Part shown: positions 1 through 8,522 of the stretch, piece by piece
Layout of the letters: every line of letters begins with the position of its first letter
How positions within the stretch are numbered: position 1 is the first letter of the stretch
Virus record (IMG/VR): IMGVR_UViG_2541047751_000016
Location: 1 to 8,522 of that record
Length of the DNA stretch: 8,522 bases
Source of the DNA: a virus
Taxonomy: Duplodnaviria > Heunggongvirae > Uroviricota > Caudoviricetes
Direction: 5' to 3' (one strand)
Position numbers and translations under genes: made by a program
The notes under the pieces: generated by a model
The model's input: only the letters and a program-made list of their open reading frames with translations
The model's database searches: none
What the model was told of the DNA's origin: nothing

Positions 1-693
1 GAATGGCACGCTCTGGAAAAACGAGCACTGGCAGAAGGCTGGACACCATCGCGCTATCTTCTGACGCTATGCAATGAAGAACTCCTGTGGCGCGAGAGTG
101 AAAAACTGCGTCGTTATAAAAAGGAGGCCCGGTTGCCAGTTGCCAAAACGCTAAGCGAATACGACTTCAGTCAGGTGCCGGAACTGAATGGAGCTCAGTT
201 CCGGCAACTCTGTGAAACGACAGACTGGGTTGATGCAGGAGAAAACGTTCTGCTGTTCGGAGCCAGCGGGTTGGGGAAAAGCCATCTGGCGGCAGCGATC
301 GTGGATGGCGTAGTAGGCCAGGGCTACCGGGCCCGGTTCTACAGCGCAGGAGAGTTGTTGCAGGAACTACGTAAAGCCAGAGCGCAGTTGAAACTGAATG
401 AGCTGCTACTGAAACTGGATCGCTACCGGGTGATAGTGGTGGATGATCTTGGCTATGTCAAACGCGACAGCGCCGAAACGGGAGTACTGTTCGAGTTAAT
501 AGCGCATCGCTATGAACGTGGGAGCCTGGTGATAACCAGTAACCATCCGTTCAGCATGTGGGGCAGCATCTTCGTGGATGAGACTATGGCGGTGGCGGCG
601 GCAGACCGGCTGATCCATCACGGATATATGTTCGAACTGAAAGGTGAAAGCTACAGGAAAAAGACAGCGAAGGCAGTAACAAGCGCGACTTGA
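1..693 (+). CDS. istB: IstB-like AAA+ ATP-binding transposition helper of IS21 family (5'-truncated by window edge)
   Basis: Frame 1 is open from base 1 (EWHALEKRALAEGW...). Translation shows LPVAKTLSEYDF, Walker A GASGLGKSHLAAA, Walker B-like VIVVDDLGY, ITSNHPF and C-terminal DRLIHHGYMFELKGESYRKK, matching the IstB/DnaC-like family from memory. Confidence 0.9.
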   Translation, partial: EWHALEKRALAEGWTPSRYLLTLCNEELLWRESEKLRRYKKEARLPVAKTLSEYDFSQVPELNGAQFRQLCETTDWVDAGENVLLFGASGLGKSHLAAAIVDGVVGQGYRARFYSAGELLQELRKARAQLKLNELLLKLDRYRVIVVDDLGYVKRDSAETGVLFELIAHRYERGSLVITSNHPFSMWGSIFVDETMAVAAADRLIHHGYMFELKGESYRKKTAKAVTSAT

Positions 694-776
694 TGTCGCA
701 CTGAAGGGTGCGGCCAGTATAGTTGGCGCGAGTCGGCAAAACTAGTTGACGTCTAATAAGTGGTCATAGCAATACA
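1..776 (+). mobile_element. IS21-family insertion sequence, 3' portion (partial; left part outside window)
   Basis: istB reading frame runs off the left edge and stops at 691-693. Bases 694-776 contain two copies of TAGTTG(G/A)CG (720-728 and 743-751), resembling the multiple terminal repeats of IS21-family ends. Exact right terminus not resolvable; candidate CA termini at 765-766 or 775-776. Confidence 0.7.
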
Positions 777-984
777 AGGGATATCTGCATTTATCCTCTA
801 TGGATCAAGCTTATACCTGTTGTATCAAGGCGCGACATTTACGCCTTACACCAGTGATTACGGAACTCTATACGATGGTAGTGAAGACATCTCTATGGCT
901 TGGATCGTCTTTGGTTTATCTATGGCCGTGTCTGTTGTAGCAGACATCATTAAGGTAATTCTCGTCTTAACCTTCGCTGACTAA
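760..984 (+). CDS. Hypothetical small membrane protein, or 3' remnant of a gene disrupted by the IS insertion
   Basis: 74-codon ORF with GTG start at 760, no clear Shine-Dalgarno, and two in-frame stops just upstream (754-759). Two hydrophobic segments (AFILYGSSLYLLY; MAWIVFGLSMAVSVVADIIKVILVL). Lies across or just beyond the presumed IS end. Confidence 0.25.
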   Translation: MVIAIQGISAFILYGSSLYLLYQGATFTPYTSDYGTLYDGSEDISMAWIVFGLSMAVSVVADIIKVILVLTFAD

Positions 985-1063
985 CCCATAATCCCGGCAG
1001 CAATAGCTATCGGGATCCACTTCACATATCCCGCATAAAAAGCACTGAACAAGCAGACACCGA

Positions 1064-1150
1064 AAAAAATAAATATCCTTTGTATTCATTTGTTTATCAT
1101 TATTTCATCAAAAATAAATACCTTGGGTATTTACACAATAAAATACCTAC
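1064..1150. repeat. Three imperfect direct repeats of A-rich/ATA(T)CCT motif in AT-rich intergenic DNA
   Basis: AAAAATAAATATCCTTTG (1064-1081), AAAAATAAATACCTTGGG (1110-1127), AATAAAATACCTAC (1137-1150). Spacing about 46 and 27 bp, no supported coding frame. Confidence 0.4.
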
Positions 1151-1370
1151 AGTATTCTTTAGCCATCAGCAGGACGCTGGAAGCCAAACGGAAAAGATTG
1201 GCAGGCTCTTTAACATTGATGGGATTGTCCCGCCGAAATGCGGGAACCAAAGAGTAGTTGGCTTTGGGATTGGATGAATGAGCAGGCTGATGCTCGACCA
1301 ATGTATAAACAGCGCTCATGGCAAGCAGTAACCAATCTGCGCCTCAAGACAGCGTCACTGGTAGTGTGGG

Positions 1371-1404
1371 CGCTCTAACCAGTAAGCCGGAGTTCAGCAC
1401 CGGC
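1371..1404 (+). promoter_or_regulatory. Candidate nut-like site A: boxA-like CGCTCTAAC followed by a GC hairpin
   Basis: CGCTCTAAC at 1371-1379 (lambda boxA is CGCTCTTA(A/C)); 6-nt spacer; hairpin GCCGG (1386-1390) / CCGGC (1400-1404) with 9-nt loop. Sits 243 nt upstream of the N-like start; a TATAAA hexamer lies at 1304-1309. Confidence 0.3.
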
Positions 1405-1489
1405 CATCCAATCGCCAAAGTCAATTCCATAGGCGTTATGCAGCCGCCACCATATTCAAGAAAGCTGCACAAGAGGTAGGAGGATTTAT

Positions 1490-1505
1490 GTGAATACTTA
1501 CATTC
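1490..1505. promoter_or_regulatory. Palindrome TGAAT-N6-ATTCA (candidate operator) in the presumed pL region
   Basis: TGAATACTTACATTCA at 1490-1505 is a dyad with 5-bp arms. It overlaps a TTACAT (1498-1503) -35-like hexamer. Half-site GTATTCA/TGAATAC recurs at 1082-1088 and in the inverted repeat at 2930-2957. Confidence 0.2.
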
Positions 1506-1561
1506 AGTTGAGAGATTAATTAAATAGAACTGATCGAGCAGAGTCCATGAAGGCTCATAAA

Positions 1562-1591
1562 TGCTCTTCCATCCCCGTCTAATTGGCGGGG
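1562..1591 (+). promoter_or_regulatory. Candidate nut-like site B: boxA-like TGCTCTTCC followed by a 7-bp-stem pentaloop hairpin
   Basis: TGCTCTTCC at 1562-1570; hairpin CCCCGTC (1573-1579) / GGCGGGG (1585-1591) with one G-U wobble and loop TAATT (1580-1584). Sits 56 nt upstream of the N-like start codon. Confidence 0.3.
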
Positions 1592-1646
1592 AAGGAAACC
1601 ACTTTGTAATAAAAAAAATTCCAAAGTTGTTTCATCGGAGGTCAAC

Positions 1647-1946
1647 ATGACAGTAGTCATTACATATCTGGCTGACGATAACGCCAGAAATCGCCGCAGA
1701 GCACGCAGACAGGCTCAACGTGAACAGGCGATGCAAGAGCAGCGACTGGCGCGAAAAATTGCGCTAAAGCTCTCTGGTTGCGTCAGAGCAGACAAAGCAG
1801 CATCACTCGGAAGCCTTCTCTGCAAGAAGGCAGATGAAGTCGAGAGTAAACAGAATCGTATTTACTACCGCAAGCCACGCAGTGAAATGGGCGTGACTTG
1901 TGTTGGTCGCCAGAAAATGAAATTAGGCAGCAAACCACTTATTTGA
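1647..1946 (+). CDS. N: N-like transcription antitermination protein
   Basis: GGAGG at 1637-1641, ATG at 1647. N-terminal arginine-rich motif (DDNARNRRRARRQAQREQ) and C-terminus SKQNRIYYRKPRSEMGVTCVGRQKMKLGSKPLI closely resemble lambda N (ERKNQRTWYSKPGERGITCSGRQKIKGKSIPLI, from memory). First gene of the operon. Confidence 0.8.
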   Translation: MTVVITYLADDNARNRRRARRQAQREQAMQEQRLARKIALKLSGCVRADKAASLGSLLCKKADEVESKQNRIYYRKPRSEMGVTCVGRQKMKLGSKPLI

Positions 1947-1954
1947 GGTGAGAT

Positions 1955-2041
1955 ATGGAAGAAGAATTTGAAGAGTTCGAAGGGCATCCGCAGGATGTGA
2001 TGGAGCAATACCAGGACTATCCGTATGACTACGACTATTGA
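1955..2041 (+). CDS. orf28-like acidic mini-protein (28 aa)
   Basis: GAGG at 1945-1948, ATG at 1955, MEEEFEEFEGHPQDVMEQYQDYPYDYDY. Overlaps the ral start by 17 bp, the same arrangement I recall for lambda orf28/ral. Too short for composition statistics. Confidence 0.4.
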   Translation: MEEEFEEFEGHPQDVMEQYQDYPYDYDY

Positions 2042-2225
2042 TAAGAATCAATGGTGTGGACAATTCAAGCGATGCAATGGATGCAAGCTGCAATCGGAAT
2101 GCATGGTTAAGCCTGAAGAAATGTTTCCTGTAATGGAGGATGGGAAATATGTCGATAAATGGGCAATACGAACTACGGCAATGATTGCCAGAGAACTTGG
2201 TAAACTGAACAACAAGGCTGCCTGA
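2025..2225 (+). CDS. ral: Ral restriction-alleviation protein (anti-restriction against type I R-M)
   Basis: 66-aa product MTTTIDKNQWCGQFKRCNGCKLQSECMVKPEEMFPVMEDGKYVDKWAIRTTAMIARELGKLNNKAA is near-identical to lambda Ral as I remember it. Confidence 0.85.
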   Translation: MTTTIDKNQWCGQFKRCNGCKLQSECMVKPEEMFPVMEDGKYVDKWAIRTTAMIARELGKLNNKAA

Positions 2226-2244
2226 TGGTGGCCTTTATTTTCTT
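2214..2244 (+). terminator. Intrinsic-terminator-like hairpin after ral
   Basis: AAGGCTGCC (2214-2222) / GGTGGCCTT (2227-2235) stem with two wobble pairs, loop TGAT, then TATTTTCTTATTT. Shares GGCCTTTATTTT with the hairpin at 2874-2900. Confidence 0.5.
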
Positions 2245-2261
2245 ATTTGAGAGGAATTAAT

Positions 2262-2885
2262 ATGTCATCAATCCGCTTAACTACGAGAATGAAAGAGGAA
2301 ATCGCTCGTAACGCTTTAATTAAGTCTGGGGTTTTCACTGAACTTGAAGAAGTAACAAAGTTAAAGAACCAGCTTGCACTTGACGCCAGAGTTATTGCGT
2401 TTGGCGGTAAAAAGAAAACTGAGGAAGTGGATCAGTTATCATCCAAGTTGGTAGCTATAAGTGAAGAACTTGAAAAGATGGGATGTTCATTTTACTCATA
2501 CGATGTTCGTTCTACTTCAATTTATCTGACTGTATCTGGCAGAAGGGTTGGATGGCATTCATATGGGAAAGACGGCAACGGCGAAGATATATTGCTCCCT
2601 ACTCCGACCAAAGATAAATGCATGTTTGACGCAGAACACGAAATAACAGAAAGGTTTGATGAAATCTGCGCATTACAACAAAAACTTGAAGCAAAGAAAA
2701 AGGATATCGAATCAAATGTATGGGCTGCTTTAAACTCAGTCACAACAGTTAAGCGACTCATTGAAGTTTGGCCTGAAAGCAAAGAATTGCTACCAAAAGA
2801 AGCAGATAAAGCAAGTACAGCACTTCCTGCTTTACGGGTAGAAGATTTGAATAAGATGATTGGACTTCCTTCCGAGGCCGCATAG
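2262..2885 (+). CDS. Hypothetical protein (207 aa), no family recognised
   Basis: GAGAGGA at 2249-2255, ATG at 2262, long open frame. Product MSSIRLTTRMKEEIARNALIKSG...GWHSYGKDGNGEDILLPTPTKDKCMFDAEHE... Occupies the position of lambda ea10 between ral and cIII. Looks more AT-rich than its neighbours by eye. Confidence 0.75.
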   Translation: MSSIRLTTRMKEEIARNALIKSGVFTELEEVTKLKNQLALDARVIAFGGKKKTEEVDQLSSKLVAISEELEKMGCSFYSYDVRSTSIYLTVSGRRVGWHSYGKDGNGEDILLPTPTKDKCMFDAEHEITERFDEICALQQKLEAKKKDIESNVWAALNSVTTVKRLIEVWPESKELLPKEADKASTALPALRVEDLNKMIGLPSEAA

Positions 2886-2900
2886 TCGGCCTTTATTTTT
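2874..2900 (+). terminator. Intrinsic terminator after the 207-aa gene
   Basis: Stem AGGCCG (2875-2880) / CGGCCT (2887-2892), loop CATAGT containing the stop codon, then TTATTTTT. Confidence 0.65.
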
Positions 2901-2927
2901 GGCACTAACAACAGAATAAACACTGCA

Positions 2928-2959
2928 CTGTGTATTCATTCCAACGAGTGAATACACGG
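2928..2959. repeat. Near-perfect inverted repeat (9-bp arms, 10-nt spacer)
   Basis: GTGTATTCA (2930-2938) and TGAATACAC (2949-2957), extendable to 2928-2959 with a wobble. No U-tract follows, so not a typical terminator. Confidence 0.6.
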
Positions 2960-3019
2960 AGCAATGTCGCTCGTAACTAAACAGGAGCCGACTTGTTCTG
3001 ATTATTGGAAATCTTCTTT

Positions 3020-3046
3020 GCCCTCCAGTGTGAGGGCCTTTTTATA
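3020..3046 (+). terminator. Intrinsic terminator upstream of the cIII-like gene
   Basis: Stem GCCCTC (3020-3025) / GAGGGC (3032-3037), loop CAGTGT, then CTTTTTATAT. Confidence 0.65.
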
Positions 3047-3109
3047 TGCATACCAATAACGCTTCACTCGAGGCGTTTTCGTTATGCAATCAAACAGAAG
3101 GAGCATCCT

Positions 3110-3280
3110 ATGCAACAGTTCGCTATTGCAGGGGCGGCATCGGTTCGCCCTTTCAACCCGATTTTATCGGTACAGCATTCACGAAAAAATATTTTAACCG
3201 GAGCAGACTTTAAACAACCAAGAATGAAAAGTTTGCTCGAAAAGCTTTGGGATATTTTGAAACAACAAGGCCGTCCATGA
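3110..3280 (+). CDS. cIII: cIII-like protein (putative FtsH/HflB protease inhibitor)
   Basis: AAGGAG at 3098-3103, ATG at 3110, 56 aa. N-terminal MQQFAIAG and C-terminal LLEKLWDILKQQGRP resemble lambda CIII (MQYAIAG...WKRLIDILNQPGVP, from memory); position matches lambda gene order. Confidence 0.6.
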   Translation: MQQFAIAGAASVRPFNPILSVQHSRKNILTGADFKQPRMKSLLEKLWDILKQQGRP

Positions 3281-3384
3281 GTTTTACAGATAACTGGTCA
3301 GACGAAGAATTCATTCGTCAGATGAACAAAATGCTCAATCAGCACAAAGAACAGGAGAAAGATGATGATTCTGACTCTGAATGA
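3277..3384 (+). CDS. Small ORF (35 aa) at the kil position; doubtful
   Basis: ATG at 3277 overlaps the cIII-like stop (ATGA). Product MSFTDNWSDEEFIRQMNKMLNQHKEQEKDDDSDSE. Overlaps the next gene by 23 bp in another frame. Supported only by coupling geometry and synteny. Confidence 0.25.
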   Translation: MSFTDNWSDEEFIRQMNKMLNQHKEQEKDDDSDSE

Positions 3385-3673
3385 TAAGCGTGAAATATCG
3401 CAAATAATCGCAAGTTTTACTGATGAAGATTACGAGCGAATCAACAGTGAAGTTGATCGTCTCTGCAAACGTTGCGACCCAATAAGCGAAATGCTTCGCT
3501 CATATAAACCAGATGAACACACTAAGGACGCTATCGACTGGCTGGAAGATGATGACTGTAACTATCAGGAAAAAGCCGCTGAATGGTTCTGGGATGCAAT
3601 AACCGAAAGAGTTAAGGCTGAATATGCCTTCTCAATATTCAAACGCAGACACATTTTTGGAGAAGCTGCATGA
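3362..3673 (+). CDS. Hypothetical protein (103 aa) immediately upstream of recT
   Basis: AGGAG at 3353-3357; ATG at 3362 (or 3365). Stop overlaps the recT start (ATGA at 3670-3673). Acidic product with WLEDDDCNYQEKAAEWFWDAI. Occupies the gam position by synteny, with no similarity to Gam recognised. Confidence 0.65.
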   Translation: MMILTLNDKREISQIIASFTDEDYERINSEVDRLCKRCDPISEMLRSYKPDEHTKDAIDWLEDDDCNYQEKAAEWFWDAITERVKAEYAFSIFKRRHIFGEAA

Positions 3674-4581
3674 GCAATATCGTTGAATTCGTTAAACAGC
3701 AGGAGCAGTTATTCTGCGGAGCATTGACTGAACAGACGGTGACATGGGCTAAGGAAAGCCAGTTTGCAATTCAGTATTTCCAGAAAAATGATTACCTGGC
3801 TAAAACGGCACTGGCAAATCCAACCAGCGCACAGAACGCCATCATCAATGTTGCGGCGATCGGCATCACCTTAAACCCGGCTAGCAAACTGGCTTATCTG
3901 GTTCCGCGCGACGGCATGGTGTGCCTTGATATCAGTTATATGGGATTGCTCCATATTGCAATGGAGTCTGGTGTTATCTCATGGGGTCAGGCAAAACTTG
4001 TTCATGCTAACGATACCTATGAGTCAAACGGGCTTGATAAAGCACCAACCCATAAATACAACGCCTTCGGTGATCGTGGTGATATCGTTGGCGTTTACTG
4101 CACAGTTAAGACGCCAGCAGGTGATTATCTAACGGAAGAGATGAGTCTGGCTGAAATTGAGGCTGTAAGGAAAACAAGCAAGGCGGCATTCAGCGATAAA
4201 GGACCATGGGTAAATCACTGGAATGAGATGGCGCGAAAGACGGTCGTAAAGCGTGCAAGCAAGTATTGGCCTAAGGCATCACGTCTTGATAGTGCTATTC
4301 ACGTACTAAACGAAGAAGAAGGTGTGTGGACTGAACCAGTTATGCCGCACAAATCAGAGGAAGATATCCGCGAAGATGAACGGAAACGCCAGCAGGAAAT
4401 AATGGATAAAGTACAACTTCTTTGCGATGAAATGGCTCAGGCAGAAAACATGGATGATTTGAAGCGATATTTTGCAGAAGCATATCGCCTGACATCTGGA
4501 ATGAAATTGCAGCAGAACGTACAAGCCATTTACATAGAATGCAAAGCGAAACTGGAGGTTGCCAGTGAGCAAACTGTATGA
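3670..4581 (+). CDS. recT: RecT-family single-strand annealing protein (phage recombinase)
   Basis: GGAG at 3658-3661, ATG at 3670, 303 aa. Motif GPWVNHWNEMARKTVVKRASKYWP matches E. coli RecT GPWVTHWEEMAKKTAIRRLFKYLP (from memory). Carries an extra charged C-terminal tail of about 80 aa. Confidence 0.85.
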   Translation: MSNIVEFVKQQEQLFCGALTEQTVTWAKESQFAIQYFQKNDYLAKTALANPTSAQNAIINVAAIGITLNPASKLAYLVPRDGMVCLDISYMGLLHIAMESGVISWGQAKLVHANDTYESNGLDKAPTHKYNAFGDRGDIVGVYCTVKTPAGDYLTEEMSLAEIEAVRKTSKAAFSDKGPWVNHWNEMARKTVVKRASKYWPKASRLDSAIHVLNEEEGVWTEPVMPHKSEEDIREDERKRQQEIMDKVQLLCDEMAQAENMDDLKRYFAEAYRLTSGMKLQQNVQAIYIECKAKLEVASEQTV

Positions 4582-5047
4582 AATAGCCAATGAATACGCA
4601 AAGCTGATGGATTCAGATTTAGAGCCAGAGATGATTGCTGACACAATAGAAGGCATGGAAGGAGAATTTACCGATAAAATAGAGCAACTTCTTTCCGTCA
4701 TTAAAAATGAATCTGGTTATGCCGAACGCCTCAAGGAAGAGGCAAAGTCACTGAATGAGCGAGCCGCAGTAATTCAAAATAAGATTGAGAGCATCAAATC
4801 ATATATAGCGTCATCGCTTGAAATGGTTGGCAAGAAAAATATTCGAGCAGGCATTCACCAGGTAACAATCCGAAAACCGTCAGAAATTGTAGAAATCATC
4901 GACTCAAGCGCCCTTCCTCCTGAATACGTTGAGTTCGAAACGACAATTAAAGCCGACAAACTGGCAATCAAACACCAACTAAAAGCAGGAATAAATATCC
5001 CCGGCGCTCAACTCAAAGTTGGGAAACCTTCACTTCTTATCAAATAA
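4565..5047 (+). CDS. Siphovirus Gp157-family protein
   Basis: GGAGG at 4554-4558, GTG at 4565 (TTG at 4559 also possible); overlaps the recT 3' end. Product (V/M)SKLYEIANEYAKLMDSDLEPEMIADTIEGMEGEF... resembles Gp157-family proteins that commonly sit beside RecT/Erf genes. Confidence 0.7.
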   Translation: MSKLYEIANEYAKLMDSDLEPEMIADTIEGMEGEFTDKIEQLLSVIKNESGYAERLKEEAKSLNERAAVIQNKIESIKSYIASSLEMVGKKNIRAGIHQVTIRKPSEIVEIIDSSALPPEYVEFETTIKADKLAIKHQLKAGINIPGAQLKVGKPSLLIK

Positions 5048-5058
5048 CGGTATCGACT

Positions 5059-5373
5059 ATGAAAAAGACTCCATGGGAGAAATGGGAAGTCGATTTCTTG
5101 CGCGAAGTGGCGGCGACAATGCCAGTTGAAGTTATCGCTGAAAAACTGGAAAGGACTGAAAAAGCAGTAATGGCGAAAGCAACAAGGATTGGAGCTGACA
5201 TTGTTAGCCGACTTCGTGGAAGACGCTGGACAAGAGCCGAAGTATCACTTTTCGGTAAGTTCTCCGCAGAAGAAATAGCAATTGCAACCTGCCGCTCAAT
5301 TTATTCAGTAAGAGCTATGCGATACAAGCTAAAAAAACTCGATGAAGAAAGAGCAGGCATACGAATAAATTAA
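5059..5373 (+). CDS. Hypothetical protein with two tandem ~40-aa repeats (possible Myb/SANT-like helix-turn-helix DNA-binding protein)
   Basis: ATG at 5059. Internal repeat PWEKWEVDFLREVAATMPVEVIAEKLERTEKAVMAKATRIG versus RRWTRAEVSLFGKFSAEEIAIATCRSIYSVRAMRYKL. Basic, HTH-like composition. Confidence 0.65.
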   Translation: MKKTPWEKWEVDFLREVAATMPVEVIAEKLERTEKAVMAKATRIGADIVSRLRGRRWTRAEVSLFGKFSAEEIAIATCRSIYSVRAMRYKLKKLDEERAGIRIN

Positions 5374-5389
5374 CATGGAGTAATTAACA

Positions 5390-5671
5390 ATGAAGCTGAA
5401 CATCGACCTCGGAAAATACGTTATTACTGGAACAAAACACGACCTGATTCTTAATGAAAGAGGAATTATCAAAGAAGGCGAGAATGCAGGGAAAGAAACA
5501 CTAAGCCGTATCGGTTATTACAGCAAGTTTGAGCATCTGGTTAAAGAGTTATGCAACCGTGAAATTCTGTTATCTCAGGCGCAGACGCTACAGGATATTC
5601 AGCAGCATATCGAAACTTTAGGTGTGTCACTTAGCATGGCTATTGACCAGTTCGTTGAGAGTAAATCATGA
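5390..5671 (+). CDS. Hypothetical protein (93 aa)
   Basis: GGAG at 5377-5380, ATG at 5390. Stop overlaps the start of the next small ORF (ATGA at 5668-5671). Confidence 0.6.
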
Positions 5672-5832
5672 GAGGACTTGCATACAATCCCGGCATCCTT
5701 CCGGCAGAAATGATTATTCGCCAACGCGTAAAGCCAATGCCATCGAGAGAGGAATTGCTTAAGAGAAATTCTTTTCCTTCAGTGAATCAAAACAAATATC
5801 TGAATGCGATGTGGCGGAGTGGGAAGAAATGA
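5668..5832 (+). CDS. Hypothetical small protein (54 aa), not in the supplied ORF track
   Basis: ATG at 5668 overlaps the upstream stop (ATGA); its own stop overlaps the ATG at 5829 of the next gene (ATGA). Coupled at both ends. Product [54 protein letters not shown]. Confidence 0.4.
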
Positions 5833-6311
5833 AACAAATGTCACTAATTGAGATGGATGGATTTCTGAAAGGTAAATGCATCCCAAGTGATTTAAAGGTT
5901 AACGAAACAAACGCTGAATACCTTGTCCGTAAGTTCGGTGAACTTGAATCAAAACTGGAAACGGCGTTGCGGGAGTGTAGTTCTGCTGGAATCACGATTG
6001 ATAACCTTGAGGCTAAATGCGCGAAGATGGCTGCTGAAAATACCTCACTTAAGCAATCTGAGAAGGAATTTAATGACTTTTGTCGTGAGGAGTTTAGCGA
6101 ATGGGAAGATGATGTTACTGAAACCCCAGCCACCGATGCTTTCCTGGCTGAAGTACGGGCGCAGGGGGTAGAGATGTACGCAGATAACCTCGACAACGGA
6201 GCAGACGACGCAGAACGAGGTGGTTTTGATGATGCCGTTAAGTTTCTACGCAGTGAAGCGTCTGGTGTACGTTTGTTCGCCGACCAGCTTCGCAAAGGAG
6301 GCAACCAGTGA
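5829..6311 (+). CDS. Coiled-coil protein, Ea22-like (paralog 1)
   Basis: ATG at 5829 (in-frame GTG at 5811 is an alternative). Coiled-coil-like N-terminal half and acidic C-terminal half. Family assignment from memory is tentative. Confidence 0.6.
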
Positions 6312-6793
6312 GCAAGATTGATTATCAGGCACTGCGTGAGGCGGCAGAACGTGCAATTACGGCAATGGAACGCCTGTTAATGTTGCCAGTTGATGATGAT
6401 CTGATAAGCGAACAGGAACTTAAAGATTACGGTGTGGATATTGATGCGCTCAACGCCTTCAAATTTCTGGCCGGACCAGAAACCGTGCTGGCGCTGCTGG
6501 ATGAACGGGAAAGAAACCAGCAATACATCAAATCCCGCGACCAGGAGAACGAGGAAATTGCGCTAACGGTAGGGAAGCTGCGCGTTGAGCTTGAAGCAGA
6601 AAAACAGCGGGCAAAAGTTCTATTTATGGAAAATGCTCGGCTTAAGTCAGGCATAGCCGGTCTGATACACCTCGGTATTCGATATGCAGATGTTGAGGTC
6701 ATGAAAATTGCTGGAGATGCCCAGCTTTCTACCCCATGCACTGACAGCATCATAAACAGCATTGCAACAGGCATTCGCATCAAAGGAGAGTGA
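6308..6793 (+). CDS. Ead/Ea22-like family protein (paralog 2)
   Basis: AGGAGG at 6296-6301, GTG at 6308 overlapping the upstream stop (GTGA). N-terminus [16 protein letters not shown]... resembles proteins annotated Ead/Ea22-like in enterobacterial prophages (from memory); coiled-coil segment LTVGKLRVELEAEKQRAKVLFMENARLK. Confidence 0.65.
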   Translation: MSKIDYQALREAAERAITAMERLLMLPVDDDLISEQELKDYGVDIDALNAFKFLAGPETVLALLDERERNQQYIKSRDQENEEIALTVGKLRVELEAEKQRAKVLFMENARLKSGIAGLIHLGIRYADVEVMKIAGDAQLSTPCTDSIINSIATGIRIKGE

Positions 6794-6794
6794 T

Positions 6795-6992
6795 ATGGAT
6801 AAAAACACCACTGCTTACTGGAATCTGTCACTTGATACCGAATGCCCAAAATGCGGTCACAATTTCGATCTGCTTTGTGATGCTGATTTCTGGGAGTTTT
6901 CTGGAGCTAAACAGGCATGTGAAGAAATAAAAGGTTACGAAACATGCTGTCCAGAATGTAACCATGAATTTAAAACAGATTTCGTGTATTGA
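6795..6992 (+). CDS. Small zinc-ribbon protein (two CxxC knuckles)
   Basis: AGGAG at 6784-6788, ATG at 6795, 65 aa. Contains CPKCGHNF and CPECNHEF, an internally duplicated knuckle typical of zinc-ribbon/rubredoxin-like folds. Confidence 0.7.
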   Translation: MDKNTTAYWNLSLDTECPKCGHNFDLLCDADFWEFSGAKQACEEIKGYETCCPECNHEFKTDFVY

Positions 6993-7002
6993 GGCATAAC
7001 AA

Positions 7003-7614
7003 ATGACCACTATTACCAGAGAACAGGCACAGAAAATTATTGAAGCAGCCGATGAGGTTATTAGTGCGCTGGCCGGAACTAATGAGGATGTTAACCCTGA
7101 TAGCAATGACATGCTACGTCTGTGGGATGACCTGAATGACCGTCACGCGCCCCCTGAAGTTGTGCGTGAGCTGGCACGAATTGCGCTGGCATCGCTGGGA
7201 GCAGAACCTGTAAGCCAAGCTTACAACTTGCCAGAATTAATCGAAGGCATGGAGGTTTCCATTGATGTAAGCACTTGTGATGCGGATTTAGGTAATCGCT
7301 ATTTCGGTACCGTCACCGAGGCGTTAGAACTTGATACTGCCAAGAATGGTTACATCCTCCTGGTTCAGGACGCAGAGCCAAACTTCGATGTAAATGGCAA
7401 CTCTCCGGTAACTCCGGATGGTTGGATAAGCTGTAGTGAGCGAATGCCCCCTCAAGATGATTGGATTTTAATTTATTCAAAGCACGGCGAGTATATGGCA
7501 GGACAGGTACAAGGGGAATACGTGGAGTTGAGCGACGGCACTTTATCGTGGTTAGGGAACGTCTTGTTCTGGATGCCGCTACCAGAACCTCCGCAGGAGG
7601 TTAACCGTGGCTAA
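7003..7614 (+). CDS. DUF551-domain phage protein
   Basis: GAGG at 6992-6995, ATG at 7003, 203 aa. C-terminal WISCSERMPPQDDWILIYSKHGEYMAGQ...LSWLGNVLFWMPLPEPP matches the DUF551 signature as I remember it. Confidence 0.8.
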   Translation: MTTITREQAQKIIEAADEVISALAGTNEDVNPDSNDMLRLWDDLNDRHAPPEVVRELARIALASLGAEPVSQAYNLPELIEGMEVSIDVSTCDADLGNRYFGTVTEALELDTAKNGYILLVQDAEPNFDVNGNSPVTPDGWISCSERMPPQDDWILIYSKHGEYMAGQVQGEYVELSDGTLSWLGNVLFWMPLPEPPQEVNRG

Positions 7615-7646
7615 CCTGCAACTTGCCGTCAAAGGTGAATAACAAT

Positions 7647-7672
7647 CCTCGCACTCGCGGGGATTTCTTTTA
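7647..7672 (+). terminator. Terminator-like hairpin (first of a tandem pair) after the DUF551 gene
   Basis: Stem CCTCGC (7647-7652) / GCGGGG (7657-7662) with one G-U wobble, loop ACTC, then ATTTCTTTTA. Confidence 0.45.
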
Positions 7673-7676
7673 TCTG

Positions 7677-7702
7677 AACTCGCTACGGCGAGTTTTGTTT
7701 TA
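7677..7702 (+). terminator. Intrinsic terminator (second of the tandem pair)
   Basis: Stem AACTCGC (7677-7683) / GCGAGTT (7688-7694), loop TACG, then TTGTTTTA. Confidence 0.65.
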
Positions 7703-7714
7703 TGGAGATGATAA

Positions 7715-7882
7715 ATGCACTTCCGAGTCACAGGTGAATGGAATGGAGAGCCATTCGACAGGGTTATCGAAGCAGAGGACATCAACGACTGCTATAACCA
7801 CTGGATGATATGGGCGCAGATAGCGCATGCAGACGTAACCAATATTCGAATTGAAGAACTGAAAGAACACCAAGACGCCTGA
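7715..7882 (+). CDS. Hypothetical small protein (55 aa), not in the supplied ORF track
   Basis: GGAG at 7704-7707, ATG at 7715. Product MHFRVTGEWNGEPFDRVIEAEDINDCYNHWMIWAQIAHADVTNIRIEELKEHQDA. Sits directly after the tandem terminators. Confidence 0.55.
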   Translation: MHFRVTGEWNGEPFDRVIEAEDINDCYNHWMIWAQIAHADVTNIRIEELKEHQDA

Positions 7883-7908
7883 TGGCGGTTTTTTATTGGA
7901 GACAAGAA

Positions 7909-8253
7909 ATGTCAGATTTGGCTATGAAGGTTTTGAAATGGCAATCAACTGGCGATGTCGGCATCAGTAGCGCAACTCTTGCCTCAATCGCATGTGGACT
8001 GAAAAAAAATATCTATGGTCATCACTTCGGCGCTCCACATGACGCAGCAGACTTCCGGCGATGCGTTGCACTTGTTGAGCAGATTCCAGAAATCAGAGAT
8101 TCATTCGACAAGGTTGCAAAGCGCGTTCCGGCATTCAAAGGCATCCTCAACGAATGGGATTCTCTCGTTGCTCTGTTGAAGTTTGAAATGAAGATACACG
8201 GAAACAAAGCACCAGAGACTTACAGAAGAATCAGCGAGCTACGCAAGGACTAA
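7909..8253 (+). CDS. Hypothetical protein (114 aa)
   Basis: GGAGA at 7898-7902, ATG at 7909. Product MSDLAMKVLKWQSTGDVGISSATLASIACGLKKNIYGHHFGAPHDAADFRRCVALVEQIPEIRDSF... No family recognised. Confidence 0.65.
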   Translation: MSDLAMKVLKWQSTGDVGISSATLASIACGLKKNIYGHHFGAPHDAADFRRCVALVEQIPEIRDSFDKVAKRVPAFKGILNEWDSLVALLKFEMKIHGNKAPETYRRISELRKD

Positions 8254-8290
8254 CGCCTCACACTCGATGAGGCCTGTACATATCTGATAG

Positions 8291-8316
8291 AGCCGCTATA
8301 TGGCGGTTTCTTTTTG
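8291..8316 (+). terminator. Terminator-like hairpin before the AlpA/Xis-like gene
   Basis: Stem AGCCGC (8291-8296) / GCGGTT (8303-8308) with one G-U wobble, loop TATATG, then TCTTTTTG. A second hairpin GCCTCA-N7-TGAGGC lies at 8255-8273. Confidence 0.4.
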
Positions 8317-8330
8317 CCTGGAGAATTAAG

Positions 8331-8522
8331 ATGACCGATACCAGCCTGATTCCTGAGAAAGAAGTGATGAACAAGCTCGGTGTTTCATCACGTCAGACAA
8401 TCTGGAACTATACCAAACGGCACGGATTTCCGAAGCCAGTCAGAACCCACCCCAAATCATACCTTCGTGAAGCTGTTGAAGGGTGGATTCTTAACGGTGG
8501 CGTTAATCAGAAATGCTCCTGA
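8331..8522 (+). CDS. AlpA-family phage transcriptional regulator / putative excisionase (Xis-like)
   Basis: GGAG at 8319-8322, ATG at 8331, 63 aa. EKEVMNKLGVSSRQTIWNYTKRHGFPKPVR...YLREAVEGWI fits the AlpA-type winged-HTH pattern. Its position at the distal end of the early operon matches xis in lambdoid phages. Confidence 0.7.
   Translation: MTDTSLIPEKEVMNKLGVSSRQTIWNYTKRHGFPKPVRTHPKSYLREAVEGWILNGGVNQKCS

What the first reader, a model, noticed from the sequence alone, without database searches (positions are those of the whole stretch)
1..984. IS21-family element inserted immediately upstream of the prophage pL/N control region
The IS end lies about 870 bp upstream of the N-like start, where a lambdoid phage would carry its immunity or exclusion genes. 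The 760-984 ORF has two hydrophobic segments and could be the 3' remnant of a disrupted membrane gene. The insertion may have uncoupled the early operon from its repressor, which would make the prophage cryptic or deregulated.
Basis: partly seen in the sequence, partly recalled or inferred. Interest (0 to 1): 0.5.

Follow-up and report, generated by a model that had tools for sequence, protein, structure and literature searches.

The report
ISEc10 insertion in prophage gene hkaS
A common E. coli jumping gene (ISEc10) has landed in a small membrane-protein gene of unknown function next to a prophage's repressor gene; it destroys that gene but leaves the repressor and its DNA targets intact, so this is an ordinary event.

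Summary
Window 1-759 is the right-hand 759 bp of ISEc10 (IS21 family), 100% identical to copies in CFT073 and others. It carries the last 230 codons of istB.

I found the source scaffold (E. coli GCA_000457515.1, KE699786.1). The window begins 2 bp after a 1620-N scaffold gap that lies inside the IS.

Left of the IS lie the first 49 codons of the same gene, then an intact cI, OR, cro, cII and replication genes. Both junctions carry the 5-bp direct repeat GTGGT. Removing the IS and one repeat copy restores a 122-aa ORF, HkaS of phage HK620 (phrog_6534, function unknown, three predicted membrane helices). Window 760-984 is its 3' remnant.

cI is 237/238 identical to HK620 cI. tIMM, OL1-3, pL and nutL in the window are identical to HK620.

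The "disrupted membrane gene" reading is therefore right, and the "uncoupled from its repressor, cryptic or deregulated" reading is not supported. This is a simple insertion that knocks out the last gene of the cI transcript. HkaS shows no similarity to RexB or SieB and has no recognisable fold. Interest is low.

The parts
1..759 (+). Right-hand 759 bp of a 2411-bp ISEc10 (IS21 family). The rest of the element lies left of the window, mostly hidden in a 1620-N scaffold gap.
   Evidence: 100% identical to ISEc10 copies in CFT073 and others. The end is defined by comparing 5 contexts. The source scaffold L008 carries the IS at 6638-9113, with its sequenced parts identical to the CFT073 copy.
1..693 (+). 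istB, 3' part: residues 22-251 of the 251-aa AAA+ helper ATPase, plus the stop codon.
   Evidence: Pfam IstB_IS21 E 1e-59. Walker A at fragment residue 87 and Walker B at 144. The fragment is the exact C-terminus of CFT073 IstB.
694..759 (+). Right terminal region of ISEc10, containing the imperfect terminal inverted repeat (about the last 50 bp, ending ...GTTGACGTCTAATAA).
   Evidence: Alignment of the first 70 bp of the IS with the reverse complement of the last 70 bp.
760..764 (.). Right copy of the 5-bp target-site duplication GTGGT. The left copy is at L008 6633-6637, outside the window.
   Evidence: Left junction ...attctaGTGGT|TATGAGACG and right junction ...CGTCTAATAA|GTGGTcatagc. CFT073 and MS 21-1 copies have duplications of the same length, GCAAC and GCGTT.
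760..984 (+). 3' remnant of hkaS (codons 49-122 of 122). The apparent GTG start is codon Val49, carried in the duplicated target. No Shine-Dalgarno sequence precedes it.
   Evidence: Aligns with intact hkaS of E. coli SJC33 and phage HK620. The rejoined ORF is 122 aa, 1 aa different from SJC33.
991..1016 (+). Predicted RNA hairpin just after the hkaS stop codon (AUCCCGG.AGC....GCU.UCGGGAU), with no U-tract. It may be the 3' end structure of the cI-hkaS transcript.
   Evidence: It is the only element kept in the centroid fold. The region as a whole folds no better than shuffles (z -0.74), so this is weak evidence.
1067..1097 (+). tIMM, the terminator of the cI transcript as annotated in HK620.
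   Evidence: 0 mismatches to the HK620 feature. The simple terminator scan did not detect it, so it rests on the HK620 authors' annotation.
1094..1157 (+). Left operators OL3 (1094-1110), OL2 (1116-1132) and OL1 (1141-1157).
   Evidence: 0 mismatches to the HK620 annotated operators.
1130..1165 (+). pL, the early leftward promoter (TTTACA-17-TATTCT).
   Evidence: 0 mismatches to HK620 pL. It is the only sigma-70-like site found in 650-1750.
1204..1245 (+). nutL (boxA/boxB), the N-utilisation site.
   Evidence: 0 mismatches to the HK620 nutL feature.
1647..1946 (+). N-like antiterminator gene (99 aa), the first gene of the pL operon.
   Evidence: phrog_271 'anti-termination protein N-like', E 8e-36. 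Pfam N_peptide gives only 17.6 bits, below the 27.9-bit cut-off.

Best explanation
A single copy of the active E. coli insertion sequence ISEc10 (IS21 family, 2411 bp, istA-istB) transposed into codon 50 of hkaS and duplicated 5 bp of target (GTGGT).

hkaS is the 122-aa, three-helix membrane-protein gene that follows the repressor gene cI in an HK620-immunity, P22-like prophage integrated beside sbcB in E. coli. The IS has the same orientation as cI, hkaS, pL and N.

Shown:
- The insertion splits hkaS into a 5' piece (50 HkaS residues plus MRRQ, then a stop) and a promoterless 3' piece without a ribosome-binding site (window 760-984).
- It deletes nothing.
- cI, OR1-3, cro, cII, tIMM, OL1-3, pL, nutL and N are all present and essentially identical to phage HK620.

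Inferred:
- HkaS is lost.
- The repressor is still made from pRM and still binds OL and OR in trans, so the early left operon stays under normal immunity control and the insertion itself does not make the prophage cryptic.
- Secondary effects are possible and probably small. The cI transcript now runs into the IS instead of ending at tIMM. The OR-OL distance grows from about 1.2 kb to about 3.6 kb.
For: - IS identity and end.
- Source scaffold found, with the window identical over 8522/8522 bases.
- Both junctions with a matching 5-bp GTGGT repeat, and the sequenced 95 bp (left) and 761 bp (right) of the IS identical to the CFT073 copy.
- The rejoined ORF equals 122-aa HkaS: 1 aa different from E. 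coli SJC33 and 5 aa from HK620.
- hkaS follows cI directly in uninterrupted relatives and in a 59%-identical Salmonella homolog in three contexts.
- hkaS is uninterrupted in all 146 complete E. coli genomes that carry it.
- cI is 237/238 identical to HK620 cI, and the OR region is identical.
- tIMM, OL1-3, pL and nutL have 0 mismatches.
- No other pseudogene is evident among the called genes of the 20.3-kb locus, from the nin region to int.
- ISEc10 is documented as actively transposing in E. coli CFT073 (PMC7482066).
- From my own knowledge, not checked here: lambda rex::Tn5 phages carry a transposon at the equivalent place downstream of cI and keep a working (cI857) repressor.
Against: - The middle of the IS (about 1555 bp, including nearly all of istA) is a run of N in the public scaffold, so the two IS ends are joined by scaffolding and not by continuous sequence.
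- No expression data were available. An ISEc10 insertion just 3' of lpp lowered lpp mRNA 6-10 fold (PMC7482066), so some reduction of cI expression cannot be excluded.
- The late and structural half of the prophage could not be fetched, so the prophage may be defective for unrelated reasons.
- tIMM is taken from the HK620 annotation and was not detected by the terminator scan.
Confidence: 0.9

Rival explanations
1. One reading: the IS separated the pL/N early operon from its repressor or immunity genes, so the prophage is cryptic or deregulated.
For: The IS does lie between cI and pL. The window alone shows no repressor gene.
Against: - cI is intact and 99.6% identical to HK620 cI, 166 bp upstream of the insertion point.
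- The operators and pL are identical to HK620.
- The repressor acts in trans, so physical separation by 2.4 kb does not uncouple it.
- A 5-bp target duplication and perfectly rejoining flanks show that nothing was deleted.
Confidence: 0.04
2. A quantitative version of the same idea. The insertion weakens lysogenic control without abolishing it. cI mRNA loses its native 3' end (tIMM) and becomes less stable, or cooperative OR-OL looping is weakened by tripling the distance. Spontaneous induction rises or immunity becomes leakier.
For: - ISEc10 inserted 3' of lpp reduced lpp mRNA 6-10 fold (PMC7482066).
- The OR3-OL3 distance is 1222 bp in HK620 and becomes about 3638 bp with the IS plus the duplication.
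- From my own knowledge: lambda CI forms OL-OR loops that sharpen repression.
Against: - There is no expression or induction data.
- From my own knowledge: lambda looping still operates at 3.8 kb, and lambda rex::Tn5 lysogens are stable.
- It is unknown whether HK620-type cI loops at all.
- The prophage has persisted in the genome with every sequenced early gene intact.
Confidence: 0.15
3. Assembly artefact or IS-mediated rearrangement. The left and right IS ends belong to two different ISEc10 copies that the scaffolder joined, and the true neighbour of the window is elsewhere in the genome.
For: A 1620-N gap sits inside the IS. ISEc10 is multicopy in many E. coli genomes, with up to 22 places per genome.
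Against: - Both flanks carry the same 5-bp repeat GTGGT and are the two exactly complementary halves of one 122-aa gene. Recombination between two unrelated copies would not give this.
- The gap size (1620) is close to the missing IS length (1555).
Confidence: 0.03

Closest known systems
ISEc10 (IS21 family), as in E. coli CFT073 and many plasmids and chromosomes
   Same: Nucleotide sequence is identical over all 856 sequenced bases. It has the same istB, the same imperfect terminal repeats and the same 5-bp target duplication length as copies inside CFT073 and MS 21-1 prophage genes (ead/Ea22-like, terminase small subunit).
   Different: Only the insertion site differs. No complete E. coli genome of the 5,426 searched has ISEc10 in hkaS. 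istA of this copy is not sequenced.
Immunity region of phage HK620 (AF335538; Lederbergvirus): cro-OR-cI-hkaS-tIMM-OL/pL-nutL-N
   Same: Same gene order. cI is 237/238 identical, OR is identical, and tIMM, OL1-3, pL and nutL are identical. HkaS is 117/122 identical after reconstruction.
   Different: hkaS is split by the IS. About 400 bp of unrelated mosaic sequence lies between nutL and N (1246-1646). Downstream genes differ (ral, Nmad5, RecT instead of hkaQ, hkaP and others).
Lambda rexA-rexB, and transposon insertions in it such as lambda rex::Tn5 (the latter from my own knowledge)
   Same: Same slot: accessory gene(s) directly downstream of cI and upstream of OL/pL, co-oriented with cI. 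RexB is also a small multi-helix membrane protein. An insertion there leaves repressor function intact.
   Different: HkaS has no sequence similarity to RexB (E 3.9) or SieB (no alignment). There is no RexA-like partner and no PADLOC hit. No exclusion phenotype is known for HkaS.

Membership tests
IS21 family / ISEc10 | Helper gene istB encoding an AAA+ ATPase (IstB_IS21 domain with Walker A and B motifs) at the 3' side of the element | tested here: met
   Pfam PF01695 E 1e-59. GASGLGKS and VIVVDD motifs present, and the fragment is the exact C-terminus of CFT073 IstB.
IS21 family / ISEc10 | Transposase gene istA directly upstream of istB and overlapping it | tested here: inconclusive
   In this genome istA lies in the 1620-N scaffold gap. 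It is present (1500 bp, overlapping istB by 4 bp) in the sequence-identical CFT073, pEC316_3 and MS 21-1 copies.
IS21 family / ISEc10 | Imperfect terminal inverted repeats | tested here: met
   The first 50 bp or so align with the reverse complement of the last 50 bp or so (TATGAGACGACAA / TATTAGACGTCAA ... GCGCC-A-TAT-CTGGCC).
IS21 family / ISEc10 | Short direct target-site duplication (4-8 bp for the family, from my own knowledge of ISfinder descriptions) | tested here: met
   GTGGT at both junctions. GCAAC and GCGTT at two other copies. One plasmid copy had only a 3-4 bp repeat, in a frameshifted gene.
IS21 family / ISEc10 | Near-identity of DNA to the named element | tested here: met
   759/759 and 95/95 bases identical to copies that RefSeq/PGAP annotates as 'IS21-like element ISEc10 family'. 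The ISfinder reference itself was not available.
Lambdoid (HK620-type) immunity region | cI-type repressor with an HTH and a LexA-like S24 peptidase domain, divergent from cro across a tripartite OR | tested here: met
   L008 5755-6471 carries HTH_3 plus Peptidase_S24. It is 237/238 identical to HK620 cI, and OR1-3 and cro are identical. All of this lies outside the window, left of the IS.
Lambdoid (HK620-type) immunity region | Tripartite OL overlapping pL, followed by nutL and an N antiterminator gene | tested here: met
   0 mismatches to HK620 OL1-3, pL and nutL. pL was also found by the promoter scan. N matches phrog_271 at E 8e-36. None of the functions was tested.
Rex/Sie-type superinfection exclusion genes (candidate filing for HkaS) | Sequence or fold homology to RexB, SieB or any catalogued defence protein | tested here: not met
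   BLASTP against lambda RexB gives E 3.9, and against SieB no alignment. PADLOC: 0 families. Foldseek on BFVD and PDB: best E 0.43 and 0.71. Pfam: none above cut-off.
Rex/Sie-type superinfection exclusion genes (candidate filing for HkaS) | Located in the prophage-expressed cI transcript, between cI and its terminator | tested here: met
   hkaS starts 17-20 bp after the cI stop and ends before tIMM in HK620, SJC33, the source genome and three Salmonella-type contexts. Co-transcription is inferred and was not measured.
Rex/Sie-type superinfection exclusion genes (candidate filing for HkaS) | Excludes or aborts infection by other phages | not testable with these tools
   No experimental data were found. 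'hkaS' does not occur as a phage gene name in the searched literature.

The most novel reading that the evidence does not exclude
HkaS (phrog_6534) is an uncharacterised, lysogen-expressed three-helix inner-membrane protein that travels strictly with one cI immunity type. It may act as a new kind of superinfection-exclusion or abortive-infection factor in the rex slot. This strain would then be a natural hkaS knockout, through selection against HkaS or through drift, and could be compared with hkaS+ lysogens.
Probability: 0.3. Interest if true: 0.35.

Novelty: already known. Interest (0 to 1): 0.12.

Why it matters
It matters little in itself. IS elements often land in prophage accessory genes, and both the IS (ISEc10) and the phage control region (HK620 type) are already described.

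There are two practical lessons:

- A window that starts at a scaffold gap inside a repeat can make an intact immunity region look missing.
- The disrupted gene, hkaS, belongs to a small, conserved and wholly uncharacterised family that occupies the position of lambda rex. It is a reasonable candidate for a prophage-encoded exclusion function, and this strain is a ready-made null allele.

Tried and rejected
**Searches that led nowhere**
- An exact 36-bp junction pattern (window 745-780) found nothing in genome contigs, viral contigs or metagenome contigs.
- No complete E. coli genome or phage record contains the junction.
- Exact-protein look-ups with the 74-aa remnant and with a 208-aa version of the Nmad5 protein found nothing. 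The look-up with the 99-aa N-like protein succeeded.
- Rfam at E<=1 gave only a chance-level hit elsewhere in the window.
- The literature search for 'hkaS' returned only fungal herbarium codes and unrelated HK620 papers.

- The first Pfam call used the wrong frame.
It was repeated with P0001, which is 99% identical.

**Ideas rejected**
- An outward hybrid promoter at the IS right end driving N. The end carries TTGACG at 746-751, but no acceptable -10 follows, the scan found only pL, and tIMM lies in between.
- The 760-984 ORF as an intact gene. All 146 E. coli copies, HK620 and the Salmonella homologs are 122 aa.
- RexB or SieB homology.

**Ambiguity resolved**
- The terminator scan did not find tIMM, and the RNA fold of 975-1110 is no better than shuffles.
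- The CFT073 and MS 21-1 copies could not decide between an IS end at 758 and one at 759, so the target duplication could have been 6 bp or 5 bp. The window's own junctions settled it: only 5 bp (GTGGT) are repeated, and the IS ends at 759.

Full report
**1. What is in the window**

Window 1-693, read in frame 1, encodes 230 residues that match Pfam IstB_IS21 (E 1e-59). The Walker A motif (GASGLGKS) and Walker B motif (VIVVDD) are present, and the fragment is the exact C-terminus of the 251-aa IstB of E. coli CFT073. Window 1-759/760 is 100% identical to copies that RefSeq annotates as 'IS21-like element ISEc10' in CFT073 and many other E. coli chromosomes and plasmids. In all, 588 records match.

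I fetched four copies from unrelated contexts: CFT073, plasmid pEC316_3, MS 21-1 and OkiPb01684. All share sequence up to ...GTTGACGTCTAATAA, which is window 759, and diverge from the next base. The complete element in CFT073 is 2411 bp, with istA (1500 bp), istB (756 bp) and imperfect terminal inverted repeats of about 50 bp.

**2. What lies to the right of the IS**

From 759/760 onward the window matches lambdoid prophages of E. coli and phages such as HK620 and HK140.

In two uninterrupted relatives, E. coli SJC33 (L001) and phage HK620 (L002, AF335538), the order is cro, OR, cI, a 122-aa gene, tIMM, OL3/OL2/pL/OL1, nutL, N. The 122-aa gene is named hkaS ('unknown') in HK620. The match to the window begins inside this gene.

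Window 760-984 is therefore codons 49-122 of hkaS and not a gene in its own right. Its apparent GTG start is the Val49 codon.

Every regulatory feature that the HK620 authors annotated in this interval is present in the window with zero mismatches:

| Feature | Window coordinates |
|---|---|
| tIMM | 1067-1097 |
| OL3 | 1094-1110 |
| OL2 | 1116-1132 |
| pL | 1130-1165 |
| OL1 | 1141-1157 |
| nutL | 1204-1245 |

pL (TTTACA-17-TATTCT) is also the only sigma-70-like site that the scan found between 650 and 1750. The N-like gene at 1647-1946 matches phrog_271 at E 8e-36.

**3. What lies to the left of the window**

The junction sequence is absent from the species-representative genomes, IMG/VR, the metagenome contigs and all complete E. 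coli genomes. An exact-protein look-up with the N-like protein returned NCBI assembly GCA_000457515.1, scaffold KE699786.1 (L008). The window is identical to L008 8355-16876, with 0 mismatches in 8522 bases.

The window starts two bases after a run of 1620 N (L008 6733-8352), which is a scaffold gap. Left of the gap are 95 bp identical to the ISEc10 left end, and left of those is the 5' part of hkaS. The missing part of a 2411-bp element would be 1555 bp, close to the 1620-N estimate.

The two junctions read:

- left: ...ttcatgattctaGTGGT|TATGAGACG...
- right: ...CGTCTAATAA|GTGGTcatagc...

This is a 5-bp target-site duplication, the same length as at the CFT073 copy (GCAAC) and the MS 21-1 copy (GCGTT).

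Deleting the IS and one GTGGT copy restores a 122-codon ORF. It differs from SJC33 HkaS at one residue (I50V, within the duplicated bases) and from HK620 HkaS at five. The interrupted 5' piece now encodes 50 HkaS residues plus MRRQ and a stop.

**4. State of the immunity region**

Directly left of hkaS in L008 is a 238-aa HTH_3 plus Peptidase_S24 repressor. It is 237/238 identical to HK620 cI.

The cro-OR-cI stretch is identical to HK620 across the operators. cro, cII, an O-like gene, a DnaB-type helicase and nin genes follow.

To the right, N, ral, an Nmad5-family gene, RecT, Gp157 and the rest run to a 392-aa integrase next to sbcB and plaP. The sbcB-plaP flank is 99.9% identical to E. coli, which identifies the host.

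Within these 20.3 kb the IS is the only visible lesion. The late half of the prophage could not be retrieved.

**5. Mechanism and consequences**

*Shown.* This is a simple, conservative-looking insertion: matching duplication, no loss of flanking sequence. It sits in the last gene of the cI-hkaS unit, and the IS has the same orientation as cI, hkaS, pL and N.

*Inferred.*

- HkaS is inactivated. The break is in the second of its three hydrophobic helices.
- cI lies upstream of the break and its product acts in trans on intact operators, so the early left operon should remain repressed in the lysogen.

*Residual possibilities.*

- The cI mRNA now reads into the IS instead of ending at tIMM. ISEc10 inserted 3' of lpp reduced lpp mRNA 6-10 fold in CFT073 (PMC7482066).
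- OR and OL are now about 3.6 kb apart instead of 1.2 kb. This might weaken any cooperative looping.
- From my own knowledge, lambda tolerates both a 3.8-kb operator spacing and transposons in rex (lambda rex::Tn5) without losing repression. I therefore rate a noticeable deregulation at about 15%.
- Transcription leaving the IS rightward is unlikely to matter. No hybrid promoter is evident, and the native terminator region that already insulates pL from pRM transcription is still in place.

**6. What HkaS is**

The family is small: 11 clusters at 90% identity, from E. coli, Hafnia and Salmonella. All are named 'hypothetical', and none has a Pfam domain. It corresponds to phrog_6534, 'unknown function' (E 1e-78).

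hkaS occurs, always uninterrupted, in 146 of 5,426 complete E. coli genomes. A Salmonella homolog only 59% identical sits in the same place, about 20 bp after a 238-aa cI-type repressor and before N, in three otherwise different prophages. The linkage to this repressor type is therefore conserved.

An AlphaFold2 model is confident (mean pLDDT 91.3). It shows helices at 2-29, 31-38, 41-74 and 89-121, and a short beta-hairpin between the last two.

Foldseek finds nothing meaningful in BFVD (best E 0.43) or the PDB (best E 0.71). There is no similarity to lambda RexB or SieB and no PADLOC family.

The rex-like reading is a positional analogy only. An exclusion or lysogenic-conversion role is plausible but untested.

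**7. Verdict**

The IS21 family assignment and the disrupted membrane gene are right. Uncoupling from the repressor is not supported.
- The element is ISEc10 itself and the control region is that of HK620, so nothing here is a new kind of system.
- The only mildly interesting by-product is the uncharacterised HkaS family and this natural null allele.
- Interest is low, at 0.12.

Noticed in passing
window 1 (= L008 8355); L008 6733-8352: The window begins two bases after a 1620-N scaffold gap that lies inside the IS. That is why the repressor side looked 'missing' to a reader of the window alone.
   Followed up: yes
window 1246-1646: About 400 bp between nutL and the N start is absent from HK620, giving a pL-to-N leader of about 480 nt. 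It is mosaic: 1246-1425 matches IME10 and Stx2c phages, and 1413-1646 matches the CUS-3 'bsq5 boundary sequence'. No gene is annotated there in relatives. The 53-aa ORF at 1318-1479 has no PHROG or Pfam match, and there is no Rfam hit. By eye there is a CCCCG...CGGGG hairpin near 1584-1603.
   Followed up: partly
window 2247-2885: An Nmad5-family 'nucleotide modification associated' protein (Pfam E 8e-72) is encoded directly downstream of the anti-restriction gene ral (2025-2225). The two may form an anti-defence pair in the early left operon.
   Followed up: no
window 1647-1946: The N-like antiterminator is below Pfam's N_peptide cut-off (17.6 against 27.9 bits) but matches phrog_271 strongly. 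RefSeq calls it 'hypothetical protein' in most relatives.
   Followed up: partly
window 763 (and L008 6636): Both copies of the target duplication read GTGGT, where all relatives examined have GTGAT (Ile50 to Val). The polymorphism was therefore present in the target before insertion.
   Followed up: yes
L007 9076-9435 and L009 9076-9435: Other prophages that share the identical N protein have a repressor gene called as only 119 aa (Peptidase_S24 alone, no HTH), whereas L010 has 216 aa. These repressors may be N-terminally truncated or miscalled.
   Followed up: no
window 6762-6992: A 76-aa ORF with two CxxC pairs (CPKC...CPEC) and a weak Rad50 zinc-hook hit (E 7e-4, below cut-off). It is probably a small zinc-ribbon protein of unknown role.
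   Followed up: no
window 8331-8522; L008 16857-18035: The last ORF of the window is a weak AlpA/HTH_17-like protein, probably the excisionase, followed by a 392-aa integrase. The prophage is integrated next to sbcB and plaP.
   Followed up: partly
L004 (plasmid pEC316_3), ISEc10 junctions: This ISEc10 copy, inside a frameshifted HEPN nuclease gene, has only a 3-4 bp direct repeat at its ends instead of 5 bp.
   Followed up: no

What the first reader, a model, noticed from the sequence alone, without database searches (positions are those of the whole stretch)
1082..2957. Recurring GTATTCA/TGAATAC half-site at the pL region and inside the operon
The heptamer GTATTCA or its complement occurs at 1082-1088, within the palindrome TGAATACTTACATTCA (1490-1505) in the presumed promoter region upstream of N, and as both arms of the inverted repeat at 2930-2957. 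A shared dyad at a promoter and at an internal site would fit operator sites for one regulator, possibly a repressor now separated from this operon by the IS insertion. A 7-mer can recur by chance in AT-rich DNA, so this is tentative.
Basis: seen in the sequence. Interest (0 to 1): 0.4.

Follow-up and report, generated by a model that had tools for sequence, protein, structure and literature searches.

The report
Heptamer recurrence: operator, leader, sRNA hairpin
The repeated GTATTCA is not one regulator's binding site: one copy sits in a genuine, already known phage-repressor operator, one is a non-conserved stretch in the N-gene leader, two form the stem of a conserved RNA hairpin directly in front of the known phage small RNA PreS, and three are ordinary Glu-Tyr codons.

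Summary
**Observation.** But 18 other 7-mers are equally frequent, and the seven copies have four unrelated origins.

**Operators.** The real pL and operators are at 1071-1158, not near 1490. They are 17-bp dyads, AAATAC(C/T)-N3-(G/A)GTATT(T/C), identical to the OL1/OL2/pL annotated in phage HK620. The same dyad recurs at OR of intact relatives. Copy 1082 is the right half of a third operator-like site.

**1490 palindrome.** It lies downstream of pL and nutL, in an optional ~210-bp N-leader segment. It is not conserved in phages with the same immunity, yet it is present in a phage with P22-type operators.

**2930-2957 repeat.** It is the stem of an RNA hairpin 100% identical in phage lambda. 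The hairpin abuts the 5' end of the Hfq-dependent sRNA PreS/LPR1 (window 2959-3046). Four different stem sequences occupy this position in different phages, all paired, so the structure is selected and the heptamer is not.

**Verdict.** The shared-operator reading fails. The operators and PreS are already known. The PreS-flanking hairpin, probably a processing signal, is a modest new observation.

The parts
1..759 (+). Right part of an IS21-family element (ISEc10), including the 3' part of istB (ORF listed from 133 to 693). It is inserted in the small ORF downstream of the phage repressor gene.
   Evidence: 99.7-100% identity to annotated ISEc10 istB on plasmids, with matches ending at 759-764. 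Prophage homology starts at 759/760.
760..984 (+). 3' fragment (74 codons) of the hkaS-like ORF that follows cI in HK620-immunity phages.
   Evidence: phrog_6534, profile positions 50-122 of 122. The intact 369-nt ORF follows cI in HK620, HK140 and 611R6.
1071..1087 (.). Operator-like dyad AAATATCCTTTGTATTC, a probable third OL site. Its right half holds heptamer copy 1 (1082-1088).
   Evidence: 12.9 bits with a matrix trained only on HK620 OL1, OL2 and OR1-3. Rank 3 of 8,506. P about 0.002 per 100 bp. Conserved in HK620, HK140 and 611R6.
1116..1132 (.). OL2, AAATACCTTGGGTATTT.
   Evidence: Identical to OL2 annotated in HK620, AF335538. Top matrix score.
1141..1157 (.). OL1, AAATACCTACAGTATTC.
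   Evidence: Identical to OL1 annotated in HK620.
1130..1158 (+). pL promoter: TTTACA, 17-nt spacer, TATTCT.
   Evidence: Promoter scan. Identical to pL annotated in HK620.
1204..1245 (+). nutL: boxA GGCTCTTTAACA plus the boxB hairpin CCCGCCGAAATGCGGG.
   Evidence: Identical to nutL annotated in HK620. boxA is also annotated in HK140.
1490..1505 (.). Weak palindrome TGAATACTTACATTCA holding heptamer copy 2. It lies in the transcribed N leader, within a facultative ~210-bp segment (about 1424-1633).
   Evidence: Operator matrix 1.7 bits. The segment is absent from HK620 and 611R6. The site reads TGAATGCATAACTTCA in HK140, ECE170, APEC O1 and A15.
1647..1946 (+). Antiterminator N.
   Evidence: phrog_271, E 8e-36. 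Annotated as N in relatives.
2025..2225 (+). ral (restriction alleviation).
   Evidence: phrog_1055, E 3e-49.
2262..2885 (+). ORF of unknown function, a moron-like insertion between ral and the PreS hairpin.
   Evidence: phrog_1965, E 4e-84. Bracketed by repeats of GGCCTTTATTTT at 2230-2243 and 2888-2901 (family D3).
2920..2967 (+). RNA hairpin. The inner stem of 14 pairs is 2928-2941 with 2946-2959, and the loop is CAAC. Heptamer copies 3 and 4 are its two arms.
   Evidence: -24.9 kcal/mol, z = -5.7. 100% identical in lambda 34003-34050. Four stem alleles with 93% pairing in register.
2959..3046 (+). Homologue of the lambda Hfq-dependent sRNA PreS (LPR1), 88 nt.
   Evidence: Boundaries taken from primers P810, P969, P1103 and P1104 of bioRxiv 10.1101/2024.10.31.621285. 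85 of 88 nt identical to lambda; the three differences are in the terminator tail.
3020..3047 (+). Intrinsic terminator, equivalent to tL2A. It forms the 3' end of PreS.
   Evidence: Terminator scan. Aligns to tL2A annotated in HK620. Called tL2a in the PreS preprint.
3058..3079 (+). Second terminator, equivalent to tL2B.
3110..3280 (+). cIII.
   Evidence: phrog_550, E 1e-22.
4591..4597 (-). Heptamer copy 5: in-frame GAA-TAC (Glu-Tyr) in the Gam-like ORF.
4921..4927 (-). Heptamer copy 6: in-frame Glu-Tyr codons in the same ORF.
5915..5921 (-). Heptamer copy 7: in-frame Glu-Tyr codons in ORF 5811/5829-6311.

Best explanation
The seven GTATTCA/TGAATAC copies are a coincidental collection from four unrelated sources.

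1. **Operator (shown).** The window carries the left operator-promoter of an HK620-immunity lambdoid prophage. OL2 (1116-1132) and OL1 (1141-1157) overlap pL (1130-1158). A third operator-like dyad lies at 1071-1087. The operator is a 17-bp dyad, AAATAC(C/T)-N3-(G/A)GTATT(T/C), recognised by the HK620-type CI/Cro pair. Heptamer copy 1 is simply the right half-site of the 1071-1087 dyad plus one flanking base.
2. **N leader (shown).** Copy 2 lies about 325 nt downstream of the pL start and about 245 nt downstream of nutL, in an optional segment of the N leader. It is not conserved and has no operator geometry, so I read it as a chance half-site.
3. **RNA hairpin (position and covariation shown; mechanism inferred).** Copies 3 and 4 are the two strands of an RNA hairpin in the pL transcript. 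Its base pair C2928:G2959 includes the first nucleotide of the sRNA PreS/LPR1 (2959-3046). I infer that the hairpin is the processing determinant that releases the 88-nt PreS 5' end from the pL read-through transcript. RNase III is the most likely enzyme, cutting at the non-Watson-Crick position next to the stem base. PreS then acts through Hfq on host mRNAs such as dnaN, as shown for lambda.
4. **Codons (shown).** Copies 5-7 are Glu-Tyr codons.
For: **Operators.**
- Three copies of the dyad at 1071-1157, overlapping a sigma-70-like promoter.
- Base-for-base identity with OL1, OL2, pL and nutL annotated in HK620.
- The same dyad at OR between cI and cro in HK140, 611R6 and HK620.
- Matrix scores: OL2 23.2, OL1 20.0, site 1071-1087 12.9, next best 9.6, 1490 site 1.7, hairpin 5.0.

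**1490 site.**
- The leader alignment shows the ~210-bp segment is missing in HK620 and 611R6. The heptamer is replaced by TGAATGC in HK140, ECE170, APEC O1 and A15.
- CUS-3, with P22-type operators, keeps the segment at 98.7% identity.

**Hairpin.**
- Folding: -24.9 kcal/mol, z = -5.7.
- Identical in lambda. Present in 2,239 of 5,426 complete E. coli genomes.
- All 123 viral contigs with enough upstream sequence carry a hairpin at this position. Only 2 of 75 have HK620-type operators upstream.
- Four stem alleles, 93% paired in register against 29-47% when slid. Positions 2-9 of the stem show 2-4 canonical pair types each.
- U:G pairs are tolerated only in the pL-sense RNA.
- The PreS 5' end at window 2959 comes from the published primers. 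PreS is made only in the lytic cycle, and the paper describes no promoter for it.
- A cut at 2958|2959 with a 2-nt 3' overhang would excise a 28-nt hairpin of 11 bp plus a tetraloop. The two intervening pairs are U:G and G:C, which matches the in-vivo RNase III rule in the abstract of PMC6212723.

**Coding copies.**
Against: - The heptamer excess over shuffles is real for this particular word. Four copies in 1.3 kb of non-coding DNA against 0.22 expected is unusual if the post-hoc choice is ignored.
- The 1071-1087 site is 45 bp from OL2, not the usual ~24 bp. HK620's depositors annotated that stretch as a terminator (tIMM) and placed OL3 elsewhere. No binding data are available.
- For the hairpin, no cleavage data exist. 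The PreS 5' end is taken from cloning primers, not from a mapped end.
- In the three non-lambda stem alleles the position next to the base pair is a mismatch. There the 'at least one G-C between the cuts' rule is not met.
- RNase III is not mentioned in the PreS preprint.
Confidence: 0.8

Rival explanations
1. One reading: GTATTCA is the half-site of one repressor that binds at 1082, at the 1490 palindrome and at the 2930-2957 inverted repeat. This would give a promoter operator plus an internal operator.
For: The heptamer matches the half-site consensus of the HK620-type operators. The word is over-represented relative to shuffles.
Against: - The 1490 site is not at the promoter and scores 1.7 bits.
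- The hairpin arms are divergent with 12-nt spacing and score 5.0 bits or less.
- Both elements occur with other immunity types (lambda, HK022, Stx phages, CUS-3). They are absent or changed in phages of the same immunity.
- The stem sequence is replaced by unrelated sequences that keep the pairing.
Confidence: 0.03
2. The 2920-2967 hairpin is functional RNA, but not a PreS processing signal. It could be a 3' protective stem for the upstream ral/moron mRNA after endonucleolytic cleavage, a transcriptional pause site, or a structural 5' module of a longer PreS precursor.
For: - The structure is conserved with covariation.
- It sits at the 3' end of whatever upstream module is present and at a mosaic junction.
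- The preprint reports a stronger 68-nt form, so other processing exists.
- The mismatch at k=1 in three alleles does not fit the G-C rule for RNase III.
Against: The stem base pair always includes the first PreS nucleotide. The hairpin travels with PreS in all 123 loci where the 5' flank is present, whatever lies upstream. Neither observation excludes these roles.
Confidence: 0.25
3. The inverted repeat acts at the DNA level, as a cruciform, a recombination boundary sequence or a host-protein site. That would explain why mosaic junctions fall at its 5' base.
For: Sequence 5' of about 2925 changes completely between phage classes. CUS-3's depositors annotate 'boundary sequences' in this genome type.
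Against: Invariant and recurrent U:G pairs (k=2, k=11) would be mismatches in DNA and in the antisense RNA. Wholesale replacement of the stem sequence with pairing kept argues against sequence-specific protein recognition.
Confidence: 0.05
4. The 1071-1087 dyad is not an operator. It is part of the cI-operon terminator (tIMM), as annotated in HK620, and its resemblance to the operators is fortuitous.
For: HK620's annotation. The 45-bp distance from OL2 is atypical.
Against: - No G+C-rich stem or T-run was detected there by the terminator scan.
- The site ranks 3rd of 8,506 positions, with chance about 0.002 per 100 bp.
- The annotated OL3 position scores -12.4 bits.
Confidence: 0.2

Closest known systems
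OL/pL/nutL region of coliphage HK620 (GenBank AF335538; imm-HK620 type, also in HK140 and vB_EcoP-611R6)
   Same: OL1, OL2, pL and nutL are identical in sequence and order. The same 17-bp dyad is used at OR. cI followed by the hkaS-like ORF lies upstream in relatives.
   Different: - Here the hkaS-like ORF is cut by ISEc10, and cI is not in the window.
- The N leader is about 290 nt longer than in HK620 (two indels), and the N allele is the 99-aa type.
- I place the third operator at 1071-1087, not at the depositors' OL3.
Phage lambda PreS (LPR1) sRNA locus between ral and ea10 (bioRxiv 10.1101/2024.10.31.621285)
   Same: The hairpin is 100% identical. The 88-nt sRNA is 85/88 identical, including the seed region and the M1 site. 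The terminator forms the 3' end.
   Different: - In the window an extra ORF (phrog_1965) lies between ral and the hairpin.
- ea10 is absent, so tL2A is followed directly by tL2B and cIII.
- The preprint does not discuss the 5' flanking hairpin or how the 5' end is made.
RNase III-processed hairpins in phage early transcripts (lambda N-leader and sib sites, T7 R1.1; DicF release from the dicB operon of prophage Qin). Recalled from established literature; DicF is cited in PMC12197685.
   Same: - A stem of about two helical turns with small internal mismatches, inside a polycistronic early transcript.
- The predicted cut is next to a non-Watson-Crick position.
- A small RNA is released whose 3' end is an intrinsic terminator.
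   Different: No cleavage has been demonstrated here. Assignment to RNase III is an inference from geometry only.

Membership tests
Lambdoid CI/Cro operator, HK620 immunity type | 17-bp dyad matching AAATAC(C/T)-N3-(G/A)GTATT(T/C) | tested here: met
   Sites 1116-1132 and 1141-1157 score 23.2 and 20.0 bits. Site 1071-1087 scores 12.9 bits with a matrix that excludes it.
Lambdoid CI/Cro operator, HK620 immunity type | The same dyad geometry at the 1490-1505 palindrome | tested here: not met
   1.7 bits. Only one half-site is present, and the partner position reads ATTCAG.
Lambdoid CI/Cro operator, HK620 immunity type | The same dyad geometry at 2930-2957 | tested here: not met
   The half-sites are divergent: GTATTC-N12-GAATAC against GAATAC-N5-GTATTC. 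Best score 5.0 bits.
Lambdoid CI/Cro operator, HK620 immunity type | Overlap with the -35/-10 of the early promoter, and tandem arrangement | tested here: met
   OL2 overlaps the -35 and OL1 lies between -35 and -10 of TTTACA-17-TATTCT. The 1071-1087 site is 45 bp upstream, an atypical spacing.
Lambdoid CI/Cro operator, HK620 immunity type | Co-variation with immunity type: present with the cognate cI, absent with others | tested here: met
   The dyads are found at OL and OR of HK620, HK140 and 611R6. CUS-3, with another repressor, has TTAAG..CTTAA-type sites instead. The 1490 and 2930 sites fail this test.
Lambdoid CI/Cro operator, HK620 immunity type | Binding by the repressor | not testable with these tools
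   Needs a footprint, EMSA or ChIP. cI is outside the window.
PreS/LPR1 Hfq-dependent sRNA | Sequence homology to lambda LPR1 over its full length, including the seed | tested here: met
   85/88 identical. The differences are at positions 80, 81 and 86 only. The M1/seed region is identical.
PreS/LPR1 Hfq-dependent sRNA | G+C-rich terminator hairpin plus U-tail at the 3' end | tested here: met
   Terminator at 3020-3047.
PreS/LPR1 Hfq-dependent sRNA | Expression, Hfq binding and regulation of dnaN | not testable with these tools
   Shown for lambda only.
RNase III hairpin substrate | About 20 bp or more of mostly paired intramolecular stem | tested here: met
   22 stacked positions with 2 mismatches, -24.9 kcal/mol.
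RNase III hairpin substrate | Cut positions giving a 2-nt 3' overhang, with the two intervening positions paired and including a G-C | tested here: inconclusive
   Met for the lambda/window allele, where the pairs are U:G and G:C. In the three other alleles the first of these positions is a mismatch. The 5' end is known only from primers.
RNase III hairpin substrate | rnc-dependent cleavage | not testable with these tools
   Needs a northern blot or 5' end mapping in an rnc mutant.
IS21 family (ISEc10) | IstB helper ATPase gene and the element end | tested here: met
   99.7-100% identity to annotated ISEc10 istB, with matches ending at 759-764.

The most novel reading that the evidence does not exclude
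The conserved hairpin immediately 5' of PreS is the signal by which RNase III, or another double-strand-specific activity, releases the 88-nt sRNA from the pL read-through transcript. Its stem is free to change sequence (four alleles) as long as pairing and the C:G base pair with the first PreS nucleotide are kept. Separately, the true third left operator of HK620-type immunity is the dyad at 1071-1087, 45 bp from OL2, and not the annotated OL3.
Probability: 0.45. Interest if true: 0.45.

Novelty: already known. Interest (0 to 1): 0.27.

Why it matters
**For the finding as posed, little.** It shows that an eye-catching repeated word is a mixture of a known operator half-site, an RNA stem, a chance match and codons.

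**Two by-products may be useful.**
- The PreS sRNA block is in about 41% of complete E. coli genomes and is unannotated in all ten best-matching records listed. It always carries a covarying 5' hairpin whose base includes the sRNA's first nucleotide. That gives a direct, testable hypothesis for PreS biogenesis, which the describing preprint leaves open.
- The OL3 annotation of the HK620 immunity type probably needs moving.

Tried and rejected
- **Wrong spacer.** My first operator pattern used a 4-nt spacer and found nothing. The corrected 3-nt spacer worked.
- **Rfam.** An E-value scan of the whole window gave only a chance ToxT-thermometer match, E 0.34. PreS is not in Rfam.
- **Faulty recall.** I first called the terminator at 3020-3047 'tL1' from memory. 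HK620's annotation and the PreS preprint call it tL2A/tL2a.
- **Literature.** Searches for an RNase III site near lambda ral/tL found nothing usable. The 'ral' hits in PMC6212723 refer to ralR/ralA of the Rac prophage. No later version of the PreS paper is held.
- **PreS promoter.** I considered a promoter for PreS within the hairpin. No sigma-70-like match was found, and the would-be -10 region is not conserved between stem alleles.
- **1490 leader segment.** The consensus structure gave no supportive covariation, with a covariation term of +1.39. I make no structural claim for the palindrome.
- **Alignment register.** The MAFFT alignment of the four hairpin alleles mis-registered one class. 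I replaced it with anchor-based pair counting.
- **Source genome.** The IS/prophage junction is in none of the 5,426 complete E. coli genomes, so the source of the window remains unidentified.
Full report
**1. Observation**

GTATTCA/TGAATAC occurs seven times in the window: at 1082, 1491, 2932, 2949, 4591, 4921 and 5915. Dinucleotide-preserving shuffles give 1.03 copies, and none of 200 reaches 7. It missed three copies.

- The 1490-1505 'palindrome' has only 5-nt complementary arms.
- The 2930-2957 repeat is really a 22-position stem with a 4-nt loop at 2920-2967.
- The word was chosen after the fact: 18 different strand-symmetric 7-mers reach 7 or more copies here.
- The three downstream copies are all in-frame GAA-TAC (Glu-Tyr) codons. 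That is 3 observed against 1.02 under synonymous shuffling, P=0.06.

**2. Where the promoter and operators really are**

The repeat finder showed three copies of a ~17-nt unit at 1064-1156 (D1 and I12). The promoter scan placed TTTACA-17-TATTCT at 1130-1158.

Annotated relatives HK140 and vB_EcoP-611R6 have cI, a 369-nt ORF, then this region, then N. In the window an IS interrupts that 369-nt ORF.

- The element is ISEc10, of the IS21 family. Its end is at about 759.
- ORF 760-984 matches positions 50-122 of 122 of phrog_6534.

The HK620 GenBank record annotates OL1, OL2, pL and nutL. All are base-for-base identical to window 1141-1157, 1116-1132, 1130-1158 and 1204-1245.

The dyad AATAYY-N3-RRTATT occurs three times in the window at 1072-1156, against 0.37 matches expected in the whole window. 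It occurs again between cI and cro in HK140 and 611R6.

So the heptamer is a legitimate variant of the real half-site, (A/G)AATAC(C/T). HK620 OR1 is tGAATACCTGTAGTATTCt.

**3. Copy 1 (1082-1088)**

This copy is the right half of AAATATCCTTTGTATTC (1071-1087). I scored it with a matrix trained only on HK620's annotated OL1, OL2 and OR1-3.

| Site | Score (bits) |
|---|---|
| OL2 | 23.2 |
| OL1 | 20.0 |
| 1071-1087 | 12.9 |
| Next best in window | 9.6 |
| HK620 'OL3' equivalent (1094-1110) | -12.4 |

- Site 1071-1087 ranks 3rd of 8,506 positions. The chance of such a score in 100 bp is about 0.002.
- HK620's depositors called OL3 the stretch equivalent to 1094-1110. They labelled the stretch containing my site 'tIMM'.
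- I therefore think 1071-1087 is the real third operator, although its 45-bp distance from OL2 is unusual. This is inference; no binding data exist.

**4. Copy 2 (1490-1505)**

pL starts transcription near 1165 and nutL is at 1204-1245. The site therefore lies in the N leader, not at a promoter.

- It scores 1.7 bits on the operator matrix.
- An alignment of leaders shows it lies in a ~210-bp segment (about 1424-1633). The segment is present in the window, CUS-3 and HK140, and absent from HK620 and 611R6.
- E. coli genomes hold this segment in three divergence classes.
- In HK140, ECE170, APEC O1 and A15 the site reads TGAATGCATAACTTCA, with no heptamer and no dyad. HK140 and ECE170 have the HK620-type repressor and operators.
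- CUS-3 keeps the heptamer at 98.7% identity but has P22-like TTAAG..CTTAA operators.

The site therefore does not track the immunity type. The consensus fold of the segment gave no supporting covariation. The invariant part is AGGAGGATTTATGTGA, not the palindrome.

**5. Copies 3 and 4 (2930-2957)**

The hairpin folds at -24.9 kcal/mol, against -11.05 +/- 2.43 for shuffles, z = -5.7.

*Distribution.*
- The block 2882-3047 is 96% identical to phage lambda. The hairpin itself is 100% identical, at lambda 34003-34050.
- It is also in HK620, HK022, Stx phages and many others, and in 2,239 of 5,426 complete E. coli genomes.
- All 123 IMG/VR contigs with enough 5' flank carry a hairpin at this position.
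- Of the hairpin-bearing contigs, 75 had at least 3.5 kb of upstream sequence. Only 2 of those 75 have HK620-type operators there.
- Sequence 5' of about 2925 differs completely between classes, so the hairpin starts a conserved block at a mosaic junction.

*Link to PreS.*
- A review led me to the lambda sRNA PreS/LPR1, 'between ea10 and ral'.
- The primary preprint describes an ~88-nt Hfq-dependent RNA ending at terminator tL2a. It is made only in the lytic cycle and up-regulates dnaN.
- The preprint's primers put the 5' end at GAGCAATG, which is window 2959, and the left deletion boundary at ...GAATACACG, which is 2958.
- The window's copy (2959-3046) is 85/88 identical to lambda's, differing only in the terminator tail.
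- So the innermost base pair of the stem base, C2928:G2959, contains the first PreS nucleotide.

**6. Structure, not sequence, is conserved**

Different phages place four different stems at this position.

| Stem allele | Found in |
|---|---|
| GTGTATTCA | lambda, window |
| TATAGCAGA/TCTGCTATG | Salmonella phage Oslo, an IMG/VR class |
| AATGACCA/TGGTCATT | SE16, NM-3 |
| AATGCGGA/TCCGCATT | SEN22 |

- All four sit between the same flanks...GC(A/G) and (G/A)GCAAT.
- On the first alignment, 8 consecutive pairs change on both sides and 97% of cells are paired, against 24-52% when the partners are slid.
- Counting from the common base pair across all four alleles, 93% are paired in register against 29-47% when slid. 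Stem positions 2-9 show 2-4 canonical pair types each.
- Recurrent U:G pairs mean that only the pL-sense RNA keeps the stem.

This rules out GTATTCA as a protein-recognition word at this site.

**7. Mechanism (inferred)**

PreS has no described promoter. No sigma-70-like site lies in front of 2959, and the would-be -10 region differs between alleles. PreS appears only when pL is active. A processed 5' end is therefore most likely.

A cut at 2958|2959, paired with a cut at 2930|2931 to leave a 2-nt 3' overhang, would excise a 28-nt hairpin of 11 bp plus a tetraloop. The two intervening pairs would be U:G and G:C. That matches the in-vivo RNase III pattern summarised in PMC6212723.

There are three caveats:
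- In the other three alleles the position next to the base pair is a mismatch.
- The 5' end is not experimentally mapped at nucleotide resolution in what I could read.
- No cleavage data exist.

I give RNase III-type processing about 0.45. A protective or pausing role for the hairpin remains a serious rival.

**8. Comparison with known systems and verdict**

The operators, pL and nutL are those of HK620-type immunity and are already annotated. PreS is already described in lambda. The IS is ISEc10.

The unified 'recurring half-site' is not a real regulatory motif.

Two points are new but modest: the covarying hairpin abutting PreS, and the probable re-assignment of OL3. Interest 0.27.

Noticed in passing
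window 1071-1087 versus 1094-1110: The dyad AAATATCCTTTGTATTC scores 12.9 bits (rank 3 of 8,506). The position HK620's depositors annotate as OL3 scores -12.4 bits. The good site lies inside their 'tIMM' terminator, 45 bp from OL2. OL3 of this immunity type is probably mis-annotated.
   Followed up: partly
window 2959-3046: An unannotated homologue of the lambda sRNA PreS/LPR1, 85/88 identical. The hairpin plus PreS block is in 2,239 of 5,426 complete E. coli genomes, up to 6 copies per genome. No feature is annotated under it in the ten best-matching records listed, and it has no Rfam family.
   Followed up: yes
window 1478-1493 and 1596-1635, within the facultative leader segment at about 1424-1633: The optional ~210-bp N-leader segment has two features that do not vary across its three divergence classes. 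One is a strong Shine-Dalgarno followed by ATG-TGA (AGGAGGATTTATGTGA, a start-stop mini-ORF). The other is a 15-16-bp stem, GAAACCACTTTGTAAT/ATTCCAAAGTTGTTTC, just 5' of the N ribosome-binding site. This may be translational or RNase III control of N, as in the lambda leader.
   Followed up: partly
window 1370-1406, within a ~130-bp leader indel at about 1262-1395: A second boxA-like CGCTCTAA is followed 10 nt later by the hairpin GCCGG-AGTTCAGCA-CCGGC, about 165 nt downstream of the annotated nutL. It is shared with 611R6. HK140, CUS-3 and HK620 lack the indel, and their corresponding stretch has no boxA-like sequence.
   Followed up: no
window 2230-2243, 2262-2885, 2888-2901: An ORF of unknown function (phrog_1965, 207 aa) is inserted between ral and the PreS hairpin, relative to lambda. 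It is bracketed by direct repeats of the terminator tail GGCCTTTATTTT, as a moron-type insertion would be.
   Followed up: partly
window 1-759 and the junction at 759/760: ISEc10 (IS21 family, istB) is inserted in the hkaS-like ORF downstream of cI. This IS/prophage junction is in none of the 5,426 complete E. coli genomes searched, so the source strain or species is not identified.
   Followed up: partly
L129 (SEN22), L130 (SE16), L131 (Oslo) and L132 (NM-3), about 360-500 in each locus: Salmonella P22-like phages carry a diverged PreS-like sequence (72-75% identity) with a 13-14-nt insertion before the terminator. Each has its own 5' hairpin allele. This extends the PreS family beyond the >=92% identity set reported in the preprint.
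   Followed up: partly
window 2590-2668 (- strand): A weak Rfam match to the ToxT thermometer (27.5 bits against a gathering score of 81, E 0.34), inside the coding region of ORF 2262-2885. I take it as chance.
   Followed up: no

What the first reader, a model, noticed from the sequence alone, without database searches (positions are those of the whole stretch)
1647..1946. N-like antiterminator with a lambda-like C-terminus but a divergent RNA-binding motif
The C-terminal third is very close to lambda N, but the N-terminal arginine-rich motif (NARNRRRARRQAQREQAM) appears to lack the tryptophan that in lambda N stacks on the boxB loop. This points to a different boxB specificity, consistent with the non-GNRA loops of the candidate hairpins upstream.
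Basis: partly seen in the sequence, partly recalled or inferred. Interest (0 to 1): 0.4.

Follow-up and report, generated by a model that had tools for sequence, protein, structure and literature searches.

The report
Known phage N antiterminator, HK620 type

Summary
Window 1647-1946 (+) encodes a 99-aa N antiterminator. It is 97% identical to the annotated N of phage CUS-3. Residues 1-64 match HK620 N, and residues 34-99 are about 91% identical to phage 21 N. The C-terminal 35 residues are 54% identical to lambda N.

The arginine-rich motif (residues 11-29) has no aromatic residue, and lambda W18 aligns with Ala28. P22 and phage 21 N lack that Trp too.

The cognate nut site is not the hairpin next to the gene. 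It lies at 1205-1245: boxA GCTCTTTAACA, a 12-nt spacer, then boxB UCCCGC-CGAAAU-GCGGGA. This stretch is identical to the "putative nutL" annotated in HK620.

- In 79 of 80 loci chosen by the motif, this boxB sits at both nutL and nutR.
- In 82 of 82 loci chosen by the boxB, the motif follows.
- In diverged Pantoea and Erwinia relatives the stem covaries. The loop varies only as C/A-G-N-R-A-U (GAAA, GAGA, GCAA, GGAA).

So a distinct specificity class is supported, but the "non-GNRA" reading is not. The UAAUU hairpin at 1567-1597 belongs to an optional, single-copy leader module that HK620 lacks. Verdict: already known and ordinary. The binding mode has not been studied structurally, as far as I could find.

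The parts
1094..1157 (+). OL3, OL2 and OL1 operators of the HK620 immunity type (1094-1110, 1116-1132, 1141-1157), placed by transfer from the HK620 annotation
   Evidence: Window 1060-1262 differs from HK620 (L006 2708-2910) at 1 position beyond the first three bases. HK620 record annotates OL3/OL2/OL1 at L006 2742-2758, 2764-2780 and 2789-2805; the offset is 1648.
1130..1158 (+). pL early-left promoter (TTTACA, 17-nt spacer, TATTCT)
   Evidence: Found by the promoter scan. It coincides with the pL annotated in HK620 at L006 2778-2813.
1205..1215 (+). nutL boxA (GCTCTTTAACA, rrn-like CUUUA type)
   Evidence: Read directly from the sequence. Unique match in the window, with 0 expected in 200 shuffles. 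Lies within the HK620 'nutL; putative' feature. The boxA consensus is quoted in PMC2724277.
1228..1245 (+). nutL boxB: 6-bp stem UCCCGC/GCGGGA with loop CGAAAU (GAAA tetraloop sequence flanked by C and U)
   Evidence: RNAfold gives -10.5 kcal/mol, z = -2.7. Identical hairpin at nutL and nutR of HK620, HK630, HK140, N7 and CUS-3. Strict two-way co-occurrence with the motif. Stem covariation: 4 of 7 pairs change on both sides.
1256..1427 (+). Long closing stem of the N leader (-72 kcal/mol). Probable counterpart of the RNase III stem in the lambda N leader (inference).
   Evidence: Fold z = -5.3. HK620 and CUS-3 carry a different, shorter insert that is also self-complementary between the same conserved flanks, GGCTTTGGGG...CGCCAAAGTC.
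1424..1636 (+). Optional N-leader module. It contains AGGAGG (1478-1483) followed by ATG-TGA (1488-1493), a boxA-like TGCTCTT, and a strong hairpin at 1567-1597 (loop UAAUU). This is not the boxB.
   Evidence: Absent from the HK620 leader. Present in CUS-3 and E. coli SJC33, and 72% identical in HK140. Hairpin -21 kcal/mol, z = -5.5. Single copy in 27 of 27 loci, always between boxB and N. A second version has a different stem and a variable loop.
1637..1641 (+). Shine-Dalgarno sequence GGAGG of N
   Evidence: Read from the sequence. Invariant in the window, CUS-3 and HK140 alignment.
1647..1946 (+). N antiterminator gene (99 aa plus stop)
1677..1733 (+). Arginine-rich RNA-binding motif, residues 11-29 (DNARNRRRARRQAQREQAM), HK620 type, no Trp
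   Evidence: Alignment with lambda, P22 and phage 21 N. Identical in HK620, HK140, N7, CUS-3 and mEp213 N2 and in 75 of 80 IMG/VR loci.
1746..1943 (+). Phage-21-like central and C-terminal part (residues 34-99). By homology it holds the NusA- and RNA-polymerase-binding regions. The last 35 aa are lambda-like.
   Evidence: The megablast match to phage 21 starts at window 1741, 96% DNA identity. Protein comparisons.
2214..2235 (+). First terminator-like hairpin plus T-run downstream of N, at the end of ral. Candidate target of antitermination. Further sites at 2874-2893, 3020-3037, 3058-3077, 7644-7665, 7676-7695 and 8290-8309.
   Evidence: Terminator scan: 15 sites found against 7.7 expected. 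Phage 21 annotates a terminator some 135 nt downstream of ral.

Best explanation
Window 1647-1946 is the N gene of a lambdoid prophage with HK620-type immunity. It is the first gene of the pL operon. Transcription from pL (1130-1158) produces the nutL RNA: boxA at 1205-1215 and boxB at 1228-1245.

The N-terminal arginine-rich motif of N (residues 11-29) binds the boxB hairpin. That hairpin has a G+C-rich stem capped by the hexaloop C-GAAA-U, most likely a true GNRA tetraloop closed by a C.U pair. This parallels the phage 21 boxB hexaloop CUAACC, where a tetraloop-like fold is closed by a C.C pair.

The phage-21-like middle and the lambda/21-type C-terminus then engage NusA and RNA polymerase, while NusB and NusE bind boxA. 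Together they make polymerase read through the terminators downstream (first candidate at 2214-2235).

The protein is a mosaic:
- a P22-like MTVVITY start,
- an HK620-class RNA-binding motif,
- a phage 21-class body.

Shown here: identity of the gene, location and structure of the nut site, strict pairing of motif type with boxB type, and GNRA-constrained loop variation. Inferred: physical binding, the tetraloop fold, and antitermination itself.
For: Gene identity:
- 97% identical to annotated CUS-3 N; PHROG 271 E=8e-36; same position after pL and nutL and before ral.

The nut site:
- Window 1060-1262 differs from HK620's OL/pL/'nutL; putative' region at 1 position beyond the first three bases.
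- It is the only match in the window, with 0 expected by chance.
- The same boxB is found at both nutL and nutR in HK620, HK630, HK140, N7 and CUS-3.

Pairing of boxB and motif:
- Loci selected by the boxB pattern: all 82 nutL matches with at least 700 nt downstream are followed by the motif with at most 2 substitutions.
- Loci selected by the motif: 79 of 80 carry the boxB at nutL and on the opposite strand at nutR.

Diverged relatives (Pantoea, Erwinia, metagenomes):
- They keep the motif core DN(A/S)RNRR(R/K)xRR.
- Loops are C-GAAA-U, C-GAGA-U, C-GCAA-U and A-GGAA-U. One phage (L102) has GAGA at nutL and GCAA at nutR.
- The stem covaries: 4 of 7 pairs change on both sides, and 90.8% of cells are paired against 37-63% when the partner is slid.

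Contrasts:
- Phage 21 shares boxA, its flanks and N residues 34-99, but has its own motif and a CUAACC loop.
- Pantoea locus L132 has a 21-like motif and a 21-like CUAAUC loop at nutR.

Precedent: a hexaloop with a tetraloop-like fold closed by a C.C pair is described for phage 21 boxB (PDB 1NYB) in PMC12550061.
Against: - No binding or antitermination data exist for this motif and boxB pair in anything I could search.
- nutR is outside the window. An IS21-family element interrupts the region between the repressor side and pL, so regulation of this particular copy is uncertain.
- Most IMG/VR loci are near-identical E. coli prophages and so are not independent. The independent support comes from roughly ten diverged lineages.
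- The GNRA-tetraloop-plus-C.U fold is inferred from sequence variation and analogy, not from a structure.
- mEp213 and L201 carry this N without its boxB. The gene can therefore persist uncoupled from its site.
Confidence: 0.88

Rival explanations
1. One reading: this N recognises a non-GNRA boxB, namely the hairpin(s) immediately upstream of the gene (UAAUU loop, 1567-1597, preceded by a boxA-like TGCTCTT).
For: The hairpin is strong (-21 kcal/mol, z = -5.5). It abuts a boxA-like TGCTCTT that is invariant between two versions of the module that are 72% identical. In every locus found it precedes this type of N.
Against: HK620 encodes the identical motif and its leader lacks the module. In N7, similarity to the window begins only at 1632, just before the ATG. 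Only 14 of 80 motif-selected loci carry this hairpin within 300 nt of the ATG. It is always single-copy and never found at nutR. The boxA-like sequence lies 0-2 nt from the stem and partly inside it, unlike the 12-15 nt spacers of real nut sites. Between versions the stem is replaced by a different complementary sequence and the loop varies (UAAUU, AGUUC, AAUUC, AUGUC); two versions have no hairpin at all. That is the opposite of the boxB pattern, where the loop is fixed and the stem varies.
Confidence: 0.03
2. The specificity is not really different. Because the boxB loop still presents a GNRA fold and the N-terminal half of the motif resembles lambda's (A3, R6-R8, R10-R11), this N and lambda N cross-react on each other's boxB.
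For: Lambda boxB is a GNRA-like pentaloop (Legault 1998, cited in PMC2724277; PMC12550061). Seven of 22 motif positions are identical to lambda. mEp213 carries a lambda-type N with a lambda nutL and also an HK620-type N that has no boxB of its own.
Against: Motif type and boxB type co-occur strictly in both directions. The stem, closing pair and loop length all differ from lambda (6-bp stem UCCCGC closed by C-G with a hexaloop, against GCCCU closed by U-A with a pentaloop). W18, and K14 and Q15, which from my own knowledge of the lambda literature contact the loop, are replaced here.
Confidence: 0.12
3. In this particular prophage the gene is a silent or decaying remnant rather than a working regulator, because an IS element has broken the immunity region.
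For: An IstB-like ORF lies at 133-693. Phage homology resumes at 759/760 inside an hkaS-like gene that is intact in E. coli SJC33. cI, cro and nutR are not in the window. Other copies of this N exist without nut sites (L201, mEp213).
Against: The N ORF is full-length and 97% identical to the N of the sequenced phage CUS-3. pL, the operators, boxA, boxB and the Shine-Dalgarno sequence are all intact and match HK620 or CUS-3. The IS sits upstream of OL3 and does not touch the pL-nutL-N unit. Downstream early genes (ral, RecT and others) are intact ORFs.
Confidence: 0.15
4. It is a Nun-like exclusion or termination factor rather than an antiterminator.
For: HK022 Nun is also an arginine-rich-motif protein encoded at the N position (PMC4124055 abstract). 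tblastn hits include loci annotated with both Nun and N.
Against: Residues 34-99 are about 91% identical to phage 21 N, which is annotated as, and (my own knowledge) is, a working antiterminator. The C-terminus aligns with the C-terminus of lambda N. The phage carries its own cognate nut sites at pL and pR, which is the arrangement of an N system.
Confidence: 0.02

Closest known systems
Phage HK620 N with its annotated putative nutL and nutR (NC_002730; Clark et al. 2001)
   Same: Residues 1-63 are almost identical, including the whole RNA-binding motif. The OL/pL/boxA/boxB DNA differs at 1 position beyond the first three aligned bases. The same boxB is present at nutR.
   Different: HK620 N ends with a P22-type C-terminus (...CLPNVAIYAAGYRKSKQLTAR), whereas the window protein has the phage 21/lambda type. 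HK620's leader is short, about 110 nt from boxB to the ATG, and lacks both the 1424-1636 module and the long 1256-1427 insert.
Phage CUS-3 N (ABQ88425, 'putative transcription antitermination protein')
   Same: 97% identical over all 99 residues. Same leader module and hairpin. Same boxB at nutL and nutR.
   Different: A few substitutions (L58R, D63E). The segment between boxB and the module is a different, shorter self-complementary insert. The immunity region (cI) is of another type.
Phage 21 N and its boxB (NMR complex 1NYB)
   Same: Residues 34-99 are about 91% identical. boxA and its flanks are homologous. boxB is also a hexaloop on a 6-7 bp stem; in phage 21 a tetraloop-like fold is closed by a pyrimidine-pyrimidine pair. 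There is no Trp at the lambda W18 column.
   Different: The motif is GTAKSRYKARRAELIAERR against DNARNRRRARRQAQREQAM. The loop is C-UAAC-C against C-GAAA-U. The stems are unrelated.
Lambda N and its boxB (W18 stacking on a GNRA-like pentaloop)
   Same: Same family, gene position and nut architecture. The C-terminal 35 aa are 54% identical. The motif core AxxRRRxRR is shared. The loop contains GAAA.
   Different: Ala replaces W18 and no aromatic residue is nearby. The loop is a hexaloop (C-GAAA-U) rather than a pentaloop (GAAAA or GAAGA) closed by U-A, so there is no extra base to extrude. The middle region is unrelated.
P22 N (gene 24) and its boxB (GACAA pentaloop, 1A4T)
   Same: MTV(V)ITY N-terminus and the NA(K/R)xRR start of the motif. 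P22 nutR also has its loop flanked by an unpaired C...C.
   Different: The loop is GACAA with a looped-out C. The C-terminal half of the motif is hydrophobic (KLAIER). The window protein lacks the P22-type C-terminus.

Membership tests
Lambdoid N antiterminator family (PHROG 271 / Pfam PF25694 N_peptide) | Significant sequence match to family models or members | tested here: met
   PHROG 271 E=8e-36. 97% identical to CUS-3 N. 67/99 identical to phage 21 N. Lambda N C-terminus E=3e-10. Caveat: Pfam PF25694 scores 17.6 bits, below its 27.9 cut-off, and NCBIfam has no match.
Lambdoid N antiterminator family (PHROG 271 / Pfam PF25694 N_peptide) | N-terminal arginine-rich motif of the A-x-x-R-(R/Y)-x-x-R-R type | tested here: met
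   Residues 13-21, ARNRRRARR, align column for column with lambda AQTRRRERR, P22 AKTRRHERR and phage 21 AKSRYKARR.
Lambdoid N antiterminator family (PHROG 271 / Pfam PF25694 N_peptide) | First gene of the pL operon, downstream of a boxA-boxB nut site | tested here: met
   pL 1130-1158, boxA 1205-1215, boxB 1228-1245, N 1647, then ral 2025-2225.
Lambdoid N antiterminator family (PHROG 271 / Pfam PF25694 N_peptide) | A second, matching nut site (nutR) in the pR operon | tested here: inconclusive
   The pR side is outside the window, beyond the IS. In relatives with the same motif it is present in 79 of 80 loci and in HK620, HK630, HK140, N7 and CUS-3.
Lambdoid N antiterminator family (PHROG 271 / Pfam PF25694 N_peptide) | C-terminal RNA-polymerase-binding region | tested here: met
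   Met by sequence only. Residues 65-99 are 54% identical to lambda N 74-107 and match chain 6GOV_N of the solved lambda N complex.
Lambdoid N antiterminator family (PHROG 271 / Pfam PF25694 N_peptide) | Nus-factor-dependent read-through of terminators | not testable with these tools
   Needs a reporter or in vitro transcription assay. Terminator-like sites do exist downstream.
Lambda specificity class | Trp18 (aromatic cap) in the motif and a GAAAA/GAAGA pentaloop closed by U-A | tested here: not met
   Ala28 lies at the W18 column with no aromatic nearby. No lambda-type boxB follows the boxA; the loop is the hexaloop CGAAAU.
Phage 21 specificity class | Motif TAKSRYKARRAELIAERR with a CUAACC hexaloop | tested here: not met
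   Motif and loop both differ, although the rest of N and the boxA flanks are 21-like.
P22 specificity class | Motif NAKTRRHERRRKLAIER with a GACAA pentaloop | tested here: not met
HK620/CUS-3 specificity class (defined here by comparison) | Motif DN(A/S)RNRR(R/K)xRR together with a boxB loop (C/A)-GNRA-U after a CUUUA-type boxA | tested here: met
   Motif identical to HK620. boxA and boxB identical to HK620's annotated nutL. Class-wide pairing shown.

The most novel reading that the evidence does not exclude
The HK620-class motif may recognise a bona fide GNRA tetraloop closed by a conserved C.U pair, with no aromatic cap and no extruded base. That would be a fourth structural solution for N peptide-boxB recognition, so far uncharacterised, and a sister of phage 21's C.C-closed UAAC hexaloop. 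If it does not cross-react with lambda, P22 and phage 21, it would also give a new small peptide-RNA tethering pair.
Probability: 0.45. Interest if true: 0.35.

Novelty: already known. Interest (0 to 1): 0.18.

Why it matters
It matters little for discovery. The gene, its motif and its nut sites are already in GenBank: HK620 (2001, nut sites marked 'putative') and CUS-3.

There are two modest practical points:
- Automated annotation misses this N. RefSeq calls it 'hypothetical protein' and the Pfam N_peptide model scores below its cut-off, so prophage early-region annotation in E. coli is systematically incomplete.
- The comparative data give a clear, testable definition of this specificity class: motif core DN(A/S)RNRR(R/K)xRR paired with a C-GNRA-U hexaloop. 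This could extend the set of structurally distinct N-boxB pairs and of orthogonal RNA tethers.

Tried and rejected
- **Rfam.** An E-value search of 1000-2300 found nothing. nut sites and the leader hairpin are not in any curated RNA family.
- **NCBIfam.** No hit for this N, HK620 N or phage 21 N.
- **Literature.** I found no paper that describes the HK620/CUS-3 boxB or binding by its motif. The HK620 genome paper (Clark 2001) and the phage 21 NMR paper (Cilley and Williamson 2003) are not held. 'Not characterised' therefore rests on an incomplete library.
- **Genome contigs.** The scan with the N alignment returned only 5 loci. They were useful but few. The protein search with the N-terminal profile returned 23 proteins.
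- **The 1567-1597 hairpin as boxB or a second nut site.** Rejected (see rival explanations).
- **The same hairpin as an intrinsic terminator on either strand.** No T-run follows it on either strand.
- **Minus-strand ORFs overlapping the finding** (1783-1938, 1865-2008, 1520-1660). These are mechanical ORFs with no support.
- **ORF 1318-1479 in the leader.** It has no Shine-Dalgarno sequence, is not annotated in the closest genome, and lies inside the long leader stem.
- One fold call failed on a mistyped reference.

Full report
**The observation.** Window 1647-1946 (+) is an intact 99-aa ORF. A GGAGG sequence lies 5 nt upstream of the ATG. The ORF is clearly a gene:
- PHROG 271 'anti-termination protein N-like' scores E=8e-36.
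- megablast and tblastn find it in many lambdoid and P22-like coliphages.
- It is 97% identical over its full length to the annotated N of phage CUS-3 and 98% to an unannotated ORF of phage HZ41.

The quoted motif is residues 12-29. In a MAFFT alignment with lambda, P22, phage 21, HK620, HK140, N7 and CUS-3 N, lambda W18 falls opposite Ala28, with no aromatic residue nearby. The 'lambda-like C-terminus' is real but moderate: 19/35 identical, E=3e-10. The only solved relative by sequence is lambda N chain 6GOV_N, E=0.0016. Phage 21 N is much closer, at 67/99 overall and about 91% from residue 34 onward. The DNA match to phage 21 begins at window 1741.

The protein is therefore a mosaic: a P22-like MTVVITY start, an HK620-type RNA-binding motif, and a phage 21-type body with a lambda/21-type tail. 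HK620 and HK140 N have the same first 63 residues but a P22-type tail. Lack of Trp is not special. P22 and phage 21 N both have Arg in that column.

**Where the nut site is.** The region 1060-1262 differs from HK620 at 1 position beyond the first three aligned bases. The HK620 record annotates OL1-3, pL and 'nutL; putative' in exactly this stretch. Transferred to the window, the features are:
- pL at 1130-1158, also found by the promoter scan;
- boxA GCTCTTTAACA at 1205-1215;
- boxB UCCCGC-CGAAAU-GCGGGA at 1228-1245.

The combined pattern occurs once in the window and never in 200 shuffles. It folds as a 6-bp stem with a 6-nt loop (-10.5 kcal/mol). The same boxB follows a boxA between cro and cII (nutR) in HK620, HK630, HK140, N7 and CUS-3. 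All of these encode the identical motif.

**Pairing of motif and boxB.** I tested the link in both directions in IMG/VR.
- A scan for boxA + CCCGC-NNNNNN-GCGGG with the loop left free gave 119 loci. The loop was CGAAAT in 198 of 200 matches. All 82 nutL-type matches with at least 700 nt downstream were followed by the motif with at most 2 substitutions.
- Conversely, of 80 loci retrieved with N residues 1-64, 79 had this boxB both upstream of N and on the opposite strand further upstream.
- The exception, L201, is a rearranged locus in which N abuts tail genes.

These loci are mostly near-identical E. coli prophages, so they are not independent samples.

**Diverged relatives.** Independent evidence comes from the two loop variants and from relatives in Pantoea, Erwinia and metagenomes.
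- Their motifs keep the core DN(A/S)RNRR(R/K)xRR but vary after it. The W18-equivalent position is A, E, N, V, K or I.
- Their boxB loops are C-GAAA-U (most), C-GAGA-U (L011 nutL and L102 nutL), C-GCAA-U (L102 nutR and L134 nutR) and A-GGAA-U (L134 nutL).
- The G and final A of the tetraloop and the 3' U never change. The middle positions vary only as N and R.
- One phage (L102) uses GAGA at nutL and GCAA at nutR.
- The stem sequence changes with compensation. Four of 7 pairs change on both sides, and 90.8% of cells are paired against 37-63% when the partner is slid.
- As contrasts, phage 21 shares boxA, its flanks and the N body but has its own motif and a CUAACC loop. Pantoea locus L132 has a 21-like motif (AKSRYRARRA) and a 21-like CUAAUC loop at nutR.

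A distinct specificity class is well supported. 'Non-GNRA' is not: the loop is the most GNRA-like of all known boxB types.

The closest structural precedent is phage 21 boxB. Its CUAACC hexaloop forms a tetraloop-like fold flanked by a C.C pair (PMC12550061). By analogy, C-GNRA-U would be a true GNRA tetraloop closed by C.U. In L134 nutL the closing pair would be A-U. This fold is inferred, not shown. It would explain why no base needs to be extruded. The lambda W18 stacking role is from my own knowledge of Legault et al. 1998, cited in PMC2724277.

**The hairpin next to the gene.** The strong hairpin at 1567-1597 (loop UAAUU, -21 kcal/mol) lies in a roughly 210-nt module at 1424-1636.
- HK620's leader lacks the module altogether.
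- The module is present in CUS-3 and E. coli SJC33, and at 72% identity in HK140.
- The exact hairpin occurs once per locus in 27 of 27 cases. It always lies between the CGAAAU boxB and N, about 54 nt before the ATG, and never at nutR.
- Only 14 of 80 motif-selected loci have it.
- A second version of the module has a different complementary stem and variable loops (AGUUC, AAUUC, AUGUC). Two versions have no hairpin.

A fixed structure with a free loop is the reverse of a boxB signature. It is therefore a conserved optional leader structure of unknown role, not the N target.

Between nutL and this module, 1256-1427 forms a long closing stem (-72 kcal/mol, z = -5.3). HK620 and CUS-3 carry a different self-complementary insert between the same flanks. 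This is reminiscent of the RNase III stem in the lambda N leader, but that comparison is an inference from my own knowledge.

**Mechanism.**
1. After derepression, polymerase starts at pL and transcribes boxA and boxB.
2. NusB and NusE bind boxA. The boxA consensus is given in PMC2724277.
3. N is translated from 1647 and binds boxB through residues 11-29.
4. The phage-21-like middle and the lambda/21-type tail contact NusA and polymerase.
5. The modified polymerase reads through terminator-like sites at 2214-2235 (end of ral), 2874-2893, 3020-3037, 3058-3077 and further on. This allows expression of the recombination genes, RecT (3670-4581) and Gp157-family (4559-5047), among others.

The identity of the parts and their co-evolution are shown here. 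Binding and antitermination are inferred from homology.

**Context and caveats.**
- The left end of the window holds an IstB-like ORF (133-693).
- Homology to intact prophages starts at 759/760, inside an hkaS-like gene that lies between cI and OL3 in E. coli SJC33.
- The repressor, cro and nutR are therefore not visible. This copy may or may not be normally regulated.
- I found no experimental work on this motif and boxB pair, but the key older papers are not in the library.

**Verdict.** This is an already known, correctly recognisable N gene of the HK620/CUS-3 specificity type. The inference of a separate boxB specificity is right. The proposed target hairpins and the 'non-GNRA' argument are wrong. 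Interest is low. The residual novelty is the structurally unstudied C-GNRA-U recognition mode and the optional leader module.

Noticed in passing
window 133-758: There is an IS21-family helper ATPase (IstB-like) ORF at 133-693. Homology to intact prophages resumes at 759/760 inside an hkaS-like gene; ORF 760-984 is its C-terminal 74 aa. The IS therefore separates the repressor side from OL/pL. cI, cro and nutR are not in the window.
   Followed up: partly
window 1424-1636 (hairpin 1567-1597; AGGAGG 1478-1483; ATG-TGA 1488-1493): This is an optional module in the N leader. Two versions that are 72% identical (window/CUS-3 and HK140) conserve a strong Shine-Dalgarno sequence followed by a start-stop ATGTGA, a boxA-like TGCTCTT, and a hairpin whose stem is replaced with compensation while its loop varies. 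The function is unknown. It may control N translation or leader stability.
   Followed up: partly
window 1256-1427: A long closing stem in the leader (-72 kcal/mol, z = -5.3). HK620 and CUS-3 have a different, shorter self-complementary insert between the same flanks. It looks like the counterpart of the RNase III stem in the lambda N leader.
   Followed up: partly
L008 (phage mEp213) 2016-2348 and 3501-3773; remnant at about 3124-3143: mEp213 carries two N genes in one pL operon. One is a lambda-motif N with a lambda nutL. The second is an HK620-type N preceded only by a broken boxB (GCCCTCCGAAATGCGGGAAC), which looks like a lambda 5' arm fused to the HK620 loop and 3' arm.
   Followed up: partly
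L231 4389-4688 (E. coli SJC33, WP_000219338.1) and window 1647-1946: RefSeq/PGAP names this N 'hypothetical protein'. Pfam N_peptide scores 17.6 bits against a 27.9 cut-off, and NCBIfam has no model that hits it or phage 21 N. This N type is therefore routinely left unannotated.
   Followed up: yes
window 1955-2041: A 28-codon, very acidic ORF (MEEEFEEFEGHPQDVMEQYQDYPYDYDY) with its own GAGG lies between N and ral and overlaps the ral start (2025). Some RefSeq genomes list a second 'hypothetical protein' under this stretch, though I did not check whether it is this ORF.
   Followed up: no
L132 (Pantoea sp. FN060301) nutL about 4843-4890 and nutR about 3704 (- strand): This phage has a phage-21-like motif (AKSRYRARRA). 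Its nutR loop is 21-like (CUAAUC), but its nutL hairpin has a different loop (CUGACA), so the two nut sites do not match.
   Followed up: no
Pantoea and Erwinia nutR sites (L133, L134, L232, L233, L234, L236): The nutR boxB stems of this group all carry an internal mismatch (C.A or C.C) at the third position below the loop. Their nutL stems are fully paired.
   Followed up: no
L201 3220-4300: This is the only motif-selected locus without the boxB. The N gene directly abuts a large opposite-strand ORF next to a tail-fibre-like, coiled-coil ORF. It is either a rearranged prophage or a chimeric contig.
   Followed up: partly
window 2247-2885: The 212-aa ORF after ral is annotated in matching E. 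coli genomes as 'Nmad5 family putative nucleotide modification protein'. It occupies an early-left moron position.
   Followed up: no

Follow-up and report, generated by a model that had tools for sequence, protein, structure and literature searches.

A stand-alone Nmad5-family gene of a lambdoid prophage, a probable mobile module of the early leftward operon

The phage protein family Nmad5 comprises more than 2000 clusters at 50% identity, and its name derives from the gene context found in a few hypermodifying phages. Of 5426 complete E. coli genomes, 211 have a gene that RefSeq names "Nmad5 family putative nucleotide modification protein"; no biochemical activity in nucleotide modification was reported for Nmad5 in the literature searched. 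The only member with experimental data is that of Dhillonvirus, and experiments tie the family to one system only, the defence system Tmn. The Dhillonvirus gene is non-essential, and its wild-type form cannot be cloned in E. coli owing to toxicity (PMC11846954). Moreover, a K-to-E change in the protein leads to escape from Tmn, while deletion of the gene does not (PMC11846954). The defence domains predicted in a machine-learning survey also include an NMAD domain that is not further specified (PMC13092281). Literature searches by accessions, by PF18757 and by PHROG id found nothing on the gene described here; a 2026 preprint on Tmn (trigger: T2 RIIB) was not returned by the search on Nmad5, and a mention of HK542 in an OLD preprint was set aside as unrelated to the Nmad5 gene.

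The window analyzed herein is a stretch of 8,522 nucleotides from a Caudoviricetes virus (IMG/VR record IMGVR_UViG_2541047751_000016). Its Nmad5-family coding sequence occupies 2262-2885 on the + strand and encodes a protein of 207 aa (pI 5.6, 23.2 kDa), of which HK542 gp33 (YP_007151768) and mEp235 gp37 (YP_007111613), both listed as "hypothetical proteins" of 207 aa, are ~98% identical relatives. The ORF caller gave a frame of 2247-2885 with a TTG start. We take the ATG at 2262 as the start, since the preceding Shine-Dalgarno-like GAGAGG (2249-2254, + strand, 7 nt 5' of the ATG and kept in 87 of 87 loci), the N-termini of homologues (MSSIRLT...) and the 624-bp RefSeq CDS all agree. A sequence-only reading of the window had treated this ORF as a gene, as the homologues and the RefSeq CDS bear out, and had placed the protein in no family, which was mistaken. 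Pfam PF18757 (Nmad5) matches it with 242.2 bits against a curated gathering cut-off of 27 (E 7.2e-72), with residues 4-203 aligned to profile positions 1-206 of 206, that is, over the full length of the profile, and PHROG 1965 matches at 4e-84. The stand-alone size of ~200 aa agrees with the family, as do, in alignments, the conserved positions at the N-terminus (R5, N17-A18, K21, R43 and G48-G49) and at the C-terminus (T162, L166, W170-P171-E172, P178, L188, L196-N197 and G201). The best 150 of 2292 representative clusters are, with few exceptions, 190-220 aa long and match end to end. The gene is an ordinary member of the named family Nmad5; it is already catalogued in RefSeq, Pfam and PHROGs. 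NCBIfam and Rfam gave no matches, and Pfam matches to YfjL_C, SKA2 and P4Ha_N were set aside, all being far below their cut-offs. A 133-aa antisense ORF (2522-2923, minus strand) matched none of the families looked at and was taken as a shadow ORF, as it is of low complexity and, with a pN/pS of 0.47, shows no advantage over the sense frame.

In an AF2 model of the protein (pLDDT 85), helices form a bundle to which a small beta hairpin is added, and the C-terminal block is partly disordered. The family profile gave no match to PDB sequences, and structure matches in BFVD were to other Nmad5 proteins only. Family-wide, A18, L166, W170, E172, P178, L188, L196 and N197 are invariant and R5, R43, G48, G93 and T162 nearly so; a catalytic set of the His/Asp/Cys/Ser type is absent from the invariant residues of the family alignment. 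Conservation is concentrated in residues 1-50 and in a C-terminal block that reads SVTTVK(K/R)L(I/L)E-WPE-x-EL(L/I)P...LPA-x-V-x-x-LN-x-x-IGLP. The overall pN/pS is 0.39, with 0.29 and 0.19 at the two ends (0.19 in the C-terminal block) and 0.47 in the middle. Positive selection was rejected, pN/pS being below 0.5 in every segment. The pI of 5.6 is neither strongly basic nor strongly acidic, and so suggests neither DNA binding nor DNA mimicry.

The genes around Nmad5 follow the order of lambda. The N-like antiterminator gene (1647-1946, + strand) matches PHROG 271 at 8e-36, with a weak Pfam N_peptide match, and its last codons (GSKPLI, then a stop) contain CTTATTTGAG at 1938-1947. A 28-aa orf28 homologue (1955-2041, + strand; translation MEEEFEEFEGHPQDVMEQYQDYPYDYDY) follows and overlaps the start of ral by 17 nt, the same overlap as in lambda. 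The restriction-alleviation gene ral itself (2025-2225, + strand) matches Pfam Ral at 2.2e-48 over the full length as well as PHROG 1055, and a cIII-like gene (3110-3280, + strand) matches PHROG 550 at 1e-22 and has RefSeq neighbours annotated as CIII. These matches support the lambda-like order of N, orf28, ral, 207-aa gene and cIII given by the sequence-only reading. Window positions 1930-2241 are 95.8% identical to lambda 34381-34071.

The same reading had assigned the gene to the slot of ea10, and here the alignment with lambda points elsewhere. The insert maps to lambda 34071-34092, i.e., to the ral terminator, whereas the ea10 position comes after the next hairpin and is empty in the window. 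This third terminator-like hairpin (GCCCTCCAGTGTGAGGGC) lies with its T-run at 3020-3045 on the + strand (stem 3020-3037), and ea10 begins just 3' of its counterpart in lambda and in Stx2a phages. Window positions 2877-3047 match lambda 34092-33923, after which the match jumps to lambda 33538, and the ea10 interval (lambda 33922-33539) is missing. In L171, an ea10 homologue is found at 4706-5074, and Stx2a phages (Stx2_716) carry Nmad5 and ea10 in tandem, with Nmad5 interrupted by an IS3-family element. The Pfam search of the 207-aa protein gave no match to DUF2528, and hhalign against lambda Ea10 returned a probability of 0.1%. As judged from these alignments, the Nmad5 gene does not replace ea10.

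Two hairpins, each followed by a T-run, flank the gene, as the sequence-only reading had noticed. The first (2214-2241, + strand; stem 2214-2235) overlaps the ral stop codon with its 5' arm and has a folding energy of -14.6 kcal/mol (z -3.6); the second (2874-2899, + strand; stem 2874-2893) takes its 5' arm from the last Nmad5 codons and stop (GAG GCC GCA TAG) and, at -11.0 kcal/mol (z -1.9), is only slightly more stable than shuffles. By consensus matches, both have the structure predicted for rho-independent terminators. The first, in a single copy, also lies 3' of ral in lambda and HK140, and the second, with point variants, lies 3' of the gene in 87 related loci. The 12-mer GGCCTTTATTTT, also part of the earlier claim, is indeed present in exact copies at 2230-2241 in hairpin 1 and at 2888-2899 in hairpin 2, with a repeat spacing of 658; 0.09 copies are expected by chance, and 1 of 200 shuffles reaches two. 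A second copy of CTTATTTGAG (2242-2251, + strand) marks the left edge of the insert. This sequence is the left junction in 87 of 87 loci, and the majority of relatives have it as the end of their N gene.

The 658-bp stretch at 2242-2899 (+ strand), with its RBS, coding sequence and own terminator, is missing in lambda and HK140, where ral is joined straight to the cIII-upstream region via one terminator, of which the window has two copies. Homology to HK542 and mEp235 begins at window position 2242. That lambda and HK140 have a single ral terminator exactly where the window has the insert upholds the earlier suggestion of a swappable cassette, and the gene is not fixed in all close relatives, as these two phages lack it. 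We consider it almost certain that 2242-2899 is a self-contained mobile lambdoid module, made up of a stand-alone Nmad5 gene with its own RBS and its own intrinsic terminator. The composition of the gene is a separate matter. A higher AT content than that of its neighbours had been claimed, and the GC content is in fact slightly low (40.1% versus a mean of 44.3% for 624-bp windows in the phage part, the 5th percentile). However, gp157 (40.9%), orf93 (40.8%), orf103 (41.3%) and orf76 (39.8%) have similar values, and the synonymous codon choice of the Nmad5 gene is inside the range of its neighbours. A foreign origin deduced from composition was therefore rejected, neither GC nor codon usage being distinctive.

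In 75 of 87 related loci, nothing intervenes between Nmad5 and the stop codon of the preceding gene, which is either N or a second gene of the N region (Nun-like in mEp235); the tandem of ral and then Nmad5 occurs in the remaining 12. A profile scan of genome contigs with another family alignment gave 7 loci. The view of the ral neighbourhood as a cargo locus stands in part: the N-to-cIII interval is a hot spot, its cargo across E. coli prophages including ral, sieB, Nun-like genes, ea10/DUF2528, TolA-like genes and extra small ORFs, but adjacency to ral is confined to the 12 loci. The comparison of loci indicates that the ral-Nmad5 arrangement seen here is that of a minority recombinant lineage. 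In this lineage, the orf28-ral module, which has the same terminator at its own end, has been placed between N and Nmad5, and the terminator is duplicated as a result. The locus is clean textbook lambdoid mosaicism, with modules that meet at short conserved boundaries, namely the end of N and the shared terminator.

The position of the gene suggests early expression. In HK542, 11 nt and no hairpin separate the N stop codon from the start of Nmad5. In prophages of Klebsiella, Providencia and Serratia, and in metagenomic ones, no other sizeable gene of the leftward early operon stands between it and the S24 repressor. In the usual layout, Nmad5 would be co-transcribed with N from pL, within the first antitermination-independent transcript. 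In the window, the upstream hairpin ends only 20 nt before the ATG, and because of this interposed terminator, expression of Nmad5 is expected to need N-mediated readthrough. No promoter-like (sigma-70-like) site was found upstream of 2262 on the + strand.

With low confidence, we tentatively propose that Nmad5 is a non-enzymatic helical-bundle binder that serves early in lytic growth as a host-takeover or counter-defence accessory. The helical-bundle model, the lack of a PDB match, the absence of a catalytic set and the selection that is strongest at the ends all suggest a binder rather than an enzyme. The protein would be made early in lytic growth and, being no enzyme, would use its two conserved ends, above all the C-terminal block, to bind a partner common to many hosts. 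This partner might belong to the machinery of DNA replication, recombination or repair, or else be an immune sensor. Its role would be that of an accessory takeover or counter-defence factor rather than a nucleotide-modifying one, dispensable and possibly toxic to the host. Interruption of the gene by the IS3-family element in Stx2a-converting phages argues for dispensability, and early timing, together with the published Tmn-escape mutation in the Dhillonvirus homologue (PMC11846954), keeps a counter-defence or takeover role alive. The breadth of conservation in distant phages, together with the core status in Dhillonvirus, is unusual for fast-evolving anti-defence genes and speaks against a counter-defence binder; it would agree no less well with a housekeeping-type role in DNA transactions.

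A wider form of the proposal would extend it to the whole family, and we regard it as doubtful. According to this form, stand-alone Nmad5 proteins would have no part in nucleotide modification and would be very widespread, early, non-enzymatic effectors whose conserved C-terminal WPE...LN..IGLP block binds a conserved host machine or an immune sensor, and a single charge change in that block could retune which defence is neutralized, as with Tmn in Dhillonvirus; the lambdoid copy would be an immediate-early counter-defence or takeover factor, co-transcribed with N.

A first alternative, rather unlikely in our judgment, is that Nmad5 assists the replication or recombination proteins of the phage, for example in loading, as a scaffold or by binding DNA ends, and acts on phage DNA and not against host immunity. 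A census of 150 neighbour proteins from 28 diverse Nmad5 lineages lends it some weight, as DUF2800/PD-(D/E)XK nucleases (8), DNA polymerase A (6), Enc34 SSB (4) and helicases recur, along with the S24 repressor (4), and AAA_24 is found occasionally, as are Erf and RecT (a single match each). Lambdoid Nmad5 genes also lie a few genes upstream of RecT/Gp157, Erf/Abc2 or Gam-RecT-YqaJ modules, those of N4-like and Yuavirus phages lie in the replication block, and the gene is a conserved core gene in Dhillonvirus (148 records). However, its pairing with recombinase types that are unrelated to one another implies that Nmad5 has no fixed phage partner, and most lambdoid phages that carry these recombination modules, HK140 among them, lack the gene. 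In addition, the gene is IS-disrupted in Stx2a phages, can be deleted in Dhillonvirus (PMC11846954) and stands there alone and inverted among head genes, and profile comparison shows no similarity to the Gp157 of the window or to lambda Ea10.

A second alternative, quite improbable for the lambdoid copy, follows the family name and the RefSeq label: Nmad5 would help in nucleotide or DNA base modification by targeting or assisting the modifying enzymes. The family was named for its association with modification genes, and its members adjoin aGPT-Pplase1 and a 5-hmdU kinase in M6, SN1 and Yuavirus, and a thymidylate-synthase homologue in the N4-like phage Pollock. For those members, such neighbours keep a role in modified DNA in view and count against a binder. 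This genomic link to base-modification enzymes is seen only in the M6/Yuavirus-type phages: no modification enzyme was found in the window or in any lambdoid locus checked; the E. coli loci among these include that of HK140, which has no Nmad5 gene. In the census, 1 of the 150 neighbours is a methyltransferase, and aGPT-Pplase is absent among the 25 most frequent families listed. Moreover, the model has no enzyme-like fold and no catalytic constellation, and hypermodified bases are not known from the DNA of lambdoid coliphages. Membership in Nmad5 by sequence stands nonetheless, since the association with modification genes is contextual and not a sequence feature.

A last alternative, that the gene is a moron whose product, expressed from the prophage, protects the lysogen by excluding superinfecting phages, is very improbable: sieB and Nun-type exclusion genes share the hot spot, an NMAD domain appears in the survey of predicted defence domains, and the gene has one predicted part of a moron's own promoter and terminator, the downstream hairpin, but the lack of a promoter-like site and the location inside, and on the same strand as, a pL operon that is repressed in a lysogen disfavour such a role, as do the close translational coupling to N in most relatives, the wide occurrence of the family in strictly virulent phages and a search of PADLOC-DB v2, a library of defence proteins and not of anti-defence proteins, in which neither the Nmad5 protein nor 8 other window ORFs had a match at E 0.01 or better.

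As a sequence feature, the gene changes little, as it is already present in such well-known lambdoid phages as HK542, mEp235 and the Stx-converting phages. Its value is rather as a pointer to a large family named from gene context in a few hypermodifying phages, whose neighbours in the sample examined are mostly replication and recombination genes, and whose position is at the very start of the early leftward operon.

Among described systems, lambda Ral resembles Nmad5 in being encoded by the adjacent gene of the same operon and in having an accessory function against host restriction, but it is an unrelated protein of 66 aa, and the adjacency is specific to the lineage of the window. Lambda Ea10 (DUF2528) is likewise encoded in the N-to-cIII interval of the pL operon; it has no homology to the Nmad5 protein, shares no Pfam family with it and occupies a separate slot after the next hairpin. 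The thymidine-hypermodifying Pseudomonas phages M6, SN1 and Yuavirus PAC9 carry members of the same family, of similar size, as early or replication-region genes, with ~31-43% identity over residues 121-207 in tblastn. These copies adjoin genes for 5-hmdU DNA kinase, aGPT-Pplase and hydroxymethylase, whereas the lambdoid copy is without such neighbours. The Nmad5 proteins of the virulent Dhillonvirus (PhiSMS22 CDS6, PhiSMA8 CDS7 and Bas84_0007) resemble the window's protein in the C-terminal half, where the TxKKL-WPE...LN..G.P block lies (33% identity over 100 aa, E 4e-14), but are 254 aa long with an unrelated N-terminal half, and their gene stands alone and inverted between the head-scaffold and spanin genes. 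If its numbering follows the 254-aa protein, the K-to-E change (K216E/K296E) would correspond to R165 of the window's protein, which lies within the conserved TxK(K/R)L block. Closest of all are HK542 and mEp235, which share with the window the RBS, the downstream terminator, the cIII-upstream region and the location in the pL operon. Their copies come directly after the N stop codon in HK542 and after the Nun-like gene in mEp235, whereas the window has orf28-ral and a second terminator between N and Nmad5. Both phages are genetically tractable, and thus offer a convenient system for the function of Nmad5 and for the odd Tmn-escape genetics of Dhillonvirus.

Read along its + strand, the window is the pL early leftward operon of a lambdoid prophage. 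It carries an N-like antiterminator (1647-1946, +), orf28 (1955-2041, +), ral (2025-2225, +; Pfam Ral, 2e-48), a 207-aa gene (2262-2885, +; Pfam PF18757, PHROG 1965), cIII (3110-3280, +), RecT (3670-4581, +) and a Gp157-family protein (4559-5047, +); the coordinates and gene order that the sequence-only reading gave from N to cIII were correct. A 103-aa ORF between cIII and recT (3362-3673) matches PHROG 3486 (4e-59) and nothing in Pfam, PADLOC or NCBIfam, and is kept 5' of RecT in HK140, ETEC1701 and XJW9B263. At the left end, an IS21-family istB fragment (133-693, Pfam IstB_IS21, 1.5e-52; and 694 to ~759) exits the window and abuts 760-1268. From 760 on, the window matches HK140 and ETEC1701, starting ~144 nt inside the small cI-pL gene (the 'rex position'). 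Because the fragment abuts this homology at 760, an IS21-type element seems to have entered the interval from the repressor gene to pL.

The 207-aa protein, which the sequence-only reading could place in no family, is an end-to-end match to PF18757, 'Nucleotide modification associated domain 5' (Nmad5): all 206 profile positions are covered (1-206), with E 7e-72 and a score of 242 bits where the cut-off is 27. PHROG 1965 is a second match (4e-84), and RefSeq labels the same gene 'Nmad5 family putative nucleotide modification protein'; NCBIfam holds no model for the family. An exhaustive HMMER search returned 2292 representative clusters (50% identity) at E <=0.001, the best 150 of which are nearly all 190-220 aa long and match over their full length. 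Of 5426 complete E. coli genomes, 211 have the gene (at least 90% nucleotide identity), as do Stx1a- and Stx2a-converting phages; HK542 and mEp235 encode ~98% identical copies, gp33 and gp37 respectively, entered there as 'hypothetical proteins'. It is settled that this is a typical, already annotated family member, and that the module bearing it is mobile and sits in a cargo hot spot of lambdoid phages. As an entity, the feature is already known.

A terminator scan located hairpins with T-runs on both sides of the gene, at 2214-2235 (-14.6 kcal/mol, z -3.6 against shuffles) and 2874-2893 (-11.0 kcal/mol, z -1.9). The 12-mer GGCCTTTATTTT that they had been said to share is exact at both positions, 2230-2241 and 2888-2899, and has only these two copies in the window, against 0.09 expected by chance; two copies were reached in 1 of 200 shuffles. 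In pairwise comparison, window 1930-2241 and 2882-5397 are collinear with one continuous stretch of HK140, the two alignments overlapping by 17 bp inside a single terminator 3' of ral. Likewise, window 1930-2241 aligns with lambda 34381-34071, and 2877-3047 with lambda 34092-33923. Given this collinearity around one ral terminator, the window has 658 bp more here than lambda and HK140, an insert delimited by the two copies of the 12-mer. At its left edge the module has a 10-mer, CTTATTTGAG (2242-2251), whose other copy (1938-1947) covers the last N codons and the stop codon; 0.03 copies of such an exact direct repeat are expected by chance. Homology of HK542 and mEp235 to the window begins at 2242, joined directly to the end of an N or Nun-like gene.

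A junction census was taken over 87 related loci (80 from IMG/VR and seven phage and E. coli records). In 75 of them the last bases (...GCAGCAAACCACTTATTTGA) of N, or of a second gene in the N region that is Nun-like in mEp235, are followed by GAGGAATTAAT and then ATG; only 12 have the window's order of ral terminator, CTTATTTGAG and Nmad5 gene. That the gene sits beside ral by design does not hold. A GGCCTTTATTTT-type hairpin, with point variants, lies 3' of the gene in all 87. In the simplest history, N-Nmad5-terminator would be the usual form and N-orf28-ral-terminator the other common one, and the window's lineage would be a recombinant with both modules in tandem. Its right joint would lie within the shared terminator, and its left joint at the meeting point of the terminator T-run and the CTTATTTGAG boundary, where a shared TTATTT microhomology was read from the sequences. 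The orf28-ral module is thus itself bracketed by direct repeats; it spans ~304 bp between the CTTATTTGAG copies, and is absent precisely there in HK542 and most relatives. What the sequence-only reading had observed was largely right, and its interpretation partly so: the swapped-in cassette, its terminator footprint and the view of the locus as a hot spot hold. In about 15 of the 87 loci, what comes directly after ...AACAACAGA (also given as ...TGGCATAAACAACAGA), 3' of the Nmad5 terminator, is a different sequence. At this point ETEC1701 (5491-5817 of locus L001) and ST131 prophages (3164-3889 of locus L006, strain 4433) have additional small ORFs, a single one of 108 aa in one case and a pair of 83 and 156 aa in another. 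This divergence point is a further cargo slot.

The gene does not occupy the ea10 slot to which it had been assigned. Lambda ea10 starts 3' of a second hairpin, GCCCTCCAGTGTGAGGGC, equivalent to window 3020-3037. Homology between window 3020-3050 and lambda 33923-33538 ends at this hairpin and resumes just 5' of cIII; as the window jumps from one to the other, ea10 is cleanly absent. The GCCCTCCAGTGTGAGGGC hairpin is another module boundary at a terminator-like hairpin. Moreover, the Stx2a-converting phage Stx2_716 holds Nmad5 and an ea10 homologue in tandem, in the order N, Nmad5, hairpin and intergenic region, 122-aa ea10 homologue, cIII, and comparison of the Nmad5 profile with Ea10 by hhalign shows no similarity (probability 0.1%). 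In Stx2_716 (locus L171, 2569-4687) an IS3-family element interrupts the Nmad5 gene near codon 35, inserted at window ~2365-2368 and carrying orfA (108 aa) and orfB (296 aa) on the opposite strand. Among 48 Stx2a-converting records with an Nmad5 match, all seven listed show residues 34-207 covered at 94.8% identity (tblastn). With the same residue range in all seven, these phages, which are of medical importance, appear able to do without the gene.

Nothing in its composition sets the gene apart as foreign; the sequence-only reading had found it more AT-rich than its neighbours. Its GC is 40.1% (GC3 33%), the 5th percentile of 624-bp windows in the phage part (mean 44.3%), but several neighbours are equally low (gp157 40.9%, orf93 40.8%, orf103 41.3%, orf76 39.8%), and its synonymous codon likelihood given the other genes, -1.15 per codon, is inside their range of -0.89 to -1.20. 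Nmad5 is a real, constrained gene, conserved across Enterobacterales and well beyond. Over 55 distinct near-identical alleles pN/pS is 0.39, with 0.29, 0.47, 0.41 and 0.19 for residues 1-50, 51-125, 126-160 and 161-207, respectively, and no sign of positive selection in these four segments. A 133-aa antisense ORF (2522-2923, minus strand; pN/pS 0.47) overlaps the 3' two-thirds of the gene and is open also in the divergent Stx2 copy (129 aa, L171 4162-4551). It is Ser/Leu-rich, of low complexity, and probably a shadow ORF of the purine-rich sense strand.

An AlphaFold2 model built on 19 homologues (mean pLDDT 85, pTM 0.70) has three N-terminal helices, a small beta hairpin (86-100), a long helix (127-158) and two short helices (163-176); the tail (184-207) is of low confidence despite its highly conserved sequence. 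An alignment of 36 sequences (~30% identity) has A18, L166, W170, E172, P178, L188, L196 and N197 invariant, and R5, I14, R43, G48, G93, V153, T162, P171, L176 and G201 at least 90% conserved. Judged from this alignment, the pattern is a structural or binding one, not catalytic.

In the majority arrangement, 11 nt without a hairpin separate the N stop codon from Nmad5, which is followed by the first terminator and should share an immediate-early transcript with N. In the window, the ral terminator lies 5' of the gene, and expression should depend on N antitermination. Such predicted pL expression argues against exclusion expressed in the lysogen and for a role in lytic development.

The sole functional study of Nmad5 found in the searched literature concerns Dhillonvirus mutants that escape Tmn through nmad5 K216E (PhiSMA8) or K296E (PhiSMS22) (Yamashita et al. 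2025, PMC11846954). Reversion restores Tmn sensitivity, deletion gives no escape, and toxicity prevented cloning of the wild-type gene; the authors call Nmad5 a DNA modification enzyme from the family's predicted modified-base role, citing their reference 29, with no activity assay (PMC11846954). If PhiSMA8 shares the 254-aa frame common to 141 other Dhillonvirus records, K216 would align with R165 of the window protein, inside T-x-K-(K/R)-L-(I/L)-x-x-W-P-E, the block with the highest conservation in the family. The T2 RIIB protein is reported to be sensed by Tmn (2026 preprint), and an unspecified NMAD domain is listed among predicted, unvalidated defence domains in a machine-learning survey (PMC13092281). 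We infer that Nmad5 may be a helical protein without enzymatic activity that is produced early in the lytic cycle, and that its conserved ends probably bind a partner that is itself widely conserved. Consistent with this are the toxicity on cloning, the dispensability (deletion in Dhillonvirus, IS disruption in Stx2a phages), the patchy distribution among lambdoid phages, the early timing and the gain-of-function character of the escape mutation. A host-takeover or counter-defence role is tentatively, and slightly, favored over its rivals.

A rather less probable role is that of a replication or recombination accessory. In Klebsiella, Providencia and Serratia temperate phages and a metagenomic prophage, Nmad5 is the first sizeable leftward early operon gene after the S24 repressor, upstream of Gam-RecT-YqaJ or DUF2800-Enc34 SSB-PolA modules; in E. 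coli lambdoid prophages it lies 5' of unrelated recombination modules (RecT/Gp157, Erf/Abc2, or an ATP-binding protein with Abc2). Across 28 IMG/VR lineages (clustered at <80% identity), the 150 proteins of 110 aa or more encoded no further than five genes from Nmad5 include DUF2800/PD-(D/E)XK nuclease (8), DNA polymerase A (6), Enc34 ssDNA-binding protein (4), S24/HTH repressor (4), HNH (3), helicase (3), VapE, AAA_24, AAA_25 and Rv2179c-like exonuclease (2 each), and Erf, RecT and MT-A70 methyltransferase (1 each). No aGPT-Pplase is among the 25 most frequent families listed for these neighbours, and that the lambdoid copy helps in nucleotide modification is improbable. A defence role in the lysogen is very improbable indeed, as the gene lies on the pL strand and a sequence scan of the window found no sigma-70-like site upstream of it.

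The Dhillonvirus homologue (254 aa) has only its C-terminal half in common with the window protein (33% identity over 100 aa), and is a core gene, inverted between the head-scaffold and spanin genes. Homologues ~93% identical to those of E. coli Dhillonviruses occur in MG065648.1 ('Campylobacter phage A144') and OQ221563.1 ('Acinetobacter phage NJ01'), which suggests a mislabelled host or a contaminated record. In the N4-like phage Pollock, Nmad5 follows a thymidylate-synthase homologue. In M6/SN1/Yuavirus phages it adjoins 5-hmdU DNA kinase and aGPT-Pplase genes, the association behind the family name, which is real in that group and is not general.

What the first reader, a model, noticed from the sequence alone, without database searches (positions are those of the whole stretch)
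2901..3046. Structured non-coding segment between two terminators: 9-bp inverted repeat plus terminator upstream of cIII
The 225-bp gap between the 207-aa gene and the cIII-like gene has no supported ORF. It contains a near-perfect inverted repeat (GTGTATTCA-N10-TGAATACAC, 2930-2957) without a U-tract, followed by a strong terminator at 3020-3046. This is consistent with a short structured RNA ending at that terminator, or with a protein-binding dyad controlling read-through into cIII.
Basis: seen in the sequence. Interest (0 to 1): 0.55.

Follow-up and report, generated by a model that had tools for sequence, protein, structure and literature searches.

The report
Lambda PreS small RNA gene copy
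The flagged gap holds a prophage copy of PreS, a small regulatory RNA of phage lambda that is already described, and the inverted repeat is a conserved RNA hairpin sitting directly against the 5' end of that RNA.

Summary
A perfect 9-bp inverted repeat lies at 2930-2938/2949-2957, and an intrinsic terminator has its stem at 3020-3037 and a U-run at 3039-3043.

The segment is not anonymous. It is the homologue of the lambda ral-ea10 intergenic region, which encodes the Hfq-dependent sRNA PreS (LPR1). That RNA ends at terminator tL2a (Silverman et al., bioRxiv 10.1101/2024.10.31.621285; Mol Cell 2025).

PreS here spans 2959 to about 3043. Its first 79 nt, including the seed, are identical to lambda.

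The inverted repeat lies outside the mature RNA as mapped in lambda. It ends one base before PreS +1.

Every homologue examined carries a hairpin at this position (222 loci anchored on the 5' end, 184 on the seed). The stems fall into at least five unrelated sequence versions. Nine of 15 pairs show compensatory changes, 94.7% of cells are paired, and wobble pairs are tolerated only on the + strand.

The repeat is therefore a selected RNA structure, not an operator and not a recombination scar. I infer, without experimental support, that it helps define the PreS 5' end on the pL transcript.

Overall this is a known element, with one apparently undescribed detail.

The parts
2874..2900 (+). Terminator-like hairpin plus T-run after the 207-aa Nmad5-family gene.
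   Evidence: stem 2874-2893 with 7 pairs, tail TATTTTT. GGCCTTTATTTT (2888-2899) repeats the sequence after ral at 2230-2241.
2925..2962 (+). Hairpin H0 at the 5' boundary of PreS. The predicted helix runs C2928-G2959 through C2941-G2946 with loop 2942-2945. A lower stem pairs G2925/C2926 with G2961/C2962 across an A-A mismatch.
   Evidence: -18.8 kcal/mol, z -6.4; covariation over 5 stem versions, 94.7% paired, 9 of 15 pairs with changes on both sides.
2959..3043 (+). PreS (LPR1) sRNA homologue, about 85 nt. Nucleotides 1-79 are identical to lambda PreS.
   Evidence: +1 is fixed by primers P810, P1103, P1107 and P969 and by the alaS pairing numbering 42-56.
2959..2972 (+). PreS stem-loop 1 (GAGC-AAUGUC-GCUC). 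Together with the following GUAAC it forms the 19 nt that were required by the search pattern and so are shared by all collected family members. By size arithmetic, these nucleotides are absent from the dominant ~68-nt species.
   Evidence: 4 invariant pairs. The sizes of 88 and 68 nt are. Which nucleotides are removed is my inference from those sizes.
2993..3014 (+). PreS seed region (lambda PreS nt 35-56). It contains the bases changed in the dnaN-pairing mutant M1 (2998-3000) and the alaS-pairing stretch (3000-3014).
   Evidence: Primers P838, P839, P888, P889, P970 and P971 and the alaS duplex. The sequence is identical in the window.
3020..3043 (+). Intrinsic terminator equivalent to lambda tL2a. 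This is the PreS 3' end and the expected Hfq-binding U-tail. It has 5 U after a C here, against GA plus 6 U in lambda.
   Evidence: tL2a is stated as the LPR1 3' end.
3058..3077 (+). Context only: a hairpin plus T-run in the cIII leader. It is homologous to the lambda sequence just upstream of cIII. In this prophage ea10 is absent, so the PreS terminator joins this leader directly.
   Evidence: This arrangement is found in 53 of 222 collected loci, against 57 with ea10 next.

Best explanation
The segment is the prophage's copy of the lambda PreS (LPR1) gene. PreS is an Hfq-dependent, trans-acting small RNA encoded in the early-left (pL) operon.

What is shown for lambda:
- An ~88-nt RNA and a more abundant ~68-nt processed form end at the intrinsic terminator tL2a.
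- They appear only in the lytic cycle and bind Hfq.
- They base-pair through a single-stranded seed with host mRNAs. dnaN translation goes up and alaS goes down, which supports phage DNA replication.

In this window the RNA runs from G2959 to the U-run at 3039-3043. Its first 79 nt are identical to lambda, so the same targets are expected.

The 9-bp inverted repeat is the core of a separate RNA hairpin, H0 (2925-2962). It is transcribed on the same strand and abuts PreS +1. Its lower stem pairs the conserved GCAC with PreS nt 1-4 (GAGC).

Inferred step (my probability about 0.45): PreS has no promoter of its own and is cut out of the pL transcript. H0, and probably the conserved stem-loop 1 behind it, would be the cis-acting structure that positions or limits the endonucleolytic cut creating the 5' end. 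The mapped 5' end lies on the 3' side of the helix, next to a 1x1 mismatch or wobble. That geometry resembles single-strand RNase III cuts in phage T7 early mRNA, but an RNase E guide or a folding insulator would fit as well. The cut would leave H0 as a 3' cap on the upstream message.
For: Identity as PreS:
- The gap is homologous to lambda 33905-34086, between ral and ea10.
- The preprint places LPR1/PreS there, ending at tL2a, as ~88 and ~68 nt RNAs that are Hfq-enriched and lytic-cycle only.
- The cloning, in vitro transcription and deletion primers fix +1 at GAGCAATG, which is window 2959. The alaS duplex numbering confirms it.
- 79 of 79 nt are identical to lambda, seed included.
- The terminator is confirmed.
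- No conserved ORF and no promoter-like site in 2886-2960.

Hairpin H0:
- It is present at the same register in all 222 loci anchored on the PreS 5' end and all 184 anchored on the seed.
- There are five unrelated stem versions plus one within-type compensatory variant (ATAGCAGA/TCTGCTAT to ATAGCTGA/TCAGCTAT).
- A MAFFT alignment made without any structure input puts gaps only in the loop.
- On that alignment 94.7% of cells pair and 9 of 15 pairs change on both sides. The covariation score is 0.629, against 0.154 in shuffles (0 of 500 reach it) and at most 0.122 for slid partners.
- 36 wobble cells, 35 of them with U on the 5' arm, against 1 C-A cell. The + strand fold is -18.8 kcal/mol and the - strand fold is -13.1.
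- The hairpin-plus-sRNA unit stays constant while 31 upstream and 21 downstream sequence clusters vary.
Against: - Expression, Hfq binding and the 5' end were not measured for this prophage. All of that is carried over from lambda.
- The U-tail is one U shorter than in lambda.
- The processing role of H0 is inference only. The preprint says nothing about the hairpin or about how the 5' end arises, and I could not read the Mol Cell version, which may address it.
- The lower stem is only 3 pairs plus a mismatch, and its bases never vary, so it is untested by covariation.
- The total helix of about 16-18 bp is short for a classical RNase III site.
- The sequence at +1 does not resemble the RNase E preference (R-N-cut-W-U-U, from my own knowledge).
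- The ~88-nt size is a gel estimate, so the true 5' end could be a few bases off.
Confidence: 0.85

Rival explanations
1. H0 is mainly a 3'-end stabiliser or folding insulator for the upstream messages (ral, the Nmad5 gene and others). It would block 3' exonucleases or prevent mispairing, and would have no role in making PreS.
For: The hairpin begins 4-6 nt after the stop codon of the upstream ORF in many loci (GAATAA-GCAC-hairpin). After any cut at +1 it would sit at the 3' end of the upstream fragment. Only 2 of 31 upstream sequence clusters are seen with more than one hairpin type.
Against: The distance to PreS +1 is fixed, with no indels outside the loop, and the lower stem uses PreS nt 1-4. 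The hairpin accompanies PreS behind 31 different upstream clusters, so its constant partner is PreS and not any one gene. This reading overlaps with the main one rather than excluding it.
Confidence: 0.2
2. The dyad is a DNA operator for a phage or host regulator that controls read-through into cIII.
For: It is a perfect 9-bp palindrome with a 10-bp spacer, upstream of cIII.
Against: The half-sites are replaced by unrelated sequences in homologues while complementarity is kept. The 36 wobble cells would be mismatches in a symmetric DNA site and on the other strand. There is a single copy in the window. The same hairpin type occurs with different N proteins (lambda N, and the N of this window, which I take to be phage-21-like), and it is separated from cIII by ea10 or other genes in lambda, P22 and mEp043.
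Confidence: 0.03
3. The repeat is a neutral recombination scar or 'boundary sequence' of lambdoid mosaicism, with no function of its own.
For: Many BLAST matches begin at window 2925 or 2959. GenBank EF120458 (HK542 immunity region) annotates 'boundary sequence 4' starting at the position equal to window 2925. Hairpin types shuffle against PreS subtypes.
Against: A neutral scar would not keep pairing through complete stem replacement and single compensatory changes, and would not be present in every homologue examined. Acting as a recombination boundary and being a functional RNA structure are compatible.
Confidence: 0.07
4. The hairpin belongs to a longer primary sRNA of about 120 nt with its own promoter, and the 88-nt RNA is its product.
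For: A 5' hairpin would protect such an RNA. Longer bands are not excluded by the text I could read.
Against: There is no sigma-70-like site between 2886 and 2960. Sequence upstream of GAATAAGCAC is unrelated among loci, so no conserved promoter is possible there. LPR1 appears only when pL is derepressed. ~88 nt is reported as the top band.
Confidence: 0.05

Closest known systems
PreS / LPR1 sRNA of phage lambda, with terminator tL2a (Silverman et al., bioRxiv 2024; Mol Cell 2025, 85:4678)
   Same: Same locus type (pL operon, downstream of ral, same strand). 79 of 79 nt are identical, including the seed and the terminator stem. It ends in a GC-rich stem plus U-tail. The same hairpin lies upstream.
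   Different: The tail is C plus 5 U here, against GA plus 6 U in lambda. The neighbours differ: an Nmad5-family gene is inserted between ral and the hairpin, and ea10 is missing, so the terminator abuts the cIII leader. Nothing was measured in this prophage.
PreS-like RNAs of P22-like and other lambdoid phages (unannotated; for example P22 between orf87 and gene 17)
   Same: They share the 5' 19 nt, a covarying stem-loop 2, the UUCUGRUU core, an intrinsic terminator and a hairpin abutting +1.
   Different: They are about 100-107 nt, with different 3' halves, terminators and hairpin stems (types B to E). I found no experimental evidence for them.
RNase III processing hairpins between phage T7 early genes (such as R1.1), and lambda sib
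   Same: A helix in a polycistronic phage transcript. The mapped end lies on the 3' side next to an internal mismatch, and the hairpin would remain on the upstream RNA. This rests on my own knowledge of T7 and sib.
   Different: The helix here is shorter, with a 3-pair lower stem. No cleavage data exist. The resemblance is a lead and not a test.
Hfq sRNAs released by processing from longer transcripts (CpxQ, SroC and similar)
   Same: The mature sRNA shares its terminator with a longer transcript, and its 5' end is probably made by cleavage.
   Different: Those are typically cut by RNase E at AU-rich single-stranded sites. A covarying hairpin abutting +1 is not a described feature of them, as far as I know.

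Membership tests
PreS/LPR1 sRNA (phage lambda) | Sequence homology to lambda lpr1 over the whole RNA | tested here: met
   79 of 79 nt are identical from +1 through the terminator stem. +1 is taken from the authors' primers.
PreS/LPR1 sRNA (phage lambda) | Location in the early-left operon downstream of ral, on the pL-transcribed strand | tested here: met
   The order N, ral, (Nmad5), PreS, cIII, RecT is all on the + strand.
PreS/LPR1 sRNA (phage lambda) | 3' end at a rho-independent terminator with a U-tail (Hfq-type 3' end; tL2a) | tested here: met
   6-bp GC-rich stem at 3020-3037 and 5 U at 3039-3043. The tail is one U shorter than in lambda.
PreS/LPR1 sRNA (phage lambda) | Seed that pairs with dnaN and alaS | tested here: met
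   Window 2993-3014 is identical to the sequence carried by mutagenesis primers P838, P839, P888 and P889 and to the alaS duplex. Target pairing itself was not recomputed.
PreS/LPR1 sRNA (phage lambda) | Expressed as ~88 and ~68 nt RNAs in the lytic cycle and bound by Hfq | not testable with these tools
   Shown for lambda only.
Intrinsic terminator | GC-rich hairpin directly followed by a U-run | tested here: not met
   This row concerns the inverted repeat at 2930-2957. It is followed by GGAGCAATG with no U-run. The feature is met separately by 3020-3043.
Operator / protein-binding dyad | Half-site sequence conserved among homologues | tested here: not met
   Five unrelated stem sequences with pairing preserved, and strand-asymmetric wobble pairs.
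RNase III processing site (T7 R1.1-like) | Double-stranded helix of about two turns, often with an internal loop at the scissile bond | tested here: inconclusive
   The predicted helix has 13-14 stacked positions, then a mismatch, then 3 pairs. A 1x1 mismatch or wobble sits at position -1. This is shorter than classical substrates.
RNase III processing site (T7 R1.1-like) | Cleavage dependent on RNase III | not testable with these tools
   I found no cleavage data. The literature search gave nothing on this site.
Any Rfam 15 family | Match at or near the gathering score | tested here: not met
   The best overlap is mir-137 at 20.3 bits against a gathering score of 56.7 (E = 2.3), which is a chance hairpin match. 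There were no matches in 5 homologous loci.

The most novel reading that the evidence does not exclude
H0, together with the shared 19 nt behind it (stem-loop 1 plus GUAAC), is a dedicated biogenesis module for a wider family of PreS-like sRNAs in lambdoid and P22-like phages. By size arithmetic, the 19 nt shared by every member collected are exactly the part missing from the dominant 68-nt species. H0 is kept only as a structure. Together they would direct two successive cuts that release the active sRNA from an antiterminated polycistronic transcript, whatever gene cassette lies upstream.
Probability: 0.4. Interest if true: 0.45.

Novelty: already known. Interest (0 to 1): 0.3.

Why it matters
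The main value is correct annotation. This gap is left unannotated in 41% of complete E. coli genomes (2250 of 5426 have a match) and has no Rfam family, yet it encodes a characterised phage sRNA that acts on the host replication clamp gene dnaN.

The added detail is a universally present, covarying hairpin that abuts the sRNA's 5' end, together with diverged P22-type relatives. This gives a concrete, mutable handle on an open point: how PreS is released from the pL transcript. It also provides the material for a covariance model of the family.

Tried and rejected
- Rfam scans of the window (permissive threshold) and of five homologous loci found no family.
- The promoter scan found no candidate in 2886-2960. 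By eye, no -10-like hexamer sits at the right distance from +1 in hairpin types A or B.
- The 31-aa ORF at 2964-3059 is rejected because its ATG is ATA in P22-type copies.
- The operator idea is rejected.
- svsR (PMC12803456) lies at the 3' end of cI. HnrS (PMC13502914) is described as a 66-nt multicopy sRNA on Sakai prophages Sp9, Sp10 and Sp12, and nothing I read places it at this locus. I treat both as different RNAs.
- A literature search for RNase III or other processing sites in the pL operon gave nothing usable. The 1980s mapping papers are not in the library.
- The Mol Cell version of the PreS paper is not held.
- The genome-contig scan added no new hairpin types. Most non-enterobacterial hits carry a PreS region identical to lambda, several on low-coverage contigs, and look like lambda DNA contamination. 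Three were chance 19-mer matches.
- The 8-nt complementarity between 2945-2952 and 3063-3070 is about what chance gives in 600 nt. The non-A hairpin stems differ over this stretch, so I dropped it.

Full report
**Context**

The window is the early-left (pL) operon of a lambdoid prophage, read on the + strand. The order is:
- an N gene (1647-1946), which I take to be phage-21-like from my own knowledge
- ral (2025-2225)
- a 207/212-aa gene that RefSeq calls 'Nmad5 family putative nucleotide modification protein' (to 2885)
- the 225-bp gap
- a cIII-like gene (3111-3280)
- RecT, further genes, and an excisionase-like gene at the end

**Observation**

The repeat GTGTATTCA/TGAATACAC is perfect and sits at 2930-2938/2949-2957. 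None of 200 shuffles of the window contains such a repeat.

As + strand RNA, 2925-2960 forms a 14-bp stem with a CAAC loop (-18.8 kcal/mol, z = -6.4). It is the 4th most stable distinct 36-nt local fold in the window on either strand.

The terminator at 3020-3037 plus U-run, and the one after the 207-aa gene (stem 2874-2893), are both found by the scan.

**Identity**

BLAST shows that the segment is widespread. It matches 373-414 phage records and 2250 of 5426 complete E. coli genomes.

In lambda the same sequence fills the gap between ral and ea10 (J02459 33905-34086). A literature search for tL2, ral and terminator led to Silverman et al. (bioRxiv 10.1101/2024.10.31.621285; published in Mol Cell 2025). 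They report the following:
- RIL-seq found an Hfq-bound sRNA, LPR1, renamed PreS, 'between ea10 and ral'.
- Its 3' end is the tL2a terminator.
- It appears as a ~88-nt band and a stronger ~68-nt processed band.
- It is expressed only in the lytic cycle.
- It pairs through a seed with host dnaN (activated) and alaS (repressed).
- Deletion of the gene or the seed lowers phage yield 2-4 fold in an Hfq-dependent way.

Their oligonucleotide table fixes the RNA's first base. The cloning and T7 primers start at GAGCAATGTCGCTCG. The arm of the full-deletion primer ends at ...GTGTATTCATTCCAACGAGTGAATACACG, so the deletion starts just after the repeat. The published alaS duplex numbering (nt 42-56 = GAUUAUUGGAAAUCU) agrees with this +1.

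Mapped onto the window, PreS +1 is G2959. The window is identical to lambda for the first 79 nt, through the terminator stem. It differs only in the tail: C plus 5 U here, against GA plus 6 U in lambda. From +1 to the end of the U-run is 87 nt in lambda, matching the ~88-nt band, and 85 nt here.

The flagged segment is therefore a copy of a known sRNA gene. It is not in Rfam 15 and is not annotated in RefSeq.

**The inverted repeat**

The repeat lies outside the mature RNA and ends one base before +1. The preprint does not mention it or discuss how the 5' end arises.

I collected PreS-family loci by exact-pattern scans, anchored on the 5' 19 nt and separately on the seed. After removing four chance matches, all 222 5'-anchored loci and all 184 seed-anchored loci have a hairpin in the same place. 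The stems are not the same:

| Type | 5' arm / 3' arm | Example |
|---|---|---|
| A | GTGTATTCA / TGAATACAC | lambda, this window |
| B | ATAGCAGA / TCTGCTAT | P22, mEp043 |
| B2 | ATAGCTGA / TCAGCTAT | single compensatory swap of type B |
| C | AATGCGGA / TCCGCATT | |
| D | AATGACCA / TGGTCATT | |
| E | TATCGACT / AGTCGATA | |

All types are framed by the conserved GCAC and G(N)GAGC.

A plain MAFFT alignment of 20 distinct versions puts gaps only in the loop. Results on that alignment:
- 94.7% of cells pair.
- 9 of 15 pairs change on both sides.
- The covariation score is 0.629, against 0.154 in shuffles (0 of 500 reach it) and at most 0.122 when partners are slid.

Of 260 upper-helix cells, 208 are Watson-Crick, 36 are wobble (35 with U on the 5' arm) and one is C-A. 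The structure is therefore selected as + strand RNA and not as a DNA dyad. The - strand fold is weaker at -13.1 kcal/mol.

In every type the predicted fold also pairs GCAC with PreS nt 1-4 across an A-A mismatch. This puts the mapped 5' end on the 3' side of the helix base, next to a wobble (type A) or a 1x1 mismatch (types B to E). These lower pairs never vary, so covariation says nothing about them.

**Family**

The collected loci show that PreS belongs to a broader family:
- the lambda type (85-88 nt)
- two P22-like types and a third type (about 100-107 nt)

All share the 5' 19 nt (part of the search pattern, so shared by construction), a stem-loop 2 with compensatory changes, the UUCUGRUU core and an intrinsic terminator of varying sequence.

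Hairpin types combine with several sRNA subtypes. Type A occurs with all four, and type B with three. The unit sits between 31 different upstream and 21 different downstream sequence clusters. GenBank EF120458 annotates 'boundary sequence 4' beginning at the position equal to window 2925. So the start of this conserved block had already been noticed as a mosaic boundary.

**Mechanism**

Shown for lambda and carried over by sequence identity: PreS is an Hfq-dependent trans-acting sRNA that raises dnaN translation and supports phage replication.

Inferred from sequence:
- There is no promoter-like site in 2886-2960.
- Sequence upstream of the conserved block is unrelated among loci.
- In this window a terminator lies just upstream.
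- Expression follows pL derepression.

PreS is therefore most likely cut out of the N-antiterminated pL transcript. H0 has a fixed register against +1, and the module is present in every homologue examined. These points argue that H0 is coupled to formation or protection of that 5' end.

By size arithmetic (87 - 68 = 19), the dominant 68-nt form lacks nt 1 to about 19. Those are exactly the 19 nt shared by all collected members. This suggests that H0 and stem-loop 1 form a processing module and are not part of the effector.

I cannot say which nuclease acts. The geometry recalls single-strand RNase III cuts in T7 early RNA (own knowledge), but the helix is short and the lower stem is weak. The sequence at +1 does not fit the usual RNase E preference (own knowledge).

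I give the processing-determinant reading about 0.45. A 3'-stabiliser or insulator role for the upstream mRNA gets about 0.2, and it overlaps with the first. A neutral boundary scar gets about 0.07, a longer primary transcript about 0.05 and an operator about 0.03.

**Verdict**

The 'short RNA ending at the terminator' reading is right, but the RNA is already known. The 'protein-binding dyad' reading is not supported. The one apparently new point is the covarying 5'-boundary hairpin and the wider PreS-like family. Both are modest in interest and need simple RNA-end mapping and stem mutagenesis.

Noticed in passing
window 1562-1598: This looks like the nutL site upstream of N. A boxA-like TGCTCTT is followed by a strong hairpin (CCCCG...CGGGG; -21.0 kcal/mol). 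That is the third most stable local fold in the window.
   Followed up: partly
window 133-693, and hairpin 172-207: A 186-aa ORF with a P-loop (GASGLGKSHL) looks like an IS21-family IstB helper. This identification is from my own knowledge and was not tested. It lies where the immunity region and pL would be expected upstream of N, so the prophage's early-left operon may be cut off from its promoter. The most stable hairpin of the window lies inside it.
   Followed up: no
window 2230-2241 and 2888-2899: The Nmad5-family gene cassette is bracketed by the same 12-nt GGCCTTTATTTT, the 3' half of a terminator hairpin plus T-run. Lambda has one copy and no cassette. This looks like a moron-type insertion at the ral terminator.
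   Followed up: partly
L004 (P22, NC_002371) 1201-1303, and L127, L197, L217: Diverged PreS-like RNAs of about 100-107 nt sit between orf87 and gene 17 of P22 and in other lambdoid contigs. They have their own terminators, are unannotated and have no Rfam family.
   Followed up: partly
L228, L230, L232, L236, L238-L242, L244, L250 (genome contigs): The PreS region is identical or nearly identical to lambda on contigs of Shewanella, Pseudomonas, Neobacillus, Kitasatospora and other non-enteric assemblies. Several of these contigs have about 1x coverage, and three are about 48.4-48.5 kb, close to the lambda genome length. This is most likely lambda DNA contamination. It is a caution for any taxonomic-range claim about PreS.
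   Followed up: partly
window 2214-3077, + strand: Four terminator-like hairpins lie within 900 nt of one operon (after ral, after Nmad5, PreS/tL2a, cIII leader), against 1.9 expected. This is consistent with an operon that depends on N antitermination.
   Followed up: no
window 2945-2952 and 3063-3070: There is a perfect 8-nt complementarity between the 3' side of H0 and the loop of the cIII-leader hairpin. It is about what chance gives in 600 nt, and the stems of the other hairpin types differ over this stretch.
   Followed up: partly

What the first reader, a model, noticed from the sequence alone, without database searches (positions are those of the whole stretch)
5059..5373. Small protein built from two tandem HTH-like repeats
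The 104-aa product contains an internal duplication of about 40 aa with conserved W, EV and EIA positions and basic residues, reminiscent of Myb/SANT-type or sigma-region-4-like DNA-binding repeats. A tandem-repeat DNA binder in the delayed-early region could be a regulator of host or phage genes.
Basis: seen in the sequence. Interest (0 to 1): 0.45.

Follow-up and report, generated by a model that had tools for sequence, protein, structure and literature searches.

The report
Two-unit Myb-like phage DNA-binding protein
This small prophage gene really does encode two tandem Myb-like helix-turn-helix units, an uncharacterised member of a common phage DNA-binding family, and it always sits just after the phage's recombination genes, in the slot that Abc1 occupies in phage P22.

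Summary
Window 5059-5373 (+) is a real 104-aa gene (dN/dS 0.07 against Salmonella phage SEN22). It lies in the N-antiterminated early-left operon of a lambdoid prophage, directly after RecT and a Gp157/MuGam-like gene.

The internal repeat fails a single-sequence self-alignment (p 0.15-0.6). It is clear at family level:
- N-half against C-half profiles give P=8e-7, and 0 of 200 column shuffles reach that score.
- AlphaFold2 predicts two three-helix bundles.
- 150-aa relatives carry a third unit.
- Many 300-900-aa proteins carry arrays of 4-10 such units.

The two units belong to two diverged subtypes, so the duplication is ancient. A profile of the long subtype matches solved c-Myb/B-Myb repeats (E about 5e-6) and, more weakly, GcrA and NarL.

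The protein matches PHROG 11492 and PHROG 323 ("transcriptional regulator, D5-like"). P22 Abc1 also matches PHROG 323, and a collinear remote match to Abc1 has P=2e-6.

In eight of nine other gene contexts that could be read, relatives lie immediately downstream of a recombination module. These modules are of four unrelated types.

Most likely this is a two-HTH dsDNA-binding accessory or regulatory protein coupled to the Rec module, like Abc1. DNA binding and function remain untested. It is an ordinary fold with a mildly interesting context.

The parts
5059..5373 (+). Complete ORF: 104 aa, 12.1 kDa, pI 10.0. A two-unit Myb-like HTH protein.
   Evidence: ORF list and sequence. dN/dS 0.07 against SEN22. 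PHROG 11492 E=4.6e-23 and PHROG 323 E=2.8e-20.
5068..5196 (+). Unit 1 (residues 4-46), the long 'type A' Myb-like unit: W6-x3-E10-x2-F13L14 ... I26-A27-E-K-L-E-R32-T ... R43-I-G. Predicted helices are 8-17, 23-30 and 34-43.
   Evidence: AF2 model. N-half vs type-A unit profile Prob 99.5% (partly circular), and vs type-B profile P=3.9e-10. NarL C-terminal HTH E=0.0023 for residues 8-68.
5197..5220 (+). Basic inter-unit linker (residues 47-54, DIVSRLRG). This is the least confident part of the model outside the C-terminal tail.
   Evidence: Block pLDDT falls to 74-81 here. pTM of 0.49 indicates an undefined relative orientation of the two units.
5221..5352 (+). Unit 2 (residues 55-98), the short 'type B' Myb-like unit, basic (pI 10.6): R-W57-T-x2-E61-V-x-L64-F-G ... 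E-E-I73-A74 ... T77-x-R79-S ... S-V84-R-x-M-R88. Predicted helices are 59-66, 70-77 and 81-98.
   Evidence: AF2 model. C-half vs type-A units P=5.3e-12 and vs type-B Prob 99.6%. C-half vs the third unit of 150-aa relatives P=5.6e-18. Charge figures.
5353..5370 (+). Short C-terminal tail (residues 99-104), low confidence and poorly conserved.
   Evidence: pLDDT 59 in the last block. The tail is variable or absent in homologues.
3670..4581 (+). RecT-family single-strand annealing protein, part of the upstream Rec module.
   Evidence: Pfam RecT 3.3e-32 and PHROG 148 6.5e-92.
4559..5047 (+). Siphovirus Gp157 family protein, called 'Mu Gam-like end protection' by PHROGs. It is the gene immediately upstream and ends 12 nt before the target's ATG.
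   Evidence: Pfam Sipho_Gp157 2.1e-37 and PHROG 253 1.1e-53. It is the upstream neighbour in 80 of 80 IMG/VR loci carrying the 99-100% identical protein.
5390..5671 (+). Downstream DUF5405 gene. It is a variable insertion, present in 35 of 80 related loci. In the other 45 the target is followed directly by the DUF2737-type ORF that here lies at 5668-5832.
   Evidence: Pfam DUF5405 5e-6. Neighbour clustering. ORF list.

Best explanation
The gene encodes a 12-kDa basic protein made of two tandem tri-helical, Myb-like helix-turn-helix units joined by a short basic linker. It is transcribed from pL as part of the N-antiterminated delayed-early operon, as the last gene following the recombination (Rec) module.

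The most likely mechanism is inferred, not shown. Each unit would place its third helix in the major groove, so the monomer reads a short asymmetric dsDNA site in a bipartite way, as c-Myb R2R3 does. The protein would then act as an Abc1-like accessory or regulatory factor working alongside the phage recombination and anti-RecBCD functions. P22 Abc1 is a remote two-HTH relative in the same slot, and it aids but is not essential for P22 recombination.

Shown here: the gene is real and under purifying selection, it has two homologous HTH units, it belongs to a large repeat family, and it is adjacent to Rec modules. Inferred: DNA binding, bipartite recognition, and the link to recombination.
For: Gene reality: dN/dS 0.07, and 299 E. 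coli genomes carry it.

Two homologous units:
- hhalign P=8.2e-7 with 0 of 200 shuffles reaching the observed score.
- Cross-profile P=3.9e-10 and 5.3e-12.
- Type A against type B unit profiles give Prob 98.2% and P=4.4e-14, with the same 4-residue indel.
- The AF2 model shows two three-helix bundles at pLDDT 84.7.

Modular unit:
- Relatives of 144-154 aa have a third unit.
- The exhaustive search found 3282 proteins at E<1e-3, many with 4-10 matched stretches.

DNA-binding kinship:
- The type A unit profile hits solved c-Myb/B-Myb at E 5e-6 to 3e-5, 2lvs (described as a CRISPR repeat binding protein) at 6e-5, the GcrA DNA-binding domain at 6e-3 and NarL at 0.027.
- All top Foldseek PDB hits are HTH DNA binders.
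- Units are fused to a helicase domain (P0053), and in other phages they lie under genes annotated as methyltransferases, HNH nucleases and a mismatch endonuclease.
- T5 D5 is annotated in RefSeq as a DNA-binding protein needed for replication and late transcription. It contains degenerate copies of the unit and gives PHROG 323 its name.

Abc1 link:
- P22 Abc1 hits PHROG 323 at 1.3e-23.
- Family against Abc1 family gives a collinear 77-column hhalign match, Prob 89.6% and P=1.9e-6.
- The Abc1 C-terminal unit against type A gives P=2.8e-9.

Rec-module adjacency across unrelated recombinase types:
- RecT+Gp157: window, 80 of 80 IMG/VR loci, L091, L099.
- ExoVIII/DUF3799 + PHROG 11517.
- Gam + 167 aa + YqaJ.
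- AAA_24, which I take to be the Sak4 family.
- Stop and start codons often overlap.

There is no promoter or terminator of its own on the + strand.
Against: - No experiment addresses this protein.
- The window protein reaches no curated Pfam threshold. Its only hit is HTH_12, 20.7 bits against a cutoff of 21.4.
- BLASTP against Abc1 finds nothing. The hhalign match is below 90% probability and joins generic HTH units. The unit order also differs: Abc1 is a W-less HTH followed by a type A unit, whereas this protein is type A followed by type B.
- No Abc2 homologue is present in the window.
- Whole-model Foldseek against the PDB gives nothing better than E=0.28.
- Unit 1 is nearly neutral (pI 8.1). 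As general knowledge, this is also seen in protein-binding SANT domains.
- Adjacency to the Rec module could simply reflect the conserved gene order of lambdoid early-left operons.
- One relative (L092) lies next to methyltransferases with only a remnant of a Rec-module gene.
Confidence: 0.45

Rival explanations
1. It is a stand-alone sequence-specific transcription regulator, 'D5-like'. It would switch phage, host or satellite-phage genes, and its position after the Rec module would be incidental operon order.
For: - It hits PHROG 323, 'transcriptional regulator, D5-like', at E=2.8e-20.
- T5 D5 is annotated as required for late transcription and for shutoff.
- P22 Abc1 expression triggers cell death through a P4 satellite prophage, and the authors propose interference with P4 transcriptional regulation (bioRxiv 10.1101/2023.04.06.535777).
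- The nearest solved relatives, Myb, GcrA and NarL, are all transcription factors.
Against: - No operator-like repeats or own promoter were seen near the gene.
- The gene keeps its place directly after four unrelated Rec-module types, often with overlapping stop and start codons, while its downstream neighbours vary.
- PHROG names are annotations, not tests.
Confidence: 0.3
2. It is a protein-binding adaptor rather than a DNA binder. It could be a SANT-like or sigma-region-4-like mimic that docks on a partner such as RNA polymerase, RecBCD, RecT or Gp157 and modulates it.
For: - Relatives and Abc1 give Sigma70_r4_2 hits, and RefSeq names Abc1 homologues 'sigma-70 family RNA polymerase sigma factor'.
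- Unit 1 is almost neutral, with an acidic first helix.
- Abc1 was historically named anti-RecBCD protein 1, and whether it binds RecBCD has never been tested (PMC9836394).
Against: - Overall pI is 10.0 and unit 2 has pI 10.6.
- The unit recurs fused to a helicase domain and under genes annotated as methyltransferases and nucleases, as expected for a DNA-targeting module.
- AP-MS for Abc1 showed no clear partner pattern (PMC12373910).
- No sigma regions 2 or 3 are present, and the window protein has no Pfam sigma-4 hit.
Confidence: 0.15
3. There is no real repeat. The shared W, EV and IA residues would be chance matches in a small helical protein, or the ORF would not be a gene.
For: Single-sequence self-alignment is not significant, and there is no DNA-level repeat.
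Against: - Profile-profile P=8.2e-7, with 0 of 200 shuffles reaching the observed score.
- Cross-profile matches of 1e-10 to 1e-12.
- Relatives with a third unit, and arrays of units in hundreds of proteins.
- AF2 predicts two equivalent bundles.
- dN/dS is 0.07.
Confidence: 0.02

Closest known systems
P22 Abc1 ('anti-RecBCD protein 1', gp35)
   Same: - Small (94 aa), basic (pI 10.3) protein with two HTH units.
- Encoded in the pL operon immediately after the single-strand annealing gene.
- Hits the same PHROG 323 (1.3e-23 against 2.8e-20).
- Collinear hhalign match with P=1.9e-6, and its C-terminal W-containing unit matches the type A unit profile with P=2.8e-9.
- One phage record (Gally) already labels the identical protein 'similar to P22gp35_Abc1'.
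   Different: - No BLASTP similarity.
- Abc1's first unit lacks the W-x3-E helix, and the unit types come in a different order.
- Abc1 is followed by abc2, and no Abc2 homologue is in this window.
- Abc1 follows Erf, whereas this gene follows RecT+Gp157.
- Abc1's own molecular function is unknown (PMC9836394, PMC12315714).
Phage T5 D5 protein (namesake of PHROG 323, 'transcriptional regulator, D5-like')
   Same: It is built from the same class of HTH units. In a two-sequence search, the type A profile finds three stretches in D5, at residues 73-100, 140-174 and 207-235. D5 is annotated as a DNA-binding protein.
   Different: D5 is 255 aa with several degenerate units and sits in a lytic phage's replication gene cluster. 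The window protein fits PHROG 11492 slightly better than PHROG 323. No orthology is implied.
c-Myb / B-Myb R2R3 DNA-binding repeats (Pfam PF00249, PF13921)
   Same: - Tandem three-helix HTH units of about 50 aa, starting W-[ST]-x2-E-[ED] and carrying I-A-x2-L-x-G-R-[ST] before the recognition helix.
- The type A unit profile hits 1h8a, 1a5j, 1h88 and 1mse at E 5e-6 to 3e-5.
- Multi-unit relatives pass Pfam Myb thresholds, for example P0053 at 2e-41 with 7 stretches.
   Different: - The window protein itself has no Pfam Myb hit even at E<=10.
- Only the first of the three canonical tryptophans is conserved.
- It is a prokaryotic virus protein with no other domains.
GcrA N-terminal DNA-binding domain, and LuxR/NarL and sigma-70 region 4 HTHs
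   Same: - The helix 2-turn-helix 3 motif '(E)IA..L.R[ST]..[AS][VI]...' and the 'R-[IL]-G' unit ending are shared.
- PDB profile hits: NarL E=0.0023 with the family profile, and GcrA 5yiu E=0.006 with type A.
- Sub-threshold Sigma70_r4_2 hits occur in relatives, and P0155 passes the Pfam GcrA cutoff.
   Different: - It lacks a GcrA C-terminal domain, a receiver domain, and sigma regions 2 and 3.
- It has three helices per unit, not four.
- The matches are weaker than those to Myb.

Membership tests
Myb/SANT-like HTH repeat (Pfam PF00249 / PF13921) | Unit of about 45-50 aa folding as a three-helix bundle, with helices 2 and 3 forming an HTH | tested here: met
   AF2 model with pLDDT 84.7: H8-17/H23-30/H34-43 and H59-66/H70-77/H81-98.
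Myb/SANT-like HTH repeat (Pfam PF00249 / PF13921) | The protein scores above the Pfam gathering threshold | tested here: not met
   No PF00249 or PF13921 hit for the window protein at E<=10. The threshold is met only by multi-unit relatives, for example P0053 at 140 bits and P0155 at 37 bits.
Myb/SANT-like HTH repeat (Pfam PF00249 / PF13921) | Three regularly spaced tryptophans or aromatics forming the core of each repeat (definition from general knowledge of Myb repeats) | tested here: not met
   Only the first W is conserved (W6, W57). The later positions are aliphatic (I26/L30, I73) in the family alignment.
Myb/SANT-like HTH repeat (Pfam PF00249 / PF13921) | Profile-level sequence similarity to solved Myb repeats | tested here: met
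   The type A unit profile matches c-Myb/B-Myb chains at E 4.7e-6 to 3.4e-5. The window N-half matches type A at Prob 99.5% and the C-half matches type A with P=5.3e-12. The link is transitive, not direct.
Myb/SANT-like HTH repeat (Pfam PF00249 / PF13921) | Binds DNA through the third helix | not testable with these tools
   Requires gel shift, a structure, or ChIP.
PHROG 11492 / PHROG 323 ('transcriptional regulator, D5-like') | Significant match to the family HMM | tested here: met
   PHROG 11492 E=4.6e-23 (residues 4-93) and PHROG 323 E=2.8e-20 (residues 2-99, profile positions 145-269 of 319).
P22 Abc1 family | Detectable sequence homology to Abc1 | tested here: inconclusive
   BLASTP finds nothing at E<=100. 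hhalign of family against family gives Prob 89.6%, P=1.9e-6 over 77 collinear columns. Both proteins hit PHROG 323.
P22 Abc1 family | Gene located in the pL operon directly after the recombinase genes | tested here: met
   The window order is RecT, Gp157, target. P22 has erf, abc1, abc2.
P22 Abc1 family | Paired with an adjacent abc2 (RecC-binding anti-RecBCD) gene | tested here: not met
   tblastn of P22 Abc2 against the window gives no hit better than E=0.87.
P22 Abc1 family | Contributes to phage recombination or RecBCD modulation | not testable with these tools
   Needs phage genetics. Even for Abc1 itself the molecular role is unknown.
Sigma-70 region 4 / LuxR-GerE HTH | Pfam Sigma70_r4 / r4_2 / GerE hit above threshold | tested here: not met
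   No such hit for the window protein. Relatives are sub-threshold: P0030 scores 21.2 bits against a cutoff of 25.7. Family profile against NarL gives E=0.0023.
Sigma-70 region 4 / LuxR-GerE HTH | Accompanying sigma regions 2 and 3, or a receiver or ligand domain | tested here: not met
   The 104 aa are fully accounted for by two HTH units.

The most novel reading that the evidence does not exclude
This family and P22 Abc1 may together form a previously unrecognised, widely conserved terminal component of lambdoid recombination modules. It would be a two-HTH DNA-binding factor retained next to RecT, ExoVIII-type, YqaJ/Gam, Sak4-type and Erf systems alike. It would either target or time the recombination and anti-RecBCD machinery on DNA, or act as a phage signal that satellites and abortive systems sense, as reported for Abc1 and P4.
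Probability: 0.25. Interest if true: 0.55.

Novelty: new member of a known kind. Interest (0 to 1): 0.3.

Why it matters
The fold is ordinary, and the protein is already catalogued in PHROGs. RefSeq phage records label it "transcriptional regulator, D5-like".

What is useful to a phage biologist is the context. P22 Abc1 has had no assigned fold family or molecular role since 1987. It turns out to be a remote member of a large Myb-like HTH repeat family. Clearer relatives of that family, including this gene, occupy the same slot after four other, unrelated types of recombination module. That gives a testable handle on what Abc1-type proteins do: DNA binding, an effect on recombination, and triggering of satellite or abortive systems.

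If the adjacency proves incidental, this is just one more small phage HTH protein.

Tried and rejected
- **Single-sequence self-alignment.** BLOSUM62 and BLOSUM45, with best-split and fixed-register variants, were all non-significant. The repeat could only be shown with profiles.
- **Direct family hits.** Pfam and NCBIfam gave only sub-threshold or spurious hits for the window protein: HTH_12, DUF123, SecA2, QrcB.
- **BLASTP against Abc1.** Nothing found.
- **Whole-model Foldseek against the PDB.** No hit better than E=0.28, probably because the two small bundles have no fixed orientation.
- **Short-type unit profile against the PDB.** Nothing found.
- **The search for related loci.** The diverse alignment and P0098 and P0125 returned nothing usable.
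- **Third homologue search.** It was swamped by near-identical three-unit Citrobacter proteins.
- **Silas et al. accessory-gene screens.** A search of the supplements for this protein found no sequences.
- **Literature searches.** Searches for 'D5-like' and for Myb-like prophage HTHs gave nothing relevant.
- **Operator-like repeats or own promoter/terminator around the gene.** Nothing above expectation.
- **Readings considered and rejected.** Recent tandem duplication is excluded, because there is no nucleotide similarity between the halves and the two units are different subtypes. A sigma factor is excluded because regions 2 and 3 are absent. An Abc1 orthologue is excluded by the different unit order and the absence of abc2.

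Full report
**1. What is at the coordinates.**

Window 5059-5373 (+) is an ATG-to-TAA ORF of 104 aa. The window is the early-left (pL) operon of a lambdoid prophage, read in the direction of transcription. Its genes, in order, are:
- an IS21-type IstB fragment (133-693)
- N (1647-1946)
- Ral (2025-2225)
- an Nmad5-domain protein (2247-2885)
- a PHROG 3486 protein (3362-3673)
- RecT (3670-4581)
- a Siphovirus-Gp157 / 'Mu Gam-like' protein (4559-5047)
- the target
- DUF5405 (5390-5671)
- a DUF2737-type ORF (5668-5832)
- Ea22-like genes
- an excisionase-like ORF at the window's end

The region is 95-98% identical to phages HK140, vB_EcoP-611R6, Gally, Kapi1 and mEpX1. No sigma-70 promoter or terminator of its own lies on the + strand.

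**2. It is a real gene.**

- The protein is 98-100% identical in 12 phage records, with two further SEN22 records at 91%.
- It is present in 299 of 5426 complete E. coli genomes, always chromosomal and always labelled 'hypothetical protein'.
- Against the 85%-identical copy in Salmonella phage SEN22, dS is 0.84 and dN is 0.058, so dN/dS is 0.07.

**3. The repeat.**

On the single sequence the repeat is not above chance:
- The best-split BLOSUM62 local score is 21, against a shuffle mean of 22.8.
- The fixed split gives p=0.53, and BLOSUM45 gives p=0.15.
- The two halves share no nucleotide similarity.

With homologues the picture changes. I built a 19-sequence family alignment with 34-90% identity to the query. 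Splitting it into N- and C-halves and comparing them with hhalign gave Prob 91.6% and P=8.2e-7 over 37 columns. Two hundred column shuffles of the C-half reached at most 15.5 against the observed 30.3, and the reversed control scored 7.6.

AlphaFold2 on this alignment gave mean pLDDT 84.7. It predicts two equivalent three-helix bundles, H8-17/H23-30/H34-43 and H59-66/H70-77/H81-98. The pTM of 0.49 means their mutual orientation is undefined.

**4. The unit is a module.**

Enterobacterial relatives of 144-154 aa carry a third copy. The C-half matches that third unit with P=5.6e-18.

An exhaustive HMM search of 1.84 billion representatives found 3282 proteins at E<1e-3. Many are 300-900 aa long with 4-10 separately matched stretches.

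Searching those proteins with separate N-half and C-half HMMs shows two kinds of array:
- 'Type A' (long unit): W..E..FL..NY..M...EIA..L.R[ST]..[SA]V...A..LG[LI]
- 'Type B' (short unit): W..E..LLG...D.E[VI]A...GR[ST]..[SA]V..KR..L.I

Of the 333 C-type matches, 125 overlap an N-type match. Profiles of 42 units of each type align with Prob 98.2% and P=4.4e-14, showing the same 4-residue indel.

The informative cross-comparisons are N-half against type B (P=3.9e-10) and C-half against type A (P=5.3e-12). The same-type comparisons are partly circular, because the units were selected with those HMMs.

The window protein is thus a type A unit followed by a type B unit. This is an ancient pairing of diverged subtypes, not a recent tandem duplication.

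**5. What the unit is.**

The window protein reaches no curated Pfam threshold. Its best hit is HTH_12, at 20.7 bits against a cutoff of 21.4. NCBIfam gave nothing meaningful.

The evidence for a Myb-like identity comes from relatives and profiles:
- Multi-unit relatives pass Pfam Myb_DNA-binding (P0053: 2e-41, 7 stretches), Myb_DNA-bind_6 and Sigma70_r4_2. P0155 also passes GcrA.
- The type A unit profile hits solved c-Myb and B-Myb repeats at E 4.7e-6 to 3.4e-5.
- The same profile hits 2lvs (described as a CRISPR repeat binding protein) at 5.9e-5, the GcrA DNA-binding domain at 6e-3 and NarL at 0.027.
- The whole-family profile hits the NarL C-terminal HTH at E=0.0023.

Whole-model Foldseek against the PDB found nothing better than E=0.28, though every top hit is an HTH DNA binder: 2lvs, the Pax6 paired domain, RcsB, and Tc3/Mos1. 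Against BFVD it found many uncharacterised phage proteins of about 100 aa at E 2e-4 to 1e-3.

Units also occur fused to a helicase domain. In other phages they lie under genes annotated as DNA methyltransferases, HNH nucleases and a mismatch endonuclease. That is the usual signature of a DNA-targeting module.

Of the canonical Myb features, only the first tryptophan of each unit is conserved.

**6. Database names and closest characterised phage proteins.**

The protein hits PHROG 11492 (unknown function, 4.6e-23) and PHROG 323 ('transcriptional regulator, D5-like', 2.8e-20). RefSeq copies of mEpX1, HK140 and SEN22 carry the D5-like label.

T5 D5 is annotated as a DNA-binding protein required for replication and late transcription. 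It contains three degenerate copies of the unit.

The Gally record labels the identical protein 'Anti-RecBCD protein 1, similar to P22gp35_Abc1'. The evidence on the Abc1 link is mixed:
- BLASTP between the two proteins finds nothing.
- P22 Abc1 also hits PHROG 323, at 1.3e-23.
- The two family profiles align collinearly over 77 columns, with Prob 89.6% and P=1.9e-6.
- Abc1's C-terminal W-containing unit matches type A with P=2.8e-9.

Abc1 is thus a remote relative with a related but not identical build: a W-less HTH followed by a type A unit. No Abc2 homologue is in the window.

**7. Context.**

The most consistent feature beyond the fold is position.
- All 80 IMG/VR loci encoding the 99-100% identical protein have Gp157 directly upstream. 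Downstream there is either DUF2737 (45 loci) or an inserted DUF5405 gene (35 loci).
- A 91%-identical allele in SEN22 follows a different module, ExoVIII/DUF3799 plus a PHROG 11517 protein.

More distant relatives (34-51% identity) sit as follows:

| Upstream genes | Relatives |
|---|---|
| DUF3799 + 189/194-aa protein | P0044, P0125 |
| RecT + Gp157 | P0138; L091, which has two tandem paralogues |
| Gam + 167-aa protein + YqaJ | P0030, P0187 |
| AAA_24 protein (which I take to be the Sak4 family) + 104-aa protein | P0164 |
| Remnant of the PHROG 11517 gene; followed by two methyltransferases | P0098 |

Two further look-ups (P0086, P0106) returned contigs too short to identify the neighbours. 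Stop and start codons frequently overlap.

P22 has erf, abc1, abc2. The literature describes Abc1 as aiding but not being essential for P22 recombination, with unknown molecular function (PMC12315714; PMC9836394). Abc1 expression triggers cell death through a P4 satellite prophage and gives a broad host-sensitising phenotype. The authors noted its HTH and proposed transcriptional interference (bioRxiv 10.1101/2023.04.06.535777; PMC12373910).

**8. Interpretation.**

Shown here:
- A real, constrained gene.
- Two homologous tri-helical HTH units of the Myb-like kind.
- Membership of a very large modular repeat family.
- Constant placement after diverse Rec modules.

Inferred:
- dsDNA binding by the two recognition helices in a bipartite, Myb R2R3-like manner.
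- An Abc1-like accessory or regulatory role tied to the Rec module.

The main rival is a plain D5-like transcription regulator whose position is incidental. A second rival is a non-DNA-binding adaptor, suggested by the sigma-4-like motif and the nearly neutral unit 1. The 'no real repeat' reading is refuted.

**9. Verdict.**

The structural interpretation is supported. The functional guess is plausible and untested. This is a new, uncharacterised member of a known kind of protein. Interest is modest, and it rises somewhat if the Rec-module and Abc1 connection proves functional.

Noticed in passing
window 133-693 (+); window 1-760: There is a truncated IS21-family IstB ATPase ORF, matching Pfam IstB_IS21 positions 58-235 of 238. 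It lies upstream of N, in a stretch that does not match HK140-type phages; similarity to them starts at about 760. This suggests an IS element inserted near the immunity/pL region of this prophage.
   Followed up: partly
window 2247-2885 (+): A 212-aa protein with a full-length Nmad5 domain ('nucleotide modification associated domain 5', Pfam 7.9e-72) sits between ral and the Rec module in the early-left operon. PHROGs gives it no known function.
   Followed up: no
L091 3202-3501 and 3498-3779: One IMG/VR phage contig carries two tandem, overlapping paralogues of the two-unit protein (99 and 93 aa) directly after RecT and Gp157. This is a gene-level duplication on top of the domain-level repeat. 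L102 looks similar.
   Followed up: partly
L008 5001-6007; L092 4001-5952: In two relatives the gene is followed directly by a Dam-type methyltransferase, and in L092 also by a C5 DNA methylase. In mycobacteriophages the same units lie under genes annotated as DNA methylases or HNH endonucleases. Given the unit's weak similarity to the GcrA DNA-binding domain, a link to methylation is conceivable. It was not tested.
   Followed up: no
P0053, P0059, P0060, P0082, P0123 (one search hits): Long proteins consist almost entirely of 5-10 tandem copies of the unit. P0053 has an N-terminal ResIII/Helicase_C domain followed by nine near-identical type A units. P0060 and P0082 are arrays of type B units in arginine/alanine-rich proteins. 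The short type B unit matched no solved structure.
   Followed up: partly
window 3247-3384 (+): A 45-aa, very acidic ORF lies just upstream of the Rec module. It shows a marginal tblastn similarity to P22 Arf, the small acidic Erf cofactor (E=0.096 in a window-only search, motif SDEEFI). This may be chance.
   Followed up: no
window 5390-5671 vs 5668-5832: The DUF5405 gene (PHROG 154) behaves as a single-gene insertion between the target and the DUF2737-type ORF. It is present in 35 of 80 otherwise near-identical loci and absent in 45.
   Followed up: partly
L009 2932-3501; L004 4432-5001; L095 3414-3998; L092 3735-4001: A conserved protein of about 190 aa with unknown function (PHROG 11517) always lies between the ExoVIII/DUF3799 nuclease and the two-HTH gene. 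By position it may be an unrecognised single-strand annealing protein.
   Followed up: no
window 6762-6992 (+): A 76-aa ORF with two CxxC pairs (CPKCGH ... CPECNH) has a weak sub-threshold hit to the Rad50 zinc hook. It is probably a small zinc-ribbon protein in the ea region.
   Followed up: no

What the first reader, a model, noticed from the sequence alone, without database searches (positions are those of the whole stretch)
6795..7614. Zinc-ribbon mini-protein with duplicated CPxC-x-H-x-F knuckles next to a DUF551 protein
The 65-aa protein has two near-identical knuckles (CPKCGHNF and CPECNHEF) about 40 residues apart, a minimal zinc-ribbon. It is followed 10 bp later by a 203-aa protein whose last ~60 residues carry the DUF551 signature, with an unassigned N-terminal part. 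Both are of unknown function and may act together.
Basis: partly seen in the sequence, partly recalled or inferred. Interest (0 to 1): 0.4.

Follow-up and report, generated by a model that had tools for sequence, protein, structure and literature searches.

The report
Prophage zinc-ribbon gene beside DUF551 gene
Two small accessory genes of unknown function lie near the end of the early-left operon of an E. coli lambda-like prophage: a real but uncharacterised acidic zinc-ribbon mini-protein and a patchwork DUF551 protein, neighbours by genetic linkage with no sign that they work as a pair.

Summary
A 65-aa ORF (6795-6992) carries CPKCGHNF and CPECNHEF, 35 residues apart. Ten bases downstream, a 203-aa ORF (7003-7614) has Pfam DUF551 at residues 140-198.

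The mini-protein belongs to a real phage family (PHROG 4173; about 200 clusters at 50% identity). Its four cysteines are invariant in 130 aligned members that I chose for having both CxxC pairs. The model has zinc-ribbon topology (pLDDT 89). Members are strongly acidic (median net charge -9). Non-synonymous divergence is low (dN 0.10) while synonymous sites are saturated. No Pfam, NCBIfam, PDB or BFVD assignment goes beyond "generic zinc ribbon".

The idea that the two genes act together is not supported.
- In close enterobacterial relatives, 55 of 56 loci have an ORF starting MTT(I/F)T 10 nt downstream, but only 42 of those ORFs carry DUF551.
- The window's exact zinc-ribbon protein pairs with 10 different head/DUF551-core combinations.
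- In about 9 more distant phage lineages (19 loci), no DUF551 lies within 3-4 kb.
- Segments of the DUF551 gene occur in 2502 of 5426 complete E. coli genomes; the zinc-ribbon gene occurs in 85.

Both are ordinary exo-xis ("ea") region accessory genes. Function remains unknown. My best guess for the zinc ribbon is an early acidic protein-binding inhibitor, held with low confidence.

The parts
6795..6992 (+). 65-aa acidic C4 zinc-ribbon protein gene (PHROG 4173; no Pfam or NCBIfam family above cut-off)
   Evidence: ORF and motifs. PHROG 4173 at E 8.8e-28. Family of 202 clusters. Invariant C17/C20/C52/C55. AF2 pLDDT 89.4 with hairpin-helix-hairpin topology. Net charge -8 counted by eye from the sequence; family median -9. 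dN 0.10 with saturated dS against the Klebsiella phage copy.
6785..6797 (+). Ribosome-binding site GGAG (6785-6788), stop of the upstream Ead/Ea22 gene (TGA 6791-6793) and ATG (6795-6797): close translational juxtaposition
   Evidence: Read directly from the sequence. Function as a ribosome-binding site is inferred.
6993..7002 (+). 10-nt spacer between the two genes; GAGG (6991-6994) overlaps the zinc-ribbon stop codon
   Evidence: The same 10-nt gap occurs in 55 of 56 loci with a zinc ribbon at least 90% identical. The upstream 25 nt are nearly constant whatever head type follows.
7003..7614 (+). 203-aa mosaic DUF551 protein gene (PHROG 60)
   Evidence: The identical protein is found in E. 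coli (P0174). It lies between Ead/Ea22 + the zinc ribbon and xis/int in prophages next to sbcB.
7003..7212 (+). N-terminal 'head' module (aa 1-70: MTTITRE...ELARIALASLGAEPV), predicted helical; this is the part that is constantly linked to the zinc-ribbon gene
   Evidence: PHROG 3323/660/5117 hits on residues 1-74. At least 12 head variants follow the same zinc-ribbon gene. Helices 6-24, 35-44 and 51-65 appear in a low-confidence model.
7213..7401 (+). Middle cassette (aa 71-133), no family assignment, bounded by the recurrent joints AEPV and GNSPVTPDGW. The boundary coordinates are my own reading of the alignments.
   Evidence: Nearly invariant across the 44 aligned relatives (A3), most of them in invariant columns. 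Absent or replaced in other downstream proteins.
7420..7596 (+). DUF551 domain (aa 140-198)
   Evidence: PF04448 at E 1e-11, 45.9 bits. Constant flanks and an interchangeable interior.
7607..7642 (+). 11-codon remnant (MANLQLAVKGE*) of the gene that follows DUF551 in relatives; its GTG overlaps the end of the DUF551 gene
   Evidence: Read. The full-length 93-94 aa versions start MANLQLAVKGEYFD... (L041 4722-5003) and MANLQLAVNGEYFD... (L039 4048-4332).
7644..7695 (+). Two terminator-like hairpins (7644-7665 and 7676-7695) after the pair
   Evidence: Consensus scan only. No sigma-70-like promoter was found anywhere in 5000-8522, which fits one long pL transcript.

Best explanation
The two ORFs are independent, non-essential accessory genes of the exo-xis ('ea') region, near the distal end of the N-antiterminated early-left (pL) operon of an E. 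coli lambdoid prophage.

The 65-aa gene encodes a genuine single-zinc C4 zinc ribbon from a phage-wide family (PHROG 4173). The family is strongly acidic and sits among early or DNA-metabolism genes. The most likely mode of action (inferred, not shown) is a small early-expressed protein that binds a basic surface of a host or phage protein that handles DNA, and blocks or modulates it. It is unlikely to bind nucleic acid itself.

The 203-aa gene is one combination from a highly mosaic gene family: a helical head, interchangeable cassettes and a C-terminal DUF551 domain. It is related to the Ea22/EaA group of lambdoid proteins, whose function is unknown.

The two genes are neighbours because the zinc-ribbon gene, the 10-nt spacer and the first codons of the downstream gene form one linkage block. 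That block ends at a recombination joint. They are not neighbours because they form a two-protein system.

The confidence of 0.7 applies to the identity, context and independence claims. The acidic-inhibitor mechanism on its own I put at about 0.3.
For: Context:
- Window map: Ral, Nmad5, RecT, Gp157, DUF5405, DUF2737, Ead/Ea22, zinc ribbon, DUF551, then a xis-like gene.
- The same gene order, running from cI/N to int next to sbcB, is seen in E. coli genomes.
- No promoter-like site occurs in 5000-8522.

Zinc ribbon:
- PHROG 4173 at E 8.8e-28; 202 clusters.
- Four invariant cysteines; AF2 pLDDT 89.4 with each CxxC at a hairpin turn.
- The best structural neighbours are small zinc ribbons (ZitP, LysW; TM 0.4-0.55, not significant).
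- 94% of family members have net charge of -5 or lower.
- dN is 0.10 with saturated synonymous sites between the E. coli and Klebsiella-phage copies.
- Neighbours in other lineages include helicase/primase, DNA pol B/UvsX/DnaB/MazG, methyltransferases, a thymidylate-synthase-like gene, an exoribonuclease and xis.

Independence of the two genes:
- 0 of 19 distant loci have DUF551 or the head module within 3-4 kb.
- The zinc-ribbon gene is in 85 of 5426 E. coli genomes; DUF551-gene segments are in 2502 of 5426.
- 43 phage records carry the zinc ribbon and 505 carry DUF551.
- Klebsiella phage Geezett has both, 34 kb apart.
- The window's exact zinc-ribbon protein pairs with 10 head/core combinations.
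- In 14 of 56 close loci, the ORF 10 nt downstream lacks DUF551.

Mosaic joints: the 27-nt 5' flank of the DUF551 core is 93-100% identical at DNA level across 16 unrelated cores.
Against: - No experiment or informative homology ties the zinc ribbon to any target. The 'acidic inhibitor' mechanism rests only on charge, size, timing and analogy.
- Zinc binding itself is inferred.
- The very constant 10-nt junction in 55 of 56 close loci could still reflect translational coupling that matters for expression. A functional link to the conserved head module, rather than to DUF551, is not excluded.
- Many close loci come from related prophages, so the counts are not independent events.
- My DUF551 and head HMMs were built from enterobacterial sequences and could miss very divergent domains. 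Pfam scans of the immediate neighbours and the precomputed Pfam hits also found none.
Confidence: 0.7

Rival explanations
1. The zinc ribbon and the downstream protein form a functional pair. The mini-protein would be an adaptor, chaperone or regulator of the MTTIT-head/DUF551 protein, made by coupled translation.
For: 55 of 56 close loci keep exactly 10 nt between the zinc-ribbon stop and an MTT(I/F)T start. 42 of those downstream ORFs carry DUF551 and 8 more loci have DUF551 further downstream. The pair also travels together on phage-plasmid-sized E. coli plasmids of about 93-110 kb.
Against: No co-variation: the window's exact zinc-ribbon protein pairs with 10 head/core combinations. At least 24 head-type genes in the same loci have other upstream neighbours. 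No DUF551 or head module lies near the zinc ribbon in about 9 distant lineages. At most about 2% of DUF551-gene places in E. coli can have the zinc ribbon beside them (94 against 4922 places).
Confidence: 0.12
2. The mini-protein is an anti-restriction or anti-defence factor, a functional analogue of Lar, Ral or Ocr-like acidic proteins, that protects incoming or induced phage DNA.
For: It is strongly acidic across the family and lies in early operons. Related loci carry Lar-family zinc ribbons in the same region (L038 3936-4238, Pfam Lar 36.1 bits). The window itself carries Ral at 2025-2225. It is present in both temperate and virulent phages.
Against: There is no sequence or profile relation to Lar: hhalign probability is 7.8% and only the knuckle aligns, with no Pfam or NCBIfam hit. 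No structural match to a known anti-defence protein was found. I did not scan the protein against PADLOC, which in any case holds defence proteins rather than anti-defence proteins. This is a special case of the main mechanism, not a contradiction of it.
Confidence: 0.2
3. The mini-protein is a nucleic-acid-binding zinc ribbon, for example a transcription or replication accessory factor like the TFIIB, primase or TraR-type zinc modules.
For: Weak sub-threshold Pfam matches to many zinc-ribbon families, including TFIIB-type. It lies near replication genes in several phages.
Against: A net charge of about -9 over 62 residues in 94% of members argues against direct binding to DNA or RNA. No match reaches any family cut-off. 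There is no TraR/DksA hit. All the matches cover only the CPxC knuckles.
Confidence: 0.08

Closest known systems
PHROG 4173 (phage protein family, unknown function)
   Same: The 65-aa protein matches it over its full length (E 8.8e-28). Relatives occur in P22-like and lambdoid phages, Klebsiella Jedunavirus, and Erwinia, Yersinia and Enterobacter phages.
   Different: Nothing differs: it is a member. The family has no described function and no Pfam or NCBIfam model.
Pfam DUF551 (PF04448): E. coli CPS-53 YfdS, P22/HK620 EaA/HkaE-type proteins, Ea22 variant V2
   Same: The C-terminal 60 residues score above the gathering cut-off. They lie in the same exo-xis/ea region, and the portable-domain, mosaic behaviour is as described for Ea22 variants (PMC10834534).
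   Different: This protein lacks the Ead/Ea22 coiled-coil. That element is encoded here by a separate gene at 6308-6793. The reports for YfdS (oxidative-stress sensitivity, suppression of replication over-initiation together with YfdQR; PMC4776307) have not been tested for this protein.
Lambda exo-xis zinc proteins: Orf73 (TraR-like C4) and Ea8.5 (homeodomain/zinc-finger hybrid)
   Same: They are small, early, zinc-binding accessory proteins encoded between the recombination genes and xis (PMC8614690, PMC9239242).
   Different: No sequence match: no TraR/DksA Pfam hit at E<=0.1. Fold searches did not return these folds. The spacing and topology differ, with two CPxC knuckles 32-40 residues apart.
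Lar restriction-alleviation family (PF14354)
   Same: It is a small CxxC...CxxC phage protein found in the same genomic neighbourhood in related prophages.
   Different: hhalign of the family profile against a verified Lar protein gives 7.8% probability, with only 9 knuckle residues aligned. There is no Pfam or NCBIfam hit.
YacG (small acidic zinc-finger inhibitor of DNA gyrase): a functional analogy only, from my own knowledge
   Same: About 65 aa, C4 zinc site, acidic, and it acts by binding a DNA enzyme. One JGI record labels a family member as YacG-like (P0171).
   Different: No Pfam YacG/DUF329 match, and the cysteine spacing differs. The analogy is a lead, not a test.

Membership tests
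Zinc ribbon (structural class) | Two CxxC knuckles, each at the turn of a beta-hairpin, together providing four zinc ligands | tested here: met
   C17, C20, C52 and C55 are invariant in 130 members chosen for having both CxxC pairs. In the AF2 model, strands 14-16/23-25 and 45-51/58-63 flank the two knuckles, with pLDDT 91-96 in the residue blocks that hold them.
Zinc ribbon (structural class) | Actual binding of one Zn2+ per chain | not testable with these tools
   This needs metal analysis of purified protein.
PHROG 4173 | Significant full-length match to the family profile | tested here: met
   E 8.8e-28, 98 bits, residues 1-64.
Pfam DUF551 (PF04448) | Score above the gathering cut-off (22 bits) | tested here: met
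   45.9 bits, E 1e-11, residues 140-198 covering profile positions 1-68 of 68.
Lar restriction-alleviation family (PF14354 / TIGR03655) | Match to the Lar profile or to a verified Lar protein | tested here: not met
   No hit at E<=0.1 in Pfam or NCBIfam. hhalign of A2 against the Lar protein of L038 (itself 36.1 bits to PF14354) gives 7.8% probability.
YnfU family zinc-binding protein (NF038384 / PF23499) | Score above the curated cut-off (36 bits for NCBIfam, 27 bits for Pfam) | tested here: not met
   19.3 bits and 14.2 bits. Only 24 of 130 members reach E<=0.01, fewer than for the most frequently matched generic zinc-ribbon models.
Rad50 zinc hook (PF04423) | Score above 24.3 bits; a single CxxC per chain that shares a zinc between two chains | tested here: not met
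   20.5 bits on residues 39-62 only. This family has two CxxC pairs per chain.
TraR/DksA C4 zinc finger (lambda Orf73 type) | Match to the zf-dskA_traR profile; acidic DxxDxA tip followed by a C4 site | tested here: not met
   It is absent from the Pfam hits at E<=0.1 and from the 25 families most often matched by members.
Two-gene system (zinc ribbon + DUF551) | Co-occurrence of the two families across divergent lineages | tested here: not met
   0 of 19 distant loci have DUF551 or the head module nearby (annotation; precomputed Pfam). 85 against 2502 E. coli genomes.
Two-gene system (zinc ribbon + DUF551) | Co-variation of partner variants | tested here: not met
   The window's exact zinc-ribbon protein is paired with 10 different head/DUF551-core combinations. 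There are 13 head starts (first 14 aa) and 15 core starts plus two unparsed ORFs among the close loci.
Two-gene system (zinc ribbon + DUF551) | Physical interaction of the two proteins | not testable with these tools
   No multimer prediction is available. The monomer model of the 203-aa protein was poor (pLDDT 42.3).

The most novel reading that the evidence does not exclude
The 65-aa protein represents a phage-wide, uncharacterised family of acidic zinc-ribbon inhibitors, present in temperate lambdoid phages, virulent Klebsiella phages and T4-like phages. The family would neutralise a conserved host protein that handles DNA, or a defence protein. The hypervariable-core DUF551 proteins next to it in enterobacteria would be a separate arms-race module.
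Probability: 0.25. Interest if true: 0.5.

Novelty: new member of a known kind. Interest (0 to 1): 0.2.

Why it matters
As it stands, little. The finding adds two annotated-as-unknown genes to the well-known, mosaic exo-xis region of lambdoid prophages and removes a tempting 'gene pair' idea.

Three results are useful:
- PHROG 4173 can now be described as a conserved, strongly acidic C4 zinc ribbon. It is under strong purifying selection and is shared by temperate and virulent phages, which makes it a reasonable candidate for screens of phage early inhibitors or anti-defence factors.
- The constant partner of the zinc-ribbon gene in E. coli and Salmonella is the start of a mosaic gene, not DUF551. 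This is a caution for guilt-by-association in mosaic phage regions.
- DUF551 domains behave as cassettes with DNA-identical flanks and unrelated interiors. This may help whoever tries to assign that domain a function.

Tried and rejected
- Fold assignment of the zinc ribbon. Foldseek against PDB and BFVD gave nothing significant (best PDB E 0.76; best BFVD E 5.6e-3, to an unnamed 73-aa viral protein). A profile search of PDB sequences matched only CxxC knuckles, for example designed C2H2 fingers.
- Domain fusions as a clue. The longer family members (P0104, P0106, P0060, P0045, P0142 and others) have N-terminal extensions with no Pfam domain. P0168 is a deletion fusion with the upstream phrog_614-type gene.
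- Scan of species-representative genomes. It found no relative, only one chance match.
- Alignment-based scan of IMG/VR.
- Structure of the 203-aa protein. pLDDT was 42.3 from a shallow, mosaic alignment. I therefore left the last fold search unused, since a poor model gives meaningless matches.
- PDB sequence searches with the 203-aa protein and with a 14-allele DUF551 profile. Both returned zero hits.
- Lar, YnfU, Rad50-hook, TraR and YacG membership. All were rejected (see Membership tests).
- Internal duplication as the origin of the two knuckles. I did not pursue this. The similarity is confined to CPxC plus a hydrophobic position, as in zinc ribbons generally, and the H is not conserved.

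Full report
**1. What is in the sequence**

The window is the early-left arm of a lambdoid prophage. On the + strand it encodes:
- a truncated IstB_IS21 ORF (133-693);
- a weak N-like peptide (1647-1946);
- Ral (2025-2225);
- Nmad5 (2247-2885);
- RecT (3670-4581);
- Gp157/Gam-like (4559-5047);
- DUF5405 (5390-5671);
- DUF2737 (5668-5832);
- a phrog_614 protein (5811-6311);
- Ead/Ea22 (6308-6793);
- the 65-aa ORF (6795-6992);
- the 203-aa ORF (7003-7614);
- phrog_676 (7715-7882);
- phrog_1229 (7882-8253);
- an AlpA/excisionase-like ORF that runs to the last base of the window (8331-8522).

The identical 203-aa protein occurs in E. coli genomes. There the same gene string runs from cI/N to xis/int next to sbcB and the his operon. 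No sigma-70-like promoter is predicted in 5000-8522, and two terminator-like hairpins follow the pair. This fits one long pL transcript. The two genes therefore lie in the 'exo-xis' or 'ea' region, a known reservoir of small non-essential genes (PMC8614690, PMC10834534).

**2. The observation**

It is correct.
- The 65-aa ORF has CPKCGHNF at residues 17-24 and CPECNHEF at 52-59. The spacing is 35 residues, not about 40.
- Its ATG lies one base after the Ead/Ea22 stop and is preceded by GGAG.
- The next ATG is 10 nt after its stop.
- The 203-aa product scores 45.9 bits on Pfam DUF551 at residues 140-198. Nothing in Pfam covers residues 1-139.

**3. The mini-protein is a real, conserved zinc ribbon**

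- It matches PHROG 4173 over its full length (E 8.8e-28).
- It reaches no Pfam or NCBIfam cut-off. The best scores are the Rad50 hook at 20.5 bits against 24.3, and YnfU at 19.3 against 36.
- An exhaustive HMMER search of 1.84 billion representatives found 202 clusters at E<=1e-3, mostly stand-alone proteins of 60-70 aa.
- In 130 aligned members the four cysteines are invariant, and A7, W9, L13, P18, D25 and F59 are at least 90% conserved. I chose those members for having both CxxC pairs. The 16 of 160 proteins held at that point that I left out were mostly fragments or recombinants.
- AlphaFold2 with this alignment gives pLDDT 89.4 and the topology hairpin (14-25), short helix (30-35), hairpin (45-63), with each CxxC at a hairpin turn.
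- Foldseek finds no significant neighbour in PDB or BFVD. The nearest are generic small zinc ribbons such as ZitP and LysW.
- The family is uniformly acidic: median net charge is -9 over about 62 residues, and 94% of members are at -5 or lower.
- Between the E. coli copy and the Klebsiella Jedunavirus copies (80-85% amino-acid identity), synonymous sites are saturated while dN is 0.10. This indicates strong purifying selection.

**4. The downstream protein is one combination from a very mosaic family**

- Among 42 distinct DUF551 ORFs from related loci, lengths run from 105 to 423 aa.
- These proteins share a start, MTT(I/F)T(K/R)E, and a joint...ALASLEAEP(V/I). After that they carry different numbers of cassettes joined at recurring linkers. 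They end in DUF551.
- Within DUF551 the flanks are constant (NSPVTPDGWISCSERMP ... HWMPLPEPP) while the interior is replaced wholesale. I counted 15 alleles below 60% similarity in this small sample.
- The 27-nt 5' flank is 93-100% identical at DNA level across 16 unrelated cores. That is what recombination at short conserved joints would leave behind.
- The AF2 model of the whole protein was poor (pLDDT 42.3), and PDB sequence searches found nothing. The fold remains unassigned.
- The literature reports no mechanism. DUF551 is called a portable domain. It is present in Ea22 variant V2 and in YfdS of prophage CPS-53, which is linked to peroxide sensitivity and, with YfdQR, to suppression of replication over-initiation (PMC10834534, PMC4776307).

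**5. Do the two genes belong together?**

In loci whose zinc ribbon is at least 90% identical to this one (56 loci: IMG/VR, E2348/69 and the window):
- 55 have exactly 10 nt between the zinc-ribbon stop and an MTT(I/F)T start.
- In 42 of the 56, that ORF carries DUF551. In 8, DUF551 lies further downstream. In 6 it is absent from the stretch I fetched.
- The constant neighbour is therefore the head module and its start, not DUF551.

There is no co-variation. The window's exact zinc-ribbon protein is followed by 10 different head/core combinations. The same loci contain at least 24 further head-type genes with other upstream neighbours.

Outside this clade the association disappears.
- Jedunavirus phages of Klebsiella place the gene before a DEAD-box helicase and a primase.
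- An Erwinia phage places it before xis.
- Yersinia YeP1 places it two genes upstream of an Rv2179c-like exoribonuclease; the gene between them has no Pfam match.
- T4-like contigs place it between a late-transcription co-activator gene and MazG, near DNA polymerase B, UvsX and DnaB.
- Other contigs place it next to methyltransferases or a thymidylate-synthase-like gene.
- My DUF551 and head HMMs found nothing in these 19 loci.

The converse also holds.
- Segments of the DUF551 gene occur in 2502 of 5426 complete E. coli genomes, at 4922 places. The zinc-ribbon gene occurs in 85 genomes, at 94 places.
- In the phage collection, 505 records carry DUF551 and 43 carry the zinc ribbon.
- Klebsiella phage Geezett has both, 34 kb apart.

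**6. Mechanism**

Shown:
- a conserved C4 zinc-ribbon fold (by prediction);
- acidity;
- strong selection;
- a position in early or DNA-metabolism gene clusters of both temperate and virulent phages.

Inferred:
- The protein acts by binding another protein, most plausibly a basic surface of a protein that handles DNA or of a defence protein. It is unlikely to bind nucleic acid itself.
- I put about 0.3 on that class of mechanism. Within it, about 0.2 goes to an anti-restriction or anti-defence role.
- Direct relation to Lar is excluded at the sequence level (7.8% hhalign probability against a verified Lar protein).

For the DUF551 protein I can only say that it is a modular exo-xis protein whose interchangeable C-terminal core suggests a diversifying interaction surface.

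**7. Verdict**

Both genes are members of catalogued but uncharacterised families, and they sit where such genes are expected. The 'pair' reading is not supported. Interest is low. The zinc-ribbon family itself is a fair candidate for experimental screens.

Noticed in passing
window 7384-7600; A3/A4; L007-L069 DUF551 ORFs: DUF551 domains have constant flanks (NSPVTPDGWISCSERMP ... HWMPLPEPP) and completely different interiors of 39-66 aa: at least 15 alleles in proteins that are otherwise 95-100% identical. The 27-nt 5' flank is 93-100% identical at DNA level across 16 unrelated cores, which suggests cassette exchange at short conserved joints.
   Followed up: partly
window 7003-7212 and the ORFs 10 nt after the zinc-ribbon gene in L007-L069: The downstream genes share an MTT(I/F)T(K/R)E start and an ...ALASLEAEP(V/I) joint but have at least 12 different head sequences. 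Some are short (91-192 aa) and lack DUF551. Several loci carry 2-3 such genes in tandem.
   Followed up: partly
window 7607-7642: An 11-codon ORF (MANLQLAVKGE*) overlaps the end of the DUF551 gene. It is the start of a 93-94 aa gene present in relatives (L041 4722-5003, L039 4048-4332), so the window carries a deletion scar here. RefSeq names an 'ASCH domain-containing protein' next to DUF551 in similar loci, but the L041 protein had no Pfam hit.
   Followed up: partly
P0015, P0017, P0018, P0020, P0168 (relatives of window 6795-6992): Recombinant forms exist in public data. Some have only the second knuckle fused to unrelated N-termini, and one is a fusion of the phrog_614-type N-terminus to the whole zinc ribbon. 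Recombination joints therefore also fall inside or just upstream of this gene.
   Followed up: no
P0198; L045 3209-3970: Some DUF551-family proteins carry cysteine-rich cassettes of their own: a CxxC...CPKC module inside P0198, and a DnaJ-like CxxCxGxG stretch replacing the DUF551 interior in L045.
   Followed up: no
window 133-693: This ORF matches IstB_IS21 (E 1.5e-52) from profile position 58 onward, that is, an N-terminally truncated IS21 helper ATPase. It lies at the left end of the window, upstream of the N-like, Ral and Nmad5 genes. The stretch 700-1650 has no convincing ORF.
   Followed up: no
window 2025-2885: The antirestriction gene ral is followed by an Nmad5 (nucleotide-modification-associated) gene. 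The same Ral-Nmad5 order is seen in related E. coli prophages L077 and L079; L078 has Nmad5 without Ral, and L080 has Ral followed by DUF2528 instead.
   Followed up: no
E. coli plasmids of 93-110 kb (e.g. NZ_CP026725.1 70832-71029): 18 of the 94 E. coli places for the zinc-ribbon gene are on plasmids of about 93-110 kb, where DUF551 genes are also annotated. By their size these are probably phage-plasmids, but I did not check.
   Followed up: no
L001 5423-5745 (E2348/69): Just upstream of the zinc-ribbon/DUF551 pair, the same prophage has another small gene (63 aa, not a zinc ribbon) followed by a truncated MTTITKERLL head gene. This repeats the 'small gene + head gene' arrangement.
   Followed up: partly

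What the first reader, a model, noticed from the sequence alone, without database searches (positions are those of the whole stretch)
7647..8316. Terminator-bracketed two-gene cassette next to the xis-like gene
Two tandem terminator hairpins (7647-7672, 7677-7702) follow the DUF551 gene. Then come a 55-aa gene and a 114-aa gene, each with its own Shine-Dalgarno, separated by a small GC hairpin plus T6 (7876-7894) that contains the first gene's stop codon. Further hairpins (8255-8273, 8291-8316) follow before the xis-like gene. An insulated small gene pair beside xis/int looks like an autonomously regulated accessory cassette; toxin-antitoxin, exclusion or other conflict functions are possibilities, but neither protein is one I can assign.
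Basis: partly seen in the sequence, partly recalled or inferred. Interest (0 to 1): 0.6.

Follow-up and report, generated by a model that had tools for sequence, protein, structure and literature searches.

The report
Lambda-type tL4–orf55–ORF114–terminator segment before xis
This is the already-described far end of a lambda-like prophage's early-left operon: two unrelated, independently swappable small genes of unknown function (lambda orf55 and phage 434 ORF114) lying between known terminators just before the excision gene, so it is ordinary rather than a new self-contained system.

Summary
The hairpins and both ORFs are real and lie at the stated coordinates. The layout is already on record. 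GenBank M60848 (phage 434) annotates t-L4, ORF55, ORF114, t'-I, xis and int. HK022 annotates tL4. Bloch et al. 2014 list the same three lambda hairpins as t3, t4 and t5. The 55-aa gene is lambda orf55 (92.7% identical), the last ORF of the exo-xis region. The 114-aa gene is 434 ORF114 (96.5% identical).

The + strand is a pL-type operon that begins with an N-like antiterminator gene and carries seven intergenic terminators. No sigma-70-like promoter lies between the terminators and either gene, so autonomous regulation is not supported.

The two genes assort independently. Among 5,426 complete E. coli genomes, orf55 occurs in 2,198 and ORF114 in 915, but the two are adjacent in only 471. Lambda has orf55 alone and mEp234 has ORF114 alone. 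Their junctions are short terminator/T-run/Shine-Dalgarno repeats.

The ORF114 family is large (1,786 cluster representatives). It has no conserved neighbour and no terminator bracketing elsewhere. Its confidently predicted all-helical fold matches no solved structure.

Best reading: these are N-antitermination-gated distal early genes, with terminators that shield xis and double as recombination joints. The functions of both proteins remain unknown.

The parts
1647..1946 (+). N-like antitermination protein gene at the head of the same (+) strand operon. This is context: it explains how downstream terminators are read through.
   Evidence: PHROG phrog_271 'anti-termination protein N-like', E=8e-36. 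A boxA-like UGCUCUU plus a strong hairpin at 1567-1597 lies upstream.
7003..7614 (+). DUF551 gene, the variable upstream neighbour.
   Evidence: Pfam PF04448 E=1e-11. In relatives the upstream gene is ea8.5 or something else, while homology resumes at about 7640.
7644..7675 (+). Intrinsic terminator 1. It corresponds to 'tL4' of HK022 and 434 and to lambda 't3'.
   Evidence: 9-bp stem plus TCTTTTAT tail. -13.1 kcal/mol, z -5.0. Annotated as tL4 in X51962 and as t-L4 in M60848. Lambda t3 in PMC4195576 Table 4. In some relatives it is replaced by non-homologous hairpin+T-run variants.
7676..7705 (+). Intrinsic terminator 2 (lambda 't4'). It is the invariant 5' edge of the orf55 module.
   Evidence: 8-bp stem plus TGTTTTAT tail. 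-11.9 kcal/mol, z -4.2. PMC4195576 Table 4. Present in all 49 distinct upstream variants seen in 119 viral contigs; the main variation is U-A to U-G, which preserves pairing.
7698..7708 (+). T-run/Shine-Dalgarno joint TTTTATGGAGA. It is repeated at 7891-7902 (TTTTATTGGAGA) and is the junction used when orf55 is absent.
   Evidence: In mEp234 the sequence runs from terminator 2 straight into GGAGACAAGAAATG of ORF114.
7715..7882 (+). orf55: homologue of lambda orf55/lambdap35 and of 434 ORF55. Acidic, 55 aa, beta-beta-alpha-beta fold. Function unknown.
   Evidence: tblastn gives 92.7% identity to lambda 29121-29285. phrog_676 E=2.5e-38. AF2 pLDDT 90. pI 4.6. Listed as the last exo-xis ORF of lambda.
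7876..7895 (+). Stop-codon hairpin plus T6 (lambda 't5'; annotated as a rho-independent terminator in HK140). It is weakened here to a 4-bp stem. It forms the left copy of the 26-nt imperfect direct repeat that flanks ORF114.
   Evidence: Direct repeat 7873-7898 / 8291-8316, 77% identical. After this point sequences branch to ORF114, lambda xis or AlpA-type xis.
7909..8253 (+). ORF114: homologue of 434 ORF114 and HK022 gp32 (annotated 'N15 early protein homolog'). Basic, predicted seven-helix protein. Function unknown.
8255..8273 (+). Conserved hairpin without a T-run (GCCTCA-N7-TGAGGC) that travels with ORF114. Role unknown.
   Evidence: -8.7 kcal/mol, z -2.8. Conserved in 434, HK022, CE10 and mEp234.
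8290..8317 (+). Intrinsic terminator 3. It belongs to the AlpA-type xis module and is the positional analogue of 434 t'-I.
   Evidence: 8-bp stem plus CTTTTT. -10.5 kcal/mol. Its right half plus the leader is identical to the sequence that follows orf55 directly in HK140. t'-I is annotated at the equivalent place in M60848.
8331..8522 (+). AlpA/HTH_17-type excisionase-like gene, the last gene of the operon.
   Evidence: phrog_66 'excisionase and transcriptional regulator' E=1.9e-8. Pfam AlpA matches below its cut-off. The homologue in mEp234 is annotated as similar to an excisionase.
8503..8522 (-). 3' end of a convergent integrase gene that overlaps the xis-like gene tail to tail. This is inferred by homology; the rest of the gene lies beyond the window.
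   Evidence: In E212, mEp234 and HK140 the integrase is on the opposite strand and overlaps the xis-like gene by about 20 nt. The reverse complement of window 8503-8505 is TAA.

Best explanation
The segment is the promoter-distal end of the prophage's N-antiterminated early-left (pL-type) operon. It is the same arrangement that phage 434 carries as t-L4 / ORF55 / ORF114 / t'-I / xis.

It is not one cassette but two independent single-gene accessory modules:
- orf55, with its own upstream terminator and its stop-codon hairpin;
- ORF114, with a trailing hairpin.

These are stacked in front of the xis module, which brings its own terminator. None of the modules has a promoter.

Inferred mechanism: both genes and xis are expressed only when RNA polymerase that started at pL has been modified by the N-like protein and reads through the terminators. 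Unmodified or stray transcription stops at the tandem terminators (7644-7705) and again at 8290-8317. This keeps xis silent in the lysogen and gives the distal genes delayed-early timing.

The terminator hairpin, T-run and GGAG leader sequences are also the short repeats at which the modules are gained and lost. This step is shown by sequence comparison.

The two proteins are soluble, non-essential early accessory proteins. Most probably they act on host proteins or on DNA metabolism during infection or induction (inferred). Their biochemical targets are unknown.
For: Identity with named features:
- M60848 annotates t-L4, ORF55, ORF114, t'-I, xis and int in this order.
- X51962 annotates tL4 at the position equivalent to 7644-7672.
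- Lambda t3, t4 and t5 in PMC4195576 are the same three hairpins.
- orf55 is listed as the last exo-xis ORF and is described as transcribed from pL.

Operon context:
- N-like gene, Ral, Nmad5, RecT, Gp157, Ea22-like and DUF551 genes all lie on the + strand.
- There are seven + strand terminators, all intergenic.

No promoter was found, and base composition is flat.

Module independence:
- orf55 is in 2,198 genomes, ORF114 in 915 and the intact orf55-ORF114 junction in 471 of 5,426 E. coli genomes.
- The direct orf55-to-lambda-xis junction is in 1,804 genomes, and the direct terminator-to-ORF114 junction in 681.
- Of 119 viral contigs with orf55, 95 have enough downstream sequence to assess, and ORF114 follows in 14 of them.

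Joints:
- The six-phage alignment shows the branching right after each T-run.
- The mEp234 junction runs through TTTTAT(T)GGAGA.
- A 26-nt imperfect direct repeat flanks ORF114.

ORF114 family elsewhere:
- There is no conserved partner: the largest neighbour cluster is in 8 of 80 loci.
- The median intergenic gap is -4 nt on both sides.
- Terminators occur upstream in 3 of 63 loci, downstream in 6 of 63 and on both sides in 0 of 63.

Hairpin structure is preserved across variants, and non-homologous hairpin+T-run replacements occupy the first position.
Against: - No experimental measurement of termination or read-through exists for this element in the sources I could read. The tL4 and t'I annotations and the t3-t5 list are sequence-based predictions.
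- The pL promoter and operators were not identified in the window. An IS21-type fragment sits just upstream of the N-like gene, so this particular prophage may be defective.
- Only sigma-70 consensus promoters were scanned.
- The hairpin at 7876-7894 is weak in this copy, and the one at 8255-8273 has no T-run, so not every hairpin need be a terminator.
- Covariation support is thin because the sequences are about 96% identical.
- The functions proposed for the proteins are inference only.
Confidence: 0.75

Rival explanations
1. Autonomous 'moron'-type accessory cassette. The terminators insulate a gene pair that has its own promoter and is expressed from the prophage, giving the lysogen an exclusion or defence function.
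For: Terminators flank the genes. Presence is variable among close relatives. The location is a known hot spot for accessory genes next to xis/int.
Against: No sigma-70-like promoter, even at 8/12 matches. Only 9-13 nt separate each T-run from the next Shine-Dalgarno. The genes run in the same direction as the operon. There is no GC anomaly and no PADLOC hit. ORF114 relatives elsewhere sit in tightly coupled early operons without terminators.
Confidence: 0.08
2. Two-gene toxin-antitoxin or other obligate two-component conflict system made of the acidic 55-aa protein and the basic 114-aa protein.
For: Two small adjacent co-oriented genes with opposite charge, pI 4.6 and 9.2. The short intergenic distance and a possible stop/start-region structure suggest coupling.
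Against: The genes assort independently. Lambda and HK140 have orf55 only, and mEp234, 2851 and 1717 have ORF114 only. Only 471 of 2,198 orf55 genomes have the junction. ORF114 has no conserved neighbour in 80 loci. There is no TA, Pfam, NCBIfam or PADLOC match.
Confidence: 0.02
3. The hairpins are mainly evolutionary scars or recombination joints, or 3'-end stabilisers of upstream messages. On this view they have little regulatory effect, and transcription from pL is effectively uniform across the region.
For: Module boundaries coincide exactly with the hairpins and T-runs. The stop-codon hairpin is degraded in this copy. Because its stop codon sits in the loop, a terminating ribosome should hinder folding of the hairpin (inference).
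Against: At the first position, non-homologous replacements are again GC hairpins followed by a T-run. Pairing is preserved at 93% across variants, against 37-55% in slid controls. The operon encodes an antiterminator, which has a role only if terminators act. Bloch et al. propose that another predicted exo-xis terminator (t2) could explain a drop in downstream mRNA.
Confidence: 0.12

Closest known systems
Phage 434 int-xis region (GenBank M60848): t-L4 / ORF55 / ORF114 / t'-I / xis / int
   Same: Same order of elements. ORF114 is 96.5% identical. The ORF55 DNA and the tandem hairpin region align almost base for base. The conserved hairpin after ORF114 is present. Terminators are annotated at the equivalent places.
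   Different: In 434 the downstream module is the lambda-type xis/int. Its t'-I hairpin is GCCGC-ATCAAT-GCGGC, followed by TTGC-N6-TTGC, which I recognise from memory as the CII site of pI. Here the downstream module is an AlpA-type xis with a different terminator (8290-8317), no TTGC-N6-TTGC nearby and a convergent integrase.
Phage lambda exo-xis region distal end: ea8.5 / t3 / t4 / orf55 / t5 / xis
   Same: The tandem terminators, orf55 (92.7% aa identity) and the stop-codon hairpin are nearly identical. The region is described as transcribed from pL.
   Different: Lambda lacks ORF114, so orf55's hairpin abuts the xis leader directly. The upstream gene is ea8.5, not DUF551.
Phages mEp234, 2851, 1717 and HK140 (same AlpA-type xis with convergent int)
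   Same: Identical xis module and terminator 3. mEp234, 2851 and 1717 carry ORF114 behind the tandem terminators, and HK140 carries orf55.
   Different: Each has only one of the two genes. The full combination seen in the window occurs in phage E212, in six other phage records and in 43 E. coli genomes at >=80% coverage.
Morons of lambdoid phages (promoter-gene-terminator insertions; concept of Hendrix and colleagues, recalled from memory)
   Same: Single accessory genes inserted between conserved neighbours and bounded by terminator-like sequences. Presence varies among relatives.
   Different: No promoter of its own and no compositional difference from the flanks. Expression is expected only by read-through from pL.
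T7 Gp2 (RNA polymerase inhibitor), proposed analogue of lambda Orf55 (PMC8614690)

Membership tests
Lambda orf55 / PHROG 676 | Full-length sequence homology to lambda orf55 (lambdap35) | tested here: met
   tblastn 92.7% identity over 55/55 aa, E=3e-28. phrog_676 E=2.5e-38, positions 1-55 of 55.
Lambda orf55 / PHROG 676 | Position: last small ORF(s) of the exo-xis region, behind the tandem hairpins and upstream of xis | tested here: met
   Alignment with lambda, 434, HK022, HK140 and CE10.
Phage 434 ORF114 / PHROG 1229 | Full-length sequence homology | tested here: met
   96.5% identity to 434 ORF114. phrog_1229 E=3.7e-51, positions 1-113 of 116.
Rho-independent (intrinsic) terminator | GC-rich stem-loop immediately followed by a T-run on the transcribed strand | tested here: met
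   Met for 7644-7675, 7676-7705 and 8290-8317. Marginal for 7876-7895, which has a 4-bp stem plus T6. Not met for 8255-8273, which has no T-run.
Rho-independent (intrinsic) terminator | Measured transcript 3' ends or termination in vitro or in vivo | not testable with these tools
   Only sequence-based annotations and predictions were found.
N-antiterminated pL operon (lambdoid) | N-family antiterminator gene plus a nut-like site at the head of the same transcription unit | tested here: inconclusive
   The N-like gene is found (phrog_271, E=8e-36). A boxA-like UGCUCUU and a strong hairpin lie upstream. The nut site was not validated and pL was not located.
Moron (autonomous promoter-gene-terminator insert) | Own promoter upstream of the gene | tested here: not met
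   No sigma-70-like site at the standard threshold or at a relaxed 8/12 match. Other sigma factors were not scanned.
Moron (autonomous promoter-gene-terminator insert) | Base composition distinct from the flanks | tested here: not met
   GC 0.455-0.47 for windows from 7600 to the end, with no step at the module boundaries.
Moron (autonomous promoter-gene-terminator insert) | Insertion between genes that are adjacent in relatives, with a downstream terminator | tested here: met
   ORF114 lies between orf55 and xis, which are adjacent in lambda and HK140. It is flanked by a 26-nt repeat that contains the hairpin.
Type II toxin-antitoxin pair | Obligate co-occurrence of the two genes | tested here: not met
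   Genome counts of 2,198, 915 and 471. Single-gene architectures are common. No conserved neighbour.
Type II toxin-antitoxin pair | Recognisable toxin or antitoxin domain | tested here: not met
T7 Gp2-like RNAP inhibitor (for orf55) | Specific structural similarity to Gp2, including its functional arginines | tested here: inconclusive

The most novel reading that the evidence does not exclude
The xis-proximal end of lambdoid pL operons may work as a slot for exchanging single-gene cassettes. On this reading, terminator/T-run/GGAG joints let promoterless effector genes be swapped in and out. The two effectors would be: (a) orf55, a small acidic protein whose generic small alpha/beta fold is also seen in several phage inhibitor proteins; (b) ORF114, a member of a very large uncharacterised phage family with no match among solved structures and an invariant Ser-Ser ... 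P-x-D-x-x-D-x-x-R-C signature. Either could be a new host-takeover or counter-defence factor whose dose is set by antitermination.
Probability: 0.2. Interest if true: 0.45.

Novelty: already known. Interest (0 to 1): 0.15.

Why it matters
As a genomic feature it adds nothing new. The layout has been in GenBank under the names t-L4, ORF55, ORF114 and t'-I (record M60848), and the lambda hairpins were tabulated in 2014.

Two things have some residual value. First, the comparison gives a clean example of how lambdoid mosaicism works at single-gene resolution, through repeats of terminator, T-run and Shine-Dalgarno sequence. Second, ORF114 represents a large family (at least 1,786 clusters at 50% identity) that spans several bacterial phyla. 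It has no Pfam model, no match to any solved structure and no known function. orf55 likewise remains one of lambda's untested genes; it was not targetable in the 2023 CRISPRi essentiality map. Anyone screening for phage early effectors could reasonably include both.

Tried and rejected
- Rfam scan of the whole window at E<=1 found no RNA family in the region. The only hit was a chance ToxT thermometer match at 2590-2668.
- Pfam, NCBIfam and PADLOC gave nothing for either protein.
- PDB sequence searches, with single sequences and with a 48-member profile, gave nothing significant.
- Pfam scans of 48 diverse ORF114 relatives and of 10 longer proteins containing the domain gave only scattered sub-threshold noise or nothing.
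- The AFDB Foldseek library was unavailable.
- A neighbourhood analysis looking for a conserved partner of ORF114 found none.
- Literature searches for tL4, ORF114, PHROG ids and protein accessions found no functional study.
- The lambda ribosome-profiling paper (Liu et al. 2013) is not held in the library.
- The toxin-antitoxin and moron readings were considered and rejected for the reasons given under the rival explanations.
- The first attempt at search for related loci, with the broad alignment, failed because no stretch was conserved enough.

Full report
**What is in the sequence**

The + strand of the window is one long co-directional gene array:
- an N-like antitermination gene (1647-1946);
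- ral (2025-2225);
- an Nmad5-domain gene;
- RecT (3670-4581);
- a Gp157-family gene, annotated Mu Gam-like by PHROGs;
- several unknown genes;
- an Ea22-like gene (6308-6793);
- a DUF551 gene (7003-7614);
- the 55-aa ORF (7715-7882);
- the 114-aa ORF (7909-8253);
- an AlpA/HTH-type excisionase-like ORF (8331-8522).

This is the early-left (pL-type) operon of a lambdoid prophage, read in its direction of transcription.

The consensus scan finds seven terminator-like sites on the + strand, all intergenic. Three are in the finding, with stems at 7644-7665, 7676-7695 and 8290-8309. Folding gives -13.1 kcal/mol (z -5.0), -11.9 (z -4.2) and -10.5 (z -1.2). The hairpin that holds the stop codon of the first gene (7876-7894) is only 4 bp plus T6 in this copy. 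The hairpin at 8255-8273 is real (z -2.8) but has no T-run.

**It is a named, previously described arrangement**

- A megablast of 7600-8522 hits 406 phage records and 2,948 of 5,426 complete E. coli genomes.
- GenBank M60848 (phage 434) annotates, in this order, terminator t-L4, ORF55, ORF114, terminator t'-I, xis and int.
- X51962 (HK022) annotates a 'tL4 terminator' at the position equivalent to 7644-7672.
- The complete HK022 record notes gp33 as an 'undocumented homolog present in lambda' and gp32 as an 'N15 early protein homolog'.
- The 55-aa protein is 92.7% identical to lambda orf55 (lambda 29121-29285). The 114-aa protein is 96.5% identical to 434 ORF114.
- Bloch et al. 2014 (PMC4195576, Table 4) list the predicted lambda terminators t3, t4 and t5. 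Their sequences are the two tandem hairpins and the stop-codon hairpin.
- Bloch et al. 2013 (PMC3824215) list orf55 as the last of the seven exo-xis ORFs and describe the region as transcribed from pL.
- Donaldson 2021 (PMC8614690) modelled Orf55 and speculated that it acts as a T7 Gp2-like modulator of RNA polymerase.
- HK140 annotates the orf55 stop-codon hairpin as a rho-independent terminator.

**Not autonomous**

No sigma-70-like promoter is found between the terminators and either gene. This holds at the tool's threshold and at a relaxed 8/12 match in 7540-7730, 7840-7930 and 8230-8345. Each Shine-Dalgarno sequence (GGAG) follows the preceding T-run within a few bases. GC content shows no step at the module boundaries.

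The operon encodes an N-like antiterminator. About 50-85 nt upstream of that gene lie a boxA-like UGCUCUU and a strong hairpin (-21 kcal/mol, z -4.5). The simplest reading is standard lambdoid logic, which is established knowledge for lambda N and pL. Polymerase modified at nutL reads through all the terminators, and unmodified polymerase does not.

In relatives with this xis type (mEp234, HK140, E212) the integrase is convergent and overlaps the xis-like gene tail to tail. The reverse complement of window 8503-8505 is the matching TAA stop. The xis-like gene is therefore the last gene of the operon. The three terminators in the 700 bp before it would shield it from stray transcription. This last step is inference.

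**Not a pair**

Counts among 5,426 complete E. coli genomes, each requiring at least 80% coverage of the query:

| Query | Genomes |
|---|---|
| orf55 | 2,198 |
| ORF114 | 915 |
| orf55-ORF114 junction | 471 |
| orf55 directly followed by lambda xis | 1,804 |
| tandem terminators directly followed by ORF114 | 681 |

Of 119 viral contigs that carry orf55, 95 have enough downstream sequence to assess. ORF114 follows in 14 of these, lambda-type xis follows directly in 55, and AlpA-type xis follows directly in 9. The upstream gene is ea8.5 in 16 contigs, DUF551 in 3 and something else in most.

The six-way alignment shows the following:
- Homology begins at about 7640, whatever the upstream gene.
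- Homology runs unbroken through both hairpins, orf55 and its stop hairpin.
- Right after the T-run it branches into ORF114, lambda xis or AlpA xis.

In mEp234 the second terminator runs straight into GGAGACAAGAAATG of ORF114. That junction is the TTTTAT(T)GGAGA sequence, which is repeated at 7698-7708 and 7891-7902 in the window.

ORF114 is flanked by a 26-nt imperfect direct repeat that contains the hairpin (7873-7898 and 8291-8316, 77% identical). The right half of the 8290-8317 terminator plus its leader is identical to what follows orf55 directly in HK140.

So the 'cassette' is two stacked single-gene modules. The terminator/T-run/SD sequences act as their recombination joints.

**Are the hairpins under selection?**

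The proximal hairpin is present in all 49 distinct upstream variants among the 119 contigs. Its main variation is U-A to U-G, which preserves pairing.

The distal hairpin position is occupied by several versions. Some are unrelated in sequence, for example AACCCGC-CGAG-TGCGGGTT and the 434 version CCTCG...CGAGG. Most are again GC hairpins that run into ATTTCTTTT. A minority of contigs lack the distal hairpin.

On 21 distinct variants, 93% of cells form pairs, against 37-55% when the 3' partners are slid. Only one pair shows double changes. This is modest support for a conserved structure. It does not prove function.

**The proteins**

orf55:
- acidic, pI 4.6;
- AF2 model with pLDDT 90 and a beta-beta-alpha-beta fold;

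The Gp2 resemblance is therefore generic rather than specific.

ORF114:
- basic, pI 9.2;
- AF2 model with pLDDT 93.9 and seven helices;
- only uncharacterised phage proteins in BFVD;
- no Pfam, NCBIfam, PADLOC or PDB-profile hit.

The ORF114 family is large: 1,786 representatives at E<=1e-3 in the 50%-clustered library. It occurs in Vibrio, Yersinia, Mannheimia, Arthrobacter and Clavibacter phages. Family-wide invariant residues are G18, S20, P43, D45, D48, R51, C52 and W83, with W11, S21, L55, P60 and Y105 nearly invariant.

In 80 diverse viral loci the ORF114 family shows the following:
- It has no conserved neighbour: the largest neighbour cluster is in 8 loci.
- The recurrent neighbour genes are almost all co-directional with it.
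- The median gap to the flanking genes is -4 nt on both sides.
- It is almost never next to terminators (3 of 63 upstream, 6 of 63 downstream, 0 of 63 on both sides).

In some loci it lies between a Mu B-like transposition protein and a Mor-like activator. In PY54 it lies among exonuclease, methyltransferase and Lar-like genes. It is thus a stand-alone accessory gene of the early region, and the terminator bracketing is a property of the lambda xis-proximal site rather than of the gene.

**Verdict**

'Accessory, terminator-flanked and unassigned' holds. 'Autonomous two-gene conflict cassette' does not.
- The feature is already known at the level of anatomy and naming.
- What remains open is the biochemical role of orf55 and ORF114, and direct measurement of termination at tL4 and at the t'I-like sites.
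- Interest is low. The one item worth carrying forward is the large uncharacterised ORF114 family.

Noticed in passing
window 133-693 and 760-984: A partial IstB-like IS21-family ATPase ORF (Pfam PF01695, E=1.5e-52, profile positions 58-235 of 238) lies next to a 74-aa ORF that matches only positions 50-122 of the 122-position phrog_6534. Both lie just upstream of the N-like gene. This suggests an IS insertion in or near the immunity/pL region, so the prophage may be defective.
   Followed up: partly
window 1562-1597: A boxA-like UGCUCUU is followed by a strong hairpin (-21 kcal/mol, z -4.5), 50-85 nt upstream of the N-like gene. This is a candidate nutL site.
   Followed up: partly
window 2214-2235, 2874-2893, 3020-3037, 3058-3077: A cluster of four + strand terminator-like hairpins lies after ral and the Nmad5 gene. 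The ral terminator carries its TGA stop in the hairpin loop (GCCTGATGG), the same design as the orf55 stop hairpin (CGCCTGATGGCGG).
   Followed up: partly
window 7873-7898 and 8291-8316: A 26-nt imperfect direct repeat (77% identical), made of hairpin plus T-run, flanks the 418-bp ORF114 insert. It looks like the recombination joint for gain or loss of the gene.
   Followed up: yes
window 8255-8273: A perfect 6-bp inverted repeat, GCCTCA-N7-TGAGGC, lies directly after the ORF114 stop. It is conserved in 434, HK022, CE10 and mEp234 but has no T-run, and its role is unknown. It could be an RNA 3' stabiliser, a processing site or a protein-binding site.
   Followed up: partly
window 8503-8522 (- strand): By homology with E212, mEp234 and HK140, a convergent integrase gene ends here and overlaps the xis-like gene by about 20 nt. 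Antiterminated pL transcripts would then run antisense into int.
   Followed up: partly
window 7909-8253 and relatives (alignment A5): The ORF114 family is very widespread (1,786 clusters at 50% identity). It has a conserved G-x-S-S ... P-x-D-x-x-D-x-x-R-C ... W signature, no Pfam model and no match to any solved structure. Some relatives are 190-350 aa proteins in which the domain is joined to N- or C-terminal parts that also lack Pfam matches.
   Followed up: partly
window 6762-6992: A 76-aa ORF with two CxxC pairs (a zinc-ribbon-like protein, phrog_4173) lies between the Ea22-like and DUF551 genes. Its position recalls the zinc-finger protein Ea8.5 of lambda, but no homology was tested.
   Followed up: no
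window 7882-7884: An in-frame ATG overlaps the orf55 TGA stop (TGATG). It would give a 123-aa form of ORF114, and many automatic gene calls use it. The extension is encoded by the hairpin and T-run and is not conserved in the family, so 7909 is the likely start.
   Followed up: partly
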